42,038 bases of DNA. It comes from Candidatus Aenigmatarchaeota archaeon (GTDB lineage: Archaea > Aenigmatarchaeota > Aenigmatarchaeia > CG10238-14 > SCSR01). The translations under genes were made by a program, and so were the position numbers. Positions 1 to 42,038 of the stretch are shown one piece after another; the first letter of the stretch is position 1, and the number at the start of each line of letters is the position of its first letter. The notes under the pieces were generated by a model. It saw only the letters and a list, made by a program, of their open reading frames with translations. It made no database searches and had not been told where the DNA came from. The stretch covers positions 76,024-118,061 of the forward strand of contig JAWCME010000001.1 of the NCBI GenBank assembly GCA_039091335.1. Direction: 5' to 3'.

Positions 1-1371
1 GAAATACTTGAAAAATCTATAAAAATTGGTTCAAAATATTTGCTTTTTCATTCCTCTGAATCAGATCCGTTCACATTGCTTGCACTTAGGACACAACCTG
101 CAGACATTGTTGATTTTTATGGAAGACCTTTTAGTGAATTCTTAAAAGAAAACGAATGGCTTCTTGACTGGATTATGGGCGAGGGAGAATGGAAGGATAA
201 AGAGGGGGGGCAATTCATATGGGTAGAAATACTACATAGAACACTTAAAAATTATTTGGCTCTTATTATGGAAGAGAAAAAGGAAAGATACATAATGGAA
301 GAGAAAAAGGAACCCTCAGAGGAATGGCTAGAAGAAGTAATAAAAAGGGAGAGAAAAAGTCTGAGGGAATATTTCGTGGATTTGGTTTCTTCAAGGGCAT
401 TGCATTATGGTCCTGAAAGATGGGCATATTATTTAATAGCAAAATGGATGGAAAAAAACAAAGAAAAAGAACCACTTTGGGAAAAAATTGTTAGAACCAA
501 CATAGAGTTTTTTGCAAAAAGAGATGGTATGAGTTTAGAAGAATGGGCAGAAAAAAACAAAATAAACCTTCAAAACTTATCTATAGACGATAAATTTTTT
601 AGGGAGCATACAGAGCTTTGGGTTCCTGCTGTTTCTGCAAAGTACATCTGGGGGCATCTAAACCCAATAGATCCTAAGTTTAAAGACCCAAAAAAATATA
701 TTGAAAATTCTGGTATTGTTTTGGTACTTGAATCGCCAATGGGAGGGAGAGGAATAGAAGAGTGGTTAAGGTTTTATAATCCAGCCCATATTTACCATCT
801 TGCAGAAATTGTTGGAAAAAAATACATTCAAATTGCTCTTGATTTAGAACACATGCTAAGCTTAAGACTTGATCCAGAAATTGTAATAGATTTGTTTCCA
901 AAAAATGGAGGAGAGTATGTAAAGGTAATACACGCAGGCTGGCCTTCTACCTTAGCTCCTGCCCATGTTCCGATTCCTCTTGGATCCGAACAACAACAGT
1001 ACCTTTACAAAATCTATTACAAGCTAAGAGAAAAGGGGTTTGGTTTAGATCCCAAGGAGGATGTATACATAATATTTGAAAGGGGACCATTTCCGATCCA
1101 ACAAACTATTGTTGCTCTTAAAAAGATAGTTGAGTTTTTGGAAAAAAACATTAAACCAGAAGATTTGATAAAATATCCTGAATTTTTTGGAATAGAAATG
1201 AAAGAAATCGCCTCTTTCGAAAGACAAAAGGCTATCATCTCAGAACATTTTTTTGATCCACTAAAGGATTTGTTGGCAGTGCCAGAAGAAAAATGGTCTT
1301 TTCTTGGAAAGGAGGCAATGGGAAAACCTGGTGTAACAGGAGAAAAATGGGAAAAAGAAGAATTGAAATAA
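1..1371 (+). CDS. 5'-partial xylose-isomerase/AP-endonuclease-2-like TIM-barrel protein
   Basis: Frame is open from base 1 (EILEKSIKIGSKYLLFHSSE...). Motifs FHSSE, LESP, ALDLEH, VIHAG..AH and FERG resemble metal-site motifs of AP2Ec-like TIM barrels common in DPANN. Confidence 0.55.
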   Translation, partial: EILEKSIKIGSKYLLFHSSESDPFTLLALRTQPADIVDFYGRPFSEFLKENEWLLDWIMGEGEWKDKEGGQFIWVEILHRTLKNYLALIMEEKKERYIMEEKKEPSEEWLEEVIKRERKSLREYFVDLVSSRALHYGPERWAYYLIAKWMEKNKEKEPLWEKIVRTNIEFFAKRDGMSLEEWAEKNKINLQNLSIDDKFFREHTELWVPAVSAKYIWGHLNPIDPKFKDPKKYIENSGIVLVLESPMGGRGIEEWLRFYNPAHIYHLAEIVGKKYIQIALDLEHMLSLRLDPEIVIDLFPKNGGEYVKVIHAGWPSTLAPAHVPIPLGSEQQQYLYKIYYKLREKGFGLDPKEDVYIIFERGPFPIQQTIVALKKIVEFLEKNIKPEDLIKYPEFFGIEMKEIASFERQKAIISEHFFDPLKDLLAVPEEKWSFLGKEAMGKPGVTGEKWEKEELK

Positions 1372-1372
1372 T

Positions 1373-1597
1373 CTATTTGCACACTGCTCTTAAGCTACAT
1401 TTTTTACATTCTCCAGAACAATCGTTATCAGCAATGTAAATTCTATTAACTTCATCTCTCAAATCATATTCTCCTATTTTTGGAAAATTAAAGAATAATA
1501 TTGGGCTTGGGTATAGTATAAAACTATAACTTTTTTTGTGTTTTAAGTTTTTTTGTGTATATTTAATTTTTTCAGACGGCGGTTCATCGGACGACAT
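1373..1597 (-). CDS. Small hypothetical protein with C-terminal Cys cluster
   Basis: ATG at 1597, 74 aa, ending DCSGECKKCSLRAVCK (C-x3-C-x2-C-x5-C); convergent with the upstream gene. Confidence 0.35.
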   Translation of the reverse strand: MSSDEPPSEKIKYTQKNLKHKKSYSFILYPSPILFFNFPKIGEYDLRDEVNRIYIADNDCSGECKKCSLRAVCK

Positions 1598-1810
1598 TAA
1601 ACACAACTCTATTTTATTATAGTAAATAACTCTCTTATAAATTTTTTGTTAACTTTAAAGAATGGTCCTTTCAATTATTCAATTATTGGGAAATGTATGA
1701 AGATAATTAATTTCGCATGTTCTTGATTAAGTTATATTTTAATTAACTTTTTAATTAACCACTTATCAGTGATATTAATATTTAAATACACCTGAAGTTA
1801 AAAGTTATAT

Positions 1811-2653
1811 ATGTCATTTGAAAAACTTGAAAAGGAGTTGGAAGAAACAAATATAGTAAAAAAAGAGGAGGAAGAATTAAAAAGACCCCCAAAGGAAATT
1901 TATTCTAAGGTTATTAAATTTACAAACGAAATAAGAAAACAGTACGGAGAAACAATTAAATCTGTTTTACTGTTCGGATCGGCTGTAAGAGGCACTATGA
2001 CAGAAGGAAGTGACGCAGATGTTTGGGTAATTTTGGACGATACAGCAACAAAGGGAACAGAAGATCTAGAAAAGATAAATACCCATATTTATTTGATCGC
2101 ATACGAACTGAAAGATCTGCACATTCAAACAACAACACTCACTGAATTCTGGAACTGGGTAAAGGCAGGTTCTCCAGAGCTTGTAAATTTTTTAAGGTAT
2201 GGGTTAGCAATTTATGATACTGGCTTTATCAAACCTGTTCAAAGAATGCTTTCTATGGGTTTAATTCCACCAAGTGAAGAAACCATAGGTTTAAAAGCAA
2301 GAGCATCAGAAGCAAGGATTAAAAAGATTAAGCTTGACATGAAGAGTATGATATTCGATTTAAGATATAGCATGCTAGACATATGCCAAGCAGTTATCAT
2401 GTATTTTTATAAAGCCCAACCAGACGCAAAATCAATTCCAGAATTTTTAGAAAGGCTTGTAAATGAGAAAAAATTAGAAGAGGGGTGGGAAGAAAAATTT
2501 AAAGAATTGGACACATTATGGAAAGATATTGACCACAAGAAAATAGAAGAAGTTACTACAGAGCATTTGGAAAAGGCTATAAAAATTGCAGTTGAGTTTG
2601 TAGATAGATTAAAGAAGTTATTACCAGAAGATATAATTGGCGAAGAAATATAG
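1811..2653 (+). CDS. Minimal nucleotidyltransferase (MNT)-HEPN fusion protein, HEPN motif degenerate
   Basis: GSAVRG..SDADVWVILDD Pol-beta NTase motif; helical C-terminal domain with WKDIDH at the R-x4-H position. Confidence 0.75.
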   Translation: MSFEKLEKELEETNIVKKEEEELKRPPKEIYSKVIKFTNEIRKQYGETIKSVLLFGSAVRGTMTEGSDADVWVILDDTATKGTEDLEKINTHIYLIAYELKDLHIQTTTLTEFWNWVKAGSPELVNFLRYGLAIYDTGFIKPVQRMLSMGLIPPSEETIGLKARASEARIKKIKLDMKSMIFDLRYSMLDICQAVIMYFYKAQPDAKSIPEFLERLVNEKKLEEGWEEKFKELDTLWKDIDHKKIEEVTTEHLEKAIKIAVEFVDRLKKLLPEDIIGEEI

Positions 2654-3807
2654 TGATTTATATGGAAAATGAAGATAAGGGGAAGAGGGGAAGAAAAGAG
2701 AGGGAAGAAAAAAGTGAAACCAAAGAAGAAAGGATGAAAGAAATAAAGGAATTTTCAAAAAAAGTTTTGGAAAAATACGGGAAGTATATTAAGTGCATAG
2801 TGATGATGGGTTCTGTGGCAAGAGAAGAATTTAAACCGAAAAGTGATATAGACGTTTTTGTTGTCATAGATGATACTTCTTTTAATATAACACCAGAACT
2901 ACATGAAAAAATAGATGAAGACTTAGAAAAAATTGCAGAAAAAATCTCAAAAAGAATATCTGTTCAGCCCACATATACATTAACTGAATTTTGGGATTAT
3001 GCAAGAGTATGTCATCCAATAATATACAATTTCATAAAAGAAGGTGTTGCAATATACGATATTGGTTTTTTTGCTCCAATAAAAAAATTACTTGAAATGG
3101 GAAAAATACCCGCCACAAGAGAGGCAATAGAAAGCTACATGGAAGGTGCTCCAAAAAAACTTATTAGGGCAAAAACAGTAAAGCTTTTGATGCTTGCTGA
3201 GGATTGCTATTATGCAATGCTAAATACTGCGCAGGCTGTTCTTATGTTTATGGGAATTTCTCCTCCTGTTCCATCAAAGGCCTATGAGGAGGTTAAAAAA
3301 TTTCTTGTAGAACCTGGGATTTTAGAGCCAGAATATGCTGAGTGGTTAAGAGAAATAATAGAAATAAGGAAAAAGATTGAACACAAGGAGTTAATGGAAG
3401 TTAGTGGGGCATTTGTTGATGAATGGATTTCTAAGTCAGAAAAGTTTGTTGAAAAAATGTTTAACTTATTAGGTGCGCTAGAACTAAAAAAGAGGGAAAA
3501 GATAATTGAAAGAACGTATGAAGTTATGGTAAAGGCTGCCACAACTGCTTTAAAAAGTTTGAATAAAATGCCTGAAAAAGAAGAGGAAATACCATTAGCT
3601 TTTAAAAAAGAATTTGTAGAAGGAAAGCTTATAGAAAACTATTATTGGGATGTTTGGAAAAAAATAGAAGATATGAAAAAGACAAGTGAACAAAAGAAGG
3701 TTGAAGAAATACCAGAGAAGGAAGTATATGAGATGAGGGAATATGTAAGAAAACTAATTCACGACCTAGCTAGAGTTTTAAAAGAAAAGGAAATAAACAA
3801 ACAATAA
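2653..3807 (+). CDS. MNT-HEPN fusion protein with intact R-x4-H motif
   Basis: GSVAREE..SDIDVFVVIDD; HEPN-like DCYYAMLNTAQAVL...RKKIEH; paralogue of the preceding gene, 1-nt overlap. Confidence 0.75.
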   Translation: MIYMENEDKGKRGRKEREEKSETKEERMKEIKEFSKKVLEKYGKYIKCIVMMGSVAREEFKPKSDIDVFVVIDDTSFNITPELHEKIDEDLEKIAEKISKRISVQPTYTLTEFWDYARVCHPIIYNFIKEGVAIYDIGFFAPIKKLLEMGKIPATREAIESYMEGAPKKLIRAKTVKLLMLAEDCYYAMLNTAQAVLMFMGISPPVPSKAYEEVKKFLVEPGILEPEYAEWLREIIEIRKKIEHKELMEVSGAFVDEWISKSEKFVEKMFNLLGALELKKREKIIERTYEVMVKAATTALKSLNKMPEKEEEIPLAFKKEFVEGKLIENYYWDVWKKIEDMKKTSEQKKVEEIPEKEVYEMREYVRKLIHDLARVLKEKEINKQ

Positions 3808-3924
3808 TTGTTTGACCCAAAAAATCTTTTAACATATCAATTTCGAATAACAATTATGTACATTGAAATCTGCAAACATATTCTTATAGCTAAGAAATTT
3901 AAACTGGTTTCACAATTTTGAAAT

Positions 3925-4446
3925 ATGAAAGTTTATACAATAGGGCATAGTACAAGAAATTTTGAAGAATTCTTAAACATTTTAAAGAAATTCAACATTC
4001 TGGTTGTGATAGATGTTCGCCGTTTTCCCTCAAGCAGAAAATTTCCTTGGTTTAACAAAGAAAATCTAGAGAAAGAATTAACAAAAAACAAAATAGAATA
4101 TATTCACTTTCCTGAACTCGGCGGTTATAGAAATGAAGGATATGAAGCTTTCAGCAAAAGTGAATTTTTTTTTCAGGGCTTAGACAAACTAATAAAATTA
4201 ATTGATAAGAAAATTTCAGCTATACTGTGTTCTGAAATTTTATGGTGGCGCTGTCATCGAAGATATATTGCTAATGCTTTAGTAGAGAAAGGATTTGAAG
4301 TGATTCATGTGCTCGATGAAGAGAAAACTCAAGAGCATAAACCAAAAGAGAAAGAAATTGAAGAGAAGATGAAGCTTAAGGTTTGGTGCGATAAAAAACC
4401 AAGAAATATCAAAAAGAATGAAAAATTAAATTTTATCTATCTTTAA
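3925..4446 (+). CDS. DUF488 family protein
   Basis: VYTIGHSTR, IDVRRFPSSR, HFPELGG, LCSE..WWRCHRRYIA. Confidence 0.85.
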   Translation: MKVYTIGHSTRNFEEFLNILKKFNILVVIDVRRFPSSRKFPWFNKENLEKELTKNKIEYIHFPELGGYRNEGYEAFSKSEFFFQGLDKLIKLIDKKISAILCSEILWWRCHRRYIANALVEKGFEVIHVLDEEKTQEHKPKEKEIEEKMKLKVWCDKKPRNIKKNEKLNFIYL

Positions 4447-4471
4447 AATTTTTCTAAAATAAAATATTAAC

Positions 4472-5209
4472 ATGCTAACTTTGATTTCCATCTTAATTGC
4501 AACTTTTTTAGTAAGCCTAATAGCTTTTATCGGTATGATAACATTTTTAGTTAAAAAAAATCTTATGCGCAAAGCCCTTTTATTTCTTATTTCCCTTTCA
4601 GCAGGAGTTTTGCTTGGAAGTTCTTTTTTCCATTTAATCCTTGAGGCCTTAGAATTTTTGTCTTACAAAGAAATTTCTTTTTTCACCGTACTTGGTTTTA
4701 TAATTTTATTCTTCGTTGAAAAAATAATTCACTGGCATCATTGCCACAGGTTTAGATGTAAAATACATACCTTTGGATACATTAATATCATCGGCGACGC
4801 TGTACATAATTTTATAGACGGCTTAATAATAGCTGCAAGCTTTCTTTCAAGTTTTAAATTGGGTTTATCTACAACATTGGCAGTAATTTTACATGAAATT
4901 CCACAAGAAATCGGTGATTTCGGAGTTTTGGTTTATTCCGGCTTCAGTAAAAAGAAGGCTTTGTTTTTCAATTTTCTTTCAGCTTTGATTTCGGTTTGTG
5001 GCAGTCTATTTGGATATTTCATCTCTTTTGAATATGTTTTAAATTTTTTACTCCCTTTTGCAGCAGGTGGTTTTATATACATAGCAGCAAGTGACCTAAT
5101 CCCAGAAATAAAAAAAGAAACCAGAATAAGAAGATATTTAACTGAATTTGGTGTATTTTTGTTTGGAATTTTGTTGATGTATTTTTTTGCTTTTGTTTTT
5201 AAAACTTAA
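4472..5209 (+). CDS. ZIP family divalent metal transporter
   Basis: Multiple TM segments; GDAVHNFIDG, LHEIPQEIGD and His-rich HWHHCH loop. Confidence 0.9.
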   Translation: MLTLISILIATFLVSLIAFIGMITFLVKKNLMRKALLFLISLSAGVLLGSSFFHLILEALEFLSYKEISFFTVLGFIILFFVEKIIHWHHCHRFRCKIHTFGYINIIGDAVHNFIDGLIIAASFLSSFKLGLSTTLAVILHEIPQEIGDFGVLVYSGFSKKKALFFNFLSALISVCGSLFGYFISFEYVLNFLLPFAAGGFIYIAASDLIPEIKKETRIRRYLTEFGVFLFGILLMYFFAFVFKT

Positions 5210-5303
5210 AAAATATTTACAACATTTATCGGAATTATCGGAAGTTTAGTTTCAAAAATCTCATTTCTATTTCTTATTCTTTAATTAAATAAAAGGTGAT
5301 GTC

Positions 5304-5552
5304 ATGAATGAAAAAAATATTGAAAATAATAGAAGACCGTTTGATAATGGCTTTATAAGTATTGGTCAAGGAAAGGGAATAAAGTGGGTTCTATGGGAAA
5401 ATAATGTGACATTTCAAAGACAGGAAAAATTTGGAGATCAATGGCAAACCGTAGAAGAGTTTCATGCTCCATTGAGTCTACTTAAAGAAATAGCATGGAG
5501 AATAAGTCATTGGCTTGCAATAATAGACCAGAAAATGAACGAAAAAAAGTAA
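5304..5552 (+). CDS. Hypothetical protein
   Basis: 82-aa ORF with SD-like GGTGA upstream; no family recognised. Confidence 0.55.
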   Translation: MNEKNIENNRRPFDNGFISIGQGKGIKWVLWENNVTFQRQEKFGDQWQTVEEFHAPLSLLKEIAWRISHWLAIIDQKMNEKK

Positions 5553-5553
5553 A

Positions 5554-6477
5554 TCATTCTTCCTTTGCTTTCTTTTCCACTTCTTCTTCAATTCCCATCT
5601 TTTCAACAAGCTCTTTGTATCTGTTTCTAATTGTAACTTCTGTGATACCACAAATATCTGCCACTTCTCTTTGAGTCCTTTTTTCTCCTACCAAAACACA
5701 GGCAATATAAATTGCAGCAGCTGCCACTCCTGTCGGTCCTTTTCCAGAGGTCACATCATGTTTTTTAGCTCTCTTCAATATTTCTATTGCCTTTGCCTGA
5801 ACCCTATCGCTTAATCCAAGCATTGAACAAAACCTTGGAACAAAGGTTATTGGGTCTGCAGGTAAAATTCTAATTGCAAGTTCGCGAGCAACATATCTAT
5901 AAGTTCTTCCTATTTCCCTTTTATCTACACCAGAAGCCTCAGCAATTTCATCCAGCGTGCGGGGAGAACCAAATTCCCTTGAGACAGTATAAGTTAAAGC
6001 TGCTATCACACTTTCTATACTTCTTCCTCTAACAAGTCCTTTATTAACAGCTTCTTCATAATACCTTGCAATTCTCTCATGTATAGTTCTTGGTAAATTC
6101 AAGAAAGAAACTATTCTTTGAAGTTCTGAAAGAGCAAAACTTAGGTTTCTATCTCTAGACTTTATTAATCTTTTATGCCATTTAGTTAGCCTATAATACT
6201 GTGCCCTTTTCTTTGTAGGAACTTTATATAATTCTCCTAACCCCTTCCCTATTTCTGTTGTAAGTCCTTTATCGTGTTTAGTAAAAGTTAATGGTGCGCC
6301 TCCTCTTGCCCTTCTAGACATTTGCTCTGAATCAAATGCACGCCACTCCTGTCCTGTGTCAATTATCTCTTCCTTCAAAACTCCACCGCAATCTCTACAA
6401 AACAGCTCTCCTCTTACAACATCCTCAACTAAATTAAAACTTCCACAATCTGGACATCTCAATGTCTTTTTTTTCAT
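5554..6477 (-). CDS. tfb: Transcription initiation factor IIB
   Basis: CPDCGS..CRDCG Zn ribbon, GQEWRAFD B-finger, two cyclin repeats (GRSIES, GKGPTG, TEVTIRNRYKEL). Confidence 0.97.
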   Translation of the reverse strand: MKKKTLRCPDCGSFNLVEDVVRGELFCRDCGGVLKEEIIDTGQEWRAFDSEQMSRRARGGAPLTFTKHDKGLTTEIGKGLGELYKVPTKKRAQYYRLTKWHKRLIKSRDRNLSFALSELQRIVSFLNLPRTIHERIARYYEEAVNKGLVRGRSIESVIAALTYTVSREFGSPRTLDEIAEASGVDKREIGRTYRYVARELAIRILPADPITFVPRFCSMLGLSDRVQAKAIEILKRAKKHDVTSGKGPTGVAAAAIYIACVLVGEKRTQREVADICGITEVTIRNRYKELVEKMGIEEEVEKKAKEE

Positions 6478-6559
6478 TTCACCACTTTAAGGTAATTATT
6501 TAATTTTCCTAATAAATGATACGCCGTTAAATATTTAAATCTTTCTATTTTGCTATTTA

Positions 6560-7078
6560 TCAACTTTTCGTATACTCAGATTTTAAAAAAATATTGGGTG
6601 TTGGCTTAACTATATCAATAGAACTTCTTGGAAATCTTATTAGTTTTTCTCCACATATTGGACATTCTTTTTCTTTTTCAAAATATTTTTTACAATTTTT
6701 GCAATAATTTCCCCAAGTTATTAATTTTTTTATTTTTTCACTAAATATTGAAACATAACCAATACCAATTTTTTCAGCAACATTTTGAATATTCCTATCA
6801 TCTGAAATTATTGTACAATTTTTTTCCTTTGCTAGTGCCAAAACCTCTATATCTGTAGAAGAAAGTTTTTTCAGGTCGCTAGTTTCTATAGCAATTTTTT
6901 TTATTTCCTCTATAATTTCCTTTTTTGGTTCAACTACCTTAATCTCTAGTGCACTCAACTTCATCTTTGTCATTCTATCTTTTACTTCCTCTATCACAGA
7001 GTTTACTGTGAACATTTCTTCAAAGTTCCTAAAATCTGTCAAATAAATCAAAGAGGAAGTATCAAGAACCACTCTCAT
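6560..7078 (-). CDS. nob1: Nob1-family PIN endonuclease with Zn ribbon
   Basis: VLDTS, LSSTDIEVLALA, SDDRNIQNVA, CKNC..CPICG. Confidence 0.9.
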   Translation of the reverse strand: MRVVLDTSSLIYLTDFRNFEEMFTVNSVIEEVKDRMTKMKLSALEIKVVEPKKEIIEEIKKIAIETSDLKKLSSTDIEVLALAKEKNCTIISDDRNIQNVAEKIGIGYVSIFSEKIKKLITWGNYCKNCKKYFEKEKECPICGEKLIRFPRSSIDIVKPTPNIFLKSEYTKS

Positions 7079-7119
7079 GATTTTTATATTTAAAAATAAA
7101 ATATATATGAAAGATTGAA

Positions 7120-7326
7120 ATGGTTAAATCTTTCCCGATATCCTCAATAGAAAAAGTTGCAAAAAGGGCTGGGTGTGAAAGAATTTCATTTTCAGCGCTA
7201 GAAAGTTTGAGAGAAACTTTGCTTGAAATTTCAGAGAAAATTGCGATTGATGCTGTGGCTGTAGCAAAGCATGCAAAAAGGGTAACTGTTAAAAGGGAAG
7301 ATATTATATTGGCTACAAGGAAGTGA
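7120..7326 (+). CDS. Archaeal histone (HMf-like)
   Basis: FPISSIEKVAKRAGCERIS...AKHAKRVTVKREDIILA histone fold. Confidence 0.93.
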   Translation: MVKSFPISSIEKVAKRAGCERISFSALESLRETLLEISEKIAIDAVAVAKHAKRVTVKREDIILATRK

Positions 7327-7330
7327 TTTT

Positions 7331-7744
7331 TTGGAAAAAACAACTTCAAGTATAAAGGACTTAAAGCCTGGTGGGTTTGTTTTAATAGAAGATGTTCCGT
7401 GTAGAGTTGAAAAAGTAGCTATTTCAACATCGGGTAAAGATTGAAAAAAACAATCGCCCAAACACGGAGCAGCAAAAGCTAGAGTTGATGCCATAGGTCT
7501 ATTTGATAATAGAAGGAGAAGCATAGTTAAGCCTGCTGATGAAACAGTAGAGGTTCCAATAATAATTAAAAAAAATGCACAAATTTTATCAGTAATCGGA
7601 GAAAAAGTTCAACTTATGGACCTAGAAGATTTTTCTGTTTTTGAGTTAGACATTCCAGAAGAAATGAAAGGAAGTTTGCAGGCTGGAAATGAAATACAAT
7701 ACTTTGAAGTAGTAGGAATTAAAACCATTAAACAAATTAAATAA
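7331..7744 (+). CDS. eif5a: Translation factor aIF5A, join(7331..7437,7462..7744), 129 aa after splicing
   Basis: TTG start; MEKTTSSIKDLKPGGFVLIEDVPCRVEKVAISTSGK/HGAAKARVDAIGLFD...QLMDLEDF. The hypusine motif is restored only after removing 24 nt that contain TGA. Missed by the ORF track. Confidence 0.93.
7438..7461 (+). other. 24-nt BHB mRNA intron in aIF5A
   Basis: Central helix GGGU/GCCC, AAA bulges, intron stem GAUUG/CAAUC with A7 loop. Cutting after nt 2 of each bulge gives GGT AA|A CAC. Confidence 0.9.
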
Positions 7745-7822
7745 TTTAAATTTCTCTTCTACTTACTTTTTACCAGGAAAAAAAGAATAAATGCTGTTTC
7801 TTTGCTATAAAAAAATTCAAGA

Positions 7823-7859
7823 ACTACCATAGGATGGTTGTTTATCAAGGTCAGGCAAC
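7823..7859 (-). other. 3' arm of pre-23S processing stem (BHB)
   Basis: GACCU UGAU AAA CAACCAUCCUAUGGUAGU pairs with the 5' arm at 11066-11102. Confidence 0.92.
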
Positions 7860-8024
7860 CTCAGGCTTTTAGTGGCAGCCAGCTGAGTACCTCGCTCGAA
7901 AGCTTGGTACTTACACTGCTGCTCTATCAAGCTTGTAGTCTACAAGGGCCTTTGTCGCTCTTCCGCTCCTTTCGGAGCAGTTGAGCGATTGGCTGTCTAT
8001 TTTTCCGGATGGCTTCGTCCTTAG

Positions 8025-8062
8025 TTAGACAAGTATAGCACTTAGTTTAAGTGCTATACTTT
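8025..8062 (-). other. 23S BHB intron, 38 nt, ~2754/2755
   Basis: Central helix AGGC/GUCU, bulges AUA and AAC, 14-bp intron stem; removal restores GCAUCUAAG. Confidence 0.9.
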
Positions 8063-8067
8063 ATGCC

Positions 8068-8098
8068 TTCCTGCTAATGGAGTTTAAACTCCATTAGT
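8068..8098 (-). other. 23S BHB intron, 31 nt, ~2749/2750
   Basis: Central helix CCUG/CAGG, bulges AAA and AAG, 9-bp stem; removal restores CCUGAAGGCAU. Confidence 0.9.
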
Positions 8099-8229
8099 TT
8101 CAGGACTTATCCATGATGGCGTGGCTGCCCGGCTGCAATCACAGCCGGTACACTAGAGGCCACGGATGGGTGTTCCTTTCGTACTCACCCATCCTTCCGG
8201 TCAGACAGCCAGCACCTCGAGTAGATAGC

Positions 8230-8263
<34 letters not shown>

Positions 8264-8362
8264 AATGTTCCCCTTTAATCAGTGGACACCTGCACCCTTG
8301 GCTGCTACTGCACAGCCAGGAGGGGGAAAGCCGACAGCGACGCACCAACGCGCCGGGTCAAT

Positions 8363-8399
8363 TTATCTCGCTTCTGGGAATCGAAGACTCCATAAAGCT
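8363..8399 (-). other. 23S intron, 37 nt, ~2477/2478 (H89), relaxed BHB
   Basis: Removal restores GUCCACAUUGAC; central helix GUCC/AGAU has one mismatch. Confidence 0.8.
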
Positions 8400-8571
8400 G
8401 TGGACTTTCACCGGCCACGGGCCCATTATCCCCGAGGTAGCTTTTCTGATACCGCTCACTCCCATCAAGGGAAATGAACGTCTCGTTAGCCCATGCTTTC
8501 GCAGCTGGACTTCTCGCTTTGTGAAGTCCAGTCAGGCTGGCTTTTGCGCTTACACTCTACTCAGGATTTCT

Positions 8572-8657
8572 TTAGGGTGATAGAAGTTAATTCATTAGCT
8601 ACCTCACTTCTCATCTTAAATCAATCTGGAGCAGTATAATCATTCAACTTCTATCAT
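8572..8657 (-). other. 23S BHB intron, 86 nt, ~2306/2307 (H84), containing box C/D motifs
   Basis: Central helix AGGG/CCCU, 11-bp stem UGAUAGAAGUU/AACUUCUAUCA; removal restores GGGUCAGAAAUCC. Confidence 0.92.
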
Positions 8658-9662
8658 GACCCTGATGAGCCAACCTTTGGGCACCCTTGATCTCTTGTCA
8701 AGGGTGTACCGCCCCAGCCGAACTGCCCGCCAGATGCTGTCCTCTTTCGAGTTAGCGATTCGGTTGAGGAGGGGTGGTGTTACACTTTCCTCTCAGCTTT
8801 TGCCCGGAGGCTAAGCCTAATAGCGAGTACCACCTACGCTCTGCAACCGCAACCGAATCGCAACATCAAGCTGCAGTAAAGCTCTACGGGGTCTTCGTTT
8901 CCCACTCGAGGTCTCTGGCCTATTCACCAGAACAGCAATTTCGCTGGGTCCCAGCCTAGGACAGCGAGGAAGTCGTTACGCCATTGAGACGGGCCGTCAA
9001 TTAAACGGCAAGGGATTACGCTACTTTACGACGGTCAGAGTTACCGCCGCCGTTTACCGGGGCTTCTTCCTGTTGGACCAGGCTTTCACACACCGGCACT
9101 GGGCAGGCATCAGAGACTGTACACATGCTTTCGCACTTGCAGTCTCCTATGTTTTTGTTAAACAGTCGCTTCCTCCTTGTCACTGCGACCTGCTGTCCCA
9201 CCCCACTTGCCCTGCTTAGCAGGACTTGTGGTTAGAGACTACAGGCACCCCTTCTAGCTAACATACGGGGCCAATTTGCCGATTTCCCTAGGCTGGGTTC
9301 TCCCAACAGGCCATTGCCTTCTCAGCAAGCATACCTGTGTCGGTTCTCGGTACGGTCATGAAGGATCCGTTGAAGTTCTTTTTCACGGACTCCAGGAATC
9401 GGTCGAACTTCGCATACGCGAAGCTATTCCCACTTTCATCTGCTTCTCCTCTTTATGAGACTCCACAGACTTCAGTGGTTAACTTGCGTCGACCTATCCC
9501 GAAGTGTCAGAACTTCAACTTGCGTTGCCGCATGTACCTTCATGGCATGGGAATATTAACCCATCTCCCATTTGACCGGTTCGGTTAAGATCGGTCTTAG
9601 GACCGGCTAACCGCCAGTTGACGAACATTGCTGGCAAACCCTTATGCTTTAGGCCGTTGGGA

Positions 9663-9679
9663 ATTGAGGATAAATATCT
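9663..9679 (-). other. 23S BHB mini-intron, 17 nt, ~1287/1288
   Basis: Central helix UGAG/CUCA, bulges AAA and AUU, stem GAU/AUC, exon stem GUUGGG/CCCAAC; restores loop UGAGAAU. Confidence 0.88.
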
Positions 9680-11065
9680 TTCTCACCCAACTATGCTGCT
9701 ACTCATGGCAGGATCTTCATTTCCTTGCGGTCCACTTGTTCTTACGAACAAGCTTCTACCCACAAGGAACGCCTTCTTACCCTTGCTTTCGCAAGCTTGG
9801 GTATCGGTAACCAGCTTAGTCCCTTCCATTTTCAGGGCAGAAACTCTCGGCGGGTAAGCTGTTACGCACTTTTTAACTGATGGCTGCTTCTAAGCCTACA
9901 GTCCCGCTGTCTAAGAGTTTCCACTCCCTTCTTCACTTAGCTGGTATTTTGGGACCTTAACCCAAGTCCGGGTTGTTTCCCTCTCGGAGGCTGAGCTTAC
10001 CCCAACCCCCTCACTCCGGCCTTCTAAGACGCTAACAGATTCTGAGTTGGACAGGATGGCTGAGCCTTTCGGCCCTTCACCACCCAATCCGTAGCTTTAC
10101 CCTGTTAGCTGTCTCCGGCCAGGCTGTACTGAGGTACATTTCAGAAGGAACCAGCTATCACCAGTTTCGATTGGCTTTTCACCCCTAACCCAAGGTTACC
10201 CGAGTGATTGGACCTCAACATCGGTATCGGGCTTCCATTTCGCTTTCGCGAAACTTCACCCTACCTTGGGTTAGATCAACTGGCTTCTGGTCTTATCCCA
10301 GCGACTTCAGGCACTTTCATACCCAGCACCACGCTCTTAATGAGCTACGTGCTTTTCGCTTTCGCTACGGATCCGGAGCTTAAACTCCTTATCCTCGCCG
10401 CTGAGATAAACTCCCTGCCCCGTTTTTCAGAACGGATGCTAGGACACTGTAAGCTGCTCTTAGTACTATTTCCTCTCGGAAATTTCCTTCAGAGCAGCAC
10501 CTTTCATGCCCTAGCTGACTATCTCCATCTTGGTTTCAGGCTCTTTTCACCTCCCTTTCGGGATACTTTTCAGCTTTCTTTCACAATACTATTGCGCTAT
10601 CGGACTTGGTTAGTATTTAGGGTTGGATGTTGATGCCACCCAGATTCCTGCTCCATATCCAAGGAACAGTACTCAGGATGCTTGGCATTTTCCTTCTCTC
10701 CTTCCTCTACGAGGCTATCACTCTCTAAGGCGGTTCTTTCCAGAACACTTCGAGTCGGAGAGTTAGGAAAGACCCAAGTCCTACAACTCCACATCCTTTC
10801 TTTCTTTTCGAAAGAAAGTTCGGTTTGCCCTTTACCCCTTTCACTCGCCGTTACTCAGGGTATCTCAATTGATTTCTTTTCCTGCGCCTACTAAGATGCT
10901 TCACTTCGGCGCGTTCCTCTCCCTTTCGGGATAGCTCTTTAAGAGCTGGGAATCCCATTGATAGATCCTGGGGTCAATTCCTCCATGCGGATAACCCAGG
11001 CTTATCGCAACTTGGTACGTACTTCATCAGCTAACCAAGCCAAGCCATCCACCAAGTGGAGTGGT

Positions 11066-11102
11066 GTTGCCAGACCTCTTTGACCAACCATCCTATGGTA
11101 GT
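11066..11102 (-). other. 5' arm of pre-23S processing stem (BHB)
   Basis: ACUACCAUAGGAUGGUUG GUCA AAG AGGUC; 18-bp outer helix with 7823-7840. Confidence 0.92.
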
Positions 11103-11114
11103 TTCATCTTTATT

Positions 11115-11176
11115 GGTTTCATATAGACAGTTCGCTCTTCATAATTTCAGACGCTGTCAGTTAAATCATCAACCTC
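11115..11176 (-). ncRNA. Putative dual-guide box C/D sRNA in the 23S leader (predicted targets U2504, A2600)
   Basis: C UUGAUGA (11166-72), D' CUGA (11147-50), C' AUGAAGA (11136-42), D AUGA (11119-22). Guides CUGACAGCG and CGAACUGUCU are complementary to 23S 8331-8339 and 8233-8242. Confidence 0.7.
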
Positions 11177-11214
11177 AGCTCTTCACCCCATACACTTGTA
11201 AGGAGTTGCATCAT

Positions 11215-11275
11215 ATGCTCGCAAGGTGTCCATTTCTTCATGTTTTATCAGAAGAAATGAAAAGCTCATCGCTAA
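11215..11275 (-). ncRNA. Putative box C/D sRNA in the 23S leader (predicted target U2552)
   Basis: D' CUGA (11248-51), C' AUGAAGA (11235-41). Guide UGGACACCU (11224-32) is complementary to 8283-8291. C box GCGAUGA and D box GCGA are degenerate. Confidence 0.55.
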
Positions 11276-11341
11276 ACAAAAGGCCGATGCTACATTTAAG
11301 CAGACATAATGACACCGGCAAAATATTATTTTATTTAATAA

Positions 11342-11349
11342 TTTATAAA
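11342..11349 (-). promoter_or_regulatory. Candidate TATA box of the 23S transcript
   Basis: TTTATAAA about 30 nt upstream of the start of the GC-richer leader (GCCGGUG, ~11319). Confidence 0.55.
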
Positions 11350-11462
11350 GATTACTGTTCTTGGTTTTAATGCTACTATATAAATGGCATCACATAGGAT
11401 GTTGGTCTGTTAATAGACACAGCATGCTTTATTTTGACTATGCACATAACAACAAAATACTT

Positions 11463-12122
11463 TTAGTCAATAAGCAAGGGTTTAATGATTAAATTTTGTC
11501 CTGCCCAATAAACAGTTCCATCATTATCAATTAGATACTTTATTTCTGACTCAGTTTTCTTCCAATAAATTTCTGTTCCCTGTGGACAATACTTGTCAAG
11601 ATAGTTTTTTATTTTTTCATAATTCATTTCCTGTATAATTTCTACAGGAAATGAAATTATTTGACCTGGCCCAAGTCCTTTACATTTTATTCGTTCAACA
11701 AAAACCCCTTCCTGCCTTTTCTCCCACTTTTCATATTTTGAAGTTGCAGGAACAACAAAAACATAAGCTGATTTATTAGGTCCCAGCCAATATTTGTCTC
11801 CATTCCAACCTCTTTTTTCTACAGACACAAAATCTTCAAAAAAATTCATTTCCTGAATTGCTTCTGCTTCACTTAATTCCCTATGTTTAAGTAATTCTTC
11901 TTTTGTTTTTTGTATTATTTCATTGAAGTATCGATTAAAAACCATAAGCGCTTCACTTTCTGAAGTGATGGTTGAATTGGAATAGAAAACTGGAATAGCA
12001 GAGAGAACAAGATAACCTCCTCTTCCAGAAGGTTTAGGTAACATGAAATATGAAGTTAATAAAATTGCTGAAAAAATTACTACCAAACCCAAAATTAAAA
12101 TTTTTGTTCTCATAATTCTCAA
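11463..12122 (-). CDS. Hypothetical membrane-anchored/secreted protein
   Basis: N-terminal hydrophobic helix KILILGLVVIFSAILLTSYFML; N-glycosylation sequon. Confidence 0.7.
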   Translation of the reverse strand: MRIMRTKILILGLVVIFSAILLTSYFMLPKPSGRGGYLVLSAIPVFYSNSTITSESEALMVFNRYFNEIIQKTKEELLKHRELSEAEAIQEMNFFEDFVSVEKRGWNGDKYWLGPNKSAYVFVVPATSKYEKWEKRQEGVFVERIKCKGLGPGQIISFPVEIIQEMNYEKIKNYLDKYCPQGTEIYWKKTESEIKYLIDNDGTVYWAGQNLIIKPLLID

Positions 12123-12304
12123 ATATACTTCAATTCTAAAAATATTTAAGACTATGTTTTTTGTTTGGTAAATACCTAACTACCTGTTTTAAATTTGTGG
12201 AAAAAACAGTTCCATAATCACATAAAAAATAAAAAACCAATTGTATTTTCCGGTCGGATTGAGAAACTTTTTTGGTTAAAGAATATAAAAACTAAAAAAA
12301 CGGT

Positions 12305-13321
12305 TTATTTTAATCTTTTTCTGGGTTCCTTGATATTGTTTTCTACCATATCGTTAATATACTTTGGAAGTAATAGAGCAACTACACCAGGAGTTTCGGT
12401 ATACATAAAACTAATACCTAATTCTTTCAACTCGGTTAAAGTAATTAGAGGCCTACTTTTGTGAGATTTATCTAATATTACATTATACTCTCCCTCGCCT
12501 TTAGCAACAAGCCAACGTACCCTATAGTCTTTCAAACCGAATGTTAATTCATCATAATGATCGCATTCTAAAATTAATTCTGGGAAACTTAGAGCCCCTA
12601 CTTTCTCCAGTTCCCTGTAATTTATTGGGTTTGGTAGACGATTTACAATAAAAGACTTCCCAATAAATAGTATCATTAGTTTATCTCCAGAAGAAATGTC
12701 TTCAATACTTGGAGGTTTTGGTGAACGTTCTTCTAATCTTTCCTCTTCTATCTTATTTCTGGCAAGATTAAGAATTGTAGTTTTCTCTTTTATCGCTTCT
12801 TGCTCATTTAAAGTGTTTAATGATTTCATGTAATTTTTTATATCTTCTTTTTCGGCTCCCAATTCTTCGAGTGCATTTACCAATTCTGAATCTGAAATTT
12901 TCCGATAAAACATAAGTAATCTCTTACGCTTCCCAGTTGGAGGTAAAGTGGTAAAACAAATGTTTTTATATTCTTCACATAATATATAGAAACCCGTTAA
13001 AATATAGAAATAAGATTGATATCCAGGAGGTAGGCCCAACTCAACTAGTAATGTATCCATTTGATCTCTCGGAATTATATACCCTTCATTTTCTAATAAA
13101 TTTTTGAGTTTTTCTAGAAATTCGCGTTTAAACCTTGTCACATACATTTTTTGTTCAAATCCTGAAGGCGCAAGCCAGTAATACGCATCTTCAGAAACAG
13201 AGTAACCAATTGAACAGGGGGTGCCTCTTGCACTCAAAGTTTCTTTTTTTATTTTGAAATCTGGTGGTAGTTTTGGAGGTTGCATATCTGCCTTTGATTT
13301 TGTTTTTGTTTCTTCTACCAT
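12305..13321 (-). CDS. Hypothetical protein
   Basis: 338-aa ORF; no family recognised. Confidence 0.7.
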   Translation of the reverse strand: MVEETKTKSKADMQPPKLPPDFKIKKETLSARGTPCSIGYSVSEDAYYWLAPSGFEQKMYVTRFKREFLEKLKNLLENEGYIIPRDQMDTLLVELGLPPGYQSYFYILTGFYILCEEYKNICFTTLPPTGKRKRLLMFYRKISDSELVNALEELGAEKEDIKNYMKSLNTLNEQEAIKEKTTILNLARNKIEEERLEERSPKPPSIEDISSGDKLMILFIGKSFIVNRLPNPINYRELEKVGALSFPELILECDHYDELTFGLKDYRVRWLVAKGEGEYNVILDKSHKSRPLITLTELKELGISFMYTETPGVVALLLPKYINDMVENNIKEPRKRLK

Positions 13322-13509
13322 GTTCTCACTCTTAAGTAATTAATAAATTTAAATTTAAATACATTTCCTTCCAAAATTTTGACTTATGCAAATTTACAAT
13401 TTCTTTTTTTAAACCCCCTCTAAACATTTATTTTTAAATCTTTGCTTCTTTTCATCTTTTTTTGATTGGAGTTTTTGTAATCGTTTAAATAAAAAAACTA
13501 AACTAAATT

Positions 13510-13833
13510 ATGAAAAAAATTGTAATCTTAGCTGTTTTGTTTTTATCAGCCAAGCTGGTTTTAGCCTTAGAACCTTTTTGTGGTTGGTCTACTTATGCTT
13601 CTTGCTCAAAAGACTCTGAATGTAAAGCTGGAGGTTGCAGTAGCCAAGTTTGTGAAAAAATTGGAGAAGGTACTATCACTACTTGTGAGTTCAAAGATTG
13701 TTATGTAGCGGAAAAATACAACCTAACTTGCCAATGTATAAACAACCAATGCCAGTGGGATATCAAGATAAAACACCACCCACAAAACGCCAATTTTATT
13801 CAATTGCTTTTAATTTTTGAAGAGATAAACTAA
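13510..13833 (+). CDS. Secreted eight-cysteine-cluster domain protein
   Basis: Signal peptide followed by FCGWST..C..DSEC..GGCSSQVC...TTCEF..C......C.C.NNQCQW. Confidence 0.8.
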   Translation: MKKIVILAVLFLSAKLVLALEPFCGWSTYASCSKDSECKAGGCSSQVCEKIGEGTITTCEFKDCYVAEKYNLTCQCINNQCQWDIKIKHHPQNANFIQLLLIFEEIN

Positions 13834-13868
13834 AATATAATATTAAACAATATAAAAATTGGAAAAAT

Positions 13869-14141
13869 ATGAGTAATGATATTGATAAAATTTTGGAAAA
13901 ATATAACATATTAACAGATCAAATTTTTAACTTTACACCTTATGTTAATGTTCTCCTTCAAGAAATAGAATTTCTTGGTGCAAATTTAAAAATATACAAA
14001 GAGTTAGATAAAATTCATAAAGAATCTTCTGAAAAAATAACTAATGTGATTAAAAAGATGGAAAAAACTTTAGAAAAAATTCAAAAAGAATTGAGGTCTG
14101 CGTCCAAAAAATTTAATTTAAATTTTGATTTAAAAAAATAA
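13869..14141 (+). CDS. Small coiled-coil hypothetical protein
   Basis: 90-aa helical ORF, co-oriented with neighbours. Confidence 0.55.
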   Translation: MSNDIDKILEKYNILTDQIFNFTPYVNVLLQEIEFLGANLKIYKELDKIHKESSEKITNVIKKMEKTLEKIQKELRSASKKFNLNFDLKK

Positions 14142-14147
14142 TAAATA

Positions 14148-14513
14148 ATGAATTTTGACGTACTATTCCGAATAGCTGAAATGTTTGGATTGCCCTTTTA
14201 TTTTCTTGAGTGGCCTTTGATCCTAACAAATTTAATAATACCATTCGTAATTTTCGCTTATGCACTTGAATGTATTATGGAAAAAATAAGGATATTTTAT
14301 AACCCAAAAGTTAATTTGGCAATTGCTATAGCAATTTCATTCTGTATGCTCCCTTTCATACCAATGTTGAGTTTTGTTATGGCTCCGTCTTCTATTTTTG
14401 TTATCGGTTTTTTAAAAATTGGTGGGGCAAAAGGATTTGTTCTTGGTATGGTCTTAGCTGCTTTATATTGGATTTTTATTCCAGTTTTGATAATTATCCT
14501 TTCCCAATTTTAA
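14148..14513 (+). CDS. Small integral membrane protein
   Basis: Three to four hydrophobic segments. Confidence 0.7.
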   Translation: MNFDVLFRIAEMFGLPFYFLEWPLILTNLIIPFVIFAYALECIMEKIRIFYNPKVNLAIAIAISFCMLPFIPMLSFVMAPSSIFVIGFLKIGGAKGFVLGMVLAALYWIFIPVLIIILSQF

Positions 14514-14585
14514 TACTTTTTTTAATTTCTTTGAATTTAATATTTTTACCTTCAATAAATCTAAATTTTTAACGTCAAAATTAAA

Positions 14586-15404
14586 GTGATGAGAAAGCCA
14601 AAAAAGGTTGTAAGTCATAGCTTGGCAGCAGTTGCTACATTAGGATTTTTGCTGGAAAAACTTCAAGATACTCTTTTACCGGAAGAATATAATATCAAAA
14701 GTGGTACACTTAAAGGATTTCACGACGTGTCACATTCTATAGCAAACATAGAAAATATATTTAGCCTTAATGAAATGAAAAAGGATAGGTTTTATATGGA
14801 TGGTGTTGACCCGACATTGATATTAAGAAAAACTTTTGCAAACATTTTTGATTCGATAATAATAGGTTTCCCTCTTTGGAACTCAATAACAAAATCATTA
14901 TTTGGAACGCCTATATGGGTTCCTTTTTATATGCAAACCACAACTTTTATGCGATTTGGTTGGGATTTTTTATACATAGCAAAATCTTTTGCTTCAAGAG
15001 CAAGAGAAATTTCTGAAAAATATAGTGCCTTAGAAGCAAAAAAGTTTATGAGAATTGAAAACATTTTGGAAAAAAGTAGGGCTGGACTTAAAATAGCAAC
15101 CCAGGCATTTGACTATTTAAACTACAGAGAAATTTTGGAATGGTATAAAAGGAGAAAGGAAAGGGGGGAACAGCCCTCAGAATACACAATTAATGAAAAG
15201 CTTGTTATAGACAAAAAGAGTATGTATAAAGATATACTAATGGGTGAAGCTAAACTCTTCTTGGAGTTTGCAGAAAATGTTTTAGACCATTGGCGTCGTT
15301 TATATAAAGAAGTGGGAATAAAAGAAGGACTCAATAGAATCATAAAAGAATATAGAAAAAAGGAAGAAATAATCTATAGTTACTTAAACCCTAAAAATAA
15401 TTGA
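14586..15404 (+). CDS. Hypothetical protein
   Basis: 272-aa ORF; no family recognised. Confidence 0.65.
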   Translation: MMRKPKKVVSHSLAAVATLGFLLEKLQDTLLPEEYNIKSGTLKGFHDVSHSIANIENIFSLNEMKKDRFYMDGVDPTLILRKTFANIFDSIIIGFPLWNSITKSLFGTPIWVPFYMQTTTFMRFGWDFLYIAKSFASRAREISEKYSALEAKKFMRIENILEKSRAGLKIATQAFDYLNYREILEWYKRRKERGEQPSEYTINEKLVIDKKSMYKDILMGEAKLFLEFAENVLDHWRRLYKEVGIKEGLNRIIKEYRKKEEIIYSYLNPKNN

Positions 15405-15424
15405 GAATTAATTTAAAAAAATAA

Positions 15425-15527
15425 TGGACCGGCGGGGATTTGAACCCCGAGCTTGCAGAGGTTTAAACTTCTCCGCTTTGCATTCGCCTTTTTATAGAGC
15501 GGCGATCTACCATTGATCTACCGGCCC
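15425..15527 (-). tRNA. tRNA-Ala(UGC) with introns at 33/34 (15483-15495) and 45/46 (15453-15470)
   Basis: G3.U70 acceptor pair, A73. Central helices CGCU/GGCG and GCGG/CUGC; the spliced form is a normal cloverleaf. Confidence 0.92.
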
Positions 15528-15841
15528 TCCGTTTAAATTAATTATTATCTTTCTGAATACTCAAAAGTATGTTTGAAGCTTTCCGATTTACTCTGTAACA
15601 CCAACCAGTTTAATTTCTTTTTATTTTTGAAACTTTTAAAGAGTATCTTATTTTTTTCAAAATAAAAGAAATTAAAATAATCTTTTGATGCTTCTGGTGG
15701 TCATTAAAAAGATGAATAAAATTTTTTTCTTCCATTTAGCTTGTTGAAAAGATGAATAAAGTGATAGGAAATTTCTATTTTTTATCTCTTTGTTTTTCTG
15801 GAGGAGTAATTAATTTAAAGATTAGAAATATTTAATCGATT

Positions 15842-16600
15842 ATGCCATTAGTAACGATTCATTTCCATACAAAAGAGGGAGAAAGAATTAACTTGGGGAA
15901 AGATTCGAAGCAATTGGCAAGAGATTTTGAAAAAAGTAAAGTTGATTATCTAATTCTTACAGACAAAGTTAGAGCAGGTGAAACCCCTGATGCTCCAATA
16001 AAGACATTCGAAAAAATAAAATCATATCTTAGAACAAAAGGGGAGGGATTGCTTTTTGGTTTAGAATTTTTGACTTATGATAATTCTCATCTCTTGGGCT
16101 TATGCCTAGACCAAGAAAAATGGAAAAATAAAAGAGCACCAAAAAAATTGGAAGAAATTTGCACTGCAATAGAAAAAACAAACGGGATTATAGCAGTACC
16201 GCACCAGTTTGGGCCCTGTGGTTTAAAAGAAAGGGTTTCAGTAATAGAGAAAATGTATGAAAGCGGTGAAATTGGACACAGACCATTAATAGAAATTAGC
16301 TATTACCTTGAAACACTTTCTTTTTTAGATAGAAGACTTTCAAAAATAAATCAAAAATCACTAAATTATGCTAGAAAAAATAATTATCCAATATTTTCAG
16401 GTCTTGATTCTAGGTTTAGAGACTTCACTCAAGCTTATAATTTCTGCGATGTAGAGCCAGAAATTGCACTTAAAAAAGCTTCACAATCTGGTTTTAAAAA
16501 TAATTGTTTAATTCCTTACATTAGTCTTTCTAGAGTTCCTATGGTTAGAGAAACACTTTATTTAGTTAGAGATTGGTGTGTTGATTTTTTAAGAAAATAA
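15842..16600 (+). CDS. PHP-domain protein (metal ligands partly degenerate)
   Basis: TIHFHT, LILTD, GLEF, HLLGL, AVPHQF, SGLDSR. Confidence 0.65.
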   Translation: MPLVTIHFHTKEGERINLGKDSKQLARDFEKSKVDYLILTDKVRAGETPDAPIKTFEKIKSYLRTKGEGLLFGLEFLTYDNSHLLGLCLDQEKWKNKRAPKKLEEICTAIEKTNGIIAVPHQFGPCGLKERVSVIEKMYESGEIGHRPLIEISYYLETLSFLDRRLSKINQKSLNYARKNNYPIFSGLDSRFRDFTQAYNFCDVEPEIALKKASQSGFKNNCLIPYISLSRVPMVRETLYLVRDWCVDFLRK

Positions 16601-16607
16601 TTAAAAA

Positions 16608-16642
16608 AAGGTAGGTTGTTTTAATGTCTAGAGGCTAGAACC
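16608..16642 (-). other. 3' arm of pre-16S processing stem
   Basis: CAACCUACCUU, CAUU and CCUCUAG pair with 18401-18436. Confidence 0.85.
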
Positions 16643-16699
16643 TTTTTCTTAAGGAGGTGATCCAGCCGCACGTTCCCGTACGGCTACCTTGTGGCGACT

Positions 16700-16796
16700 T
16701 TAGGCTCTTGGAAGCTCATAATAAATCAATTCACCTCCAACTCATCATTAATCAGAGTCAAGCCATTTTCTCATATTATTTTAGAGCTTCCAAAAT
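16700..16796 (-). other. 16S BHB intron, 97 nt, between A1492 and A1493, containing a full box C/D set
   Basis: Central helix GGGC/GCCU, 12-bp stem UUUUGGAAGCUC/GAGCUUCCAAGA; removal restores GGGGCUAAGUCG. Confidence 0.92.
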
Positions 16797-16869
16797 TAGC
16801 CCCTCTCGCAAAACCCAAACTCGACTTTCCCAAAAAGAGAAAGCCTTGTTTGGGTTTCACTCGATTGGC

Positions 16870-16906
<37 letters not shown>

Positions 16907-16915
16907 GACGAACGA

Positions 16916-16959
16916 ATCCACGCAATATGAAGCATTTCCAGCCTCTTTTCATAATTGCA
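16916..16959 (-). other. 16S BHB intron, 44 nt, ~1363/1364
   Basis: Central helix UCAU/GUGG, exon helix AACG/CGUU, stem GCAA/UUGC. Confidence 0.88.
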
Positions 16960-17414
16960 TGATGACGTTCGCCTACTAGGGATTCCGGCTTCACGAGGAC
17001 GAGTTACAGCCCTCGATCTGAACTGAGCATGCTTTTAGGGGATTAGCTTCTCCTTTCGGAGTTGCATCCCATTGTGGCATGCATTGTGGGTCGCGTGTAG
17101 CCCAGGAGATTCGGGGCATACGGACCTACCGTCGCCCACACCTTCCTCCCACTTATCGCGGGCAGTCTCCCATGAGTGCACTTCCTCCGGAGAGGAAGTT
17201 AGCAACATGGGATGTGGGTCTCGCTCGTTAACCGACTTAACGGCACGCCTCACGGTACGAGCTGACGATGGCCATGCACCACCTCTCAGCTTGTCTGGTA
17301 AGCCCTTCAGACTGACCCTCATCCTGCTGTCAACCCTGGTAAGATTCCCGGCGTTGAATCCAATTAAACCGCAGCCTCCACCCCTTGTGTGCTCCCCCGC
17401 CAATTCCCTTAAGT

Positions 17415-17470
17415 TAGGTGGAAGAAGTGGTATGTTTATATTAAATTTTTAAAAAAACACCACTTCCTCT
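17415..17470 (-). other. 16S BHB intron, 56 nt, 908/909
   Basis: Central helix GGUG/CACC, exon helix AAG/CUU, 11-bp stem; restores GUGAAACUUAA. Confidence 0.92.
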
Positions 17471-17581
17471 TTCACCCTTGCGGGTATACTCCCCAGGTGG
17501 CCCGCTTAACACCTACGCTCCGGCACTGCAAGCTCCCGAGAAGCCTGCAACACCAAGCGGGCATCGTTTACGGCTAGGACT

Positions 17582-17662
17582 TTCCCGCACGAGTAGGAAA
17601 TCCTAGCTTGTTGGGTCTTAAATTTCTTCATATTTTATCAGAAGATACTCCCAACCTCGTGT
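17582..17662 (-). other. 16S BHB intron, 81 nt, 801/802, with internal D'/C' motif
   Basis: Central helix CCCG/CGGG, stem CACGAG/CUCGUG; restores CCGGUAGUCC. Confidence 0.92.
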
Positions 17663-18400
17663 ACCGGGGTATCTAATCCCGATCGCTCCCCTAGCTTTCG
17701 TCCCTCACAGTCAGACCCGTTCCAGCAAGACGCCTTCGCCACAGGTTGTCCCCTTTGGATTAAAGGATTTAACCCCTACCCAAAGAGTACATCTTGCCTC
17801 TCCCGGTCTCAAGCCCGAAAGTATCCTCAGCAAGCCCTCCAGTTTACTGGAGGATTTCACCAAGGACTTTTCAGGCCTGCTACGGACTCTTTAGACCCAA
17901 TAATCGTGACCATCACTTGGAGTGCGGGTATTACCGCGGTGGCTGGCACCCGTCTTACCCACTCCTTATTCGCCTTCCTGTTTTCAGAAGGCAAAAGCTC
18001 TTGCAGAGCAAGAGCACTCCGGGTTCCCTTATCTCGCGTTAGCGAATTGTAAAGTTTTCGCGCCTGCTGCGTTCCGTAGAACCTGGACTCATGTCTCAGA
18101 GTCCATCTCCGGGCTCCTACTTCCATAGCCCGTAGGCGTTATCGCTTTGTTGGTTCGTTACACCAACAACAGGCTGATACCATGCAGTCCCATCCTTAGC
18201 CGCAATTGCTTTTGTTGTTGGAACCTTCCAGTATCCAACAACTATGGAGTATTGAGCTCAGTTTCCCGAGTTTATCCTCCAGCTAAGGGTAGGTTGACTG
18301 CACATTACGGAGCAGTTCGCCGAGGGCTTTCCCCTCTCGACTCGCATGGCTTAGTCGAACCCGGATAGCAATGGTCTCTGGCGGGATCAACCAGAATTTT

Positions 18401-18436
18401 GGTTCTACCTCTAGGTTTCATCAATCAACCTACCTT
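18401..18436 (-). other. 5' arm of pre-16S processing stem (relaxed BHB)
   Basis: AAGGUAGGUUG...GAUG AAA CCUAGAGG is complementary to 16608-16642. Confidence 0.85.
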
Positions 18437-18552
18437 GAGCGTTATTCAAGGATTAACTGTAGCGTGAGTTGAATTAAAACCTTCATCCCAAGTCATTCGA
18501 CTTATTTCTGGTTCAAACGCCAAGCTCACGCAAATAAAATTTAACTTAAGGA

Positions 18553-18560
18553 TATTTAAA
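18553..18560 (-). promoter_or_regulatory. Candidate TATA box of the 16S transcript
   Basis: TTTAAATA with A-rich BRE, about 29 nt upstream of the GCGUGAG/CUCACGC leader stem. Confidence 0.6.
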
Positions 18561-18768
18561 TATTTTATTATCTGCTTCTGTTAAATTATTGTTGCTAAGA
18601 ATTAAAAAAATTGATAGTAGCTAAGTTAATAAGCTATTTCCAATTTGTCTGTGGGTTTAATCTAGCTAATCTACCTACATGAAAGAACTGTAAACGAATA
18701 AGTAAAAAAACATTTATATTTTTGTTTGCATTCAATTGTTTTAATAATAAAAAAGAATATATGGAAAT

Positions 18769-18869
18769 GGCCCGAATGGTGCAGGCTCAAATGCTGTAAT
18801 GGTCTAGCACAAGGGCCTGTGGAGCCCTAGAAAATTGGGGAAACTCGGGTTCAAATCCCGATTCGGGCC
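18769..18869 (+). tRNA. tRNA-His(GUG) with encoded G-1 and introns at 17/17a (18787-18799) and 45/46 (18831-18842)
   Basis: G-1:C73; spliced D stem GUGC/GCAC; central helices GCAG/CUGU and CCCU/GGGG. Confidence 0.9.
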
Positions 18870-18905
18870 CATAAAAGAAACTGAAAAATTTGTTTTGTGA
18901 AAGTT

Positions 18906-19124
18906 TTAACCCTCAACCAAATAATATCCAGCAGCCTTTTCTCTCACAATCCTTTTAATAACTTTTTTATTGGATAAAGACATTAATAGATTCGCAACTT
19001 TTCCTTTTGGAAGCATTGCTGCCTTTGCTATATGGTCTGCAGTCTTTAGTTTGTCCTCTGCAGTGGCCTTTAACATTTTCATTGCTTCAACAACCCTTTT
19101 CTCTTCTTCCGTCAGCTCAACCAT
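18906..19124 (-). CDS. Small winged-helix DNA-binding protein
   Basis: 72 aa; TADHIAKAAMLPKGKVANLLMSLSNKKVIKR has an HTH-wing pattern. Confidence 0.7.
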   Translation of the reverse strand: MVELTEEEKRVVEAMKMLKATAEDKLKTADHIAKAAMLPKGKVANLLMSLSNKKVIKRIVREKAAGYYLVEG

Positions 19125-19240
19125 TTTCTCATCTAAATTATTAGTTGATTTTTAAATTAATTAATTTAAAAAATAAATTTCTAATTCAAAAAATCTAAAA
19201 CACAACTTCTTTTGCTCTGATATATAGAAATTAAAAATTA

Positions 19241-19365
19241 TGCTGGGAGTGGGATTTGAACCCACGACTTCTGCGATTCACCTTTCATTTTTTAATCAAA
19301 GCTCATAAGATTATGAGCGCAGCTTAAGCTTTTACAATGTTCTAACCAGACTGAACTATCCCAGC
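19241..19365 (-). tRNA. tRNA(CAU), probably elongator Met, with introns at 38/39 (19276-19310) and ~25/26 (19324-19338)
   Basis: Removing 35+15 nt gives CUGCG CUCAUAA CGCAG. The 38/39 intron has helix UCAU/GUGA; the first junction is uncertain, and Ile2 cannot be fully excluded. Confidence 0.8.
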
Positions 19366-19386
19366 ATATAAATGCTTAAGTAAAAA

Positions 19387-20040
19387 TTAAAATTTAAGGT
19401 TGTGTTTTTTCATTGCTTTATATATTCTTTCTACCATTTTTTCTGGCTCTATAAAACTTTTTCTGCACGCAACATTTATCAAAACCCCTTTTTCTTTATA
19501 GAAATTTCTAAGCAGTTTAATAGTTTTTTTATCTCTCTCAATTCTTTTTCTAATCAGGGAAGGTTTATCATCTTCTCTCTGATAAAGTTCACCGCCACAC
19601 TTATCGCATATATTTTTCTTCTTTGGTTTTATTGACTTTAGGTTGTAAATCTCACCGCATTTTCTGCATACTCTCCTAGTGCTTAATCTTTCTATTAAGG
19701 TCCTGAATGGGACAATTAGATTAATAACAGCATCTATTTTTGTGATTTTTTCGAGTGAAATTGCCTGATTTATTGTTCTTGGAAAACCGTCAAGAATAAA
19801 CCCTTTCTTACAGTCACTTTTCTTTAATCTTTGCCTTATAACTTCTATTGTTAAATCGTCCGGAACAAGCGATCCTGCCTCGATGTATTTTTTAACTTCT
19901 CTTCCTATCTTTGTTTTTTTCGATGCTATTTCTCTTAACAAGTCTCCTATCGATATGTGAGGTATTCCAAGGTCAGAAGATATTCTTGATGAATAAGTGC
20001 CTTTACCAGATCCAACAAATCCCAAAAAGACTATTCTCAT
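19387..20040 (-). CDS. adk: Adenylate kinase (Zn-lid, bacterial type)
   Basis: GFVGSGKGT, HISIGDLLR, ILDGFPRT, RRVCRKC..CDKCGGELYQREDD. Confidence 0.92.
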   Translation of the reverse strand: MRIVFLGFVGSGKGTYSSRISSDLGIPHISIGDLLREIASKKTKIGREVKKYIEAGSLVPDDLTIEVIRQRLKKSDCKKGFILDGFPRTINQAISLEKITKIDAVINLIVPFRTLIERLSTRRVCRKCGEIYNLKSIKPKKKNICDKCGGELYQREDDKPSLIRKRIERDKKTIKLLRNFYKEKGVLINVACRKSFIEPEKMVERIYKAMKKHNLKF

Positions 20041-20102
20041 ATCATCAACTTTTTTATTAACTATATTTTCATTACCTTAAAAACCTTTGGTTTTTAAGAA
20101 TT

Positions 20103-21029
20103 TTATATCCGCTCTTTAAGAGCAGAAACAATTATTGGCAGAGCAATTGTTGCATCACAATAAACAGTACAAATTTTTGATTTTTCTCCTATTTTTCCCC
20201 AACTCTTTGCTTCTTCTAGAGTTGCTCCTGTTAAATTTCCGTATTCTGGTCCCTCTCTTACAATTTGAACTACATATTTGTGTGGTTTGTCTGCAATTAA
20301 AACTGACTGAAGGATAAAATTTTTTGGAACTCCTCCACCCAGAATTAGAGCCCCCGTATTTCTTTTTTCTTCCTTCAAGTCAAAGTTAAGATTTATTAAG
20401 AAATTTAAATCTATCATCTCGTTTATTCTTATAGAATGGTCTTGTGAATATAGCCAGAATTGTATTCCAAGAATAGAATCAACAATACCTGGAACTATAA
20501 TTTTAATGCCTTTCTTGCTTGCATTTCTTACTATAGAATTTTTATCCTTTATTCTCTTACCAATTTCTTCAATTAGTTCAAATGTTGAATATTCCTTTTC
20601 TTTAAGCTTATACAATATCGATTGAACTTTTTTTTCCATCGTTGACATCGTTTTTACCGGAGAAATAATGTCATATATCCTGTCAAACCCCATTTTCTTC
20701 AGTTTTACATCATCGACTTTTTCTGGGTTGCATTGAATATACTTTTCTCCGAAAGATTGAGCTATGTCATGAGTGATGTTTGAACCAGTAGAAACTATTA
20801 TATCTACCCACCTGTTTTTTATCAACTCAACTATACATCCCCTCATTCCAGCAGGAACCAAAGCACCTGCTAGACCAAGGAATTTTACACATCCCCTTTC
20901 TCTAATCATCTCTTCTATTATTTCAGTTGCTTCGCCCAGCCTTCTTGCATTGAATGCTGTAAGTTTCATTTGCCTCAACAACTCTCCTACTGTTTGTTTT
21001 TTTGGGACTAGATTTTTTGTAAAAATCAT
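20103..21029 (-). CDS. dys: Deoxyhypusine synthase
   Basis: GALVPAGMR, STGSNITHD, LGGGVPKN, GATLEEAKSWGK, CDATIALP. Confidence 0.93.
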   Translation of the reverse strand: MIFTKNLVPKKQTVGELLRQMKLTAFNARRLGEATEIIEEMIRERGCVKFLGLAGALVPAGMRGCIVELIKNRWVDIIVSTGSNITHDIAQSFGEKYIQCNPEKVDDVKLKKMGFDRIYDIISPVKTMSTMEKKVQSILYKLKEKEYSTFELIEEIGKRIKDKNSIVRNASKKGIKIIVPGIVDSILGIQFWLYSQDHSIRINEMIDLNFLINLNFDLKEEKRNTGALILGGGVPKNFILQSVLIADKPHKYVVQIVREGPEYGNLTGATLEEAKSWGKIGEKSKICTVYCDATIALPIIVSALKERI

Positions 21030-21058
21030 ATTATTTCATATAAAAATTAAAACTAATA

Positions 21059-22807
21059 TTGATGAATATGGAGTACGAAAAGGAAATAAGAAAAATTTTA
21101 GAGGATTGTGGAATAGAAGTAAGGAGAATAGAAATTCCTCCTGATCCAAAACTTGGTGACTTTTCATTTCCATGCTTCGAGCTGGCAAAAAAATTTAAAA
21201 AGGAACCACAAGAAGTAGCTAAGGAAATATGTAAAAAGATAAAATTGAACAAAAAATTTTTAAAAGTAGAAGCAAATTCCGGTTATGTAAACTTCTTTCT
21301 AAATTGGAATGAAATATCAAAAGAAGTATTGAGTGATGTTCAAAAAATTAAAGTCAATGTTGGGAATGGTTCAAAGGTCATGGTAGAATATGTTTCTGCA
21401 AACCCGATCCATCCCCTACATGTGGGTTCTTTAAGAAATGCCCTAATTGGAAGTTCTCTTGTTAAAATCCTAGAAAAAACAAACCACAAGGTAATTTCTC
21501 ATTTTTATGTAAACGATATGGGGTTGCAAGTAGCGAAGCTTGTATACGGCTTCTTGAATTTCCCTGAAAAAAAATTAGAGGAAAAGGCTGATCACTGGCT
21601 CGGAAAAATTTATGCTATTACAGACAGGTTTATAGAAAACGATAAAGAAGTATTGAAGGAACTGAAGAACAAGTGGCCAGATGTTTTTGAAAAACTAATT
21701 AGAAACCTAGAAAAAAAAGAAGACATAAAAGGTGATTTAAAAGACTTGATTAAGAGATGCGAATCTGGAGATTTAAAAACTGTGAAAAAATTTAAGAGGA
21801 TAGCTAAGATTTGTATTCGTGGATTTAAAAAAACATTAAATGAAATTGGAATAAAATTCGATTCCTTTGATTTTGAATCCGATTTTGTTATTGACGGTTC
21901 TGTACATAGAGTTGTTGAAAAACTTAAGGAAAAGGGAATGCTTAAAAGGAGTGAAGAAAATACACTTGTACTAGATTTAGGAAAGTTTAATCTTCCTTCC
22001 CTTGTCCTTGTAAGGTCAGACGGTACCACTCTTTATGTAACAAGAGATATTGCCTATAGCATATGGAAATTTGAGAAGTTTGGAGTAGAGAAGGTTATAA
22101 ACATTATAGGTATCGAACAAAGCCTAGCTCAATCTCAACTAAGAGCTGCTTTAAAGCTACTTGGATATGAAAAGGAGAGTGAAAACCTTATACATCTTGC
22201 ATACAATCATGTCCGTCTTCCTGGAATTAAAATGTCTGGCAGGAGAGGAAGATACCTAACTATAGACGAATTGATTGAAATTTCTTTTAAAAAAGCTTTA
22301 AGTGAAGTTGAAAAAAGAGGAACGTCTGAAAAAAATAAATATAAAATTGCGAGAGAAATTGCGATAGGAGCAATTAAATACGCAATACTAAAGGTAGAGC
22401 CAGAAAAGGAAATAACTTTTGATATTGAAAAAGCTATAAGGTTTGAGGGAGATACAGGACCATACATACAGTACGCTTACACGCGTTGTTCTAGTATTAT
22501 GAGAAAGGCAAGAAAAATTGAAGGCATAGAAGTAAAAAATATTACAGAAAATGAAAAAGAACTTATTAAAAAAATTTCTGAATTTCCAAAGGTTTTGGAA
22601 AATGCTTCAAGAGAATTGAGGCCACATTACATTTGTAATTATGCTTATGAGCTTGCAACTAGGTTTGATAGATTTTATGAATTTTGCCCTGTATTGAAGG
22701 CTGAAAACGAGATAAGAAATTTCAGACTAGCACTAGTAGATTTAACAAGAAAAATATTGAAAAACTGTTTAGAGTTATTGGGAATAAAACCATTAGAAAA
22801 AATGTAG
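21059..22807 (+). CDS. argS: Arginine--tRNA ligase
   Basis: EYVSANPIHPLHVG, RSDGTTLYVTRDIAY, KMSGRRG, FEGDTGPYIQYAYTR. Confidence 0.97.
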   Translation: MMNMEYEKEIRKILEDCGIEVRRIEIPPDPKLGDFSFPCFELAKKFKKEPQEVAKEICKKIKLNKKFLKVEANSGYVNFFLNWNEISKEVLSDVQKIKVNVGNGSKVMVEYVSANPIHPLHVGSLRNALIGSSLVKILEKTNHKVISHFYVNDMGLQVAKLVYGFLNFPEKKLEEKADHWLGKIYAITDRFIENDKEVLKELKNKWPDVFEKLIRNLEKKEDIKGDLKDLIKRCESGDLKTVKKFKRIAKICIRGFKKTLNEIGIKFDSFDFESDFVIDGSVHRVVEKLKEKGMLKRSEENTLVLDLGKFNLPSLVLVRSDGTTLYVTRDIAYSIWKFEKFGVEKVINIIGIEQSLAQSQLRAALKLLGYEKESENLIHLAYNHVRLPGIKMSGRRGRYLTIDELIEISFKKALSEVEKRGTSEKNKYKIAREIAIGAIKYAILKVEPEKEITFDIEKAIRFEGDTGPYIQYAYTRCSSIMRKARKIEGIEVKNITENEKELIKKISEFPKVLENASRELRPHYICNYAYELATRFDRFYEFCPVLKAENEIRNFRLALVDLTRKILKNCLELLGIKPLEKM

Positions 22808-24133
22808 TCATCCGTAATCTATTTCTCTAAGCTTATCAAAAAGCATCATAAAAAATTCTTTGTCTTTTTCCTCTTTTATTGCACTTTCTATTTTATCTTT
22901 TTCTATTAGTTTTTTTTCTCCGTCAAAAAGGCGAAATGGTTCTAAGTTTTTATTTACTGTAGAATTTGGTGATGTCCAAGAAAATGGACCAAGAATCATG
23001 CCTGGGTAGAACATTGTACCTATACCAGTCTTACAATAATCTCCCATCACTATTCCAAACTTTCTTCTTCTCGTGTCTTTAAGTTCTCCTTTTATTAGGA
23101 CTTTTATTGGTTTATTATCATGCCTTAAGTTTGCTACAATCGTGCCTGCACCAAAGTTACAGTTTTTTCCTATTAAGGAGTCAGCAACATATGAAAGATG
23201 GCTAATGTGTGTGTTATCATCTACAATTACATTTTTTATTTCTGAACCATTTCCAATTCTACAGTTTTTTCCTATGGTTGTGTTGCTTCTTATATAGCAA
23301 TTTGGTCCTATGTCGCTTCCTTCTCCTATAAAACATGGTCCCTCTATATACACGCCACTTCTTATTCTTACATTTGAGTTTATAAAAACTTCCTTATCCA
23401 TGCTCACATTACTTTCTATCTTTGCACCATCGCTTATGAAACTTTTGATATCCTTTAATTTTTCTTCGTTTGCAGTCAAAAGATCCCATGGATAGCCTAT
23501 AGGAATCCAGTTTTCTACAATTTCACAATCAACGTCAAAAACAGAAGAAATCCTTTTCACATAATCTGTAAGCTCTATCTCACCCCTTATTGATTTTTCG
23601 GATTGAATAAAATTGAAAATTTCTTTATCAAAAACATACATCCCTGTATTTGCAATGTCCGAGACGAATTGGCTTGGCTTTTCTATCAAGTCCAAAACCT
23701 TATTTCCTTCTAGTATAAACACACCGAACCTCTCTGGATCTTCAACTTTTTTTGCAGAAACACACATATCATGCCTAATACATTTTTCCATATCGCCACT
23801 AGAATAAATATCGTCTCCGTACAAAACTAAAAATTTTTCTTCGTTTCTCAATAAATCCTTTGCCTGCAGAAGTGCATGGCCTGTGCCAAGCTGTTCTTTT
23901 TGTAGCACATAATTTATCTTAATTCCCTGAAATTCTTCTCCGAAGTAGTTTTTAATTTGCTCCCACATATAACCTACTACAACAATCACTTCGTCTATTC
24001 CAACTTTTTTAATTTGTTCTAAAGTATGATGTAATATTGGCTTATTTGCAACTCTCAAAAGTGGTTTTGGCCTTGTAAACGTTAGGGGGCGCATCCTCTT
24101 CCCTTCTCCTGCGGCTAAAATAACTGCCTTCAT
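22808..24133 (-). CDS. glmU: GlmU-like sugar-1-phosphate nucleotidylyltransferase/acetyltransferase
   Basis: ILAAGEGKRMRPLT..PKPL, QLGTGHA, hexapeptide repeats, HLSYVADS, NFGAGT. Confidence 0.9.
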   Translation of the reverse strand: MKAVILAAGEGKRMRPLTFTRPKPLLRVANKPILHHTLEQIKKVGIDEVIVVVGYMWEQIKNYFGEEFQGIKINYVLQKEQLGTGHALLQAKDLLRNEEKFLVLYGDDIYSSGDMEKCIRHDMCVSAKKVEDPERFGVFILEGNKVLDLIEKPSQFVSDIANTGMYVFDKEIFNFIQSEKSIRGEIELTDYVKRISSVFDVDCEIVENWIPIGYPWDLLTANEEKLKDIKSFISDGAKIESNVSMDKEVFINSNVRIRSGVYIEGPCFIGEGSDIGPNCYIRSNTTIGKNCRIGNGSEIKNVIVDDNTHISHLSYVADSLIGKNCNFGAGTIVANLRHDNKPIKVLIKGELKDTRRRKFGIVMGDYCKTGIGTMFYPGMILGPFSWTSPNSTVNKNLEPFRLFDGEKKLIEKDKIESAIKEEKDKEFFMMLFDKLREIDYG

Positions 24134-24137
24134 TTTT

Positions 24138-25463
24138 TTACCTTGGTATTGTTTTTATAATTTCTTCCGCAATCAGTTTGATTTTTTCAAATTCTTCTTT
24201 GTCAGAAGATTCCAACCCAACAGAAATTTTTGCTTCTGTGTTTGAAGGTCTAAAAAGCATCCATCCATGCTTAAAGTTAACCCTTACACCATCTAATGTG
24301 ACTATCTCATATCCATCTTTCTTTAGCTTATCTTTTAGATTTTCTATGAATTTAAACTTCTCCTCTTCTCTTACTGGTAGTCTGTCTGCATACGAATAAT
24401 ATTTGGGGTAGCTACTTGTTAGTTCTGATACGCTCTTTCCTGTCTTTTTCAAAACACTTAAAAGTTTTATACACGCGACAAGAACATCATCGGTATAGTT
24501 TGACTCTTTAAAAAAATAATGGCCAGAAAATTCACCTCCCATCACAGCATTTTCTTCAATACATTTTCTTGCTATAAAAGTATGACCAACCCTAGAAACT
24601 ATTGGAGTTCCTCCCTTCTTTCTAATAACATCTTCAACAAGCTTTGAGCATAGTACATCATGTATTACCTTATCCCCATTTTTAATTGCATCCTCTATTA
24701 GAATGGAAAATATGTGGTTTGGGTTTATACTTCCGTTTTTATCAACAACAAGTACTCTGTCTCCATCTCCATCAAAACCAAATCCCAAATCAGCTCCAAT
24801 TTCCTTAACTTTTTTCTCCAAATCTAACATGAATTCTTTTTGCATCGGATCCGGAACATGGTTTGGGAAATTTCCATCTGGCTCGCAATAAATTTCTATT
24901 ACTTCTAACCCACACTCCCTCAAAATATCTGAATATATTTTCCCAGCAATCCCATTTGCTCCATCTACTACAATTTTAAATCCGTCTAAACTTTCATGAA
25001 CCAATGACTTTATAAAATTAGAATATTTCTTTACAACCTCAAGCTTTTCTATCTTTCCAACCCCTTTTTTAAAATATTTTGTTTTTGTTAATTCTTCGAC
25101 TTTCTCTAATCCGTCCTCATAACCTATAGGTATTCCTTTTGAATTACAAAATTTCATTCCGTTGTGTTCTTTTGGAAGATGAGAGCCGGTAACAGAAATG
25201 CCAAAATCAAATCCAATTCCGTAGCAAGCAAAATATACAATTGGGGTCGGAACAAAACCAATATCTATTACTTCAATTCCGGAGTCCATCAAACCATTTA
25301 TTAAACTTTCTTTCAATTTAGGTGTGCTAAGCCTAGCATCACCACCGACCACAATTCTACCAGAAAACAAAGTACCAAACGCCCTTCCAATAATATATGC
25401 AATTTTTTCATCTAACTCTTTTGGATATATTCCTCTTACATCATATGCCTTGAATACACTCAT
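24138..25463 (-). CDS. Phosphoglucosamine/phosphomannomutase
   Basis: FKAYDVRG, VTGSHLP phosphoserine, FDGDGDR, GGEFSGH. Confidence 0.92.
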   Translation of the reverse strand: MSVFKAYDVRGIYPKELDEKIAYIIGRAFGTLFSGRIVVGGDARLSTPKLKESLINGLMDSGIEVIDIGFVPTPIVYFACYGIGFDFGISVTGSHLPKEHNGMKFCNSKGIPIGYEDGLEKVEELTKTKYFKKGVGKIEKLEVVKKYSNFIKSLVHESLDGFKIVVDGANGIAGKIYSDILRECGLEVIEIYCEPDGNFPNHVPDPMQKEFMLDLEKKVKEIGADLGFGFDGDGDRVLVVDKNGSINPNHIFSILIEDAIKNGDKVIHDVLCSKLVEDVIRKKGGTPIVSRVGHTFIARKCIEENAVMGGEFSGHYFFKESNYTDDVLVACIKLLSVLKKTGKSVSELTSSYPKYYSYADRLPVREEEKFKFIENLKDKLKKDGYEIVTLDGVRVNFKHGWMLFRPSNTEAKISVGLESSDKEEFEKIKLIAEEIIKTIPR

Positions 25464-25492
25464 CTAATCACATTTTTATTTTAGTCAAAAAT

Positions 25493-27256
25493 CTATTTTA
25501 CTGTGACACTTTTCGCCAAATTTCTTGGCCTATCCGGGTCGCATCCCCTTAGTATGGCTAGTTGATAGGCAAGTATTTGTATTGGAATTATTTGACATAT
25601 TGGATTACAGTTACCCACTTCAGGAACCTTTACGAAAAAATCAAAGATTTCGTTCTTTTTACTTCCAATCCCAATTATATAAGCCCCCCTTGCCTTTAAT
25701 TCCATTGCATTTGAAATAATTTCCTTTTCGTTTTCTTCTGAAGTGAATACTATGCATGGTGTATCTTTGTCTATTAGCGCGATTGTTCCATGCTTGAGTT
25801 CGCCTCCGGCAAATGCTTCTGCATGAATATAAGAAACCTCTTTTATTTTTAATGCTGCTTCAAGGGCAGTCGGATATTGTAATCCTCTTCCAATCAAAAA
25901 TATATGCTGCTTATCTTTCAGTTTTTCTGCAAGTTGTTTAATATGATTTCTGACGCTGGCTGAAGTTAAATGATAAATCAAATTCCAAAGGTATTTAAGT
26001 TCCTTCCTACCGTTTTCATAATTTCCTGCTATAGCGTGAGCAAGTAAGGTTAATATTGCTAGTTGAGAAGTATATGTTTTTGTTGCAACAACACAAATTT
26101 CTGGACCAGCATGCATCATCAATGCTTTGTCCGAATTCATATGTAAAGAGGAGCCAATCCTATTAACTATTGATATCACTTTGCTTCCCTTCTTTTTAGC
26201 TGTTTTTACCGCATCTAAAACATCTATTGTTTCACCGCTCTGTGAAACTGCTATAACCAATGTTTTATCAGTAAGAAAATGTTCATAATTAGAAAATTCT
26301 GATGCTAACACAACATTAACATGAAGTTTTGCTATTTTTGAAAAAAGATAGCTTGCAGAAAGGCATGCATGATACGAAGTGCCACAGGCAATGAAAAAAA
26401 CTCCGCTTGCATTCTTTATTTCTTCTGCAATTTCAAATATTATTTTTTCATCTTGTGCGATTGCCCTTTGGACTGTTTCTACTTGTTCAGATATCTCTTT
26501 CATCATAAAATGGTCAAATTCTCCTTTTTGCGCTTGCTCCGGATTCCATTCAACTGTATGTATTGGTCTCTCTACCTTACCATACTGTAAATTAAATATT
26601 TGAATTTCTTCTCCAAGAACAACAAAGTCTTTGTCATAAAGATATATTACATTTGGGGTAAATTCTAAAAATGCTGGTATGTCACTAGCAGCAAAATATT
26701 CGGTTTCTTTAACTCCTATTACTAACGGCGAACCATTTCTTGCCGCTATGATTTTTTTTATTCCATCATGCAGCGCGAGTATAGCATAGTTTCCCTCAAG
26801 TTTTTTGAACGCCTCTTTGCATGCTTCGACAAAATCTTTTCCGTTCTTCATTTCAAATTCTATTAAGTTTGGTATTACTTCGGTATCAGTCTCACTATAA
26901 AAAGAAAAACCATTTTTAATCAAAAAATCTCTAATCTCTTTATAGTTTTCTATTATGCCATTATGCACTACAGCAATTTTTTTGTTGTTTGATAAATGAG
27001 GATGCGCGTTTATTTGATTAACTCTACCATGCGTTGCCCATCTTGTGTGAGCTATTCCAATTTTTCCTTTCATGTCAAAAAAATTTAATTTGGCGTGAAT
27101 ATCATCAACCCTTCCCACATCTTTCTTAACATAAATTTTATCGCTCAGCGTTGCCATTCCAGCAGAATCATATCCTCTATACTCAAGCTTTCTCAGTCCT
27201 TCCAATAATATTGGTGCTGCTTCTTTATTTCCAATATATCCGAATATGCCACACAT
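25493..27256 (-). CDS. glmS: Glutamine--fructose-6-phosphate aminotransferase
   Basis: MCGIFG, LEYRGYDSAG, AHTRWATHG, SQSGET, LAKSVTV. Confidence 0.97.
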   Translation of the reverse strand: MCGIFGYIGNKEAAPILLEGLRKLEYRGYDSAGMATLSDKIYVKKDVGRVDDIHAKLNFFDMKGKIGIAHTRWATHGRVNQINAHPHLSNNKKIAVVHNGIIENYKEIRDFLIKNGFSFYSETDTEVIPNLIEFEMKNGKDFVEACKEAFKKLEGNYAILALHDGIKKIIAARNGSPLVIGVKETEYFAASDIPAFLEFTPNVIYLYDKDFVVLGEEIQIFNLQYGKVERPIHTVEWNPEQAQKGEFDHFMMKEISEQVETVQRAIAQDEKIIFEIAEEIKNASGVFFIACGTSYHACLSASYLFSKIAKLHVNVVLASEFSNYEHFLTDKTLVIAVSQSGETIDVLDAVKTAKKKGSKVISIVNRIGSSLHMNSDKALMMHAGPEICVVATKTYTSQLAILTLLAHAIAGNYENGRKELKYLWNLIYHLTSASVRNHIKQLAEKLKDKQHIFLIGRGLQYPTALEAALKIKEVSYIHAEAFAGGELKHGTIALIDKDTPCIVFTSEENEKEIISNAMELKARGAYIIGIGSKKNEIFDFFVKVPEVGNCNPICQIIPIQILAYQLAILRGCDPDRPRNLAKSVTVK

Positions 27257-27381
27257 CATTCATCAACCAGTGCTGGCTGACTCTTTAACCAAACATACTT
27301 GCAATCTTTACACTCATAGGCCATTGGATAGTTTGTGTTCAATATAACTACCCTTTGTGACTTACATTTTGGACATTCCAT
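27256..27381 (-). CDS. 41-aa zinc-ribbon protein coupled to glmS (not in ORF track)
   Basis: MECPKCKSQRVVILNTNYPMAYECKDCKYVWLKSQPALVDE; TGATG overlap with the glmS start. Confidence 0.7.
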   Translation of the reverse strand: MECPKCKSQRVVILNTNYPMAYECKDCKYVWLKSQPALVDE

Positions 27382-27578
27382 TTTCTCACAGGGGAGAAGC
27401 AAAATTTTAATCAGAATGCTCTTTGGGCTTTCTTCTCCCTTTATTAAATTGAGGGAACAAAATAAAAATCAAACCTAAAAATGCGATTTTGTGACCAACA
27501 AAAGGTAATGAAGAAAGAAGCATAGAAATGACCTTATTATTAAAAACAAATTTATAATAGTAAATATTTATTTTTAAT

Positions 27579-28505
27579 ATGCCGTTTTATGTTGAAGAAG
27601 ATGAGAAGGGGCAAAAAGCATATGAATCTATGCTTATAGAAAAACCAGAATTTTTAGAAAACCTAAGCAATCCTTTGGCGTTAAAGATAATATCACTGTT
27701 ATCTAAGCAACCTGCATGTGCGATGGATTTGGCAAGAAAACTTAAAGAACACGAACAAAAAATTTACTATCATCTGAGAAATCTTGAAAGGATTGGAATA
27801 GTAAAAATAATCAAAACAGAAGAAAGGGTTGGGGCAGTAGCAAAGATATATAAAGTAAGTTCACCTGTTGTTTCTTTCAAGTTGTTTGAAGGAAGAAAAA
27901 TAGTTGACAAAAAAATTAGAGTTAAAGAAATAAAATTTTTCGAGCCATTTGTAAAGGACGGTAAGCTAAACTCAGTTATAATTATAGGGTCACCAGACCC
28001 ACATGGCAAGTATGGTGCACAGTCCTCTGACGGATGTTGTGCTATAGATCTTGCTCTATTTATTGGATGCCTGCTAAATTCTGTATACCTACCTAACTAT
28101 AAGCTTGATACAGAAATAAAAGAAGGTGACCTCAAAAAAAACTTAATTCTTGTTGGGGGCCCAAAGGCAAACATGATAGTTGAAAAAGTCAACAAAAAAA
28201 TGCCAATATACTTTGATTTCTATCGAGAATGGAACATCGTTTCTCCTTTCTCAAAAACAATTTATACAGAAGATGATATTGGTGTGATAGAAAAAATAGA
28301 AAATCCTTTTGACCCAAAAAAGCAGGTTTTGGTTTTGGCCGGGAAAAGGTTCAATGGAACAAGAGCAGCTATAATAGCACTAACCAACTATCTTGAAAAA
28401 ATTGAAGAAGGAAACAAATTTAGTTCAAGTGTTATAGCGAAAGTAGTTAGAGGAATAGACAAGGACTCTGACGGAAGAATTGATGATTTGGAATTTTTGG
28501 AATAA
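27579..28505 (+). CDS. ArsR-like HTH regulator with C-terminal alpha/beta domain
   Basis: LSNPLALKIISLL..CAMDLARKL..HEQKIYYHLRNLE; NLILVGGPKAN segment. Confidence 0.8.
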   Translation: MPFYVEEDEKGQKAYESMLIEKPEFLENLSNPLALKIISLLSKQPACAMDLARKLKEHEQKIYYHLRNLERIGIVKIIKTEERVGAVAKIYKVSSPVVSFKLFEGRKIVDKKIRVKEIKFFEPFVKDGKLNSVIIIGSPDPHGKYGAQSSDGCCAIDLALFIGCLLNSVYLPNYKLDTEIKEGDLKKNLILVGGPKANMIVEKVNKKMPIYFDFYREWNIVSPFSKTIYTEDDIGVIEKIENPFDPKKQVLVLAGKRFNGTRAAIIALTNYLEKIEEGNKFSSSVIAKVVRGIDKDSDGRIDDLEFLE

Positions 28506-28507
28506 AT

Positions 28508-28768
28508 TTAAATTTCTCCACGATGGTCTTCTAACCAGTTTTCTATTGCAGCTTTCGCATCTATTACAATTTCCTCTCCTGAAGGAAGCTTTCTTTTAAT
28601 TGTTATTGGAATTATCTTGTTTTTAAATTCAAGCTTTGCGATTTCAATCGGTTCTAAAATATCCTTTGCGTCTACCAAAATTGGAGCACCCAGCGAAATT
28701 TGTAGTGCCCTTGCGCCTATTAAGCGGGCAACTTCGAACCTTGTAAACATTTTTCTTGGCCAGACCAA
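28508..28768 (-). CDS. rpoK: RNA polymerase subunit Rpo6/K
   Basis: TRFEVARLIGARALQISLGAP. Confidence 0.95.
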   Translation of the reverse strand: MVWPRKMFTRFEVARLIGARALQISLGAPILVDAKDILEPIEIAKLEFKNKIIPITIKRKLPSGEEIVIDAKAAIENWLEDHRGEI

Positions 28769-28825
28769 TATTATACACCTTTAAAAAGGATAAATAACTT
28801 TTTGTTTTTCTTAAAACTTAAAAAT

Positions 28826-29020
28826 TTATGGTTTAAATTGACTCACTTCTTTAAGCAAATCTATGTGGCCTAGGAACAATTGTCTACAACAATATCGCTT
28901 TAGTCCTAAGCTATCCAAAACCTTTCTTGCTTCTTCTCCGGCATTAACTCTGTTCTTATATTCAGAGTAAAGATGACCTACAACTTTTCCACAAGTAAAG
29001 CATCTAACCGGAATAATCAT
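28826..29020 (-). CDS. rpoN: RNA polymerase subunit Rpo10/N
   Basis: [12 protein letters not shown]...RYCCR. Confidence 0.97.
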
Positions 29021-29098
29021 TTAATTGCCTCCATCTCTATCTAAATATATTATCGCTTTATTTTTAATAGTTTAGCTTAATTAAAGTCTTGCTTTATA

Positions 29099-29524
29099 CT
29101 ACCTCTTCGAGCGTTGTTTATGGCGTCTACTCCCACGTTTTGAAGCTCCACCGGCGTGTCTTGTTTCTGGCCTCCTTGTGTCAGAAATAAGCAAACTCCT
29201 ATCATAGCTTAAAATTTTTTGTTTTAATTCCTCACTCTGATAAAAATTTATTAAGGCATTTGTTATCGCAACTCTTATAGCATCTGTTTGTCCTGTAACA
29301 CCTCCTCCTTTCACATTTACCTTTATATCAACATTTTTTGCCAATTCTCCTGCAAGTAACAATGGTTCCTTTATTCTTAGCCTTGAAATTTCATTCCCCC
29401 ACAATTCAAAGGGAATAGAATTTATAGTAATTTTACCAGTTCCAGTTGATACTGTTGCTCTAGCTACTGCAAACTTTCTTTTTCCTACTGCCATTTCAAC
29501 TTTCTTTTTTTCCTTTTTTACCAT
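29099..29524 (-). CDS. rps9: 30S ribosomal protein uS9
   Basis: GKRKFAVARA, VKGGG..GQTDAIR, YDRSLL. Confidence 0.95.
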   Translation of the reverse strand: MVKKEKKKVEMAVGKRKFAVARATVSTGTGKITINSIPFELWGNEISRLRIKEPLLLAGELAKNVDIKVNVKGGGVTGQTDAIRVAITNALINFYQSEELKQKILSYDRSLLISDTRRPETRHAGGASKRGSRRHKQRSKR

Positions 29525-29940
29525 CTTTTCTTAGCCCCCAACTTTAAAGACAGTTCTCCTAATGTTATACTCCTACATTTTAACTTTGTTACATCTTTAG
29601 ATTCTGGCTTTTCAATTTTTTTATTTTTAAATTCCTCTGGAACACCGATAAAAACCCTTAGCCTCTTAAAGGCTTTTCTTCCTTTATCTTTGTCCCAAGG
29701 AAGCATCCCCCTAACCGTTCTTCTGAAAATACCGTCTGGTGTTTTTGGGAAAAACGGACCGTGTTTTGGATCTCCTCTATTAATTTTTTCAGAGTATTTT
29801 TTAACAATATATTTTGGGTCTCCAGAGATATGGGCCTTTTCTATATTAACAACAAAAATTTTTTCTCCTTTCAATAGTTGCTTCGCTATTTTTGAAGCAA
29901 TCCTCCCTAAAATTTGATTTTCTGCATCATAAATTATCAT
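29518..29940 (-). CDS. rpl13: 50S ribosomal protein uL13
   Basis: DAENQILGRIAS, GPFFPKTPDGIFRRTVRGMLP. Confidence 0.96.
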   Translation of the reverse strand: MIIYDAENQILGRIASKIAKQLLKGEKIFVVNIEKAHISGDPKYIVKKYSEKINRGDPKHGPFFPKTPDGIFRRTVRGMLPWDKDKGRKAFKRLRVFIGVPEEFKNKKIEKPESKDVTKLKCRSITLGELSLKLGAKKRW

Positions 29941-29944
29941 TAAA

Positions 29945-30307
29945 TCACGTTATGATTTTTATTCCACTCCCCTTTGGATTCCATTTTATTATTTCTTTAA
30001 TCTCAATGGCTTCGCAGTTTGCGTTTTTTATTTTTTCTTTTGCCCTAGAAGAAAATCTTAAAGCTGCAATTTTAAGTTTTTTTGTAATGTTTCCAGAAGA
30101 TAAGACGACTCCAGGAACAATCACAGTATCCCCTTCATTTGTATTTCTATTTATATCAGATAAATTAACAACAACTCTTTTCCTTCTAGGGTTTTCTAAT
30201 TTTTCTGCCACGGCCTTCCATATTGGAGCATTTAACTCAAAGGATTTTCTCTTCAAATCTTCTATCAATTCTTTTAAATATTTGTTTGTTGGCCCACTTT
30301 TCTTCAC
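29945..30307 (-). CDS. rpl18e: 50S ribosomal protein eL18
   Basis: PIWKAVAEKL.NPRR..VNLSDI, VPGVVLSSG. Confidence 0.95.
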   Translation of the reverse strand: MKKSGPTNKYLKELIEDLKRKSFELNAPIWKAVAEKLENPRRKRVVVNLSDINRNTNEGDTVIVPGVVLSSGNITKKLKIAALRFSSRAKEKIKNANCEAIEIKEIIKWNPKGSGIKIIT

Positions 30308-30354
30308 TCAAAACACCATAAAAAAGTATTTTCAATTTTAGATTTAAAAGGATA

Positions 30355-30442
30355 TGCGGCTGGCGGGATTTGAACCCGCGTTGCAAGCCCGGGAAGCTCG
30401 CGTCTTAACCATTCCAGTTTAGCATGGCTGGACCACAGCCGC
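30355..30442 (-). tRNA. tRNA-Gly(CCC) with intron at 17/17a (30412-30425)
   Basis: GCGG acceptor, A73; central helix CCAG/CUGG; spliced D loop AGCCUGGUUA. Confidence 0.92.
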
Positions 30443-30819
30443 TAATGTTTCTCAATTCTTATTTTCTCCCCATCTTTTATATTTTTCAAAAATCTAAAAT
30501 TGCTTTTTATTTTCCCAAAAACGTTTACAGGAGAGAAGGCAATTGGCTTTTCGTCCCTTGAAAATGGTGTTTTCCCAAAAAATATACAAATTGCCCTTCC
30601 TGGAGGCCAATAAGCTACATCTCCAACAGAAACAATTTTTTGTGAATTTTCCTCTTCTAAATTTATTCCACAATCAAAAAATACTTCTTCTCCCCATTTT
30701 TTCAAATTTCCTTCTATTGGCAAAGAATTATATATAGCTTCTGCTGTTCTAGGATTTTTTTCCGTTAATTCTGCTATCATTTCCTGTTTTTTAGTTATTA
30801 TTTTGATTTTTTTCTGCAT
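30442..30819 (-). CDS. Cyclophilin-like fold protein (TM1367/DUF369-like)
   Basis: WGEEVFF, VGDVAYWPPGRAICIFFGKTP, SPVNVFGK. Confidence 0.85.
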   Translation of the reverse strand: MQKKIKIITKKQEMIAELTEKNPRTAEAIYNSLPIEGNLKKWGEEVFFDCGINLEEENSQKIVSVGDVAYWPPGRAICIFFGKTPFSRDEKPIAFSPVNVFGKIKSNFRFLKNIKDGEKIRIEKH

Positions 30820-31244
30820 TTTTTAACCATAGATGCTATTTTTTCACCAAGTATTTTACATTCCCTTAGCTTGTTTTTATTTGGTTTTCTTTCTGAAATA
30901 ACAGATCCCACAACTTTTATACCATGACATTCCATTGCATCTTTTAGAGAATTCAAACATTTTTTTCCATCTTTCAAATATCCTGCAGAAGTAAAAACTC
31001 CCCCTATTTTACCTTCTAATTTTTTCCATACATCTATAGATTCATCTATAAATTTTTTCATTTTCCAAGACATCTGTCTAAAGTATGTTGGAGAGCCTAG
31101 GACGATTGCGTCTGCCTTTATCAAGTCTTCGTTTGTTGTTTCTTCAACACTTTTTAACTCCCCTCCCGAACCTTCTGCTATTGCCCTAGCCATCATTTCG
31201 GTGTTTCCTGTTTCACTATGATATACAATTAAAACTTTTTGCAT
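30798..31244 (-). CDS. Flavodoxin/WrbA-like protein
   Basis: YHSETGNTEMMA FMN loop, LGSPTY. Confidence 0.88.
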   Translation of the reverse strand: MQKVLIVYHSETGNTEMMARAIAEGSGGELKSVEETTNEDLIKADAIVLGSPTYFRQMSWKMKKFIDESIDVWKKLEGKIGGVFTSAGYLKDGKKCLNSLKDAMECHGIKVVGSVISERKPNKNKLRECKILGEKIASMVKKCRKKSK

Positions 31245-31444
31245 CTTCCACCCCCTTATATTTTTTAATTTTAAACATAAAGATTAACAAAGCTTTTATA
31301 GTTCAGACTTTTTTAAATTATGTTTCTTCTATAAGTAAAATGTAGTTTTTAACTTCTATGTAAACCATATCCACGCACAAATCAGGTTTATAGAATTGAT
31401 ATTTATAGAAAACAAACTCAGAAGAAGAAAGTCATCTATCACTA

Positions 31445-31543
31445 CGCTGGGGATGGGATTTGAACCCATACTCTCCTTTCGGAGAACCAGCTCTCGAGGT
31501 TCACCTTTATATCTGGCGCCTTACCTTGTTCGGCCACCCCAGC
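31445..31543 (-). tRNA. tRNA-Ser(CGA) with intron at 30/31 (31500-31512)
   Basis: Long variable arm, G73; central helix CGCC/GGUG, exon helix GG/CU. Confidence 0.92.
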
Positions 31544-31585
31544 CCAATTTATTTTCATTAGTTTTTAAATAAATATTTTTAGAAT

Positions 31586-32146
31586 ATGAAAAAACTATAT
31601 TTTATCAGTAATAATGAAGAGAAAATTAAAGAGGTTAGCTCTTTCTTTAAAAATTTTGGGATTAAAATAATTGGAAAAAAATTAAATCTTCTTGAGCCAA
31701 AGTATAAACGCTTAGAAGAAGTTGCAAGGGAAAAGGCAATACAGGCATCAAAAAAATTAAAAAAACCGTTAATAGTTGAGGATACTGGAATTTATTTTAA
31801 TTGTTACAAAAATTTTCCTGGAACCATTTCAAAATTTATATTCGAAACAATTGGATTTGATGGAATATTTAGGCTACTTTCTAGAAAGACAAGAAGAGCT
31901 TATTTTAAAACTGCGGTCGCATATTACAAACCAAGAGAAAAAATTTTAATTTTTACAGGAATTTGTAGGGGCAAAATAACAAGAAAAATAAGGGGAAGAA
32001 TTAACAAAAAAATGCCTTATGATAATATCTTCGTTCCTGAAGGATGTAAAAAAACTTTTTCTGAGATGAGCAAAGAAGAAAAGGCAAAGTATTCCCATCG
32101 CGCTAAAGCACTTGAAAAATTTGCAAAATGGTTTATTAAGAATTAG
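31586..32146 (+). CDS. Non-canonical purine NTP pyrophosphatase (HAM1/RdgB)
   Basis: SNNEEK, IVEDTG, FPG, YDNIFVP, YSHRAKAL. Confidence 0.92.
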   Translation: MKKLYFISNNEEKIKEVSSFFKNFGIKIIGKKLNLLEPKYKRLEEVAREKAIQASKKLKKPLIVEDTGIYFNCYKNFPGTISKFIFETIGFDGIFRLLSRKTRRAYFKTAVAYYKPREKILIFTGICRGKITRKIRGRINKKMPYDNIFVPEGCKKTFSEMSKEEKAKYSHRAKALEKFAKWFIKN

Positions 32147-32150
32147 CCTT

Positions 32151-32864
32151 TTATTTGTTGCTATCAATATTTATTAAAGAAACTTTATTTTCTAATATTG
32201 CATCTTTAACAACCAAATAGCCACTACTGCTTCTCTCATTCCAAATCTTTTCATAATCCAAAATCTTAATTTTCTTTTTAAAAATCGGACAATCTAACGT
32301 TAAAGATTCGTATTCTCCTCCTTCCCCACTTAAATTAACTCCGTACTTTCTACTAAGAGTTATTAAATCTTCTATGGTTTTTTCATCTATTCTTCTACCT
32401 AACCAATTTTTATTAAACCCTTCAGAGAATATTCCTGTGATTATAATATCAAAACCAGAATCTATTTCTTCCCTTAACAGTTCTTCTGAATTTCTATGCC
32501 AGAGAGGTGTGATGTGCTTTAGCCCCAAATCTAAACAAATTTTATATATTCTATTTTTTTGATAGGATGAAGCAATACAGCCAGAAACTACCCCTTCCAC
32601 CTTATTCTTTATTTTTTCTAGAGCATTTTTTAAATCTTCCAATTCTTTTTCTTTTTTTCCCTCTGTTTTTTCAATTAAATGTTTGATTCCCAATGCCTTT
32701 GCTTGAAGTTTTGTCAATTCTATACAAGGAAAATGAAACATCCATGAATCTTGCGCCTTAGGTAATATTGTAACAAGATATTCTATTTTATAGCCTTGTT
32801 TTGATAATAAAAAGGCAGAGTAGGTCGAATCCTTCCCTCCTGAAAAAAGAACGGCAACTTTCAT
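32151..32864 (-). CDS. Diphthine--ammonia ligase (Dph6-like) ATP pyrophosphatase
   Basis: LFSGGKDS, SWMFH, PLWHR, GEGGEYES. Confidence 0.9.
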   Translation of the reverse strand: MKVAVLFSGGKDSTYSAFLLSKQGYKIEYLVTILPKAQDSWMFHFPCIELTKLQAKALGIKHLIEKTEGKKEKELEDLKNALEKIKNKVEGVVSGCIASSYQKNRIYKICLDLGLKHITPLWHRNSEELLREEIDSGFDIIITGIFSEGFNKNWLGRRIDEKTIEDLITLSRKYGVNLSGEGGEYESLTLDCPIFKKKIKILDYEKIWNERSSSGYLVVKDAILENKVSLINIDSNK

Positions 32865-32918
32865 AAAATGCTTATATTTTAAACAACTTTAAATTTAACT
32901 AAATTTAGGTAGGATTTC

Positions 32919-33326
32919 ATGGAAATATTTCAGAGTGGTTTTGAAGTCAAAACATCAAAAAGAATAGAAGTAATAGACATAACTGAAGAGGTTGAAAAAA
33001 CAGTGGAAAGAAGTGGGATTAAAAATGGGGTTTGCCTTATTTTTATTCCTCATGCAACCGCATCTATTGTTCTGGAAGAGAATGAAGCTGGGTTGATTAA
33101 AGACATAGAAAACACAATCAAAAAAATTTTTTTAAATGAAAAATACGAGCATGATAGAATTGATAACAATGCATATGCTCATATTGCCAGTGGCTTTATA
33201 GGTCAATCAAGAATTTACCCTATAAAGGACAGGAAAATTTTAAGGGGAAAATGGCAAAACACACTTCTAATAGAGCTTGACGGCCCAAGAAAAAGAGATG
33301 TTTTAATAACCATAATTGGAAAATAG
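32919..33326 (+). CDS. YjbQ/UPF0047 family protein
   Basis: PHATASI..EENE, YEHD..DNNAYAH, WQ...IELDGPR. Confidence 0.9.
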   Translation: MEIFQSGFEVKTSKRIEVIDITEEVEKTVERSGIKNGVCLIFIPHATASIVLEENEAGLIKDIENTIKKIFLNEKYEHDRIDNNAYAHIASGFIGQSRIYPIKDRKILRGKWQNTLLIELDGPRKRDVLITIIGK

Positions 33327-33357
33327 ATTTAAAAGAAAAAACACAAGTCTGAGTTGT

Positions 33358-34920
33358 ATGGAAAACAAATTGCTTAAAGAGGGTAAAATAGAGCCAAGAT
33401 TGTACCAAACTGAAATAGCAGAAAATGCAAGCAAAAAAAATACCTTGGTAGTTTTACCTACGGGTACCGGGAAAACAATAATTTCTTTACTTGTTATAGC
33501 TAAAAGGTTAGAAAAATTTCCTGATAGCAAGATCCTTGTTTTGTCTCCAACTCGACCCCTTTCAGCACAACACAAAAAAACGTTTGAAAATTTTTTAAAC
33601 ACAGAAGAAAACAAAATCTTATTGATAACTGGAAAGATTAAACCAAAAGAAAGAGAAGAATTGTATAAAAAGGCAAAGATAATAGTTGCAACTCCTCAAA
33701 CAATAGCAAACGACTTGGAAAAAAATAGAATAAGCTTAGAAAACTTTAGCTTTCTTGTAGTTGATGAATGTCATAGATCTGTTAAAAAATATCCCTACCC
33801 GTTGGTTGCAAAAAAATATATAGAACAATCAAGATTTCCTTTAATTCTTGGTCTTACTGCTTCGCCTGGATGGACAAAAGAAAGAATAAACGAAATATGT
33901 AAAAATCTTTTTATAGAGGCTGTTGAAATAAGGACAGAAAAAGATTTGGATGTTAGTTCATATGTACAACCAATAAAAACAGAGTGGGTCTACTTTGACC
34001 TTCCGAAGGAATTTATAGAAATTAAAAATTTGCTAGAAAGTATTTTAAAGGAAAATTTGTTTTGGCTGAGAGACCATTTTTACATATCAACATTAAAGCC
34101 AAGTAAAAAACTATTAATACAACTTCAAGAAAGGCTTGCTAAAAAATACAAGGAGGAGAAGAATTATTCTATCTTTTGGGCAATGATGAAAGTCATTGAA
34201 TCTCTAAAGCTTGAACATGCTTTGGAACTTTTAGAGACTCAAGGAATACCACAACTTTTAGATTATCTTAAAAAAATTGAAAAAAGCAAGAAATTTGGAG
34301 ATAGAAGAATTAGGAAGGACTCTCGTATAATAAAAGCCATTAGAAGCGCAGAACAAATTGCGAAAACGGGCATTGGACATCCAAAGCTTAAAATGTTAGT
34401 GAAAATAATTAAAGAAATAATAAATAAAGATCCTAATGCAAGGATGATTGTTTTTGCAAATTATAGAAGTACTATTAATATAATAAATAATACTTTAATT
34501 GAAAACGGTATAAACTCAGAAATACTTGTTGGTCAGTCAATTAAAAATGGTATGGGATTAACACAGCAAAAACAAATAGATGTTTTGAAAAGATTTAGTG
34601 AATCTTCATTTAACGTGCTTTGTGGGACTTCTATATCAGAAGAAGGTTTATCTATAGCAGATGTTCCATATGTTATATTTTATGAACCAGTTCCATCTGA
34701 AATAAGAATGATACAACGCAGGGGAAGAACGGGAAGAAGTTCACCTGGAACTGTAATATTCTTAATAACTAGAGGTACTAGAGATGAAGCATACTATTGG
34801 GCTGCATTACAAAAAGAGAGAAGAATGAAACAACTCCTATACAAGATGAAAGATACTGGGATTAAAATAAGTAAAAAAAGTATTAGAAAAGAAAAAACTT
34901 TGTTGGATTGGATAAAATGA
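33358..34920 (+). CDS. Hef/FANCM-like SF2 helicase (no fused nuclease)
   Basis: PRLYQ, LPTGTGKT, VDECH, TASPG, QRRGRTGR; likely start ATG 33358. Confidence 0.92.
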   Translation: MENKLLKEGKIEPRLYQTEIAENASKKNTLVVLPTGTGKTIISLLVIAKRLEKFPDSKILVLSPTRPLSAQHKKTFENFLNTEENKILLITGKIKPKEREELYKKAKIIVATPQTIANDLEKNRISLENFSFLVVDECHRSVKKYPYPLVAKKYIEQSRFPLILGLTASPGWTKERINEICKNLFIEAVEIRTEKDLDVSSYVQPIKTEWVYFDLPKEFIEIKNLLESILKENLFWLRDHFYISTLKPSKKLLIQLQERLAKKYKEEKNYSIFWAMMKVIESLKLEHALELLETQGIPQLLDYLKKIEKSKKFGDRRIRKDSRIIKAIRSAEQIAKTGIGHPKLKMLVKIIKEIINKDPNARMIVFANYRSTINIINNTLIENGINSEILVGQSIKNGMGLTQQKQIDVLKRFSESSFNVLCGTSISEEGLSIADVPYVIFYEPVPSEIRMIQRRGRTGRSSPGTVIFLITRGTRDEAYYWAALQKERRMKQLLYKMKDTGIKISKKSIRKEKTLLDWIK

Positions 34921-35570
34921 GAGAGTTTCAAAAAATATTTAAGCCCAGTAAGGTTTTTATAATCTCAGATTTTAGAGAAGAGGAAGTAATAGAAAATTTT
35001 AAAAAACTTGGGGTGGCTGTTAATAAACAATCTTTAGAGATAGGTGATTTTGTTGTATCAAAACAAGTAGTGATCGAAAGAAAAACACACAATGATTTTG
35101 TTTCTTCAATAATAGATGGTAGAATTTTTGAGCAAGCATATTCCATGAGAAAGAACTTTGAAAAGCCGATACTAATAGTCGAAGGATACTCAACAAGAGA
35201 AATTAACGAAAATGCTTTAATGGGAGCCATTGCAACTCTTCTTATAGATTTTAACATCTCCATACTATACACAAAAAACCCATTGGACACAGCAAAAACA
35301 ATATACTGGATAGCTAAAAAAGAACAGGCTGAAAAAAAGGAAGAAATAGGAATAAGGGTGGGAAAAAAACCAAAGGACATTAGAAAAATGCAAGAATTTA
35401 TAGTTTGCTCAATCCCAGGAGTTTCTACAATACTTGGAAGACGTTTATTAGAAAATTTTGGAAGCGTTTATAGAATTTTTACTGCAAGTGAAGAAGAACT
35501 ACAAAAAGTAAAGGGAATAGGTAAATCCCTTGCATCAAAAATAAAAAAGATTTTAACGGCTAACTATTAA
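34917..35570 (+). CDS. xpf: XPF/ERCC4 nuclease with (HhH)2 domain
   Basis: SDFRE, IGDFVV, IERKT, IVEG, IPGV, VKGIG; ATGA overlap with the helicase stop. Confidence 0.9.
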   Translation: MREFQKIFKPSKVFIISDFREEEVIENFKKLGVAVNKQSLEIGDFVVSKQVVIERKTHNDFVSSIIDGRIFEQAYSMRKNFEKPILIVEGYSTREINENALMGAIATLLIDFNISILYTKNPLDTAKTIYWIAKKEQAEKKEEIGIRVGKKPKDIRKMQEFIVCSIPGVSTILGRRLLENFGSVYRIFTASEEELQKVKGIGKSLASKIKKILTANY

Positions 35571-35581
35571 TTGGTGCTAGC

Positions 35582-36076
35582 CTGGCTAAAAACATTATAG
35601 TTGGTATTGATTCTGGAATTACTGTAGGTATAGCAATATTAGACACCCGAGGAAGAATAATTGATATAACTAGCAAAAAGCAAACCAAGAAAGAAGAAAT
35701 AATCAATTACATACTTAAGTTTGGTAGACCAATAATAGTTGCTTCAGATGTTAGCCCGCCACCAAAGATGGTTAGTAAAATAGCAAGCTCTATTGGGAGT
35801 AAGCTTTATCATCCAGAAATTTCTTTGTCGAATGCGGAAAAGGGAAAAATTATAAAAAGGTATGTAAAAGAAATAAAGGATTCGCATCAGAAGGATGCTT
35901 TGGCTGCAGGACTAAAGGCATTCAAAAACTATCATGGTCTTTTTTTAAAAGTTGAGGAAATACTTTTGAAGCTTGGAAGAACCGATTTGCTTGAAGATGT
36001 TATAAGAAATGTTGTTGAAAAAGAAAATGAAAATATAAATGATATAATCAAAAAGATTTTGAAGTGGGAAAAATGA
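35582..36076 (+). CDS. DUF460 RNase-H-like protein, probable CTG start
   Basis: In-frame IIVGIDSGITVGIAILD..IVASDVSP upstream of the tracked ATG at 35768; HQKDALAA. Confidence 0.75.
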   Translation: MAKNIIVGIDSGITVGIAILDTRGRIIDITSKKQTKKEEIINYILKFGRPIIVASDVSPPPKMVSKIASSIGSKLYHPEISLSNAEKGKIIKRYVKEIKDSHQKDALAAGLKAFKNYHGLFLKVEEILLKLGRTDLLEDVIRNVVEKENENINDIIKKILKWEK

Positions 36077-36654
36077 AATTGAAAACGTATTTTCCTTTGA
36101 TTTCATTTCTCCTCAGGTTAAATATACTTCTAATACCACTCTATCTTTCTTTTTTTTTAAACATCTCTTTTCCACACATTCAGATATTTTTAGCAAATAT
36201 AATAACAAGAGTTTTGGTAGGTTTGGGTTATAACTCAAAAACAGAGGGATATTTTATTACCATATTTTCTGGTGAAAATGTAAATATAGAAATAAATGCA
36301 GATTGTACAGGATGGAAAAGTATCTATACGCTTACTGCTCTTATCATTGCGACTCCTTACTCGAGTTTGAATAAAAAAATATTTTTTCTAATAATATCTC
36401 TTCCATCGTTGTTTTTTTTAAATTTTATTCGTATACTTTCCACAATTTTGCTTTCCTTAATTTTTGGTTTACAATATTTTGAAACTGTCCATAATTTATT
36501 ATGGAGGGAGGGAATGATAGCAATCGTTCTTTTGATTTGGTATTTTTGGTTAATAAAAGTAAAACATAATAGTGAACAAAAGAAATATCAATTAGGTGGG
36601 TTCGTTGGAAAATCAAGAAGAAGAAAAAACCAAATTAAAACTTCTCCAAATTGA
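36073..36654 (+). CDS. Archaeosortase/exosortase family membrane protein
   Basis: INADCTGW (Cys), LNFIRI (Arg), HNLLW; multiple TM segments. Confidence 0.8.
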   Translation: MKLKTYFPLISFLLRLNILLIPLYLSFFLNISFPHIQIFLANIITRVLVGLGYNSKTEGYFITIFSGENVNIEINADCTGWKSIYTLTALIIATPYSSLNKKIFFLIISLPSLFFLNFIRILSTILLSLIFGLQYFETVHNLLWREGMIAIVLLIWYFWLIKVKHNSEQKKYQLGGFVGKSRRRKNQIKTSPN

Positions 36655-37381
36655 AAAAAGGGTTATCGATTCTGAAATTCTTTTAAATGAATTGAAAGAA
36701 AAAATGGAGAAGGTCGAGGTAGAGGAAATCAAAAAAAAGATTGAAGAGTTCTCAGAGTTGAAAGAGAAATTCGAAGAGATTGAAGATTTAATAATGGTTG
36801 AGCAGGCTGGAATAATAGAATTGAAAAAAATTATGGAAAACACAAAACCTACTATTCCACCAGAATTAATTGAAAGGATTGAGAAGATTGAGAAGAAGTT
36901 GCTTGAGATTCCAACTCAAAAAGTTGGCATTGGTATACAAGAAAGGATTAAAGAAATAGAAGACGGATTTAATTCCTTTAAATTCGAAGTCAGAAAAATT
37001 GTGGAGGACGTTGATAGAAAAATTAGTGACATCGTTACAAAAACAACTTCAAAACCAGATGAGGAATTTAAATTTTACTCTTCGGGGATAGAATCATTAA
37101 AAAATAATGTTGAAAATCTTTCAAAAAAAATTGCGGGAATAGAGGCTAGTTTATCAGAAATTTATAAAAGGCTTGAGGCGATTGAAAATAGAGAAGAAAC
37201 CGAAGTTAAAGAACTTTCTACCCCCATGAAAGACATAAAAGAAAAGTTAAAGTTTTTTGAAGAGGGAATAACTAAACTTTCTGAAATTTCCGATAAGATT
37301 CAATCTTTAGAGAAAAAGATTTTGAAAGTTGAAAAATCTCTGTTAGAAACCGCCACGAAAAGACCAATAATATTAGAATAA
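36596..37381 (+). CDS. Coiled-coil protein
   Basis: E/K/L-rich heptads throughout. Confidence 0.7.
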   Translation: MGSLENQEEEKTKLKLLQIEKRVIDSEILLNELKEKMEKVEVEEIKKKIEEFSELKEKFEEIEDLIMVEQAGIIELKKIMENTKPTIPPELIERIEKIEKKLLEIPTQKVGIGIQERIKEIEDGFNSFKFEVRKIVEDVDRKISDIVTKTTSKPDEEFKFYSSGIESLKNNVENLSKKIAGIEASLSEIYKRLEAIENREETEVKELSTPMKDIKEKLKFFEEGITKLSEISDKIQSLEKKILKVEKSLLETATKRPIILE

Positions 37382-37432
37382 TAAATTTTCAAAAACAAAA
37401 TGGTTTAATATTAATTTTACAAATTTTAAGAA

Positions 37433-39517
37433 ATGGTAGAAATGGGTTACACCCTAATAATAGCAGAGAAACCGGATGCAGCAAGAAGGATTGCTGAAGC
37501 TATAGCCGACTCAAAACTAAAAAAAATTGAAAAGTATGGAGTAGTATACTATGAGTTTGAAGTAAATGGGAAAAAACATGTTTGCGTCCCTGCTGTAGGT
37601 CATCTTTTTGTACTTTCTCCCACAAACAGTAAGTGGGATTATCCTGTTTTTGATTTTGAATGGATACCAACATACAAAAGAAAAGAAACAGCATGGACAG
37701 AAAAATACTTTAAAAACATTCAAGAACTTGCTAGAAAAGCTATTGAATTTATCGATGCGGCAGATGTTGATATCGAAGGTGAGGTTCTTTTGTACAACAT
37801 CTTGCGGTTTATTTGTAAAGTAAATGATGCAAAGCGTATGAAGTTTAGTACCCTAACAAAAGACGAGCTAAAGGAGTCTTACAAAAACATGGAAAAACAC
37901 ATCATGTTTCCAATGCTAGAAAGTGGATTAACTCGTCATGCCTTAGATGCCCTTTGGGGGTTTAATACAACACGTGCATTAACTCTTGCTTTAAAAAGCG
38001 CTGCTGAGAAAGGGTTTACAATTTTGTCTTCTGGTCGTGTACAGTCACCAACTTTAGCAATTTTGCTGGAAAGAGAACTTGAAATAAGGAAGTTCAAACC
38101 AAAGCCTTTTTGGGAACTTGAACTTCATATAAAAATAAACGGAACTGAAGCTATTGCTAGTTACGAGAAGGGAAGAATTTGGATAAAAGAGGAAGCCGAC
38201 AAGATATTGCAAGAATGCAAGGGCAAAGATGCAAAAGTGAAAGATATAAAGAAGAAGAAGTACAAGCAAGCACCACCTGTTCCTTTTAACACCACAGACC
38301 TGCAAGCTGAAGCTTACCAGCATTTTAAGTTTTCTCCCCAGCAAACTATGAATATAGCTGAAAGTTTATACCAACAAGGGTTTATAAGTTATCCTAGAAG
38401 TTCTTCACAAAAATTGCCACCAAGCATTAATTATGAGAAGATTTTGAAGGCGTTGTCTTCTTTACCGACATACAAGAAATTCGCAGAAGAAATTTTGAAG
38501 AAAGAAAAACTTGTGCCTATAGAAGGTAAAAAAGAAGATCCGGCTCATCCTGCCATTTACGCTACTTGGGAAGTACCTGATATGTCTAAACTTACTCCGC
38601 AACAAAGAAAGATTTATGATTTGATAGCAAGGCGTACTTTAGCTGTATTTGGAGACGAAGCGCTGAGGGAAACCAATACAGTTAGCTTAGATGTTGCTGG
38701 TCATACTTTCTTGCTTGTAGGTAAAAGAACTTTAGAGCCTGGATGGACGAAAATTTATGAACCTTACTTAAAGAGGGAAGAAATAATTTTACCTGAACTT
38801 CAAATTGGACAAATTGTTAAAGTAATTAAACTAGAAGAATTGACCAAAGAAACCCAACCACCTGCTCGCTATTCTCAGGGAAGCATAATAAAAGAAATGG
38901 AAGCCAGAAATCTTGGTACTAGAGCTACTAGGGCTGAGATTTTACAGACGCTTTATGATAGGGGATACATAAAAGGAAAGAGTATTCAAGTCACAAAGCT
39001 AGGAGAATCTGTTGTTAAAACTTTGAAAGAATACTGTCCAAGAATTTTATCAGAAGAGTTAACAAGAAAATTTGAAGAAGAGATGGATCTTGTTTTTCAA
39101 GGCAAGAAGAAAAGGGAGGAAGTAGTGGAAGAGGCAAAGAAAACTTTGAAAGAAATTTTGGAAGAGTTCAAGGCCAACGAGAAGAAAATTGGTAAAAGGC
39201 TTTTGGAAGCTTTGATGACAAAGAGAGAAGAAGAGAGAAGACTCGGAATCTGCCCCAAATGTAAAACAGGTGAGTTGAGAATTTTGAGGTCTAGACTTAG
39301 TGGGAAGTTTTTTGTTGGCTGTAGTAATTATCCAAACTGTAAGACAGGCTATCCTCTTCCAGCAGGATCAAACATTCAAGCTGTTGGTAGTGTATGTGAG
39401 AAATGTAACACCCCAATAATACAAGTTTTTAGGAAAGGTAAGAGACCTTTCAAGATGTGTTTAGACCCGAACTGCGAAACCAAAAAAGATTGGGTTAATA
39501 AAAAACAAAAAACTTGA
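37433..39517 (+). CDS. topA: DNA topoisomerase IA
   Basis: IIAEKP, AVGHL, DVDIEGE, GRVQSPTL, catalytic ISYPRS, C-terminal Zn fingers. Confidence 0.96.
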   Translation: MVEMGYTLIIAEKPDAARRIAEAIADSKLKKIEKYGVVYYEFEVNGKKHVCVPAVGHLFVLSPTNSKWDYPVFDFEWIPTYKRKETAWTEKYFKNIQELARKAIEFIDAADVDIEGEVLLYNILRFICKVNDAKRMKFSTLTKDELKESYKNMEKHIMFPMLESGLTRHALDALWGFNTTRALTLALKSAAEKGFTILSSGRVQSPTLAILLERELEIRKFKPKPFWELELHIKINGTEAIASYEKGRIWIKEEADKILQECKGKDAKVKDIKKKKYKQAPPVPFNTTDLQAEAYQHFKFSPQQTMNIAESLYQQGFISYPRSSSQKLPPSINYEKILKALSSLPTYKKFAEEILKKEKLVPIEGKKEDPAHPAIYATWEVPDMSKLTPQQRKIYDLIARRTLAVFGDEALRETNTVSLDVAGHTFLLVGKRTLEPGWTKIYEPYLKREEIILPELQIGQIVKVIKLEELTKETQPPARYSQGSIIKEMEARNLGTRATRAEILQTLYDRGYIKGKSIQVTKLGESVVKTLKEYCPRILSEELTRKFEEEMDLVFQGKKKREEVVEEAKKTLKEILEEFKANEKKIGKRLLEALMTKREEERRLGICPKCKTGELRILRSRLSGKFFVGCSNYPNCKTGYPLPAGSNIQAVGSVCEKCNTPIIQVFRKGKRPFKMCLDPNCETKKDWVNKKQKT

Positions 39518-39579
39518 TTAAATATTGTTTAATCTCAAAGGTCGATAGAAAATCCGACAAAAGTCGAAACACTAATTAG

Positions 39580-40002
39580 CTATTGTCGAAGTTTGTAGTA
39601 TTTTTTTCGACTTTCGGTTCTTGATACAGCTATACCCTCTCGCTCCATTTCCTTCAAATATTCGTTGCACCTCGTTCTCGACAGTTTGATGAGCCTGCTA
39701 AGCTGAAAGGGTGTGAGCTCGCCATATTTTTGCAAAATCATCTTTATAGCTTCTTTTGTTTTTGAAGTCACTGGTTTTGTTGAAAGTTTGAATCCTCCTG
39801 CAGAAATTATCCTTTCAACTTCCCTCAACCTACTATCCATTTCTTGGATTTTCTCCCATAAATTTTTCAGTTTTTCTAACTCTATTGCCATTTGAGCTCT
39901 TTGGGCATCCATTTGCCTTAAAAGCTCTGCCATTTGCTCTTCGTTGCTGTTTTTCTTTTTAAGGATTAACAGGTTCACAATATAATTTTGTCTTTTCGAC
40001 AA
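39580..40002 (-). CDS. Coiled-coil plus winged-helix protein
   Basis: N-terminal heptads; ELTPFQLSRLIKLSRTRCNEYLKEMEREG wHTH. Start may be ATG 39933. Confidence 0.75.
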   Translation of the reverse strand: MSKRQNYIVNLLILKKKNSNEEQMAELLRQMDAQRAQMAIELEKLKNLWEKIQEMDSRLREVERIISAGGFKLSTKPVTSKTKEAIKMILQKYGELTPFQLSRLIKLSRTRCNEYLKEMEREGIAVSRTESRKKYYKLRQ

Positions 40003-40108
40003 TATAAAAGATTTTGATTTTTTCCAAGGATTTCAAGAAAAAAATGTCGATTTTAAAATTTTTCTGAAATTTCAAATAGCATATGAGGTTCGACAAACAT
40101 TTTCTATG

Positions 40109-40126
40109 TTGTACACCGGTGTACAA
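40109..40126. promoter_or_regulatory. Perfect 18-bp palindrome TTGTACACCGGTGTACAA
   Basis: Reads identically on both strands, 4 nt before ATG 40130; function inferred. Confidence 0.5.
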
Positions 40127-40129
40127 GAG

Positions 40130-42038
40130 ATGAAAGCTGAAGATTCTATAGAGAAAATTATAACTACGCTTAGAAAGCACCCAGAAGGCCTTACTCTAAG
40201 CTCTTTAGCAAAGCTCTCTGGTTTGCATAGACATACTTCTGCAAAGTATATCAGAAAGTTGGTTAAAGCCGGAACTGTTTTTTATAGAAAGATTGGGTCA
40301 GCAAAACTTTGCTACTTAAAAAATAAAGTGTCGACCCAAGAAAGAAAAAAACGTTTTTCGGTAAAAAAAGAGAAAGGATTTAATTTTGTTTTAATCCTTA
40401 CTGTGACATTTCTTTTCCTCTTACAACTAAGCATAGTAGCCCAAAATTTTTCTGGGTTTTTAAATGTTTCCAATTCTAGCGAATTAGAGCAAATTTATGG
40501 TCAATTTACAGAAAACTACGAAATTGTCGAAAATAACACTAATTCGACAAGTATTGAGGTTTTGCCCGTAGAAGAAGAAATTGTCGAATCTACTAGCACA
40601 ACATCAACCACAACCACTATGCCTTTTACTGAAGGAGAAAATAATACAGTCGAAATCGACAATTCAACTTCTCAAGATTTAGAATTTCCTTCTTATTATT
40701 TGTTTGGGGTAAGTAAAGAAAAAGTAATGATAGGAGAAGAAGTAGAATTTTTTGTTTTTTGGCAGGACGATTTTGGTTTGGATGAATGGATCTTCAGCTG
40801 GAATTCTTCTGGCTCTTGGGAGAATGAGAGCTATACTTTCATTTCAAGCTATGATGAAGAAACTAAAGTTTTAACAAAGCAAGGATGGAAGTATTTCAAA
40901 GATTTAAGCTACGAGGATGAGGTTGCAGTTCTTTCTGCTGATGAAATAAAATGGGAAAGGCCTTTGAGAATAGTTAAGCTTCCTTACGATGATGGAATCT
41001 ACAAGATAAACGGGGAAATTGATATCTGCGTTACTCCAAAACATAAAGTTTTTGCGAGAATTGATTATCCTTTGGACTTTGTGAAAAGGGCTAGAGATTT
41101 GTTGTTTGGGGTTGATTTGAGTGAGTTCAAATTCATTGAAGTGGAGAGAGCTTATGAGCTTGCTAAAGCTGGCTATGGCATAACTTTTCTTGACGAAAAT
41201 TTAAAGCCGATTTATGTCAAGCAAATAAGCTTGGAAAGTTATAAAGGGGTAATTTATGATTTAACTGTTCCTAGCCATATTATCCTAGTCAAGAGATTTG
41301 GAAAAGCGGTTTGGTCTTCAAACCTTAATATTTTGGAAGCATGGAGCAATGTAACAAAAACTGTTAACTCAGTTGGAACAATAGCTTTCAAATTCTACGC
41401 CTCGGACTTAGCAGGAAATTGGAATGAAACTGAAATTGGTCTTATGGAAGTCCTGCCTCAAATTTTAGAAGAAAATGTTCAGCCAAAACCTGAAATTAAA
41501 ATAGAAAAAATAGAAGCTCCTTATTCTGTTAATATTTCTGAAGAATTTGAAGTTAAGGCTTTTATAACTTCGCTGAATGGAAACTCTTCTGATGTTTTTG
41601 TTAGCTTACAAGCTCCAGAAGAATTTATAGCTGGAGACCTGCAAAAAACTTTAGCCCAGGTTGGGGAGAATGAAAGCTCGATGATATCTTGGCTATTAAA
41701 AGCAAACGAATGTGGAAATTATACTTTAAACATTACCACAGAAACAAATGAAAGTAAAGATTTTAAAAGTTTTGATATTGAGGTATTTTGCCCAGAAAAC
41801 ATAGGCTTTTTTCCTTTATTAGAAGCTTATGTAAAAGTTGAAAATATCAATAAAGGTAATTTTGTTTGGAAGTCTGTCACTATAAATGGTAACATTTCTG
41901 TCAATGGAAACTTAATCAAAGCAAATGTTAAAGTGAGTGTTGAGGATCCTGATGGAAAAATTATTTACCAAAAAAAGAAGGTTTCTGATGGCAACTTCAT
42001 CTTTAATTTTGAATTCTTGCCAGAATCCTTTGGTATTT
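40130..42038 (+). CDS. 3'-partial wHTH-TM-extracellular glycoprotein with embedded Hint domain (not in ORF track)
   Basis: Open for 636 codons to the window end. wHTH (LTLSSLAKLSGLHRHTSAKYIRKL), TM FNFVLILTVTFLFLLQLSIVA, Thr-rich linker, many N-x-S/T sequons, Ig-like segments. Confidence 0.85.
   Translation, partial: MKAEDSIEKIITTLRKHPEGLTLSSLAKLSGLHRHTSAKYIRKLVKAGTVFYRKIGSAKLCYLKNKVSTQERKKRFSVKKEKGFNFVLILTVTFLFLLQLSIVAQNFSGFLNVSNSSELEQIYGQFTENYEIVENNTNSTSIEVLPVEEEIVESTSTTSTTTTMPFTEGENNTVEIDNSTSQDLEFPSYYLFGVSKEKVMIGEEVEFFVFWQDDFGLDEWIFSWNSSGSWENESYTFISSYDEETKVLTKQGWKYFKDLSYEDEVAVLSADEIKWERPLRIVKLPYDDGIYKINGEIDICVTPKHKVFARIDYPLDFVKRARDLLFGVDLSEFKFIEVERAYELAKAGYGITFLDENLKPIYVKQISLESYKGVIYDLTVPSHIILVKRFGKAVWSSNLNILEAWSNVTKTVNSVGTIAFKFYASDLAGNWNETEIGLMEVLPQILEENVQPKPEIKIEKIEAPYSVNISEEFEVKAFITSLNGNSSDVFVSLQAPEEFIAGDLQKTLAQVGENESSMISWLLKANECGNYTLNITTETNESKDFKSFDIEVFCPENIGFFPLLEAYVKVENINKGNFVWKSVTINGNISVNGNLIKANVKVSVEDPDGKIIYQKKKVSDGNFIFNFEFLPESFGI
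40847..41323 (+). mobile_element. 159-aa Hint/mini-intein-like domain, no endonuclease
   Basis: Block A SYDEETKVLTKQGWKYFKDL, block B VTPKHKVF, block F IYDLTVPSH, ends KAVWSSN followed by Leu. Confidence 0.85.

Follow-up and report, generated by a model that had tools for sequence, protein, structure and literature searches.

The closest precedent for an intron of the archaeal tRNA type in a protein-coding gene is the BHB intron that reportedly lies in the cbf5 pre-mRNA of Crenarchaeota, and which is said to have been described by Watanabe in 2002, Yoshinari in 2006, and Yokobori in 2009. According to a 2020 paper (PMC7714728), no archaeal coding sequence other than cbf5 was known to contain a BHB intron, and cbf5 is still the sole case cited in the 2025 literature searched. 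The candidate intron that we describe here, located in the aIF5A gene of an archaeon of the DPANN lineage Aenigmatarchaeota, resembles the cbf5 intron in that it is short, lies within the coding sequence, has a relaxed BHB, and is presumably a substrate of the tRNA-splicing endonuclease and ligase. It differs from it in that it resides in another gene and another phylum, measures only 24 nt, and sits inside the codon of an invariant lysine that is posttranslationally modified. Moreover, the EndA of this lineage is alpha4-like with a DPANN loop, in contrast to the crenarchaeal heterotetramer, and the splicing of aIF5A is predicted from its sequence.

Archaeal tRNA and rRNA genes carry noncanonical mini-introns whose relaxed BHB or HBh' motifs are cleaved by EndA enzymes of broad specificity (Kaneta 2018, PMC5829648). 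The aIF5A insert shares with them the 4-bp helix between the exon and the 3' end of the intron, the 3-nt bulge, and the cut after the second bulge base, and it ends in AA, as do the 13- to 19-nt inserts of tRNA genes on the same stretch of DNA. Unlike these, its substrate would be an mRNA, so that splicing must precede or compete with translation, and the codons limit what the exon half of the motif can be. An mRNA is likewise the substrate of the splicing endonuclease in Haloferax volcanii, where the HVO_1309 transcript carries a BHB intron in its 5' UTR and cleavage by the endonuclease was confirmed in vitro (Schwarz 2020, PMC7714728); that intron, however, is located in an untranslated leader and leaves the reading frame uninterrupted. 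Finally, the locus bears a likeness to the bypass of T4 gene 60, with which it has in common a short untranslated gap in the coding sequence that comes with a hairpin and a stop codon and lies between matching codons, although the T4 bypass acts at the ribosome and not on the RNA.

An insert within the hypusine-lysine codon of aIF5A

The window, i.e., the whole stretch of 42,038 nt that was analyzed, comes from a genome of 570 kb in 29 contigs with 33% G+C and an estimated completeness of 87%. The initial annotation had claimed that the invariant S-G-K-H-G motif of aIF5A is interrupted by 24 nt with an in-frame TGA, and the sequence confirms this: across the site, the genome reads ...TCG GGT AAA GAT TGA AAA AAA CAA TCG CCC AAA CAC GGA..., and the unspliced open reading frame (7331-7444) ends at this TGA after the 37 aa that had been announced for it. 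If position 7437 is instead joined to 7462, AA and A form the codon of Lys36, as the annotation had proposed, and a 129-aa protein results (...STSGKHGAAKA...; predicted exon junction in the mRNA, TCGGGTAAACACGGA). This product matches NF003076, the NCBIfam equivalog of aIF5A, over positions 1 to 128 of 129 with 159.8 bits (cut-off, 138) and TIGR00037 with 139 bits, while of the two Pfam domains, the IF5A N-terminal one passes its cut-off and the C-terminal OB-fold narrowly misses its own. Neither exon contains any further stop or frameshift, and the TTG start is aligned with the ATG of the orthologue in G015 (MEKT...), one of the intron-bearing relatives described below. The coordinates of all features are collected in Table 1.

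Table 1. Features of the aIF5A locus and of the window; cut sites and intron are predicted
Feature	Position	Strand	Basis or remark
PIN-domain protein with C-terminal cysteine-rich (CxxC) segment	6560-7078	-	matches PRK12496 family
Archaeal histone gene	7120-7326	+	ends 4 nt before aIF5A start
Shine-Dalgarno-like AGGAAGTGA	7319-7327		upstream of aIF5A start
aIF5A gene, whole	7331-7744	+	TTG start to TAA stop
aIF5A exon 1	7331-7437	+	TTG start; last 2 bases are AA of Lys36 codon; holds exon half of central helix
Central 4-bp helix H, exon strand GGGU	7432-7435	+	MFE fold; partner 7456-7459
5' bulge AAA	7436-7438	+	MFE fold; predicted cut after A7437
Candidate 24-nt BHB mini-intron, AGATTGAAAAAAACAATCGCCCAA = AGAUUGAAAAAAACAAUCGCCCAA	7438-7461	+	sequence, fold, shuffles; identical in independent Logan contig
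Inner hairpin h', GAUUG (7439-7443), loop AAAAAAA (7444-7450), CAAUC (7451-7455)	7439-7455	+	MFE fold
In-frame TGA, terminates unspliced frame after 37 aa	7442-7444	+	ORF translation
Central helix H, intron strand GCCC	7456-7459	+	MFE fold
3' splice-site AAA	7460-7462	+	in 6-nt loop side (AAACAC), no clean 3-nt bulge; predicted cut after A7461
aIF5A exon 2	7462-7744	+	third base of Lys36 codon through TAA stop
23S rRNA gene	7849-11076	-	3,228 nt
tRNA gene	15425-15527	-	Rfam
16S rRNA gene	16652-18397	-	1,746 nt
tRNA gene	18785-18869	+	Rfam
tRNA gene	19241-19365	-	Rfam
Deoxyhypusine synthase, intact, 308 aa	20103-21029	-	family match, 322 bits, residues 10-308 vs 21-315 of 318 profile positions
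tRNA gene	31445-31543	-	Rfam

In the RNA of positions 7415 to 7485, the MFE and centroid structures agree (-12.8 kcal/mol, z = -2.1), and this fold is the very one that had been put forward, in which GGGU pairs with GCCC next to an AAA bulge and a GAUUG/CAAUC hairpin. EndA cuts such motifs after the second base of the bulge. The outer helix, which joins exon to exon, is short, at about 2 bp (U7430-C7431 with G7466-G7467), and lies beyond a loop side of 6 nt; "relaxed BHB," the term already used in the annotation with reference to the weak outer helix, is for this reason the right description. Accordingly named, the motif departs from the strict hBHBh' form (a 4-bp helix with two opposite 3-nt bulges) and has the relaxed HBh' form, and the same is true of the inserts in the two relatives G015 and G066. 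An in-register BHB is very improbable by chance. When the window insert was shuffled 200,000 times with its composition preserved, a central helix together with 4 bp or more of inner helix, in the register that restores the frame, appeared at a frequency of 1.5e-5, and none of the shuffles reached the 5-bp inner helix that is observed. The corresponding frequency of an in-register BHB was 1.6e-4 for the insert of G066 and below 1 in 200,000 for that of G015.

Same-site inserts in relatives

The initial annotation had suggested scanning relatives for BHB-bounded inserts, and this proved fruitful. aIF5A was surveyed at three levels (family, 70 genomes; order, 118; class, 371), and just two further species, G015 and G066, have an interrupted gene. 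Both belong to other genera of the same family. The insert is carried by only 3 of the 323 aIF5A-bearing genomes of the class. The window gene (G000, genus g1) has its 24 nt between TCGGGTAA and ACACGGA, with a central helix GGGU:GCCC and an inner helix GAUUG:CAAUC of 5 bp. In G015 (genus g16), 28 nt (AAATTGAAGTCCACCTTCAATTGCCTAA) are inserted between CCGGGTAA and GCATGGT, the central helix is GGGU:GCCU, and the inner helix AAUUGAAG:CUUCAAUU spans 8 bp, while G066 (genus g5) has 29 nt (ATATCATAGCTAAAAACTTGATAGCTCAA) between TCGGGTAA and ACATGGT, a central helix GGGU:GCUC, and an inner helix UAUCA:UGAUA of 5 bp. All three inserts occupy the same internucleotide position and adopt the same helix-bulge-hairpin fold. 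The inner helices have no sequence relationship to one another, although each is completely paired, and the intron strand of the central helix differs by C/U changes only, with pairing to GGGU retained; the changes are compensatory, in what is a small sample of three genes in the family and four read junctions in another phylum. Since 28 and 29 nt shift the frame, the genes of G015 and G066 are unreadable unless the inserts are removed at exactly these points. The site context is CGGGTAA in all three intron-bearing genes, compared with GGA, GGC, GGT, or GGG and varied preceding codons in the intron-less relatives. Partial or weak aIF5A matches in G080, G069, G092, G131, G176, G210, G241, G255, G273, and G327 were traced to contig ends or N-masked stretches rather than introns.

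These data bear on the alternative that survives best, namely, that the gene is a decaying pseudogene or otherwise nonfunctional, that the insert is a neutral lesion, and that aIF5A has been lost or is supplied by a host. DPANN genomes are reduced and host dependent, the assembly is 87% complete, and EndA was not found in it, all of which may be counted for this reading. Yet the lesion would have to recur at an identical position in three genera, each time with a precise BHB, and in exons that show no other lesions. The exons are, moreover, under purifying selection, as pN/pS is 0.14 between the window gene and its closest intron-less relative, G008, 0.19 between G015 and G001, and 0.28 to 0.29 among the intron-bearing genes, where pS is near saturation; a value of 0.96 for G066 against G028 was set aside because its reading frame had been extracted wrongly. 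Deoxyhypusine synthase, which had been reported as intact, indeed gives a full-length family match on the minus strand, and to our knowledge its sole substrate is aIF5A; an aIF5A match above the family cut-off is also kept in 317 of the 371 genomes of the class. A decaying gene thus strikes us as quite unlikely. As for a possible intact second copy of aIF5A, which the initial annotation had considered as evidence against an intron, no second locus was found by tblastn and profile search of the 87%-complete assembly.

Same-codon introns in a second phylum

We extended the comparison to 401 evenly sampled genomes of the GTDB phylum to which a Nezhaarchaeota MAG belongs (Thermoproteota, inferred from the seed genome). 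Here, aIF5A is split at profile positions 33 to 39 in five genomes, and four of the five split junctions, those of G388, G508, G396, and G474, read as BHB introns at AA/A of the Lys codon (cut sites are marked by a slash). The first three have 35-nt introns with a central helix CGGA:UCCG and an inner helix with compensatory changes, and G474 has a 19-nt intron with a central helix GGGU:GCCU. The intron of G724 (L298, C1, around 949,927-949,954) is 32 nt long, lies one base upstream, and splits the codon as A/AG; its central helix, CUGG:CCAG, is perfect, and its inner helix spans 8 bp. When the exons are joined at cuts that follow the second base of each bulge, GKHG is restored in G015, G066, G388, G508, G396, and G474 alike.

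When the DNA pattern GGGTAAAN{10,40}GCYYAARCAYGG was run over genome contigs, the matches listed (at least 120 loci) were chance occurrences only, mostly bacterial, and none of them lay in aIF5A. Among metagenome contigs, the best 80 aIF5A loci were all uninterrupted, in a search that is biased against split genes both by its ranking on the best tblastn segment and by its junction-spanning pattern. One apparent split, at positions 820 to 860 of L183 (metagenome contig Ga0209642_10178687), was rejected, as the contig is probably chimeric or rearranged; on it, the aIF5A frame runs from residue 26 on and is fused upstream to an unrelated coding sequence (...FKKSGIDVLANTSVEKVDVSKSGKHG...).

Splicing context of the genome

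The genome is rich in other inserts. Its 23S gene is about 240 nt longer than the 2,987-nt Rfam model and its 16S gene about 270 nt longer than the 1,478-nt model, which implies several short introns in each case. The four tRNA genes of the window, three of which are missed by ARAGORN, measure 85 to 125 nt and contain inserts of 13 to 50 nt, several at noncanonical positions and two within one gene; the inserts of 13 and 19 nt are located in the variable-loop region and have AA at their end. A genome-wide scan for BHB motifs combined with open reading frames returned 4,997 matches, mostly junctions of adjacent genes, and became useful after filtering for the A...AA intron signature. Outside the window, the TyrRS gene carries a 21-nt BHB insert (C1:30935-30955, minus strand; GUGG AA/A CUGA AUUAAA UCAG CCAC AA/U) just before the region of the HIGH motif (...FEPSG/IAHLG...), and the joined product aligns in one stretch, residues 1 to 350 against positions 1 to 338 of 342, with 385.8 bits. 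For SecY (C1, approximately 3858, minus strand) and AlaRS (C9, approximately 2074, minus strand), homology starts abruptly at a predicted BHB junction, at profile positions 150 and 242, respectively, and these genes are probably interrupted too, with exon boundaries that are only predicted.

Regarding the enzymes, the RtcB ligase is present (C25:37091-37729, 284.5 bits, profile positions 1 to 209) and is cut off by the contig end. The initial annotation had counted on an EndA of this genome; this did not hold for the 87%-complete assembly, from which EndA (PF01974) is absent, though 59 of 61 relatives have it, the intron-bearing G015 included. Weak tblastn matches to EndA on contig C29 proved spurious, lying out of frame inside radA-like and Bud32-like genes. 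The many inserts in rRNA and tRNA genes nevertheless argue that the enzyme must exist in this organism. The 189-aa EndA of G015 aligns over its full length to the alpha4 endonuclease of M. jannaschii and carries a basic 6-aa stretch inserted between catalytic Tyr and catalytic His; ARMAN-2 EndA has extra residues there as well. "L3" loops in alpha4-type EndA of DPANN archaea have been linked to disrupted tRNA genes and broad specificity (Kaneta 2018, PMC5829648), and we infer that EndA in this archaeal family may likewise be of broad specificity. With its outer helix of about 2 bp and its 3' site in a loop of 6 nt, the aIF5A motif would not be an expected substrate of a strict alpha4 enzyme.

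With this context in hand, translational bypassing of the T4 gene 60 type can be weighed, in which ribosomes would take off at AAA (7436-7438), skip the hairpin, and land at AAA (7460-7462), so that the same protein is made with no splicing. The take-off and landing codons do match in the window gene and in G066 (AAA and AAA in both) and nearly do so in G015 (AAA and AAG), and there is a hairpin with a stop codon close by, but this stop follows the take-off codon at a distance of one or more codons instead of directly. Bypassing also gives no role to the exon-intron helix GGGU:GCCC, which is kept by pairing-preserving C/U changes; it would need AGA as the landing codon in G474; and it leaves unexplained both the phase-1 variant of G724, whose codon is split as A/AG, and the TyrRS insert of the same genome, which has no matching codons. 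As the genome is, in addition, clearly reliant on BHB splicing for its rRNA and tRNA, we give bypassing only a slim chance, lower still than that of a decaying gene.

Two remaining readings have next to no probability. That the 24 nt are an assembly or sequencing artefact and absent from the DNA of the organism might be suspected of a short-read MAG, but Logan contig SRR27730043_102194, from an independent assembly of run SRR27730043 with a different assembler, is identical to the window over 293 nt, across the insert (it takes in the histone gene that precedes aIF5A and continues for 266 nt past the end of that gene), and homologous inserts occur in independently assembled genomes of other genera and of another phylum. 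Translation of the insert, through a TGA read as an amino acid, would fit its length, a multiple of 3, and its single TGA, but in the relatives the inserts of 28 and 29 nt break the frame and include TGA or TAA, those elsewhere have 35 and 19 nt, the 8 extra residues beside the modified lysine would disrupt the invariant hypusine loop, and the spliced product aligns collinearly to the profile of the family.

A candidate mRNA intron and its history

Taken together, we consider it very probable that positions 7438 to 7461 are a BHB mini-intron of the archaeal tRNA type in the pre-mRNA of the only aIF5A gene of the genome. The proposal of a BHB intron in the hypusine-lysine codon, made in the initial annotation, is supported by the geometry of the site, the single gene copy, the agreement of a second assembler, the inserts of the relatives, the selection on the exons, the intron-rich genome, and the presence of RtcB, from which splicing itself is predicted. 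Against it count the failure to find EndA in the 87%-complete assembly, the relaxed form of the motif, and the rarity of the insert in the class. Cleavage, ligation, the formation of an intron circle, and their timing relative to translation may be pictured as follows. The pre-mRNA, probably shared with the histone gene, would fold locally into the HBh' form, in which GGGU would pair with GCCC at the 3' end of the intron, the AAA bulge and the 5-bp hairpin would lie on the 5' side, and the 3' site would be placed in an A-rich loop. EndA, which in this archaeal family consists of one alpha4-like subunit and has a loop insert of the DPANN type, would then cut after A7437 and after A7461, whereupon RtcB would ligate the exons into the AAA codon of Lys36 and the 24-nt intron would probably be circularized. 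Only the spliced mRNA would yield the 129-aa factor that deoxyhypusine synthase can modify, and unspliced mRNA would yield the 37-aa fragment. That unspliced mRNA might serve as a control point, as had been suggested, is speculation.

How the intron came to lie in this codon is a separate question. In an aIF5A tree built on 130 columns only, the window gene groups with G008 (100/98) and G015 with G001 (99/89), both partners being intron-less, and G066 falls inside its own genus among three intron-less species. The Lys codon would, on this distribution, be a recurrent insertion target, or else the intron would have been lost precisely many times. The two phases, AA/A and A/AG, which are 1 nt apart, argue for at least two independent insertions. 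Intron paralogues in the genome, which would suggest transposition, were limited to A-rich chance matches. It is tempting to speculate that the hypusine-lysine codon truly is a hot spot at which endonuclease-free BHB mini-introns insert, since introns are found in one codon in two phyla and in two phases, with the closest sampled relatives intron-less; we regard this idea as rather unlikely. If it were correct, introns would be gained by active, site-directed insertion into the invariant GGN-AAR-CAY-GG rather than by passive inheritance. A possible route would be that EndA and RtcB splice in reverse, with the 4-nt strand complementary to the exon as their guide, and that the product is then copied into DNA. 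The synthesis of an essential translation factor would, as a by-product, hinge on the tRNA-splicing machinery.

The proposed mechanism is of a known kind; what is new is the gene, the lineage, and the recurrence in the same codon, and with them the DPANN instance, the intron-less sister taxa, and the phase-1 variant. Our search of the literature on aIF5A and BHB introns found no publication describing this intron. If the aIF5A mRNA is spliced as predicted, an essential translation factor joins the list of coding sequences with BHB introns, and the splicing of mRNA by the tRNA machinery extends to DPANN archaea with an alpha4-like endonuclease. In genomes of this sort, gene callers would then list aIF5A as absent or truncated. 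Along with the introns that the other phylum has in this codon, the locus would provide a concrete system for studying the gain and loss of BHB introns and the interplay of splicing with cotranscriptional translation.

Neighboring genes

The histone gene and aIF5A, which are separated by 4 nt, are likely cotranscribed, and a sequence resembling a Shine-Dalgarno site overlaps the end of the former (Table 1). Downstream, only about 100 nt separate the aIF5A stop from the 3' end of the 23S gene, and the two genes are convergent. The opposite strand directly before the histone and aIF5A genes encodes a PIN-domain protein with a cysteine-rich C terminus, which may be Nob1-like.

What the first reader, a model, noticed from the sequence alone, without database searches (positions are those of the whole stretch)
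8025..8098. Two 23S introns separated by a 5-nt micro-exon with overlapping splice structures
Seen: the 31-nt and 38-nt introns flank the exon GGCAU (8063-8067). The central helix of the downstream intron (AGGC) uses nucleotides that form the 3' bulge (AAG) and exon helix of the upstream intron, so both BHBs cannot form at once. Inference: ordered or mutually exclusive splicing within one H97 loop.
Basis: partly seen in the sequence, partly recalled or inferred. Interest (0 to 1): 0.75.

Follow-up and report, generated by a model that had tools for sequence, protein, structure and literature searches.

The report
Two overlapping mini-introns in 23S rRNA
The only 23S rRNA gene of this tiny DPANN archaeon has one hairpin loop split by two very short tRNA-type introns only 5 bases apart, and because their cutting structures share four bases they must be removed one after the other; this is a neat new variant of known archaeal splicing, not a new mechanism.

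Summary
On the minus strand, the H97 loop of the only 23S gene reads GUCCUGAA|31-nt intron|GGCAU|38-nt intron|CUAAGGAC. Removing both inserts restores GAAGGCAUCUA, a normal loop variant in relatives.

Each insert has a canonical bulge-helix-bulge (BHB) motif: a 4-bp helix, two 3-nt bulges and a 10-11-bp inner hairpin.

In a 371-genome phylum survey:
- 131 genomes have an uninterrupted loop.
- 18 have an intron only at the downstream site.
- 1 (G014) has an intron only at the upstream site.
- Only this genome has both.

A metagenome contig from another family (L075) has the same double layout with unrelated hairpins. Twenty-three downstream-site introns show strong covariation.

A8068, G8067, G8066 and C8065 are bulge and outer helix in BHB1 but central helix in BHB2. 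The two motifs therefore exclude each other, and splicing must be sequential.

Folding mildly favours intron 1 first. BHB2 rises from P~0.01 to 0.15, within the single-intron range, once intron 1 is out.

EndA is missing from this 87%-complete assembly.

Precedents exist: rRNA introns 7-8 nt apart in Thermoproteales, and ordered nested tRNA introns. I call this a new variant of a known kind, of moderate interest.

The parts
7849..11076 (-). 23S rRNA gene, the only copy in the 570-kb assembly
   Evidence: Rfam RF02540, 2606 bits, model 1-2987. The H97 region matches only once in the genome.
8102..8106 (-). H97 stem, 5' strand GUCCU. CCU plus G8101 doubles as the 5' strand of the BHB1 central helix.
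   Evidence: Alignment to the model. Pairs with AGGAC 8021-8017 in the MFE folds.
8068..8098 (-). Intron 1 (31 nt): A CUAAUGGAGU UUAA ACUCCAUUAG CAGG AA
   Evidence: Absent from about 40 relatives. A homologous single intron sits at the same site in G014 and in L075.
8098..8100 (-). BHB1 5' bulge AAA; predicted cut between A8099 and A8098
   Evidence: Geometry checked. The cleavage rule was calibrated on site 2.
8074..8097 (-). Intron 1 inner hairpin (h'): 10 bp with a UUAA loop
   Evidence: The stems differ by compensatory changes in G014 and L075.
8070..8073 (-). BHB1 central helix, 3' strand CAGG (pairs with CCUG 8104-8101)
   Evidence: The same CCUG/CAGG helix is present in G014 and L075.
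8067..8069 (-). BHB1 3' bulge AAG; predicted cut between A8068 and G8067. A8068 and G8067 are also pairs 1 and 2 of the BHB2 central helix.
8063..8067 (-). 5-nt micro-exon GGCAU, which restores the conserved loop GAA-GGCAU-CUA
   Evidence: GCAU is invariant in the 131 uninterrupted loops of the phylum. GAAGGCAUCUA is a common variant.
8065..8068 (-). BHB2 central helix, 5' strand AGGC. This is the overlap element: BHB1 bulge plus BHB1 outer helix.
   Evidence: Covariation across 23 site-2 introns.
8025..8062 (-). Intron 2 (38 nt): A AAGUAUAGCAC UUAAACUAA GUGCUAUACUU GUCU AA
   Evidence: Absent from relatives. The same site is occupied singly in 18 phylum genomes and several metagenome contigs.
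8062..8064 (-). BHB2 5' bulge AUA; cut between U8063 and A8062
   Evidence: This is the only junction that restores the invariant GCAU|CUAAG.
8031..8061 (-). Intron 2 inner hairpin (h'): 11 bp with a 9-nt loop
8027..8030 (-). BHB2 central helix, 3' strand GUCU
8024..8026 (-). BHB2 3' bulge AAC; cut between A8025 and C8024
   Evidence: AAC is the bulge in 18 of the 23 site-2 introns.
8017..8021 (-). H97 stem, 3' strand AGGAC. It is the outer helix (h) of BHB2 once intron 1 is gone.

Best explanation
These are two tandem, ORF-less BHB mini-introns (31 and 38 nt) of the kind cut by the archaeal splicing endonuclease EndA and rejoined by RtcB. They sit 5 nt apart in the H97 hairpin loop of the sole 23S rRNA gene of a DPANN archaeon.

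The 5-nt exon GGCAU is kept. The mature loop is GAA-GGCAU-CUA.

The two motifs overlap on A8068, G8067, G8066 and C8065. Only one motif can exist in a given molecule at a time, so the pre-rRNA must go through cut, ligate, refold, cut, ligate.

The most likely path (inferred):
1. BHB1 forms first. All its parts are transcribed before the 3' strands of BHB2 and of the H97 stem.
2. EndA cuts at 8099|8098 and 8068|8067.
3. RtcB joins A8099 to G8067.
4. The H97 stem then forms and stacks under AGGC/GUCU, giving a near-canonical hBHBh' for intron 2.
5. Intron 2 is cut at 8063|8062 and 8025|8024, and the ends are joined.

A consequence is that the 5-nt exon is never free at both ends.

Shown here: the anatomy, the insertion polymorphism, the covariation and the structural exclusivity. 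Inferred: actual splicing, the ligations and the order.
For: Anatomy and overlap.

Relatives:
- About 40 same-family and same-order relatives have the uninterrupted loop CUGAA(A/G/U)GCAUCUAAG.
- In the phylum survey of 371 genomes, 131 are uninterrupted, 18 have site 2 only, 1 has site 1 only (G014), and 1 has both (this genome).
- A second double is on metagenome contig L075. It has unrelated hairpin sequences and its 23S is only 72% identical to the window's. Its nearest relatives, G040 and G045 (88-89.5% identity), are intron-less.

Covariation at site 2 (23 introns):
- 89% of cells are paired, against 65.5% in shuffles (0/500) and 24-43% in slid registers.
- The covariation score is 0.70 against 0.23 (0/500).
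- The second pair of the central helix tracks the host loop polymorphism: GC 14, AU 7, UA 2.

Site-1 introns keep CCUG/CAGG and perfect but different hairpins.

This is the only 23S copy in the genome, so the inserts must be removed or tolerated.

Splicing machinery:
- RtcB is present.
- EndA is present in 30 of 30 relatives.
- It is a 191-aa enzyme like the M. jannaschii alpha4 type, with an extra basic insertion between the catalytic Tyr and His.

Order:
- P(BHB2) is 0.011 in the precursor and 0.15 after intron-1 removal. In L075 it goes from 0.013 to 0.34. Single site-2 introns give 0.10-0.89.
- P(BHB1) is 1.6e-3 with or without intron 2.
Against:
- EndA was not found in this assembly. I attribute this to the missing ~13% of the genome.
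- BHB1 has only a 2-bp outer helix. It must compete with the H97 stem, so its predicted population is low (~1e-3), although G014's single intron is similarly low (1e-2).
- At equilibrium the precursor favours the BHB2-compatible fold over BHB1, which points to the opposite order.
- In L075 the outer pair of BHB2's central helix (U.G) uses the last nucleotide of intron 1 and becomes an A x G mismatch after intron-1 removal. This also hints at intron 2 first there.
- The folding used 70-126-nt fragments without proteins or the rest of the 23S.
Confidence: 0.75

Rival explanations
1. Same two introns, but with no fixed order, or with intron 2 first. The DPANN EndA accepts the relaxed BHB2 (central helix, both bulges and inner hairpin, but no stacked outer helix) in the precursor. 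Either motif is then cut whenever it happens to form.
For: - At equilibrium the BHB2 conformer is about 7 times more populated than BHB1 in the window precursor, and about 280 times in L075.
- BHB2 is compatible with the H97 stem, whereas BHB1 is not.
- L075's U.G outer pair exists only before intron-1 removal.
- DPANN alpha4-type EndAs with extra loops are associated in the literature with heavily disrupted tRNA genes, which suggests relaxed specificity (PMC5829648). Relatives' EndA has an extra insertion near the catalytic His.
Against: - All 21 single site-2 introns use the H97 stem directly as the outer helix. The doubles regain that state only after intron-1 removal.
- BHB1 is transcribed completely before BHB2's 3' strand.
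- BHB1 is indifferent to intron 2.
Confidence: 0.3
2. The inserts are cut out but the ends are not all religated. The result is either a fragmented 23S with a gap at H97, or a skipped micro-exon that gives a 6-nt loop GAACUA.
For: - Fragmented and circularly permuted 23S rRNAs made through BHB processing exist in Thermococcales (bioRxiv 10.64898/2026.03.23.713588, abstract listed).
- The GGC of the micro-exon is constrained by both BHBs, so its conservation alone does not prove that it is used in the mature rRNA.
Against: - GCAU is invariant in the 131 uninterrupted loops.
- Both doubles keep GGCAU in exact register, including the AU that lies in a bulge.
- Mutual exclusivity prevents all four cuts in one binding event.
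- RtcB is present.
Confidence: 0.07
3. The 74 nt are not removed at all. They form a two-hairpin expansion segment retained in the mature ribosome.
For: - The MFE fold keeps the H97 stem and presents two stable hairpins.
- No RNA data exclude retention.
Against: - An expansion segment would not need exact 4-bp-helix and 3-nt-bulge geometry at both ends.
- It would not need covariation of the central helix with the host loop.
- It would not need precise preservation of GGCAU and CUAAG.
- The inserts are sporadic presence/absence characters among close relatives.
Confidence: 0.04

Closest known systems
Closely spaced BHB introns in crenarchaeal 16S rRNA: Pyrobaculum oguniense Pog.S1205 and Pog.S1213, 8 nt apart; loci 901 and 908, 7 nt apart (Jay & Inskeep 2015, PMC4496867, citing Nakayama et al. 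2003)
   Same: Two protein-spliced introns in one rRNA gene, separated by a very short exon. One partner is a short (<50 nt) hairpin-only intron.
   Different: - Those are in 16S of hyperthermophilic Thermoproteales. One partner encodes a homing endonuclease that co-converts the pair.
- Here both introns are ORF-less mini-introns in a 23S hairpin loop of a DPANN archaeon.
- The exon here is 5 nt, and the BHB overlap is explicit.
- I found no statement on BHB overlap or splicing order for the published pairs in the text I read.
Nested or ordered multiple introns in archaeal pre-tRNAs (Sugahara et al. 2007; Tocchini-Valentini et al. 2009, as summarised in PMC3978253)
   Same: EndA substrates in which one BHB can form properly only after another intron has been removed, so that splicing is ordered.
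   Different: - The host there is tRNA, not rRNA.
- Those introns are described as nested. Here they are tandem, with a retained exon, and the two motifs are alternative folds of the same four nucleotides.
- The primary papers were not available to me.
Classical archaeal rRNA BHB introns (Desulfurococcus mobilis 23S; Kjems & Garrett, cited in PMC6379350)
   Same: Same motif (4-bp helix between two 3-nt bulges) and the same cleavage position. Exon ligation and intron circularisation are expected.
   Different: Those are single introns, usually hundreds of nt long, and often carry homing-endonuclease ORFs. None is reported at this H97 loop site in the papers I read.
Sequential BHB processing in Cyanidioschyzon merolae multi-intron and permuted pre-tRNAs (Soma et al. 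2013, PMC3728597; as summarised in PMC3978253)
   Same: Several BHBs in one precursor are removed in a reproducible order related to motif stability.
   Different: The organism is a eukaryotic alga, the substrates are tRNAs, and the motifs can fold independently. Here they cannot.

Membership tests
Archaeal BHB (EndA/RtcB-spliced) intron | Two 3-nt bulges on opposite strands, separated by a 4-bp central helix | tested here: met
   BHB1: CCUG/CAGG with bulges AAA and AAG. BHB2: AGGC/GUCU with bulges AUA and AAC. The same geometry holds in 23 site-2 and 3 site-1 introns.
Archaeal BHB (EndA/RtcB-spliced) intron | Flanking helices h (outer) and h' (inner) of at least 2 bp, i.e. a strict hBHBh' motif | tested here: inconclusive
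   - h' is 10 bp and 11 bp.
- The outer helix of BHB1 is only U.G plus G-C, followed by an A x A mismatch.
- The outer helix of BHB2 (the H97 stem) stacks on the central helix only after intron 1 is removed. Even then there is a G.A mismatch next to A8100-U8023.
Archaeal BHB (EndA/RtcB-spliced) intron | Excision at the bulges restores the conserved mature sequence | tested here: met
   The product GAAGGCAUCUA equals the loop of many relatives. The intron-2 junction is unique.
Archaeal BHB (EndA/RtcB-spliced) intron | Covariation that maintains the motif across homologous introns | tested here: met
   89% of cells paired against 65.5% in shuffles (0/500); covariation 0.70 against 0.23; 8 of 10 pairs show changes on both sides.
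Archaeal BHB (EndA/RtcB-spliced) intron | The genome encodes EndA and RtcB | tested here: inconclusive
   RtcB is found but cut by a contig end. EndA is not found in this 87%-complete assembly, although it is present in 30 of 30 relatives.
Archaeal BHB (EndA/RtcB-spliced) intron | Spliced junctions and excised (circular) introns observed in RNA | not testable with these tools
Ordered (nested) multi-intron EndA substrates, as in pre-tRNA | One BHB cannot form until another intron is removed | tested here: inconclusive
   The two BHBs are mutually exclusive. Each can still form in the precursor as a minority conformer. BHB2 becomes 14-25 times more populated after intron-1 removal.
Ordered (nested) multi-intron EndA substrates, as in pre-tRNA | The host RNA is a pre-tRNA and the introns are nested | tested here: not met
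   The host is 23S rRNA. The introns are tandem around a retained 5-nt exon. No outer BHB joins the 5' site of intron 1 to the 3' site of intron 2 (sequence).
Group I / group II / homing-endonuclease introns | A ribozyme core or an endonuclease ORF | tested here: not met
   No Rfam family other than the rRNA itself matches here. The inserts are 31 and 38 nt, too short for either feature.

The most novel reading that the evidence does not exclude
The overlap is functional rather than accidental, and the two introns form a co-dependent module.

After intron 1 is excised, the 3' strand of intron 2 (GUCU) would pair with A8099 and with G8067-C8065. This would place the two new ends as neighbouring base pairs of one helix, stacked on the H97 stem. 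Intron 2 would then act as a built-in splint for ligating the 5-nt exon. The obligatory two-step refolding would delay formation of the mature H97 loop until late in 50S assembly.

This could explain why two of the three known site-1 introns have a site-2 partner, in families where site-2 introns are otherwise unseen.
Probability: 0.15. Interest if true: 0.7.

Novelty: new variant of a known kind. Interest (0 to 1): 0.45.

Why it matters
**What it would show if confirmed by RNA data**
- EndA/RtcB splicing can handle an exon of only 5 nt inside a conserved hairpin loop (H97, domain VI) of the large-subunit rRNA.
- The architecture of two overlapping BHB motifs enforces stepwise splicing in an rRNA. 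This principle has so far been described for nested tRNA introns.

**Practical points**
- Such mini-introns make DPANN rRNA genes look longer and can break probe or primer sites.
- The downstream H97 site is a recurrent intron site: 18 of about 151 scorable genomes of the phylum carry an intron there.

**Experimental value**
- The locus is a compact (~126 nt), easily synthesised substrate.
- It could be used to test how strict DPANN alpha4-like EndA enzymes are, and how RtcB finds its ends.

Tried and rejected

(2) tRNA introns as a calibrator of the cleavage rule. ARAGORN with introns gives inconsistent calls. The tRNA genes carry several non-canonical inserts each. I abandoned this and calibrated on site 2 instead.

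(3) EndA in the window's own genome. There is no PF01974 hit and no tblastn hit with relatives' proteins. I treat this as an assembly gap.

(4) A shared GUUUAAAC/UUAAAC loop motif in both introns and in a tRNA insert, as a possible intron-family signature. The motif is not enriched (16 sites against ~22 expected), and only two sites lie in hairpin loops. Rejected as an AT-rich coincidence.

(5) A single outer BHB or twintron reading. No CAGG-type strand precedes the 3' end of intron 2, and GGCAU is needed for the conserved loop. Rejected.

(6) A search for further doubles.
- A strict pattern over ~186,000 species genomes found none.
- Over metagenome contigs it found one, L075.
- A looser pattern over the 371-genome phylum found only the window.
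- Doubles whose flanks diverge from the pattern would have been missed.

(7) Mapping the EndA insertion onto the named L1/L2/L3 loops of PMC5829648. This could not be done from the text alone.

(8) The primary papers on ordered tRNA intron splicing (PMC2787110, PMC1852824) are not held.

Full report
**1. What is there**

The window carries an archaeal rRNA operon on the minus strand. The 23S is at 7849-11076 and the 16S at 16652-18397, and both are longer than the Rfam models. The assembly is 570 kb in 29 contigs and 87% complete. That is DPANN-sized. Earlier scan notes call it Aenigmatarchaeota, which I did not verify.

Aligned to the archaeal LSU model, the hairpin with the conserved loop GAAaNNNNNNN has GAAA + 76 nt in place of GAAa + 7. 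The helix number is from memory.

In rRNA sense the sequence is GUCCUGAA|A CUAAUGGAGU UUAA ACUCCAUUAG CAGGAA|GGCAU|A AAGUAUAGCAC UUAAACUAA GUGCUAUACUU GUCUAA|CUAAGGAC.
- Intron 1: 8098-8068.
- Exon: 8067-8063.
- Intron 2: 8062-8025.

The segment folds far better than shuffles (z = -6.6).

**2. Are these introns?**

The comparative evidence is strong.
- In about 40 same-family and same-order genomes, BLAST matches stop at window 8099/8098 and resume at 8024, with 4-5 nt between them.
- Their loops read CUGAA(A/G/U)GCAUCUAAG.
- G014 (same family) has one insert at the upstream site only. It has the same CCUG/CAGG helix and the same AAA/AAG bulges, but a different and perfectly paired hairpin.
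- G053 (same order) has one insert at the downstream site only.

A pattern survey of the 371 species genomes of the phylum gave:
- 131 uninterrupted loops, with GCAU invariant.
- 18 genomes with a site-2 intron only, in four families.
- 1 genome with a site-1 intron only.
- 1 genome with both, which is this window.

Scans of all species genomes and of metagenome contigs with a stricter double-intron pattern added more single site-2 introns. They also found one further double, L075: GCCCUGAA|A CUUUUAGAGCG AUUUUU CGCUCUAAAAG CAGGAU|GGCAU|A GAGCGCUAG UUUC CUAGCGCUU GCCGAA|CUAAGGGC.
- L075's 23S is 72% identical to the window's.
- It is 88-89.5% identical to G040 and G045, which belong to another family of the same order and have uninterrupted loops.
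- The double layout therefore exists in two diverged lineages, each surrounded by intron-less relatives.

**3. BHB geometry and cleavage rule**

Only the junction U8063|A8062 ... A8025|C8024 restores the invariant GCAU-CUAAG. With the helix AGGC/GUCU, this places both cuts after the second nucleotide of a 3-nt bulge (AU|A and AA|C).

All 23 distinct site-2 introns share this layout. On end-anchored composites the dedicated counter gives:
- 89.1% of cells paired, against 65.5% in shuffles (0/500) and 24-43% in slid registers.
- A covariation score of 0.70 against 0.23 (0/500).
- A second central-helix pair that follows the host loop polymorphism: G-C with GAAG, A-U with GAAA, U-A with GAAU.

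Applying the same rule to intron 1 (AA|A and AA|G) gives the 5-nt exon and the mature loop GAAGGCAUCUA. That loop is common among relatives.

**4. The overlap**

- BHB1 uses CCUG (8104-8101) with CAGG (8073-8070), bulges 8100-8098 and 8069-8067, and a 2-bp outer helix (U8105.G8066, G8106-C8065).
- BHB2 uses AGGC (8068-8065) with GUCU (8030-8027).
- A8068 and G8067 must therefore be unpaired for BHB1 and paired for BHB2.
- G8066 and C8065 pair with different partners in the two motifs.
- BHB1 also borrows the 5' strand of the H97 stem, whereas BHB2 is compatible with that stem.

The two motifs are alternative folds, so one molecule can present only one EndA substrate at a time.

It also implies that the pentanucleotide exon is never released at both ends, because ligation must precede the second refolding. 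That last step is my inference.

**5. Order**

Constrained ensemble folding of a 126-nt segment gives these values:

| State | Motif | P (window) | P (L075) |
|---|---|---|---|
| Precursor | BHB1 | 1.6e-3 | 5e-5 |
| Precursor | BHB2 | 1.1e-2 | 1.3e-2 |
| After intron-1 removal | BHB2 | 0.15 | 0.34 |
| After intron-2 removal | BHB1 | 1.6e-3 | 1.6e-3 |

For comparison, single site-2 introns give P = 0.10-0.89, and G014's single site-1 intron gives 1e-2.

For intron 1 first:
- Removing intron 1 brings BHB2 into the range of introns that must be spliced on their own.
- BHB1 is indifferent to intron 2.
- BHB1 is fully transcribed before the 3' strand of BHB2.

For intron 2 first:
- The equilibrium precursor prefers the BHB2-compatible fold.
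- In L075 the outer U.G pair of the BHB2 central helix uses the last intron-1 nucleotide.

I put intron 1 first at about 55-60%.

**6. Machinery**

- RtcB is present, but its frame is cut by a contig end.
- EndA is not detectable in this assembly, but it is present in 30 of 30 relatives.
- In G014 and G008 it is a 191-aa protein that aligns over its full length with the M. jannaschii homotetrameric enzyme (1a79, 3e-29).
- It has a 6-residue basic insertion between the catalytic Tyr and His. The ARMAN-2 enzyme aligns with an insertion at the same place.
- PMC5829648 reports that DPANN alpha4-type EndAs with extra loops go with heavily disrupted tRNA genes.
- The tRNA genes of this genome are indeed heavily interrupted.
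- A relaxed-specificity enzyme would make both splicing orders feasible.

**7. What is known**

- Archaeal rRNA BHB introns are classical.
- Jay & Inskeep (PMC4496867) describe 16S introns 8 nt apart in Pyrobaculum oguniense (1205 and 1213, co-converted by a homing endonuclease). They also describe loci 901 and 908, which are 7 nt apart.
- Ordered removal of nested tRNA introns is described (PMC3978253).
- I found no paper combining BHB introns with a micro-exon in rRNA, and none on rRNA mini-introns in DPANN.

The new elements are:
- The 5-nt exon.
- The site, a 23S H97 loop.
- The host group.
- Two ORF-less mini-introns.
- An explicit four-nucleotide overlap that forces stepwise splicing, seen in two lineages.

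I class it as a new variant of a known kind, of moderate interest.

**8. Limits**

- There are no RNA data.
- The folding used short naked fragments.
- The pattern searches miss loci whose flanks diverge from the pattern.
- Only three site-1 introns are known.
- The taxonomic label rests on earlier unchecked notes.

Noticed in passing
window 8024/8025 site; loci L034, L061, L063, L073, L074, L084-L098, L106-L111: The position between GCAU and CUAAG of the H97 loop is a recurrent mini-intron site. It is occupied in 18 of about 151 scorable genomes of the phylum, across four families, by introns of 29-52 nt. The second pair of the central helix covaries with the host loop polymorphism.
   Followed up: yes
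L075 1595-1694 (+), metagenome contig Ga0326761_1001723: A second double-intron H97 in another family. The outer pair of BHB2's central helix (U.G) is formed with the last nucleotide of intron 1, and it becomes an A x G mismatch once intron 1 is spliced.
   Followed up: partly
window 8362-8400 (-): Another short insert in the 23S: 39 nt where the model has 2, near model position 2571. I did not analyse it for a BHB.
   Followed up: no
window 19241-19365 (-), 15425-15527 (-), 31445-31543 (-): The tRNA genes carry several non-canonical inserts. For example, there are 61 nt in place of the 11-nt anticodon-loop region at 19241-19365. ARAGORN miscalls their anticodons and introns.
   Followed up: partly
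genome G000 (whole assembly): No EndA (PF01974) gene is detectable although 30 of 30 relatives have one. This is presumably in the missing ~13% of the assembly. The RtcB gene at C25:37091-37729 is truncated by a contig end.
   Followed up: partly
L115 346-921 (-) and L116 326-901 (-) (EndA of G014 and G008): The relatives' 191-aa alpha4-like EndA has a basic 6-residue insertion (KLKRGPKAP) between the catalytic Tyr and His that M. jannaschii EndA lacks. It may bear on relaxed substrate recognition.
   Followed up: partly
window 8084-8091 and 15461-15468: GUUUAAAC sits in the hairpin loop of intron 1 and of a tRNA insert, and UUAAAC sits in the loop of intron 2. The motif is not enriched genome-wide (16 against ~22 expected), so this is probably a coincidence.
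   Followed up: yes

Follow-up and report, generated by a model that had tools for sequence, protein, structure and literature searches.

The closest precedent for a guide RNA carried by an intron is that of the pre-tRNA-Trp of Euryarchaeota (Haloferax volcanii; Pyrococcus sR50; Clouet d'Orval et al. 2001, PMC92551; Singh et al. 2004). This BHB intron has a dual-guide box C/D interior, and both guides are aimed at the exons of the host RNA. The tRNA-splicing endonuclease cuts it out, after which it persists as a stable circle. Eukaryotic intron-encoded snoRNAs (e.g. U14-U24) also reside in an intron of a gene of the translation apparatus and are co-expressed with their host. Their introns are the spliceosomal introns of mRNAs, in ribosomal-protein and translation genes, and they are matured by exonucleolytic trimming.

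Knowledge of introns in archaeal rRNA dates back to 1985. The LAGLIDADG introns (I-DmoI, 23S rRNA of Desulfurococcus mobilis) and the ORF-less mini-introns of Thermoproteales 16S rRNA (PMC4496867) are spliced at BHB motifs and are found at conserved functional sites, two features that the locus described here would share. In contrast, their cargo is a protein gene or nothing, and no non-coding RNA function has been assigned to them. A review from 2013 leaves open whether rRNA introns yield functional non-coding RNAs (PMC3608112). A 2021 review lists the contexts of archaeal C/D sRNAs as intergenic regions, positions downstream of tRNAs and tRNA introns (PMC7994747), and a term search of this review did not reveal any rRNA-intron case. 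The literature searched did not yield any description of a C/D sRNA hosted by an archaeal rRNA intron; "C/D" cannot be searched as a term, so this absence is not proof.

Gm2251 (E. coli numbering) is among the few universally conserved rRNA modifications. In yeast, the equivalent Gm2619 of 25S rRNA is made by the box C/D snoRNP snR67 (PMC11121408). RlmB of E. coli and the mitochondrial Mrm1/Pet56 give the same Gm2251 product, but these are stand-alone SPOUT enzymes working without a guide RNA.

The locus reported here is an insert in helix 84 (H84) of an archaeal 23S rRNA, which reads as a BHB intron with a box C/D interior. This reading is held with high confidence at the level of the sequence, and the biochemical steps are inferred. 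Compared to the tRNA-Trp intron, the host is a 23S rRNA, the predicted targets are 57 and 133 nt away from the splice sites instead of a few nt, the boxes are A/U variants (AUGAUUA/AUGA), and the RNA is found either in the intron or as a free-standing gene, depending on the relative. In contrast to the eukaryotic snoRNAs, it resides in a BHB intron of the target rRNA itself, from which it would be released by endonuclease cuts and probably circularised. With snR67 it shares an RNA-guided, fibrillarin-type route to the same P-loop methylation, as inferred from its predicted target. snR67, however, is a trans-acting nucleolar RNA with its own locus, and the likeness does not imply common descent.

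The H84 insert and its predicted splicing

The window, i.e. the whole 42,038-nt stretch of DNA that was analysed, belongs to a 570-kb archaeal bin (29 contigs, 33% G+C, 87% complete). Its minus strand carries the 23S (11076 to 7849) and 16S (18397 to 16652) rRNA genes, both ~250 nt longer than their Rfam models. They are separated by a gap of ~5.5 kb (11077-16651) with an intron-containing tRNA at 15425-15527; this gap may represent an unusually long spacer, or the two genes may be unlinked in transcription.

Alignment of the 23S rRNA to Rfam reveals a 90-nt insertion facing 4 consensus positions in the H84 loop, with flanks that align to helix 84. The predicted BHB intron (8572..8657, minus strand, 86 nt) is located between the equivalents of E. 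coli C2306 and G2307. Its 4-bp central helix associates an exon-side 5' strand, AGGG (8660..8663), followed by the 3-nt bulge UCA (8659-8657), with an intron-side 3' strand, CCCU (8574..8577), followed by the 3-nt bulge AAA (8573-8571). The inner, or terminal, stem is formed by UGAUAGAAGUUGA (8644..8656) and UUAACUUCUAUCA (8578..8590), and closes the interior with 11 bp (8656-8646 with 8588-8578), or 13 bp if one G.U is counted. The complete minus-strand layout is CUCAUC AGGG UCA UGAUAGAAGUUGA AUGAUUA UACUGCUCCAGA UUGA UUUAAG AUGAGAA GUGAGGUAGCUA AUGA A UUAACUUCUAUCA CCCU AAA GAAAUCC. A fold of the single sequence agrees with this model of the BHB and stem.

The cuts are predicted after C8658 and after A8572, i.e. 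after the second nucleotide of each bulge; they are inferred from sequence alone, without RNA data. The predicted ligation product, GGGUC joined to AGAAAU, has the same length as the intron-less alleles, the Rfam consensus and the H84 of E. coli. Intron-less relatives read GGUC[A/G]GAAAUC at H84, which is the predicted junction, within the allele GCUCAUCCCGGUC(A/G)GAAAUCGGGAGUAGAG (examples GGUCAGAAAU / GGUCGGAAAU). Another register (GGGU/ACCC, bulges CAU/UAA, 84-nt intron 8656..8573) was discarded, as its product, GGGUCAAAGAAAU, is 2 nt longer than the intron-less alleles. The AGGG/CCCU register gives the exact intron-less junction, and its outer pair covaries. Because this register restores an H84 of intron-less length, the insert is delineated as the 86-nt intron 8657..8572. 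The first-pass annotation, made on the letters of this locus without comparison, had proposed the ends 8572-8657, and these are confirmed by the intron-less relatives.

A BLAST search of the region against 120 relatives returns three classes, in which the match runs straight through the insert, the flanks abut, or the insert is longer. Homologous H84 introns of 83-214 nt were extracted (n=34), and in all 34 the two 3-nt bulges are retained, together with the 4-bp and inner helices. In the gap-free alignment of 32 of these introns, 97.8% of the BHB and stem cells are paired, vs 34-42% when the partners are slid. Compensatory changes occur in 12 of 14 pairs, and the observed covariation is not reached by any of 500 shuffles. 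All ten tested pairs of the inner stem show compensatory changes, and the outer two pairs of the central helix covary as well (C-G 23, G-C 5, G-U 2, A-U 1, U-A 1). The outer helix on the exon side counts only ~2 bp, which corresponds to a relaxed form of the motif and would therefore require a broad-specificity endonuclease. Taken from sequence and comparison, the insert is very likely an archaeal BHB (tRNA-type) intron; its splicing has not been observed.

Alternatively, the insert might be an expansion segment retained in the mature 23S rRNA, with kink-turn-like motifs binding L7Ae as a ribosomal protein. L7Ae is known to bind kink-turns within archaeal 23S rRNA, no RNA data demonstrate the removal of the insert, and EndA, the splicing endonuclease, was not found in this bin. 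However, an expansion segment need not hold two 3-nt bulges 4 bp apart, as 34 of 34 inserts do, with covariation on 32. Furthermore, the same RNA is free-standing in genomes devoid of the H84 insert, and the complementarity of its spacers to other sites of the 23S rRNA is maintained precisely at guide positions 2-11 and 2-10 (see below). A retained expansion segment is thus very unlikely, and the BHB intron remains the preferred reading.

Concerning the protein machinery, the fibrillarin and Nop5 genes are adjacent on contig 28, and L7Ae is encoded in the bin. The catalytic domain of EndA (PF01974) was not detected in this intron-rich genome, the bin being 87% complete. Of the 41 genomes of the family, 38 encode EndA, among them each of the 15 of high quality, and its absence here is most simply explained by bin incompleteness. 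The gene would lie in the missing 13% or be itself interrupted. In the same genome, outside the window (C25:37091-37729), RtcB is represented by a match to Pfam positions 1-209 of 426, located in an open frame of 299 aa. The gene might be split by an intron or an intein, or the match might be truncated.

Box C/D architecture and predicted guide targets

Inside the terminal stem, the minus strand reads successively a C box AUGAUUA (8637..8643), the 12-nt D' guide spacer UACUGCUCCAGA (8625..8636), a D' box UUGA (8621..8624), the 6-nt loop UUUAAG (8620-8615), a C' box AUGAGAA (8608..8614), the 12-nt D guide spacer GUGAGGUAGCUA (8596..8607) and a D box AUGA (8592..8595). These four boxes and the 11-bp stem had been reported by the first-pass annotation at the same minus-strand coordinates and are read from the sequence without change. 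Both spacers count exactly 12 nt, as required by archaeal C/D RNPs. The C and D boxes each differ from RUGAUGA and CUGA at one position, and these are the two positions that pair in the kink-turn (nucleotide 6 of C, a U, with nucleotide 1 of D, an A). The usual G-C kink-turn pair is replaced by U-A in C/D and by A-U in C'/D'. The canonical stem of the C/D kink-turn is irregular here, with G.A and U.U beside the boxes, or a loop of 2 nt and not 3 nt.

A sequence-only covariance model of the core was run on 118 genomes of the order. It matches 72 of them, almost always once per genome, and 65 matches could be parsed as C-spacer-D'-loop-C'-spacer-D after their flanks had been fetched. The UGA cores are invariant in a core alignment of 27 sequences. 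Both spacers are 12 nt long in 54 of the 65 parsed homologues, the remainder being 12/13 or 13/12. The pair between C nucleotide 6 and D nucleotide 1 is Watson-Crick in 58 of 65 (U-A 40, A-U 15, G-C 3), and that between C' nucleotide 6 and D' nucleotide 1 in 62 of 65 (U-A 35, A-U 20, G-C 7).

A relaxed pattern, RUGANNA-12-NUGA-3..9-NUGANNA-12-NUGA, scanned on both strands of the 570-kb genome, is found at only two places, the H84 site and a 16S insert (16726-16774), whereas 0.075 match per genome is expected by chance (40 first-order Markov simulations). With the strict dual-guide consensus (RUGAUGA...CUGA), no match is returned in the whole genome. None of the Rfam snoRNA/sRNA families reaches its gathering threshold for the intron; the best match, sR18 (RF01141), aligns end-to-end over 8645-8593 with 13.7 bits vs a gathering score of 45 (E = 1.2). 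This lineage uses A/U box variants, and consensus scanners would therefore miss such RNAs.

It might be argued that the resemblance is fortuitous, the insert being an AT-rich selfish mini-intron with UGA motifs. UGA is indeed frequent at 33% G+C, and the shuffle statistics from a single genome are weak (see below). Against this view, the two observed matches to the whole pattern are both located in rRNA inserts, the BHB covaries among the introns, and in more than 70 genomes the boxes, spacers and guides have been conserved, with stems and loops free to vary. Chance is thereby all but excluded. The whole interior of the intron is very likely a dual-guide box C/D sRNA, as inferred from sequence and comparison; RNP assembly and methylation are inferred as well.

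For the targets, the E. coli numbering was fixed by alignment to K-12 rrlB (2904 nt); numbering on the 2899-nt 23S copy of another strain is shifted by 4-5 and was dropped. The D guide is complementary to the segment equivalent to E. coli 2435-2444 (8433..8442, minus strand), with a duplex of 10 bp including one G.U (8442-8433) that places U8439, equivalent to U2438, at N+5. This assignment, already made in the first-pass annotation, is maintained. The best match of the D' guide is to the P-loop (H80; E. coli 2248-2258; 8707..8717, minus strand), where it forms 11 bp, two of them G.U, with GCUGGGGCGGUA and places G8714, equivalent to G2251, at N+5. As oligonucleotides, the target stretches for the two guides are GGCUGGGGCGGUAC and AAAAGCUACCUCGGGG. 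The G2251 site is located 57 nt upstream of the 5' splice site, and the U2438 site 133 nt downstream of the 3' splice site. Box C/D sRNAs are expected to show a guide complementarity of ~8-12 bp and a target nucleotide that faces the fifth position counted upstream from D or D', and both guides comply. U2438 is, to our knowledge, not known as a methylation site in model organisms.

Within its own genome, the complementarity is only modestly better than that of shuffled guides (D p ~0.07, D' p ~0.02). These single-genome statistics would not be decisive by themselves, and the case for the guides therefore rests on comparative data. In 55 homologues, pairability with 2248-2257 amounts to 80-100% over positions 2-11 of the D' guide, and is at random level at positions 1 and 12. 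Opposite six target G residues these D' guides carry only C or U, with free C/U exchange at positions 6, 7, 9 and 10, and an invariant C at positions 4 and 5. Likewise, positions 2-10 of the D guide are 88-100% pairable with 2435-2443 in 65 homologues, positions 1, 11 and 12 are random (25-45%), and position 5 is A in 64 of 65. Guide and target covary in relatives: at three loci the target change C2254U (GGGGU for GGGGC) comes with a G to A change in the guide, and the target change U2442C comes with a guide A to G change. Some homologues have an A.C mismatch at guide position 8. In ~10 relatives, the D' guide is replaced, its new target being a stretch, GAUCAAGGGU, between the P-loop and H84; this corresponds to ordinary guide turnover.

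The first-pass annotation had directed the D' guide to domain I, i.e. to the G at 10653. The 8-bp Watson-Crick match on which this rested (UGGAGCAG, guide positions 3-10, N+5 = 10653) is real, but it is second best. With 11 bp, the P-loop duplex exceeds it in length, and also in score (26 vs 21). Moreover, the D' guides of relatives (CCGUUCCAG, UCGCUCCCG, CCAUCCCGG, and others) preserve the pairing with the P-loop via C or U opposite G; the domain I of these relatives was not compared. Domain I is thus a very unlikely target, and the assignment is corrected to G2251 of the P-loop, a target kept in ~55 homologues.

A further possibility is that a true BHB intron binds the C/D proteins merely to stabilise itself or to help the pre-rRNA fold, serving as a tether or chaperone without methylation. 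Both targets flank the intron in domain V, at the 57 nt upstream and 133 nt downstream given above, which fits a folding role in cis, and C/D RNPs acting as chaperones without methylating are known in eukaryotes (U3, U14). On the other hand, the D' positions 4 and 5 that frame N+5 are an invariant C in 55 of 55 homologues, and D position 5 is an A in all but one of 65. This invariance around N+5 is read as a catalytic register, and not as that of a mere duplex. Furthermore, the D' register lands exactly on the universally methylated G2251, and fibrillarin is encoded. A role restricted to tethering or folding is considered unlikely, and a methylation guide is preferred. As part of the whole reading, the D' guide is very likely aimed at G2251 and the D guide at U2438; these are predicted sites, in the absence of modification data. 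At this level, the first-pass reading of a guide directed at the peptidyl-transferase region is upheld.

In some relatives, the targets are themselves interrupted, by a further intron inside the P-loop target or by a 33-nt mini-intron inside the D target, and the guide can pair there only once these have been spliced. Hairpin mini-introns of ~33-40 nt are observed at five loci of relatives between the equivalents of E. coli C2440 and C2441, splitting the D target between AAAAGCUAC and CUCGGGGAUAA; the U2438 duplex of these relatives therefore exists only after splicing. Other relatives carry inserts right after GGGGAUA(A). The peptidyl-transferase region of the present 23S rRNA (~8345-8425, minus strand) is unusual too. 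It reads GGGGAUAAUG (U2452, G2453), and the stretch from ~2452 to 2476 exceeds its E. coli counterpart by ~35 nt and may conceal another mini-intron. The strand equivalent to 2496-2505 is GCGUCGCUG instead of CACCUCGAUG, GGGGAUAAU being common to relatives. A 44-nt insert between 2504 and 2505 was considered and rejected, as relatives conserve this stretch and it can be aligned to E. coli 2477-2511.

Intron-borne and free-standing forms among relatives

Among the 65 parsed homologues, 36 reside in an H84 intron and 29 elsewhere, as free-standing copies. The latter possess GC-rich terminal stems (e.g. GGCGGC...GCCGCC) in AT-rich intergenic DNA. Whenever the H84 region of such a genome was recovered, it was without the intron, as exemplified by 14 genomes combining an intron-less H84 with a free-standing guide. 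No genome of the order with model matches harbors both forms. Three apparent doubles are explained by a split match, by a mixed bin with two 23S copies, and by two free-standing copies, respectively.

Full-length homologues, each as a single copy, are still matched by the model in the remaining orders of the class. The 13 that could be parsed are all free-standing, and they too have GC-rich terminal stems within AT-rich intergenic DNA. The stand-alone gene is therefore likely ancestral and residence in the H84 intron derived: a free-standing gene in these 13 and in part of the own order makes it appear that a pre-existing sRNA gene entered the intron. The first-pass annotation had proposed that long rRNA introns were domesticated as guide carriers. 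The carrier part of this proposal holds, with a further C/D RNA found in a P-loop intron of relatives, but the direction is probably wrong, as the sRNA gene seems to be older and to have become resident in the intron later.

In two relatives, G096 (C7:3403-4533) and G084 (C45:509-1691), the 23S flanks around H84 lie ~900-1000 nt apart, which raises the possibility of a large, perhaps ORF-bearing, intron in family f4. The guide RNA is free-standing in G096, and G084 has no model match.

Other rRNA inserts of this lineage can be parsed in the same manner. The 16S insert near the 3' end (16726-16774, minus strand) reads AUGAGAA-12-CUGA-UUA-AUGAUGA-12-UUGA. Here it is the internal D' and C' boxes that are consensus-like (CUGA and AUGAUGA), as though this were a permuted version of a normal sRNA. 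The AUGAGAA box and the architecture shared with the H84 RNA, noted in the first-pass annotation, are confirmed. In three relatives, a P-loop intron of ~84 nt is inserted between GGCUGGG and GCGGUAC; at one locus it lies ~130-215 nt upstream of the H84 intron. It parses as a box C/D sRNA, AUGAAGA GUCCCUUAAGUU AUGA AAAA AUGAUUA AGGGCAUACGGU CUGA, and splits the very sequence with which the D' guide of the H84 intron must pair. Judging from the sequences, guide-bearing rRNA introns would recur in the lineage (H84, the 16S insert and the P-loop of relatives).

Proposed mechanism and meaning for the lineage

Sequence and comparison show the boxes, the spacers, the covariation of kink-turn and BHB, the intron-less junction, the conservation of the guide duplexes, the interchange of intron and gene, and the protein genes. 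The steps of the mechanism that follow, i.e. splicing, RNP assembly, methylation and action in cis or in trans, are all inferred, without RNA data. In the pre-23S transcript, L7Ae would bind both the K-loop of C'/D' and the C/D kink-turn that the 11-13 bp stem closes, and would be joined by Nop5 and fibrillarin; this assembly may occur within the precursor or after excision of the intron. The D' guide would then pair with the P-loop and present G2251 at N+5 for 2'-O-methylation, and the D guide would pair with 2435-2444 and present U2438. EndA would cut both 3-nt bulges, after C8658 and A8572, and RtcB would join the exons, thereby restoring a normal 8-nt H84 loop (UCAGAAAU). The intron would probably be circularised by RtcB, as the tRNA-Trp intron and Pyrococcus C/D RNAs form circles, and could keep acting in trans.

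A bolder reading, which remains only a possibility, is that the guide acts in cis on the nascent pre-23S rRNA, clamping and methylating strands of the peptidyl-transferase centre. If true, H84 splicing would be enabled or timed only after the RNP has done its work, which would constitute a checkpoint of large-subunit maturation, and every rRNA molecule would supply its own stoichiometric guide. Together with the guides of the 16S and P-loop introns, part of the guide set would have moved into the rRNA gene in these reduced genomes.

At the strength of the preferred reading, an archaeal rRNA intron is given a likely job for the first time, that of carrying a conserved guide cargo aimed at its host rRNA, including the Gm2251 site. 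For annotation, it is a warning that rRNA "insertions" of DPANN archaea can hide sRNA genes with non-consensus A/U-rich boxes. The RNA would be a prokaryotic counterpart of the eukaryotic intronic snoRNAs, reached via a different splicing system. As closely related genomes carry the guide now in the intron, now as a free-standing gene, the family offers a natural experiment on the movement of guide genes into introns. For the organism, whose genome is very small, such a cargo would provide a selective reason to retain an intron in a gene that is both essential and highly expressed.

Follow-up and report, generated by a model that had tools for sequence, protein, structure and literature searches.

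The 2'-O-methylated uridine of the A-loop, Um2552, is among the few rRNA modifications shared by all domains of life. Bacteria form it with a stand-alone enzyme, eukaryotes and many archaea with guide RNAs. The product of RlmE/FtsJ (RrmJ) is likewise Um2552, but this is a protein-only, stand-alone methyltransferase, and no convincing homologue of it was found in the archaeal order considered here. In archaeal pre-rRNA spacers, kink-turn or C/D-like motifs that bind L7Ae and are released by bulge-helix-bulge cleavage were reportedly described by Tang et al. in 2002; those motifs are not known to carry conserved antisense guides with +5 geometry.

Of the box C/D RNAs described, N. equitans sRNA10 (Randau 2012; Neq sR10 in Dennis et al. 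2015) likewise comes from a DPANN archaeon. In its published description it carries the guide AGUGAACACCCU followed by CUGA, with the first U of the A-loop as predicted target (GGGGUmGUUCACC), and the core of this guide, GUGAACACC, is the core found in other orders of Aenigmatarchaeota. Neq sR10 also pairs near helix 93, according to Dennis et al. 2015. It differs from the locus reported here in being a free-standing gene between NEQ311 and NEQ314, for which the supplementary table gives no placement at a 23S flank, and, as described there, in having canonical boxes and its A-loop guide at D', whereas the leader unit has it at D. Two other box C/D guides, Pyrococcus abyssi sR25 and yeast snR52, serve the same near-universal methylation of the A-loop (PMC2584109); they are likened to the present guide by target, not by sequence, and differ in being described as separate, trans-acting small RNAs.

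Guides embedded in a precursor are known from tRNA introns. The guide in the Haloferax volcanii pre-tRNA-Trp intron and the C/D sRNA in the N. equitans tRNA-Met intron each lie within the precursor of their own substrate and are removed at a bulge-helix-bulge (PMC7994747, PMC2584109). These are intronic and their substrate is a tRNA, whereas the guides reported here lie in the 5' flank of the 23S rRNA, about 2.8 kb from their targets. For the tRNA-Trp guide, action in cis or in trans is unsettled (PMC2584109). rRNA leaders are absent from the reviewed genomic contexts of archaeal C/D genes (PMC7994747), and in the literature searched C/D guides are reported neither from an archaeal 23S leader nor from Aenigmatarchaeota. 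The type of guide is known; what is new is its location within the pre-23S transcript. We put at roughly 80% the probability that the leader of this 23S precursor carries two box C/D guide units aimed at its own catalytic centre.

The 23S leader and its box C/D units

The window, a stretch of 42,038 nt from a Candidatus Aenigmatarchaeota archaeon (GCA_039091335.1, JAWCME010000001.1:76024-118061), belongs to a genome assembled in 29 contigs, which amounts to about 570 kb, is 87% complete and has about 32% G+C (Aenigmatarchaeota, DPANN). The gap of 5.5 kb between the 16S and 23S rRNA genes is occupied by ORFs. The ORF upstream of the 23S gene lies at 11463-12122, and a TATA-like box stands between the two. 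The features framing the leader are:

7849-11076, minus strand: archaeal 23S rRNA (Rfam)
16652-18397, minus strand: 16S rRNA (Rfam)
11342-11349, minus strand: TATA-like box UUUAUAAA, read from the sequence; similarity to relatives starts about here
11085-11103, minus strand: 5' strand of the 23S processing stem, complementary to 7822-7840
7822-7840, minus strand: trailer side (3' strand) of the 23S processing stem, complementary to 11085-11103
about 11077-11084, minus strand: bulge-helix-bulge motif at the 23S 5' end, a by-eye reading

Transcription likely starts near G11319, as judged solely by the spacing from the TATA-like box, and with this start the leader would comprise about 243 nt (about 11319-11077). 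Its identity to the leaders of other genera of the family is 76-82%, which is remarkable for a spacer, and a 21-base word from it matches almost solely 'Candidatus Aenigmatarchaeota' assemblies. A plus-strand ORF at 11056-11370 was discarded as a gene, since among the relatives the boxes are constant, but loops and non-guide spacers vary freely and have indels of 1, 2, 5 and 11 nt.

At the base of the processing stem, a conserved GAUGA occurs directly 5' of the stem (11104-11111, minus strand) and CUUGA just 3' of it, in the trailer (7815-7821, minus strand); the 16S leader has UGAUGAAACC at the equivalent place (18420-18411). The GAUGA/CUUGA combination may be a C/D-like motif, of a register that does not fit a canonical kink-turn.

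A sequence-only reading had described repeated CUGA, AUGAAGA and UGAUGA boxes in this leader as tandem box C/D guides. All of these boxes were found on the minus strand, and their grouping into two units, together with two further conserved elements, is as follows:

11217-11273, minus strand: box C/D unit 1, parsed in 22 genomes
11115-11174, minus strand: box C/D unit 2, parsed in 19 genomes
11283-11319, minus strand: conserved 5' hairpin GCCGGUG...CAUCGGC, kept in relatives, which includes an A-loop-like GGUGUC (11311-11316)
11179-11212, minus strand: middle element GAUGCAAC-hairpin-GUGAAGAG, conserved phylum-wide, with a covarying hairpin

Unit 1 reads AGC / GAU-GA-GCU / UUUCAUUUCUU / CUGA-UAAAACA-UGAAGA / AAUGGACACCUU / GCGA / GC, and unit 2 reads GGUU / GAU-GA-UUU / AACUGACAGCGU / CUGA-AAUUA-UGAAGA / GCGAACUGUCUAU / AUGA / AACC. 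The register of the boxes was corrected accordingly to terminal stem, GAU as a 3-nt bulge, GA of the tandem G.A pairs, and 3 nt, which makes AUGAGCU or AUGAUUU the C box and GCGA or AUGA the D box. Compared with the consensus RUGAUGA/CUGA, the G.A core is kept and the outer boxes C and D are degenerate beyond it; the earlier caveat that some boxes are degenerate applies to the positions outside the G.A pairs. The internal motif is conserved and the same in both units, with a canonical CUGA as D', a loop of 5-7 nt and UGAAGA as C'; some relatives have a hairpin inserted in the C'/D' loop. Unit 1 has spacers of 11 and 12 nt and unit 2 of 12 and 13 nt, with 10-14 nt in the relatives, lengths that match the archaeal C/D geometry of about 12 nt. 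The terminal stem of unit 1 has only 2 bp in the genome of the window.

Both units display the terminal kink-turn of archaeal C/D sRNAs (stem / GAU / GA ... nnGA / stem), and comparison of the relatives, which are metagenome bins and for which some kink-turn readings were made by eye, disclosed covariation of its stems in 19-22 genomes, which backs the proposal of tandem units. The four positions of the unit 2 terminal stem form pairs in 19/19, 19/19, 19/19 and 16/19 genomes, and both sides have changed, giving U-A, C-G, G-C and U.G pairs; for the variable ones, the observed value is attained by shuffled controls with a frequency of at most 0.001. The 4b-4n pair is formed in all 19 copies of unit 2 and in 20/22 copies of unit 1 (C-G, U-A, A-U, G-C). 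The terminal stems of unit 1 are exchanged wholesale, as AGC/GCU, GUGGC/GCCAC, AGGAC/GUCCU and UUUGGC/GCCAAA, and CAAGGC/GCCUUG is a further whole-stem swap. An Rfam scan assigned the leader to no family at the gathering threshold; the best matches of unit 2, sR12 with 17.1 bits (gathering 38) and sR36 with 14.2 bits (gathering 55), have E values of about 1, which is chance level in a scan with E up to 10.

In one genus (genome G005, locus L014) the boxes of unit 1 are lost from the leader, and a search of that genome for the C'-guide-D pattern found no trans copy of the A-loop guide. The same leader keeps a degenerate GGGCAUCU, for which pairing with the A-loop is still possible by means of two G.U pairs.

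The middle element takes the form AUGAUGC-hairpin-(U/C)UGA in other orders (L239, L236, L237, L238) and, from its motifs, may be a third kink-turn hairpin that lacks a guide. Neither for it nor for the 5' hairpin were complements found in 16S or 23S rRNA.

Probable guides and their predicted targets in the peptidyl-transferase centre

E. coli numbers were transferred by pairwise alignment with rrlH, in which window positions 8288, 8336 and 8240 correspond to U2552, U2504 and A2600, respectively. The guides and the 23S segments that they match are:

11223-11234, minus strand: D guide of unit 1, AAUGGACACCUU, matching the A-loop over 9 bp, +5 opposite U2552
11123-11135, minus strand: D guide of unit 2, GCGAACUGUCUAU, matching 2598-2607 in the helix 93 strand over 10 bp, +5 at A2600
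11151-11162, minus strand: D' guide of unit 2, AACUGACAGCGU, matching 2501-2509 over 9 bp, one of them G.U, +5 at U2504
8283-8291, minus strand: target 1, A-loop AGGUGUCCA (2549-2557)
8233-8242, minus strand: target 2, AGACAGUUCG (2598-2607)
8331-8339, minus strand: target 3, CGCUGUCGG (2501-2509)

The three complementarities to 23S rRNA noticed in the sequence-only reading, of 9, 10 and 9 bp, were all verified. UGGACACCU forms 9 bp with the A-loop AGGUGUCCA and places +5 at U2552 (8288), CGAACUGUCU forms 10 bp with AGACAGUUCG and places +5 at A2600 (8240), and CUGACAGCG forms 9 bp, one of them G.U, with CGCUGUCGG and places +5 at U2504 (8336). In all three the complement adjoins box D or D' and the target lies opposite +5, as in archaeal C/D guides. 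Shuffled guides find an equally long, +5-including match somewhere in 16S plus 23S rRNA in 46-153 of 500 trials; a match of 9-10 bp in one genome is hence not beyond chance, and the case rests on the relatives. There, a similarity beyond chance is indicated by conservation, by covariation of the kink-turns and by covariation of guide and target. The D' spacer of unit 1, UUUCAUUUCUU, was rejected as a guide: its best match, 10 bp with one G.U at window position 9721, is at chance level (153/500) and is not conserved.

The A-loop guide is invariably CACC followed by 2 nt and nnGA, so that an A stands opposite U2552 at +5 in 22/22 genomes; of the other orders, eight genomes were checked and all keep the +5 geometry too. 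Guide and A-loop occur in three fully Watson-Crick combinations, GGACACC/GGUGUCC (15 genomes), GGGCACC/GGUGCCC (seven) and GAACACC/GGUGUUC (G012). On the 23S tree the guide changes between A and G three times, and the loop changes between U and C in step each time; further events are seen in G001 and in G012, the latter at a second site. Independent double changes number at least four. Other orders of the phylum have the guide GUGAACACC with the loop GGUGUUCAC, and G185 has UGGACACCC with GGGUGUCCA.

Across 29 genomes the pair types are, site by site, G-C in 23 and A-U in 6; A-U in 21, G-C in 7 and one mismatch; and U-A in 22, C-G in 2 and five mismatches. Cells changed on both sides number 16, against 5.0 +/- 1.8 in shuffles, a value reached in 0/500 of them, and guide and A-loop pair at 80%, as opposed to 36-49% when the partners are slid against each other. 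An exception is genus g20 (G019, L189), with an A.C mismatch at guide position 7; L189, whose D' guide is identical to that of G019, has the mismatched guide and the A-loop on a single contig. The constant +5 register, together with compensatory changes of guide and target across 29 genomes, therefore strengthens the proposal of a guide for U2552.

The pattern of box C', guide and box D is matched in 65 of 301 genomes of the phylum, while the reversed control matches about 25 genomes; the genome of the window holds a single copy. In each of the 11 genomes checked from seven further families the guide is part of the 16S-23S spacer, 35-190 nt ahead of the 23S 5' end, and at 12 further loci of the order it lies 100-310 nt upstream of 23S. 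Eight loci (L200, L201, L203, L215, L221-L223, L228) were considered as trans copies and dismissed: they have no adjoining 23S, and the four that were read resemble coding sequence. A 15-base pattern searched in all public genomes proved too short, as it gave random bacterial matches and two archaeal matches that are coding sequence. At L233 (G083) and L235 (G095) the A-loop guide is found as a minimal unit of about 30 nt without C'/D', which is unusual for archaeal C/D RNPs; it consists of a stem, AUGAUGA, a 12-nt guide, UUGA and the stem.

In unit 2, the guide directed to helix 93 (CGAACUGUC, about A2600) is conserved order-wide. CGA(A/G)CUGU is present in all 19 copies of unit 2 and also as the D' guide of a single unit in G027, G032 and G039, which belong to another family of the order. 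These three genomes carry both conserved guides in one RNA, composed of a C box, CGAACUGUCUCU, CUGA, a loop, UGAAGA, GGACACCUU and UUGA. The +5 position falls at A2600 in 13/19 copies and in the D' versions, at C2601 in three and at G2599 in two. As the target is invariant, this guide cannot covary; what speaks for the guide proposed for about A2600 is its order-wide conservation, at D and D' positions alike. This part of 23S is known as a hot spot: for all six thermophiles that they studied, Dennis et al. predict a methylated nucleotide at the helix 93 base (E. coli C2606; PMC4644070).

The D' guide of unit 2 is less constant. CUGACAGCG is kept in 7/19 genomes, namely G000, G007, G014, G015 and G024, with variants in G001 and G023, and also at the extra loci L190, L192 and L193; in G023 the register is off by one nucleotide, and the other genera have unrelated sequence at this position. 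The complementarity of the proposed guide for U2504 stands, but its conservation is limited to seven of 19 genomes and shifted by one nucleotide in one genus, and the chances that it is a real guide are about even. L193 (NZ_JBMFOX010000068.1), a contig of 3 kb, has a leader and 23S of Aenigmatarchaeota type, and its label 'Candidatus Hadarchaeum sp.' is probably a binning error.

Two of the guides had been described as matching this organism's own unusual bases. The bases C2503, C2555 and A2557 are real, but they are common to most of the order and not private to this genome. The peptidyl-transferase region (8230-8445, minus strand) deviates from near-universal bases as A2503C, C2499G, A2497G, U2555C, C2551G and G2557A, and the closing pair of the A-loop becomes G.A in the 23S of the window. 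In many relatives the 23S gene is split by introns within this region, and BLAST matches are interrupted near E. coli positions 2585 and 2598, adjoining the predicted guide targets.

Possible action of the leader units and alternatives

The proteins of C/D particles are encoded in the genome: fibrillarin (249 bits), Nop5 (170 bits) and L7Ae (100 bits) all score above the Pfam cut-offs. In G000 they lie at C28:6648-7307 (fibrillarin), around C28:5766-6293 (Nop5) and at C20:425-700 (L7Ae). FtsJ/RlmE gave weak cross-matches only, of 20.9 bits in the genome of the window, which is below the cut-off, and of at most 37.5 bits in 41 genomes, so that no convincing RlmE was found in either. Motifs, covariation, position and proteins together uphold the earlier suggestion of cis-encoded guides, in the sense that they are encoded within the 23S leader.

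Judging from this architecture, L7Ae would bind each unit at two places, the terminal kink-turn and the internal CUGA/UGAAGA motif, while the leader is being transcribed, and Nop5 and fibrillarin would join the L7Ae-bound units. The 12-13-nt spacers upstream of D and D' would base-pair with the 23S peptidyl-transferase ring at three of its strands, and the nucleotide opposite the fifth guide position would become 2'-O-methylated; the predicted targets are U2552 for unit 1, about A2600 for the D guide of unit 2 and, less certainly, U2504 for its D' guide. Guide and substrate would be made one-for-one. Cleavage at the bulge-helix-bulge of the processing stem would free the leader, after which the protein-covered units could persist as small RNAs acting in trans, or be discarded.

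A more specific form of this scheme is conceivable, though less likely than not. The 23S precursor of Aenigmatarchaeota might guide its own modification through C/D particles borne by the leader (and here also by introns), acting co-transcriptionally and in cis; they would clamp 2501-2509, 2549-2557 and 2598-2607 until these are methylated, and removal of the leader at the bulge-helix-bulge would be coupled to correct folding of the catalytic centre. If this were true, it would amount to a built-in quality checkpoint, a prokaryotic counterpart of snoRNP-assisted assembly of the pre-ribosome without trans-acting guide genes.

The A-loop guide is here neither a separate gene nor intronic; it sits in the 5' flank of the 23S precursor and is kept there phylum-wide, in very small DPANN genomes. 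The arrangement provides one guide per substrate without a separate promoter, and would tie the supply of guide to rRNA transcription and to bulge-helix-bulge cleavage. It offers a natural system for the long-standing question of co-transcriptional C/D guiding in cis, debated for the tRNA-Trp intron, and suggests that annotation pipelines overlook functional small RNAs in rRNA spacers.

It is unlikely that the units are L7Ae-binding kink-turns for folding or processing only, with the antisense stretches acting as a built-in chaperone and no methyl transfer. The exact +5 geometry of the A-loop guide in 22 genomes and in eight from other orders would be hard to account for by such a role, as would the retention of fibrillarin and Nop5 in a genome of 570 kb, even if the degenerate box D, the 2-bp terminal stem of unit 1 and the 13-nt spacer of unit 2 are compatible with it. 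The one-nucleotide wobble in the register of the helix 93 guide, the minimal C-guide-D units without C'/D' in some orders (G083, G095), and the likeness of the middle element and of the AUGA beside the processing stem to further guide-less kink-turns also point towards a chaperone. Dual guides have been proposed as chaperones (PMC4644070), but the same work has U2552 as a recurrent archaeal C/D target, and no convincing RlmE was found here that would make Um2552 otherwise.

Less probable still is the view that GGACACC is mainly an intramolecular partner of the GGUGUC at the leader 5' end, or of a UGUCC-like stretch in the D' spacer, and that its match to the A-loop is incidental. The pairing with GGUGUC, raised as a caveat in the sequence-only reading, does appear in the minimum-energy fold of the leader (-64.3 kcal/mol, z = -1.9), in which 11311-11316 is paired to the guide of unit 1; the local 5' hairpin is seen in the centroid structure instead, and GCCGGUG/CAUCGGC is an equally good partner. 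GGUGUC is conserved, and many relatives have an A-loop-like UGUCC, UGCCC or UGUUC in the D' spacer of unit 1, after box C. The A-loop changes with the guide, however, and the 5' element does not: it stays GGUGUC where the guide is GGGCACC or GAACACC, and is therefore at most a transient anti-guide. In addition, G029 has a divergent 5' element yet an intact guide, and other orders keep the guide in the 16S-23S spacer, in flanks that, as far as examined, have no 5' hairpin.

That boxes and complementarities arose by chance in an A+U-rich spacer might be thought from the frequency with which shuffled guides reach 9-10 bp and from the equally many relaxed regex 'C/D architectures' in shuffled genomes, but it is refuted by the phylum-wide conservation and covariation, and its probability is negligible.

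Further C/D elements in the rRNA transcripts

Besides the leader, C/D units were recognized in rRNA introns. The 16S intron at 1492/1493 (16700-16796, minus strand) holds a textbook C/D unit closed by the stem GGAAGCUC/GAGCUUCC, in the order AUGAGAA, 12 nt, CUGA, UUA, AUGAUGA, 12 nt and UUGA. Its guides AAUGGCUUGACU and GUUGGAGGUGAA resemble GGUGGCUUGACU and GAGGAGGUGAUA of N. equitans sRNA13. A 23S intron (8572-8657, minus strand) contains a C/D unit with an 11-bp stem, in the order AUGAUUA, 12 nt, UUGA, loop, AUGAGAA, 12 nt and AUGA. With these intron-borne units and those of the leader, the clearest C/D guides of the genome all lie within rRNA transcripts. They cannot be called its only ones, because a regex scan of the 570-kb genome for C/D RNAs gave 4 real hits and 4-8 in shuffled genomes, the background thus equalling the real count.

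Lastly, a 24-nt element of CUGA, loop and UGAAGA is shared, with 23/24 identical positions, between a 16S intron (17622-17645, minus strand) and unit 1 of the leader (11232-11255, minus strand). The copy in the 16S intron is inserted after ...CCCCGGUA and stands without outer boxes.

Follow-up and report, generated by a model that had tools for sequence, protein, structure and literature searches.

A candidate box C/D guide RNA within a BHB intron of its own target 16S rRNA in the Aenigmatarchaeota

The 16S rRNA gene of a DPANN archaeon, Candidatus Aenigmatarchaeota, is interrupted by a 97-nt insert that is very likely an archaeal bulge-helix-bulge (BHB) intron carrying a double-guide box C/D sRNA as its payload, this sRNA being the counterpart of sR13 of Nanoarchaeum equitans. 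The insert lies in a stretch of 42,038 nucleotides (contig JAWCME010000001.1 of assembly GCA_039091335.1, positions 76,024 to 118,061), referred to here as the window. Introns in archaeal rRNA are usually seen as selfish or neutral, and the C/D sRNAs of archaea are usually taken to be free genes or passengers of tRNA introns; here, an rRNA intron that splits the two decoding adenosines holds what looks like a functional guide against its own host. From N. equitans, both the guide with its targets and a link to the loss of RsmA were known beforehand, and tRNA-Trp intron guides and crenarchaeal rRNA BHB introns had also been described. What is new is that the guide resides within an intron of the rRNA it targets and that it has moved between sites. 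The features on which this description is based are listed in Table 1, and positions in the 16S rRNA follow the E. coli numbering.

Table 1. Features of the host gene, the intron, the putative guide RNA and its targets (window coordinates)
Feature	Coordinates	Strand	Remarks
16S rRNA gene (intron host)	16652..18397	-	Rfam RF01959, 1308 bits, full length
23S rRNA	7849-11076		Rfam, same window
BHB intron, 97 nt	16700..16796	-	Between A1492 (16797) and A1493 (16699); excision gives the sequence of intronless relatives
5' splice site	16796..16802	-	GGGC (16802-16799) + bulge UAA (16798-16796); predicted cut 16797/16796
3' splice site	16699..16705	-	GCCU (16705-16702) + bulge AAA (16701-16699); predicted cut 16700/16699
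Intron helix h', 5' strand	16784..16795	-	UUUUGGAAGCUC; pairs with 16717-16706; compensatory changes across relatives
Intron helix h', 3' strand	16706..16717	-	GAGCUUCCAAGA; pairs with 16784-16795
Box C	16768..16774	-	AUGAGAA; AUGA core conserved, position 5 variable
D' guide, 12 nt	16756..16767	-	AAUGGCUUGACU; 16765-16757 pair with 16S 1405-1413; conserved in all copies
Box D'	16752..16755	-	CUGA, consensus; invariant in the alignment of N. equitans sR13 with the Aenigmatarchaeota copies
Box C'	16742..16748	-	AUGAUGA, consensus; UGAUGA invariant in the same alignment
D guide, 12 nt	16730..16741	-	GUUGGAGGUGAA; 16738-16731 pair with 16S 1532-1539; paired part GGAGGUGA near-constant
Box D	16726..16729	-	UUGA, first base non-consensus; UUGA in nearly all same-family copies
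Target 1, 16S 1405-1413	16866..16874	-	GUCAAGCCA; 9-nt complement of the D' guide; predicted 2'-O-methylation of A1408 at 16871
Target 2, 16S 1532-1539, anti-SD	16653..16660	-	UCACCUCC; 8-nt complement of the D guide; predicted site C1535 at 16657

The intron and its host gene

At 1746 nt, the host 16S rRNA gene is longer than the 1478-position model and hence contains several insertions. On the RNA strand, the 3' strand of h44 reads ...GAGAGGGGCUA, followed by the 97-nt insert (16796..16700) and then by AGUCGCCACAAGG. Removal of the insert in silico restores GGGGCUAAGUCGCC, which matches the intronless relatives, and the predicted spliced product (GGGGCUAAGUCGCCACAAGG) is identical to the corresponding 16S sequence of these relatives, as are the corresponding products for all four of the 16S site types described below. 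The sequence alone allows three positions for the junction within a run of A residues, and it is only the BHB cutting rule (cut after the second bulge nucleotide) that sets it between A1492 and A1493, giving GGGGCUA/AGUCGCC. In the window intron, the central helix H is formed by GGGC with GCCU (4/4 bp) and lies between two 3-nt bulges, while the intron helix h' comprises 12 bp and scored 8/8 bp in the BHB scoring. The outer exon helix h is weak (GCGA/UCGC, with an internal loop before H), and the motif is thus a relaxed BHB motif in which H-B-h' is intact. When eight homologous introns were folded together using RNAalifold, the BHB structure was recovered with seven compensatory pairs, every one of them in h'. 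An earlier note on this DNA, made from its letters, had placed the BHB junction between A1492 and A1493, and this placement is supported by helix H, the bulges, helix h' and the agreement of the spliced sequence with the intronless relatives.

A coding role for the region was rejected, as the ORFs there are mechanical ones within an rRNA gene. No promoter-like or terminator-like sites were found in the region. Retention of the insert as an expansion segment was likewise rejected, because the intronless relatives show precisely the spliced sequence. A1492 and A1493 read the codon-anticodon helix, and the decoding site would be disrupted by an insert kept between them. The predicted back-splice junction of a circular 97-nt intron would read ...GAGCCUAA/AUUUUGGAAG...; metagenome contigs were scanned for a degenerate form of this junction and, exactly, for the exon-exon junction, and no match to either was found in them.

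A box C/D RNA inside the intron

The intron includes a 49-nt box C/D RNA with the layout 7-12-4-3-7-12-4, which is canonical for archaea, and the linker between D' and C' is UUA. The coordinates that the earlier note had given for the boxes, guides and intron are all correct, base for base, on the RNA (minus) strand, and the box C/D layout with typical sRNA spacing that it described was borne out, as the spacers are precisely 12 nt each and the linker is 3 nt. Among the 16S loci, box D' departs from CUGA only in one degenerate copy (CCGA in L016, from genome G010), and box C' deviates in the same copy (GAUGACGA) and in one other (AUGAAGA in L057). In the D guide, GGAGGUGA is kept in nearly all copies, three of them (L041, L048 and L056) having a change at a single position. 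The terminal C/D pair, AUGAGAA with UUGA, is non-consensus but has both of the GA dinucleotides that tandem sheared pairs require. Most of the aligned copies have an A at position 6 of box C, which is able to pair with U1 of box D, and this A and U could substitute for the usual G-C pair in the terminal motif. In the window copy there is no clear terminal stem beside the C and D boxes.

A moderately relaxed regular expression for the layout (C-12-D'-x-C'-12-D) has a single match in the 569,737-bp genome (33 % G+C), which is the intron, and no match in shuffled genomes (n=5). With a very relaxed pattern of four UGA motifs there is no enrichment, 14 loci being found in the real genome and 12–16 in shuffled ones, so that the signal lies in the full architecture alone. 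Rfam at the gathering threshold returned only rRNAs and tRNAs, and when the intron was searched in E-value mode archaeal C/D families were matched below threshold via the boxes only (sR2 at 19.3 bits and snoPyro_CD at 13.7 bits). Hence, the intron RNA is covered by no curated family.

UGA motifs are common at 33 % G+C, and the frequency of the four-UGA pattern in shuffled sequence, together with the lack of an Rfam family at threshold, would fit an explanation in which the boxes and complementarities are due to chance in an AT-rich selfish intron, or in which the insert is a retained expansion segment. We give this explanation almost no credence. The specific pattern is confined to one place in the genome, three families share the core but not the intron sequence around it, guide and target covary, an experimentally validated counterpart exists in N. 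equitans, and the agreement of the predicted spliced sequence with the intronless relatives speaks against a retained insert.

Targets and covariation

Within the D' guide, UGGCUUGAC is complementary to GUCAAGCCA over 9 nt with no mismatch, and the N+5 rule places the predicted methylation at A1408 (p ~0.017 with shuffled guides). The paired part of the D guide complements UCACCUCC over 8 bp with C1535 at N+5, and taken alone this match has a shuffled-guide p of ~0.07. Both complementarities had been given in the earlier note and both were confirmed, as were the positions that fall at N+5. The 3'-end target of the D guide is invariant among the copies. The A1408 target is not: in four genomes the 16S rRNA has G1410A (GUCAAACCA), accompanied by C1490U at the position paired with it, and in all four the guide has U for C at the matching position (GGUUUGAC or GGAUUUGAC). 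Covariation of guide and target in related genomes, which had been proposed as a check, was therefore found in 4/4 genomes, and the boxes and guides, whose lack of conservation in homologous introns had been named as grounds for refutation, are conserved. Reading the intron as the carrier of a box C/D guide whose targets are A1408 and the anti-SD end is supported by this conservation, by the sR13 counterpart and by the presence of genes for Nop5, fibrillarin and L7Ae.

The counterpart in Nanoarchaeum equitans

The sequence of N. equitans sR13 is GATGATGTAGGTGGCTTGACTCTGATTAGTGATGAGAGGAGGTGATACTGATAG (PMC4644070 supplement; Dennis et al. 2015). Its D' guide pairs with 16S 1405-1415 and is assigned to Am1408, with Am1409 adjoining, and its D guide pairs with 1531-1540 and is assigned to Am1534; all three modifications were measured in N. 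equitans using MALDI-MS and RiboMeth-seq (PMC5389701; Seistrup et al. 2017). A scan with an sR13-type pattern retrieves sR13 together with the Aenigmatarchaeota copies. The window RNA resembles sR13 in being one double-guide sRNA for both targets, the A1408 region and the anti-SD end, and the D'-box-proximal guide (UGGCUUGACU), box D' (CUGA), the UUA linker and the D guide (GGAGGUGA) are identical in the two. They differ in that sR13 is a free-standing intergenic gene, whereas the window RNA lies within a BHB intron of the rRNA that it targets, and in the terminal boxes, which are consensus-like in sR13 (AUGAUGU/CUGA) and AUGAGAA/UUGA in the window RNA. The spacing from GGAGGUGA to the UGA of box D is 1 nt shorter in the window RNA, and for this reason the predicted site is C1535 and not A1534.

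Judged on its sequence, the window RNA is the Aenigmatarchaeota counterpart of sR13. The boxes, or targets that are conserved universally, constrain nearly all of the positions involved, and the likeness to sR13 could therefore be due to convergence as well as to common descent. As the guide and target pair has been published for N. equitans, both the guide and its targets were already known.

Conservation, host sites and mobility

The 249-nt 3' end of the 16S rRNA was used as a query against 70 genomes of the same family, and the region was found in 53. Some of these same-family relatives have the whole intron, some are intronless, and many match only the 49-nt core, at other positions. The core is 87–100 % identical in ~45 related genomes while the remaining intron sequence differs, and a BLAST search with the core found it in 47 fetched loci. 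A strict pattern made up of the D' guide with D', and C' with the D guide, was found in 44/118 genomes of the order, across three families, and in 0/253 genomes from the rest of the class; a reversed-pattern control gave no matches. When the same kind of pattern was applied to one genome per GTDB species, 49 loci were retrieved, from Aenigmatarchaeota MAGs, from N. equitans and from one Hadarchaeum-labelled contig, in which the match is also within a 16S rRNA. This distribution agrees with the origin of the window in the Aenigmatarchaeota.

The Aenigmatarchaeota copies of the core are always within a BHB intron, and there are five different hosts for it. Four are in the 16S rRNA, namely 1492/1493 in the 3' strand of h44 (10 copies, including that in the window), 1499/1500 (11 copies), 1513/1514 in the 5' strand of h45 (20 copies) and 1520/1521 (1 copy). 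The fifth is the 37/38 intron of tRNA-Ser(UGA), with 10 copies, in genomes in which the 3' end of the 16S rRNA is intronless. Helix H has 4/4 bp in 37 of the 42 sRNA-bearing 16S introns, and for the four 16S site types it is formed (exon/intron 3' end) by GGGC/GCCU, GUCG/CGAU, GCCG/CGGU and GGGA/UCCU. Some copies in relatives appeared to stand alone, but they were rejected as intergenic genes and are in fact within the tRNA-Ser(UGA) introns; two ARAGORN predictions of tRNA-Thr were found on inspection of the sequence to be the same tRNA-Ser. In the tRNA-Ser copies the guide is not aimed at its host tRNA. The type of site varies within single genera, with types 1499, 1513 and 1520 in genus g16, type 1513 and tRNA-Ser in genus g3, and types 1492 and 1513 in genus g17, and the cassette must, hence, have relocated repeatedly.

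The use of five host sites, one of them in tRNA-Ser, and the variation within genera g16 and g3 raise the question of whether the intron is simply a processing vehicle, from which the sRNA acts in trans only after excision, the position in the 16S rRNA reflecting intron mobility. In one relative, 1499/1500 is occupied by a 619-nt intron containing a LAGLIDADG homing endonuclease and the sRNA is in a second intron at 1513/1514, and the guide in the pre-tRNA-Trp intron has been reported to act in trans (PMC7994747), both of which would agree with such a role. However, 42 of the ~52 copies are inside a 30-nt stretch of the 16S rRNA between the sRNA's own targets, even though the tRNAs and the 23S rRNA of the same genomes contain many other intron sites, and this clustering suggests either that proximity is selected for or that targeting is biased. 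This explanation is possible, though we lean against it, and it departs from the one that we favour, a guide-bearing intron that is the counterpart of sR13, solely on whether position matters. The occurrence of the sRNA in tRNA-Ser introns and as a free gene in N. equitans indicates that action in trans is sufficient. Residence in an intron of its target is thus one among several interchangeable BHB hosts for the guide. The 16S placement still yields one guide per 16S transcript, located between both targets.

Machinery and mode of action

The genome that includes the window (G000) has adjacent genes for Nop5 (C28:5766-6293) and fibrillarin (C28:6648-7307) and a gene for L7Ae (C20:425-700), and fibrillarin was found in 68/70 genomes of the family. 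RtcB is also present in G000, where the match covers its N-terminal half only. EndA was not found in the G000 assembly, which is 87 % complete, and was found in 25/25 of the relatives tested.

In the mechanism that we favour for the guide-bearing intron, the pre-16S transcript would supply the sRNA, and a separate promoter would then be unneeded. Both the C'/D' motif and the non-consensus C/D motif would serve as assembly sites for L7Ae, Nop5 and fibrillarin. The D' guide would pair with 1405-1413 and direct 2'-O-methylation of A1408, and the D guide would pair with 1532-1539 and direct methylation at C1535 or at least hold the 3' end. The splicing endonuclease would cut both bulges and RtcB would ligate the exons, closing the base of h44 and restoring A1492-A1493, and the intron would probably be circularised.

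No genuine RsmA/Dim1 was detected in G000 or in 25 relatives, whereas all 14 of the control genomes gave a match; a weak RsmA-like match in G000 was rejected, as it is a GCD14/TrmI-type tRNA methyltransferase. N. equitans also lacks RsmA/Dim1, and it has been proposed that sR13 modulates the folding of helices 44 and 45 there in lieu of the RsmA/Dim1 checkpoint (PMC5389701). The sRNA could also be seen as chiefly an assembly chaperone or checkpoint that replaces RsmA/Dim1, its guides pairing in cis with the anti-SD and with the 5' strand at the base of h44 until splicing occurs, methylation being secondary. Several further observations argue for such a role. All four of the 16S sites are between the two targets and flank the loop that is the substrate of RsmA. 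A second family has a degenerate D box (UUAA or UAAA), and there the pairing of the D guide with the 3' end of the 16S rRNA has lengthened to 11 bp, which suggests that it may be the pairing rather than the methylation that is conserved there. Both guide-target duplexes also form in cis in the MFE fold of the naked, unspliced 3' domain, and this modelled fold would be consistent with action before splicing, without demonstrating it. Against this, the copies in tRNA-Ser introns and the free gene of N. equitans have no need of a cis tether, conservation extends to the D' and C' boxes and to the exact length of 12 nt of the spacers, as catalysis would predict, and methylation has been measured in both target regions in N. 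equitans. We consider a role that is chiefly that of a chaperone to be somewhat unlikely, and chaperone and methylation roles are in any case mutually compatible.

A further proposal, which we offer as a speculation and rate as rather unlikely, is that sR13-type guides in 16S introns serve as an in-cis assembly timer in place of the lost RsmA/Dim1 checkpoint. Until splicing, the guide would hold the anti-SD and the 5' strand at the base of h44; methylation and then BHB splicing would release them in order, such that A1492/A1493 and the decoding site are formed last, and the relocation of the cassette to four sites between its targets would reflect either selection or guide-directed targeting.

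Novelty and significance

The earlier note knew of no described rRNA intron that guides modification of its own host rRNA. Our search of the open-access literature agrees with it, as no published case of a guide aimed at its own host rRNA from an intron of that rRNA was found, but the guide and target pair itself had been published for N. equitans. Likewise, no report of a C/D guide within any rRNA intron was found in the open-access literature, though one may have been missed, and in the same literature there was no report of a guide that has moved between a tRNA intron and four sites of the 16S rRNA.

The arrangement offers a natural system where the splicing of an intron, the modification of the rRNA and the folding of its decoding centre may be linked within a single transcript. 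The Aenigmatarchaeota would be an independent second lineage for the proposed substitution by sR13 of the otherwise universal RsmA/Dim1 checkpoint. The four 16S sites, the tRNA-Ser intron and the free gene of N. equitans form a natural relocation series, which bears both on the importance of placement in cis and on how BHB introns move. As the introns interrupt universal 16S primer sites (the 1492R region), this lineage is expected to be under-detected in amplicon surveys.

Comparison with known systems

A similar arrangement is that of the guide in the pre-tRNA-Trp intron of Haloferax and Pyrococcus (sR50), which is likewise a box C/D guide in a BHB intron and directs 2'-O-methylation of its own host RNA, as is predicted for the window guide. 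Processing by the tRNA splicing machinery frees and circularises the sR50 guide (Clouet d'Orval 2001; Singh 2004, as cited in PMC7994747), its host is a tRNA, and its targets, C34 and U39, are next to the intron. The window guide, in contrast, has a 16S rRNA as its host, with one target ~85 nt upstream and the other 35 nt downstream, and the family of cassettes to which it belongs is found at four rRNA sites or in a tRNA-Ser intron. The contexts of archaeal C/D RNAs in a 2021 review are tRNA introns, positions adjacent to tRNAs and intergenic regions, and rRNA introns are absent from them (PMC7994747).

As regards the intron, the crenarchaeal BHB introns of 16S and 23S rRNA (for example in the Thermoproteales) are similar in that they are in conserved rRNA regions and vary among close relatives. 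Some of them include LAGLIDADG homing endonucleases, and the catalogued 16S intron loci range from 374 to 1391 with none at 1492-1521 (Jay and Inskeep 2015, PMC4496867). They carry homing-endonuclease genes, remnants of such genes or small hairpins, whereas the payload of the window intron is a putative guide RNA.

Expression of a guide through the excision of a host intron is also a property of the eukaryotic intron-encoded box C/D snoRNAs, and their host genes are often linked to ribosome production. These snoRNAs differ from the window guide in that their introns are spliceosomal, their hosts are mRNAs or non-coding RNAs, their maturation is by exonucleases, and the host transcript is not the target.

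Introns and sR13-like guides in relatives

The 49-nt sR13-like box C/D guide (the cassette) is not the only kind of intron content found in the 16S rRNA genes of the relatives. In one locus (L044, G017:C1), a homing endonuclease of the double-motif LAGLIDADG type (PF14528, E 8e-12) is encoded in a 619-nt intron at 16S 1499|1500, and this 16S has another intron, at 1513|1514, in which the cassette lies. Introns lacking an sRNA also accompany cassette introns, namely a 46-nt intron at 1499|1500 with the cassette intron at 1513|1514 (L012), and a 33-nt intron near 1503 with the cassette intron at 1492|1493 (L011 and L018). The 1492|1493 intron occurs in a G+C-rich version in a further relative (L016, G010:C47), where both guides are kept and the D-guide pairing is lengthened to 11 bp, and where the boxes are degenerate (CCGA, GAUGACGA and no clear D box).

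A low-coverage contig of 3.1 kb (L108, NZ_JBMFOX010000069.1) has the same cassette close to the 3' end of its 16S. It was binned as Candidatus Hadarchaeum but is probably a mis-binned Aenigmatarchaeota contig. In the genome from which the window derives (G000), the tRNA-Ser(UGA) gene, a cassette host in some relatives, retains a short intron (~14 nt, ARAGORN) at the canonical site, without an sRNA.

Features in and outside the window
Feature	Position	Strand	Description
Second box C/D-like unit	window 11119-11169	(-)	23S 5' leader; ATGATTT-12-CTGA-AATT-ATGAAGA-13-ATGA
Third box C/D-like unit	window 8592-8643	(-)	within 23S intron; ATGATTA-12-TTGA-TTTAAG-ATGAGAA-12-ATGA
46-nt insertion	window ~16915-16962	(-)	16S helix 43 loop; Rfam model expects 2 nt
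tRNA-Ser(UGA)	G000 C1:86-185, outside window		ARAGORN

Further box C/D-like units in the rRNA transcripts

The D guide of the unit in the 23S leader is perfectly complementary to 10 nt of the 23S at window 8242-8233 (shuffled-guide p ~0.007), and this unit ranked second in a relaxed scan of the genome with a very loose four-UGA pattern (14 loci, compared with 12-16 in shuffled genomes). For the unit within the 23S intron, the D guide has a 9-nt 23S complement at window 8442-8434 (p ~0.04). All three of the best C/D candidates of the genome are located in rRNA transcripts.

Splicing and methyltransferase genes

The catalytic domain of the splicing endonuclease (PF01974), present in 25/25 relatives, was not found in the whole 87%-complete G000 assembly, and the gene is probably on unassembled sequence. 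RtcB at C25:37091-37729 of G000 matched only profile positions 1-209 of 426, within a 299-aa open frame, which may reflect a split, interrupted or truncated gene. No genuine match to RsmA/KsgA/Dim1 (PF00398) was obtained in the whole genomes of G000 and 25 relatives from this order of Aenigmatarchaeota, in contrast to the 14 control genomes, each of which yielded a match. The top RsmA-like match in G000 (C28:3650-3856) is a GCD14/TrmI-type methyltransferase and was rejected.

Other features of the 16S rRNA

The insertion in the helix 43 loop includes a hairpin, GCAAUuAUGAA...UUCAUAUUGC. At 16S 1498-1499, where nearly all organisms have GUCGUAACAAGG, the window has GUCGCCACAAGG (C1498 and C1499; positions 16693-16694, minus strand). 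The relatives have CC or UC at these two positions, and in N. equitans they are AC, according to an oligonucleotide sequence in PMC5389701.

Follow-up and report, generated by a model that had tools for sequence, protein, structure and literature searches.

The stretch analysed here (the window) comprises 42,038 nt of a Candidatus Aenigmatarchaeota genome of 570 kb, 33% G+C and 87% completeness, and carries the 16S (16652-18397) and 23S (7849-11076) rRNA genes 5.5 kb apart, both on the minus strand. According to the matching contigs, its relatives belong to Candidatus Aenigmatarchaeota and are mostly hot-spring MAGs. Comparison of the 16S gene with 40 relatives revealed inserts of 81, 54 and about 95 nt. 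The 81-nt insert lies in helix 24, at a site that dozens of relatives read straight through and where others bear homologous inserts. Its ends can form a 3-4-3 bulge-helix-bulge, which is not the minimum-energy fold. The 54-nt insert (17416-17469) is an AU-rich hairpin without C/D-type boxes and is absent from most relatives. The features of the helix 24 intron are as follows.

17581..17661 (or 17582-17662), minus strand: 81-nt bulge-helix-bulge intron in 16S helix 24, at E. coli 801/802 or 802/803; the splice point is ambiguous by one base
17662-17664 and 17581-17583, minus strand: bulges GUA and AAA of the bulge-helix-bulge, read from the sequence
17584..17587, minus strand: CGGG, 3' strand of the 4-bp central helix, pairing with exon-1 CCCG at 17665-17668, read from the sequence
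17656..17661, minus strand: CACGAG, 5' strand of stem P1 beside the 5' bulge, pairing with 17588-17593
17588..17593, minus strand: CUCGUG, 3' strand of P1, from homolog comparison
17650..17655, minus strand: GUUGGG, 5' strand of stem P2 at the base of the candidate K-loop hairpin in short forms, pairing with 17610-17615
17610..17615, minus strand: CCCAAC, 3' strand of P2, from homolog comparison
17596..17607, minus strand: GCUAGGAUUUCC, with complementarity to the 3' splice junction and the beginning of exon 2; most homologs retain GCUAGG

Both stems vary in a compensating manner among relatives, e.g., CAUGAG/CUCAUG or GUUGAA/UUCAAC for P1, and, for P2, a closing pair that is G-C, C-G or A-U and an inner pair that is U-A or A-U. 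The stretch GCUAGGAUUUCC (17596-17607) can pair with 17573-17586, in competition with the bulge-helix-bulge. A pairing of a U-rich intron stretch with the 3' bulge showed mixed covariation and is not claimed. With regard to splicing, the genome encodes the RtcB ligase. The splicing endonuclease domain (PF01974) was not found in the 87%-complete assembly; it is present in 25 of 25 relatives searched, so the gene probably lies in an assembly gap. The rRNA and tRNA genes of this genome contain introns despite this absence of PF01974 from the assembly.

The central hairpin of the intron is capped by a 24-nt element that recurs in the leader of the 23S gene. The two copies had been noticed in a sequence-only reading of the window, and they are indeed identical at 23 of 24 nt and lie where that reading placed them, both on the strand of the rRNA genes; the sole mismatch, U versus C, falls in the loop. 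The related copy that it mentioned at 11136-11150 is present too, with CUGA, a 5-nt loop and UGAAGA. The elements and the RNAs that contain them are:

17622..17645, minus strand: intron copy of the 24-nt element, with two flanking U-A pairs, D' box, 7-nt loop and C' box; boxes and pairs conserved in 36 homologous introns
17638..17641, minus strand: D' box CUGA of the candidate intron K-loop; the 36 distinct introns have CUGA (28), CCGA (7) or AUGA (1)
17625..17631, minus strand: C' box AUGAAGA of the candidate intron K-loop; UGA core in 36 of 36, with position 5 covarying with D' position 2
11232..11255, minus strand: 23S-leader copy of the element, the internal D'/C' K-loop of leader sRNA-1, with D' at 11248-11251 and C' at 11235-11241
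11219..11272, minus strand: leader box C/D sRNA-1, spanning C box through D box; its terminal stem covaries among orthologs, which occur in 4 families of the order
11119..11172, minus strand: leader box C/D sRNA-2, with its K-loop at 11136-11150

A search for the 24-mer with up to 3 mismatches returned the two known copies alone. A fortuitous match in AT-rich sequence might be considered for a genome of 33% G+C, in which the loose pattern CUGA...UGAAGA occurs about 26 times, near the chance level. However, shuffled sequence yielded a mean of 0.01 matches to the 24-mer, none of 100 shuffles gave two or more, and the element is kept at both sites in other genera; a chance origin of the repeat is refuted by these shuffles and this conservation, and its probability is negligible. 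A scan of the genome with the full C/D grammar returned the two leader sRNAs and two doubtful matches.

Leader sRNA-1 is a complete box C/D sRNA, laid out as C box, 14 nt, D', loop, C', 12 nt and D. Its D guide forms 9 Watson-Crick pairs with the 23S of this genome, and the D guide of sRNA-2 forms 10 with the 23S peptidyl-transferase region. Among 40 regions upstream of 23S genes from the order, four families share the unit of terminal stem, C box, spacer, CUGA, loop, UGA(A/U/G)GA, spacer, NUGA D box and closing stem. The spacer before the D box ends in a conserved GGACACC core in sRNA-1 orthologs, and the terminal stem covaries (AGC/GCU, GGC/GCC, GAGGC/GCCUC, GUGGC/GCCAC). In a sister family (L091, L093, L095, L102), the guide directed to the peptidyl-transferase centre, with the core CGAACUGUC, is the D' guide of sRNA-1. 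In the family of the host it sits in the second sRNA instead, and the D' spacer of sRNA-1 has diverged to a stretch rich in pyrimidines, with partial pairing to the 3' half of the same sRNA.

The 24-nt element is most probably a D'/C' K-loop, i.e., the docking half-site of box C/D RNPs (probability about 0.75). Both copies consist of CUGA, 7 nt and AUGAAGA, the C' box fitting RUGAUGA at 6 of 7 positions; two sheared G.A pairs are possible, continued by U-A, C-G and two U-A pairs. The proposal that CUGA-loop-AUGAAGA is a K-loop motif is supported by the comparison with relatives, in which boxes and pairs proved to be conserved. This comparison covered 36 distinct homologous K-loop introns at the helix 24 site, all from Aenigmatarchaeota genomes or metagenomes, retrieved by exon anchoring and by a pattern linking the exon end to the D' side; three bacterial matches to the intron pattern were judged to be chance. 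All 36 introns have GA in both boxes (the D' side was fixed in the search pattern for 28 of the 36, the C' box in no search pattern), and the loop varies in sequence and in length (4-9 nt). The pair between D' position 2 and C' position 5 is U-A in 20, C-G in 7, U.G in 5, U.U in 3, U.C in 1 and C.A in none, a covariation with a Fisher value of 9e-5 that is uncorrected for relatedness and has few independent events behind it. CCGA is invariably paired with UGAGGA among the introns. The change from U to C in the D' box has at least two origins on a UGAGGA background, between near-identical intron pairs, and one further origin in a leader sRNA-2. The pair between D' position 1 and C' position 6 is C-G in 34 introns and A-U in 1, and the pair after it is U-A in 34 of 36.

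Archaeal L7Ae binds the K-loop half-site to start assembly of the Nop5-fibrillarin RNP; as a predicted K-loop, the element is therefore a likely L7Ae site. The machinery is encoded in the genome, with an L7Ae gene (L063:380-748, minus strand; TIGR03677, 180 bits; E = 2e-45 to the L7Ae of solved C/D RNPs) and adjacent genes for Nop5 and fibrillarin on contig 28 (170 and 249 bits, respectively). An Rfam search gave nothing above threshold; weak matches of the leader (E 0.16-9, mostly C/D-box families) and one weak match of the intron (E 2.7) are not counted as evidence.

The minimum-energy fold of both copies is a plain hairpin in which UCUUC and GAAGA enclose an 11-nt loop (with 5 bp in the intron copy and 9 bp in the leader copy), and this register is intact in 30 of 36 introns. 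The element might thus merely stabilise the intron arm and the leader, with no protein site at all. This is very unlikely, and the K-loop register with AUGAAGA as the C' box is preferred, because the hairpin is complete in just 8 of 28 sRNA-1 and 1 of 23 sRNA-2 leader K-loops, which nonetheless keep the boxes, and because the sole intron with a different upstream guide loses the hairpin and retains the boxes. In addition, where leader orthologs have a canonical UGAUGA, it is likewise separated from the guide core by 3 nt and from the D box by a 12-nt spacer. A plain hairpin would leave unexplained this 12-nt spacing, the invariant GA dinucleotides and the linked CCGA/UGAGGA changes. In most relatives, GAUGAAGA would permit a second K-loop register that employs the GA directly preceding the C' box; it was provisionally set aside, as the host genome lacks GAUGAAGA and the register is incompatible with the 12-nt spacing.

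The intron of this genome differs from the leader sRNA in its surroundings. As the sequence-only reading had remarked, outer C and D boxes are lacking: 12 nt before D' there is no C box, and 12 nt after C' no D box; the stems P1 and P2 are found at these positions instead. The 8-nt match to 16S positions 17893-17900 that had been put forward along with this does exist, yet little meaning can be attached to it, since about two such matches are expected by chance, it forms the 3' strand of an intron stem (P2) and its sequence differs in relatives; with no D box after it, it was rejected as a D guide. A different guide becomes visible in fuller members of the family. In 16 distinct long-form introns, the C' box is followed by a 12-nt guide to 16S G785-A794 (E. 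coli numbering) and by NUGA. The target adjoins the intron, just upstream of it, and pairs over 10-11 bp. The geometry is that of a canonical C/D RNA, and the fifth-nucleotide rule leads to U788. Terminal C and D boxes occur in these 16 relatives and are missing from the intron of this genome. The long forms also contain a second, weaker D-loop-C K-loop after the D guide. In this genome, CCCAAC, the partner of GUUGGG, stands in place of the D guide and second K-loop.

By this comparison, the intron of this genome is a reduced form of a guide-bearing family that has kept the predicted K-loop and a truncated upstream guide. The suggestion of a decaying guide thereby gains support, as the fuller homologs carry a canonical 12-nt guide and a D box after the same C' box. 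The retained part is composed of the element and the following features.

17642..17652, minus strand: 11-nt guide-like stretch GGGAGUAUCUU upstream of the candidate K-loop, complementary to the exon-1 790 loop with a 2-nt bulge
17667..17674, minus strand: exon-1 target AGAUACCC in the 790 loop of helix 24, target of the upstream guide-like stretch

In this genome, GGGAGUAUCUU pairs with the 790 loop through 6 + 3 bp across the 2-nt bulge; where relatives lack the two extra bases, the pairing is contiguous over 8 bp. Part of GGGAGUAUCUU is also used in stem P2. For this upstream stretch, the fifth-nucleotide rule would select the U equivalent to E. coli U793. The RNAalifold consensus of the short forms includes a duplex between this stretch and the exon-1 790 loop, in columns that never vary and show no compensating changes, hence with zero covariation support.

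With the D guide and second K-loop gone, the intron K-loop may be regarded as a vestige of a lost guide that is now without function. Such loss would be in line with the many relatives that are intronless at the site; moreover, a copy of the 790-loop (U788) guide in a C/D context was not found elsewhere in this assembly. Nevertheless, a mere vestige is improbable: in 9 distinct short forms from at least 5 genera, GUAUCUUCUGA and AUGAAGA are unchanged, both boxes and GUAUCUU being invariant, while the loop and the adjacent stem vary and neighbouring stems compensate. Invariance of the boxes and GUAUCUU amid such variation points to purifying selection.

Other introns occur at or near this site. 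A distant family of the class has a 45-nt intron without a K-loop at the same 16S position (L156:207-274), which indicates that the helix 24 site is reused by unrelated introns. A different intron family is inserted within the 790 loop, behind GAUA and a few bases upstream of this site (L005, L011, L012, L125, L148, L153); its L125 member seems to run on into an open reading frame. In one relative, L041, both introns are present, with a 9-nt micro-exon between them.

The 790-loop guide is not confined to introns. The pattern of C' box, 790-loop guide and D box gave 15 matches in 118 genomes versus 0 for the reversed control, and 7 of the 15, located outside the 16S gene, are canonical stand-alone C/D sRNA genes. 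Such stand-alone genes occur also in genomes whose 16S site is intronless. The guide is thus maintained both as part of the intron and as a separate gene. In one genus of a sister family (L223, L225, L226, L224), it is the D' guide of a canonical stand-alone sRNA; in another family (L218-L220), where C/D modules are arrayed in tandem, it is a D guide. In the 23S of another family, an 84-nt intron (L035, L036, ~1466-1549), at the site between bases 1214 and 1215 of the 23S of this genome, contains an entire C/D sRNA whose K-loop is exactly CUGA-UAAAAGA-UGAAGA. The core of its D' guide, ACGACGGUC, is also present in a third family, in the tandem sRNA that stands alone there, so guides are reassorted between genes and introns.

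That guide modules move between contexts is thus supported for the 790-loop guide, present in both introns and stand-alone genes; the copying between leader and introns proposed in the earlier reading gains no such support in this genome, its own pair standing barely above cross-genome pairs. Recent copying or gene conversion between the leader and intron K-loops within this lineage would account for the rank of that pair, the first (95.8% identity) of 1080 intron-by-leader K-loop pairs with a mean identity of 71%, and both copies lack the G found just before the C' box in most relatives. However, cross-genome pairs reach up to 91.7%, so that the excess amounts to a single base, and 17-20 of the 24 bases are already common to the nearest relatives within the intron context as well as within the leader context. 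The similarity also ends at the edges of the element, and the loop UAAAAGA is widespread, being the commonest in both leader sRNAs and occurring in three 16S introns and in the 23S intron of another family. A 17-mer with this loop is shared by the 16S intron, both leader sRNAs and the 84-nt 23S intron. Given cross-genome identities this high, the two copies are alike chiefly through a K-loop consensus common to the clade; recent copying, although possible, is unlikely and needless as an explanation.

The role of the lone K-loop in this intron could be that of a half-guide for U793, that of an aid in folding or splicing, or both. In the pre-16S transcript, L7Ae would dock on the K-loop, possibly joined by Nop5 and fibrillarin in a half-complex, and the upstream stretch would pair in cis with the 790 loop. 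This pairing would either direct methylation of the ribose of the U793 equivalent or simply hold helix 24 open, after which the RNA would refold to the bulge-helix-bulge and the intron would be excised. Single-site C/D complexes are active, yet unspecific as to the methylated position (PMC1635284). The intron of this genome has no second K-turn or K-loop, which weighs against this reading. A further and rather unlikely proposal is that the helix 24 intron serves in cis as a checkpoint of assembly. The lone K-loop would be occupied by L7Ae, perhaps along with Nop5 and fibrillarin, and the antisense stretches would then keep both the 790 loop and the 3' splice junction in a fold that is non-native and cannot be spliced; the bulge-helix-bulge and a functional 16S would form only after the RNP has acted or left. 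If this were true, the K-loop rather than the guide would be the part kept by selection.

This tiny genome places C/D-type modules in the 23S leader and in several rRNA introns, and its relatives provide an evolutionary series in which one 790-loop guide occurs in four states, namely, a stand-alone sRNA gene, an intron beside the target, a duplicated double K-loop, and the reduced form. In the reduced state, that of this genome, the predicted K-loop and guide stub alone survive, apparently under selection. The series makes testable whether a lone K-loop recruits L7Ae to pre-rRNA and influences its folding or splicing, as well as how guide RNAs come to reside in introns, the rule for vertebrate snoRNAs.

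The closest known structure is the K-loop (C'/D' motif) of archaeal box C/D sRNAs. The element shares with it the D' box CUGA, a short loop, a C' box of the RUGAUGA type and the possibility of tandem G.A pairs with a short second stem, and the leader copy is flanked by a 14-nt spacer towards the D' guide and a 12-nt spacer towards the D guide. It differs in having A at C' position 5, giving a Watson-Crick U-A pair versus the canonical U.U, and, in the intron of this genome, in standing alone on a hairpin without a partner C/D K-turn. The literature searched yielded no published C/D guide in an rRNA intron; the archaeal intron C/D guides described there are those of pre-tRNA-Trp alone. In Euryarchaeota, the pre-tRNA-Trp intron holds a box C/D guide (Clouet-d'Orval et al. 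2001, as described in PMC7994747). Both are bulge-helix-bulge introns with C/D-type boxes and a guide to their own host RNA near the splice site, and in both the guide pairing and the splicing fold are mutually exclusive; in the present case, the host is 16S rRNA, and the intron of this genome has just a truncated guide besides the internal K-loop. In human, K-loop RNAs that derive from introns and are bound by 15.5K suppress excision of the host intron, according to a preprint (bioRxiv 10.64898/2026.08.03.742641). They have in common with the archaeal intron an intronic K-loop for an L7Ae-family protein (bound in human, predicted here), no obvious methylation target and a proposed action on host splicing. 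They are different in that the introns are spliceosomal and the K-loops derive from terminal C/D motifs, and in that an effect on splicing is reported for them and is speculative for the archaeal intron. Lastly, K-loops of the same style occur in the 16S intron at 16700-16796 (CUGA-UUAA-UGAUGA) and the 23S intron at 8572-8657 (UUGA-UUUAAGA-UGAGAA) of this genome. These two introns are complete C/D sRNAs, whereas the helix 24 intron is a reduced one, from a family whose guide alternates between an intron and a free-standing gene.

Follow-up and report, generated by a model that had tools for sequence, protein, structure and literature searches.

A putative captured mini-intein inside an Ig-like domain of giant Aenigmatarchaeota surface proteins

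The window analyzed here, a 42,038-nucleotide stretch of the genome of a Candidatus Aenigmatarchaeota archaeon, ends where its contig ends, and the plus-strand open reading frame at 40106..42037 therefore lacks its 3' end. This frame encodes the N-terminal 644 amino acids of a giant surface protein whose orthologs have frames of 2,543 to 14,236 amino acids; all features of the gene described below lie on the same strand. The protein starts with a predicted cytoplasmic winged-helix-like head (residues 16–57; 40151..40276) that is kept in the orthologs. The head weakly matches the winged helix-turn-helix (wHTH) Pfam families HTH_36, HTH_24, IclR and MarR (E 0.003–0.06), and its top match in a PDB search is an IclR-type regulator (E 0.08). 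A lone transmembrane (TM) helix or signal anchor is located at approximately residues 93–113 (40382..40444; Kyte–Doolittle peak of 2.57 at residue 94). It is preceded by the basic stretch KKRFSVKKEK, so by the positive-inside rule this side of the helix is expected to be cytoplasmic. The helix is followed by a Ser/Thr- and Asn-rich linker (residues 116–194; 40451..40687) with 7.6 N-glycosylation sequons per 100 amino acids, and then by an Ig-like domain that is interrupted by a Hint domain. Upstream of the giant gene, a divergent minus-strand gene (39580..40002) encodes a small wHTH protein of 140 amino acids; this gene is a conserved neighbor, and the same arrangement is observed in L003, L041 and G077. 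Proteins combining a wHTH head and a TM helix with unrelated ectodomains were also found.

The complete orthologs, of up to 14,236 amino acids, consist of the wHTH head, the TM helix, the Ig-like domain with its Hint insertion, a giant ectodomain, and a C-terminal TM helix with a HerA/DUF87-type ATPase. A tblastn search of the assembly studied here did not find a HerA-like tail, and no long sequon-rich open frame is present at its other contig ends. No further copies of the Hint domain were found in this genome; apart from this domain, the genome has a single intein, which is canonical and interrupts the gene for RNA polymerase A''.

The Hint domain spans residues 248–406 (159 amino acids; 40847..41323). 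The original prediction had placed a Hint domain with Ser1, a terminal Asn and Leu at the +1 position exactly here, and had listed intein blocks A, B (TxxH), F and G with no endonuclease; Pfam, phmmer, AlphaFold2/Foldseek and homology all agree with this description, and the four blocks were found within the 159 residues. Block A is SYDEETKVLT (40847..40876), where Ser248 is the N-terminal nucleophile Ser1 and aligns to the CYD motif of canonical relatives. Block B is T310-P-K-H313 (41033..41044), as read directly from the codons. The core of block F, D385-L-T-V-P-S-H391 (41258..41278), lies within IYDLTVPSH, and block G, VWSSN406 (41309..41323), ends with the terminal Asn and has a penultimate Ser instead of His; the canonical relatives have W[SC]GN here. 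Written in full, block G reads AVWSSN406 and is followed by L407.

Profile matches to the domain are modest: Pfam PF14890 (Intein_splicing) yields 28.6 bits (E 1.4e-6), which does not reach the gathering score of 35.8, and NCBIfam TIGR01445 yields 18.1 bits, which is under its cut-off of 24.5. PF14890 matches 11 of the 13 orthologs at E<=0.01. Relatives of the domain are numerous, with 3,389 proteins detected by phmmer at E<=1e-3 and 613 at E<=1e-10. Structure prediction, which had been suggested as a check, returned a Hint (horseshoe) fold: the AlphaFold2 model has a pLDDT of 87.6, and the top Foldseek matches of this model are inteins and bacterial intein-like (BIL) domains (6zgq, 6y75, 2lwy) with a probability of 1.0 and target TM-scores of 0.67–0.78. 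Across the intein matches 6zgq, 1mi8, 6qaz and 4o1s, likewise with a probability of 1.0, the target TM-scores are 0.6–0.78. The Hint fold of the domain is genuine.

Compared with class 1 inteins, the domain has the Hint fold, a nucleophile at position 1, the TxxH motif, and blocks F and G with the terminal Asn, but it has Leu407 in place of Cys, Ser or Thr at +1. By homology, the C-terminal junction is IYDLTVPSHIILVKRFGKAVWSSN/L in our protein and VYCVTVPNHIIMVRRNGKAVFSGN/S or VYSVEVPSHVIYVKRNGKSVWSGN/S in canonical relatives (slashes mark the junction). Leu407 and the +2 residue Asn408 (41324..41329) occur without exception in the 13 species as well as in P0008, P0014–P0016 and P0018. Since the position of Leu+1 is set by homology to the W[SC]GN motif followed by Ser or Thr, and since this residue is invariant in the 13 species, it is real, and canonical class 1 splicing is excluded.

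The N-terminal half of the host domain (residues 195–247; 40688..40846; pLDDT 86–93) ends with ESYTFIS, and the C-terminal half covers residues 407–455 (41324..41470). When joined without the Hint domain, the two flanks give a gap-free alignment with intact versions of this domain that lack Hint and occur in other proteins of Aenigmatarchaeota, and the host loop assumes its normal length, in line with the earlier view that the flanks are halves of one beta-rich domain. At the C-terminal junction, for example, a Hint-less paralog has WLNHFQKWSN aligned with S/LNILEAWSN. No Pfam family matches this beta-rich domain. In the orthologs that we read, no folded domain comes between the N-terminal anchor and the Hint-bearing module; the sole exception is P0087, with one domain in between. 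The equivalent loop in another, paralogous domain houses an unrelated nested domain of approximately 330 amino acids. The search for Hint-less homologs, proposed earlier as a check, found many paralogous copies of the host domain without Hint, but no ortholog in which the site is clearly empty. Flank matches in G013, G064 and G295 that seemingly enter the Hint domain were rejected; they are Hint-less domains or contain a different nested domain.

The Hint module is present at the same site in 13 species of Aenigmatarchaeota from at least four families of the class. Across these 13 species, no substitution is seen at Ser1, at the block B Thr and His, at the block F Asp and His, at the terminal Asn, or at Leu+1 and Asn+2; the same holds for Tyr2 and Asp3 of block A, Thr, Val and Pro of block F, and the entire VWSSN motif including its penultimate Ser. 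The junctions are also unchanged in the more distant orthologs P0014–P0016 and P0018. Only 47 of the 159 Hint columns are invariant, while 70% vary across the orthologs, and the invariant set includes all six catalytic positions together with Leu+1 and Asn+2 (hypergeometric p ~5e-4). No other segment of the gene is as constrained as the Hint domain: for the single pair compared, the window and L003, dN/dS is 0.063 in Hint, 0.11 and 0.23 in the N- and C-terminal Ig halves, and 0.33–0.38 elsewhere. The catalytic residues of both cleavage steps are under strong purifying selection, which fits a role in autoprocessing. Identity in the Hint domain parallels that of the flanks, from 93% down to 55%, indicating vertical descent. 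NxS/T sequons are absent from the Hint domain in 12 of 13 orthologs, including the one in the window, whereas the flanks contain three to six per 99 amino acids; this is consistent with a part of the protein that has to fold free of glycans or that is discarded.

Outside the orthologous group, the nearest relatives are canonical inteins with Cys1 and a terminal GN followed by Ser. They belong to a lineage with the pattern CYD..T.[VI]LT..GWK...VRRNGK..W[SC]GN/[ST], exemplified by P0012, P0017, P0022, P0110 and P0131 and by the inteins in the giant LamG-repeat surface proteins P0019, P0035 and P0074. Our domain shares 35–44% identity with the inteins of this lineage (phmmer E down to 1e-46) and has in common with them the four blocks A, B, F and G, the B-to-F linker subdomain, and a penultimate residue other than His, which in the canonical relatives is Gly or Ser. 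In contrast to this lineage, our domain has Ser1 instead of Cys1 and Leu instead of Ser/Thr at +1, contains no endonuclease or other cargo, is confined to a single site and inherited vertically within one orthologous group, and interrupts, instead of a conserved enzyme motif, a loop in a surface domain that evolves fast. Sequence similarity thus identifies the domain as a captured intein and not an independent type of Hint. Presumably, an intein of this lineage reached fixation in a loop of the Ig-like domain that comes first outside the cell; lacking a homing endonuclease, it would since then have been passed on by vertical descent. The location alone is no argument for domestication, because canonical inteins of the same lineage occupy other extracellular giant proteins, some of them surface proteins of DPANN archaea.

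The original prediction had proposed an autoproteolytic switch rather than a selfish intein. The first part gains from the strong constraint on the catalytic residues, whereas the sequence itself comes from a canonical intein lineage. We consider it rather probable that the domain is a domesticated, vertically inherited mini-intein that cleaves rather than splices in the canonical way. In established intein chemistry, Ser1 together with Thr and His of block B drives an N-to-O acyl shift, and Asp and His of block F together with the terminal Asn drive succinimide formation. The acyl shift would here occur at the FIS/S junction, and the succinimide step would break the bond between N406 and L407, while Leu at +1 could not build the branched intermediate. 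An oxoester is less prone to aminolysis than a thioester, and as Ser1 would form an oxoester, cleavage is likely to be favored over ligation. Similarly, A-type BIL domains, in which the lack of a +1 nucleophile precludes the branched intermediate, give mainly cleavage products (PMC4031507, PMC7765530). The most likely course would be Sec export, extracellular folding, and then cleavage at one or both junctions with self-excision, resulting in a nicked Ig-like domain. The stub formed by the wHTH head, the TM helix and the linker would lose its covalent link to the giant ectodomain, and the latter would stay held distally by the second TM helix and the HerA-type ATPase known from complete orthologs. 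Given this C-terminal part of the orthologs, shedding of the distal surface region, as suggested earlier, is unlikely; after the cut, the ectodomain would be separated from the N-terminal wHTH-TM anchor but not set free. The analysis shows the fold, the residues and their conservation, the selection, the insertion site and the architecture; we infer the occurrence of these reactions, the predominance of cleavage over ligation and the purpose of the cut. Several observations weigh against this reading. Atypical splicing that has to remove the element would call for conserved catalytic residues just as well; the penultimate Ser replaces the usual His, although the canonical relatives likewise lack His; the host loop accepts a foreign domain of ~330 amino acids in another protein, so that an unprocessed Hint domain could be structurally harmless; and the window gene lacks its 3' end, the C-terminal architecture described being that of the orthologs, with no HerA-like tail found in this assembly.

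The N/S dipeptide found 15 residues downstream (KTVN/SVG) might suggest that the boundaries were misplaced and that the domain is an ordinary class 1 intein, with its real C-terminal junction before a Ser, Thr or Cys. This is hardly credible, as the canonical inteins, aligned residue by residue, set the terminal Asn at 406, the next 15 residues align with the Hint-less host domain (WSNVTKTVNS versus WSNITKAIPS and similar), and residues from 407 onward form host-domain strands in the AlphaFold2 model. A more serious, though still doubtful, alternative is splicing without a +1 nucleophile in the manner of A-type BIL domains, by a trapped intein that is still obliged to excise itself and has no further role. 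Ser1 would form the ester, Asn406 would cyclize, and the freed alpha-amine of Leu407 would attack the ester and reseal the host domain, yielding a junction in which ESYTFIS is followed by LNILEAWSNVTK, that is, the joined peptide ESYTFISLNILEAWSNVTK. Such an element, which must be excised, would show the same strong purifying selection on Hint, both reactive ends are conserved, and the extein halves constitute one domain with a normal loop when Hint is removed, a geometry that would favor intramolecular aminolysis; ligation of the flanks is possible in A-type BIL domains (PMC4031507). However, these domains yield more cleavage than spliced product (PMC4031507), and on chemical grounds the oxoester of Ser1 should be a poorer acyl donor to amines than the thioester of the BIL Cys. 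Leu+1 is moreover invariant, while reversion to Ser, Thr or Cys would be expected over such divergence if efficient ligation were needed.

The Hint domain could also be retained in the mature protein as a silent structural or binding module within an insertion-tolerant loop. The N- and C-termini of the Hint fold are close together, both Ig halves have high pLDDT in the precursor model, so that the insertion could leave the host fold intact, and the unrelated ~330-amino-acid domain occupies this loop in a paralog of the domain. Yet a silent module would hardly explain why, with 70% of the Hint columns variable, no change is seen at any of the six catalytic positions, at the penultimate Ser or at Leu+1, or why sequons are avoided in Hint, unlike in every adjoining segment of the ectodomain; we regard it as improbable. 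Very improbable is a Hedgehog-like transfer, in which the Ser1 ester would be resolved by a lipid, a glycan or the amine of a foreign protein instead of water, linking the C-terminus of the wHTH-TM-linker fragment covalently to that nucleophile. The N-terminal acyl group can indeed pass to a foreign nucleophile, such as cholesterol in Hedgehog (PMC7765530), and our Hint domain is extracellular and membrane-adjacent. Against this, the adduct-recognition region is missing after Hint, where the host domain resumes at once; the B-to-F region is common to the ordinary mini-inteins of the lineage; the terminal Asn and the block F His are conserved though unneeded for a Hedgehog-type reaction; and PF01079 (Hint/Hog) has no match at E<=1 in the Pfam search.

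If the domain is a cleaving, domesticated mini-intein as we favor, it would be a clear-cut case, found in nature, of an intein after domestication, with canonical ancestry still readable, the +1 nucleophile absent, and constraint exceeding that of the host. Hint domains that cut without splicing are known in bacteria (BIL domains and pretoxin HINT) and eukaryotes (Hedgehog), and our literature search found no published report of one in archaeal surface proteins. DPANN archaea are thought to live attached to other cells, and a putative processing site fixed beside the membrane anchor of such long proteins (up to 14,236 residues) may bear on the maturation or signaling of giant adhesins. We speculate, tentatively, that the Hint insertion turns the Ig-like domain into a non-covalent latch of its own making, an archaeal counterpart of the SEA/GAIN logic derived from a captured intein. 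Self-excision would then be constitutive, and the adhesin would be linked to the stub only through the two beta-sandwich halves; force or host contact would separate the halves and open the double-anchored loop, which in complete orthologs is held at its far end by the HerA-type ATPase, and this could expose the stub and let its tethered winged-helix domain report contact to the cell. If active, this Cys-free, presumably extracellular Hint domain of 159 amino acids could also be of use in protein engineering.

Among the known systems, the domain also resembles the A-type BIL domains (Amitai 2003; Dassa 2004). Both have the Hint fold, with the BIL structures 2lwy and 6y75 ranking high in the Foldseek search, an N-terminal nucleophile and a C-terminal Asn with no +1 nucleophile and no endonuclease, and both occur in secreted or surface proteins; cleavage is the expected chemistry, with ligation by aminolysis possible (PMC4031507). 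Unlike the bacterial BIL domains, ours is archaeal and groups by sequence with true inteins, the nearest relatives in the phmmer search. It has Ser1 and Ser-Asn, whereas BIL domains have Cys1 and a conserved C-terminal His-Asn (PMC4031507, PMC7765530), and it occupies one conserved intradomain site, while BIL domains, which belong to non-conserved secreted proteins of bacteria, are found in hypervariable inter-domain regions (PMC7765530). [quoted passage not shown] 2012, PMC3482391), is likewise a Hint autopeptidase inside a very long filamentous surface protein (PMC3482391). In contrast, our domain is situated ~250 residues from the N-terminus, beside the membrane anchor, the complete orthologs end with a TM helix and a HerA-type ATPase instead of a toxin, and Pfam PF07591 (pretoxin HINT) gives no match at E<=1. 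The Hint domain of Hedgehog/Hog proteins has Cys1 and no C-terminal Asn cleavage, whereas ours has Ser1 and a conserved terminal Asn. SEA, GAIN and ZU5-type domains are autoproteolytic domains of eukaryotic surface proteins. Excision without ligation would create a functional analogy to SEA and GAIN, namely a nicked membrane-side beta-sandwich whose halves are possibly held together non-covalently. There is no homology with SEA, GAIN or ZU5, and the cutter in our case would be an excised enzyme domain and not strain in the host fold.

The Hint domain of the giant surface protein spans residues 248-406 (window 40847-41323, + strand) within the first extracellular Ig-like domain. As originally predicted, it contains the intein blocks A (Ser1-Tyr-Asp-Glu-Glu-Thr-Lys-Val), B (Thr310-Pro-Lys-His313), F (Ile-Tyr-Asp385-Leu-Thr-Val-Pro-Ser-His391) and G (Val-Trp-Ser-Ser-Asn406), and its 159 residues leave no room for an endonuclease. 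Leu407-Asn408 come directly after the Hint domain. The Pfam Intein_splicing model matches it with an E-value of 1.4e-6 and 28.6 bits, under the curated cut-off of 35.8; an exhaustive phmmer search retrieved 3,389 related proteins (E<=1e-3), 613 of them with E<=1e-10. An AlphaFold2 model of the Hint domain and its flanks, built from 13 orthologues, has a mean pLDDT of 87.6, without a low-confidence segment. Its best PDB matches, at probability 1.0, are inteins and intein-like domains, including 6zgq, the Tetrahymena BIL2 domain (6y75), the Clostridium thermocellum bacterial intein-like (BIL) domain (2lwy), and the DnaB, gp41-1, VMA and Prp8 inteins. The Hint domain is thus real, and structure prediction bears out the expected fold. 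Its composition sets it apart from the surrounding ectodomain: Asn makes up 1.9% and Ser+Thr 8.8% of its residues and sequons are absent, whereas the adjoining segments (within 40451-42037) contain Asn at about 10-11% and sequons at 3.7-7.6 per 100 aa. N-glycosylation sequons are absent from the Hint domain in 12 of the 13 orthologues; the flanks have 3-6 per 99 residues.

The host gene (40106..42037, + strand) closes the window and is truncated by the end of contig C1 in the source assembly (570 kb, 33% G+C), which leaves 644 residues of the protein available. All its named homologues come from Candidatus Aenigmatarchaeota (DPANN) metagenome bins. The N-terminal region comprises a weak but repeated winged-helix (wHTH) signature (residues 16-57; profile and structure-database matches), a basic stretch with a single strongly hydrophobic helix (residues about 93-113), a linker rich in Ser, Thr and Asn with a high density of NxS/T sequons, the beta-rich domain split by the Hint domain, and more sequon-rich beta domains, all encoded on the + strand. 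The wHTH-basic-TM head (40130-40460; HPEGLT..LA..GLHRHT..KY...L...G.....R.G.A.LCYL) is a common, recurrent module, found in 52 of 70 genomes of the window's family atop varied surface proteins of 282 to >4,000 aa, most of them without a Hint domain. In each of the four loci read (the window and the related loci L003, L036 and L041), the host gene has a small divergent wHTH gene as neighbour (39580-40002, - strand in the window), and a topoisomerase I gene (37433-39517) lies upstream both in the window and in L003. The latter locus also has an exosortase/archaeosortase-like gene (PF09721) about 5 kb upstream.

Without the Hint domain, the flanks read ...WENESYTFIS + LNILEAWSNVTKTVNS... and align gaplessly to intact copies of the host domain, e.g. 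...SWSNGSYTAFTGQANWSNTTR... and ...SWENSSGSFTGKQNWSNITK...; hence the Hint domain is placed in a beta-turn, and the flanks are indeed two halves of one beta-rich domain. Such Hint-less copies are widespread in Aenigmatarchaeota surface proteins; no Pfam model matched the host domain. A Hint-less paralogue from a genus of the window's family has W-L-N-H-F-Q-K-W-S-N where the window has S, then L-N-I-L-E-A-W-S-N after the Hint domain. Since Leu-Asn occurs at the aligned position of this paralogue, these residues may be native to the host rather than a mutated splice site, a lead from one alignment. In another giant protein (L038, G295:C1:84500-87000, part of an open frame of 12,864 codons), a paralogue of the host domain has an unrelated beta-rich domain of about 330 aa nested in the equivalent loop. 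The loop tolerates insertions and looks like a hot spot for inserted domains.

The closest non-orthologous relatives of the Hint domain are canonical inteins, which begin with C-Y-D-[ED]-x-T-E-[VI]-L-T-x-x-G-W-K-x-F (S-Y-D-E-E-T-K-V-L-T-K-Q-G-W-K-Y-F in the window) and end with V-P-[NS]-H-x-[IV]-x-V-[RK]-R-N-G-K-x-x-[WF]-[SC]-G-N followed by S/T at +1 (V-P-S-H-I-I-L-V-K-R-F-G-K-A-V-W-S-S-N followed by L). Alignment to these junctions makes Asn406 the last residue of the Hint domain and puts Leu407 at +1, in agreement with the original prediction. The missing penultimate His is a trait of the whole intein lineage and not a defect of the window copy. Canonical inteins of this lineage (Cys1 ... 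WSGN, then Ser) also split three LamG-repeat giant surface proteins (P0019, P0035 and P0074), with long Ser/Asn/Leu-rich read-through inserts that resemble coding sequence in antisense. Giant extracellular proteins of DPANN archaea seem to harbour inteins more widely. In the gene of the orthologue P0008 (L041, 3001-5415, + strand), the part coding for the Hint domain has an insert of about 1.1 kb directly after block A; on the opposite strand (3747-4493, -), this insert has genes for a PIN-domain protein (PF10130, E 2.6e-14) and for a partner of 105 aa, and the host frame stays open across it for about 370 codons. The sole other intein in the source genome, in the RNA polymerase A'' gene (G000:C26:19518-22007, + strand), is canonical, with Ser1, His-Asn and Thr+1 (EPATQM, then S...LAGLIDADG...ITHN, then TMRTYHFAG), and provides a useful same-genome contrast to the surface-protein Hint domain.

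When 371 genomes of the phylum were searched in six frames, 13 species proved to have the whole flank-Hint-flank module. They represent several genera of the window's family, two additional families of its order and, more distantly, one other family of its class. All 13 share Ser1, Thr and His in block B, Asp and His in block F, the penultimate Ser, Asn406, and Leu+1 followed by Asn+2; just 47 of the 159 columns of the Hint domain show no variation (p about 5e-4 for the six catalytic positions). Residue -1 varies (Ser, Ala or Thr). More distant database orthologues (P0014, P0015, P0016, P0018) share these junctions. Hint identity declines in parallel with that of the flanks (93% to 55%), indicating vertical descent. 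The Hint domain is the most constrained part of the host gene: between the window and L003, its dN/dS is 0.063, as compared with 0.11 and 0.23 in the two Ig halves and 0.33-0.38 elsewhere.

In all orthologues read except P0087, no other folded domain lies between the N-terminal anchor and the module. Most copies end at contig ends, and two are complete: a single open frame of 14,236 codons in G077 (G077:C1:56732-99442, - strand; L034, L036), from winged-helix head to stop, and one of 11,607 codons in G151 (C12; L035). Both encode wHTH, TM, the Hint-containing Ig-like domain, a giant glycosylated ectodomain, and a C-terminal region with a Pro-rich linker, Ig-like domains, a second TM helix, a cytoplasmic P-loop ATPase (HerA/DUF87, 45.4 bits, over the curated cut-off) and a coiled coil. 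Both protein ends are thus predicted to be cytoplasmic, one DNA-binding-like and the other an FtsK/HerA-family ATPase. With such double anchoring, a cut at the Hint domain alone would not shed the ectodomain, which makes the proposed release of the distal surface region unlikely.

In the class 1 splicing scheme, the branched intermediate requires the side chain of a +1 Cys, Ser or Thr. Domains without this nucleophile cannot form it (PMC4031507). The nucleophile is absent here, whereas the residues for both the first step (an acyl shift at Ser1) and the third (cyclisation of Asn406 at the C-terminal junction) have all been retained and are conserved. We therefore consider it probable that the domain cleaves or excises itself without splicing canonically, and rank this first among the possible activities. 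The main alternative, suggested by analogy, is ligation of the flanks as in A-type BILs, where the amine released by Asn cyclisation attacks the N-terminal ester (PMC4031507). It would suit two ends that belong to one folded domain, but Ser1 would yield an oxoester, cleavage predominates even in BILs and Leu+1 has never reverted, so that we regard ligation as unlikely. Transfer of the Ser1 ester to another nucleophile, or a silent nested Hint domain, are minor alternatives to self-cleavage or self-excision.

Our literature search found papers on BIL, Hedgehog and pretoxin-HINT domains and none on Hint domains in surface proteins of DPANN or other archaea. By analogy, the Hint domain would work similarly to A-type BILs, but it lacks the His-Asn used as a BIL criterion and, unlike BILs, is not sited in a variable inter-domain region. 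The original view that it is not a selfish intein needs qualifying: by sequence it is a true relative of inteins, yet without the +1 residue that defines class 1 inteins. The domain seems best described as an intein-derived autoprocessing domain.
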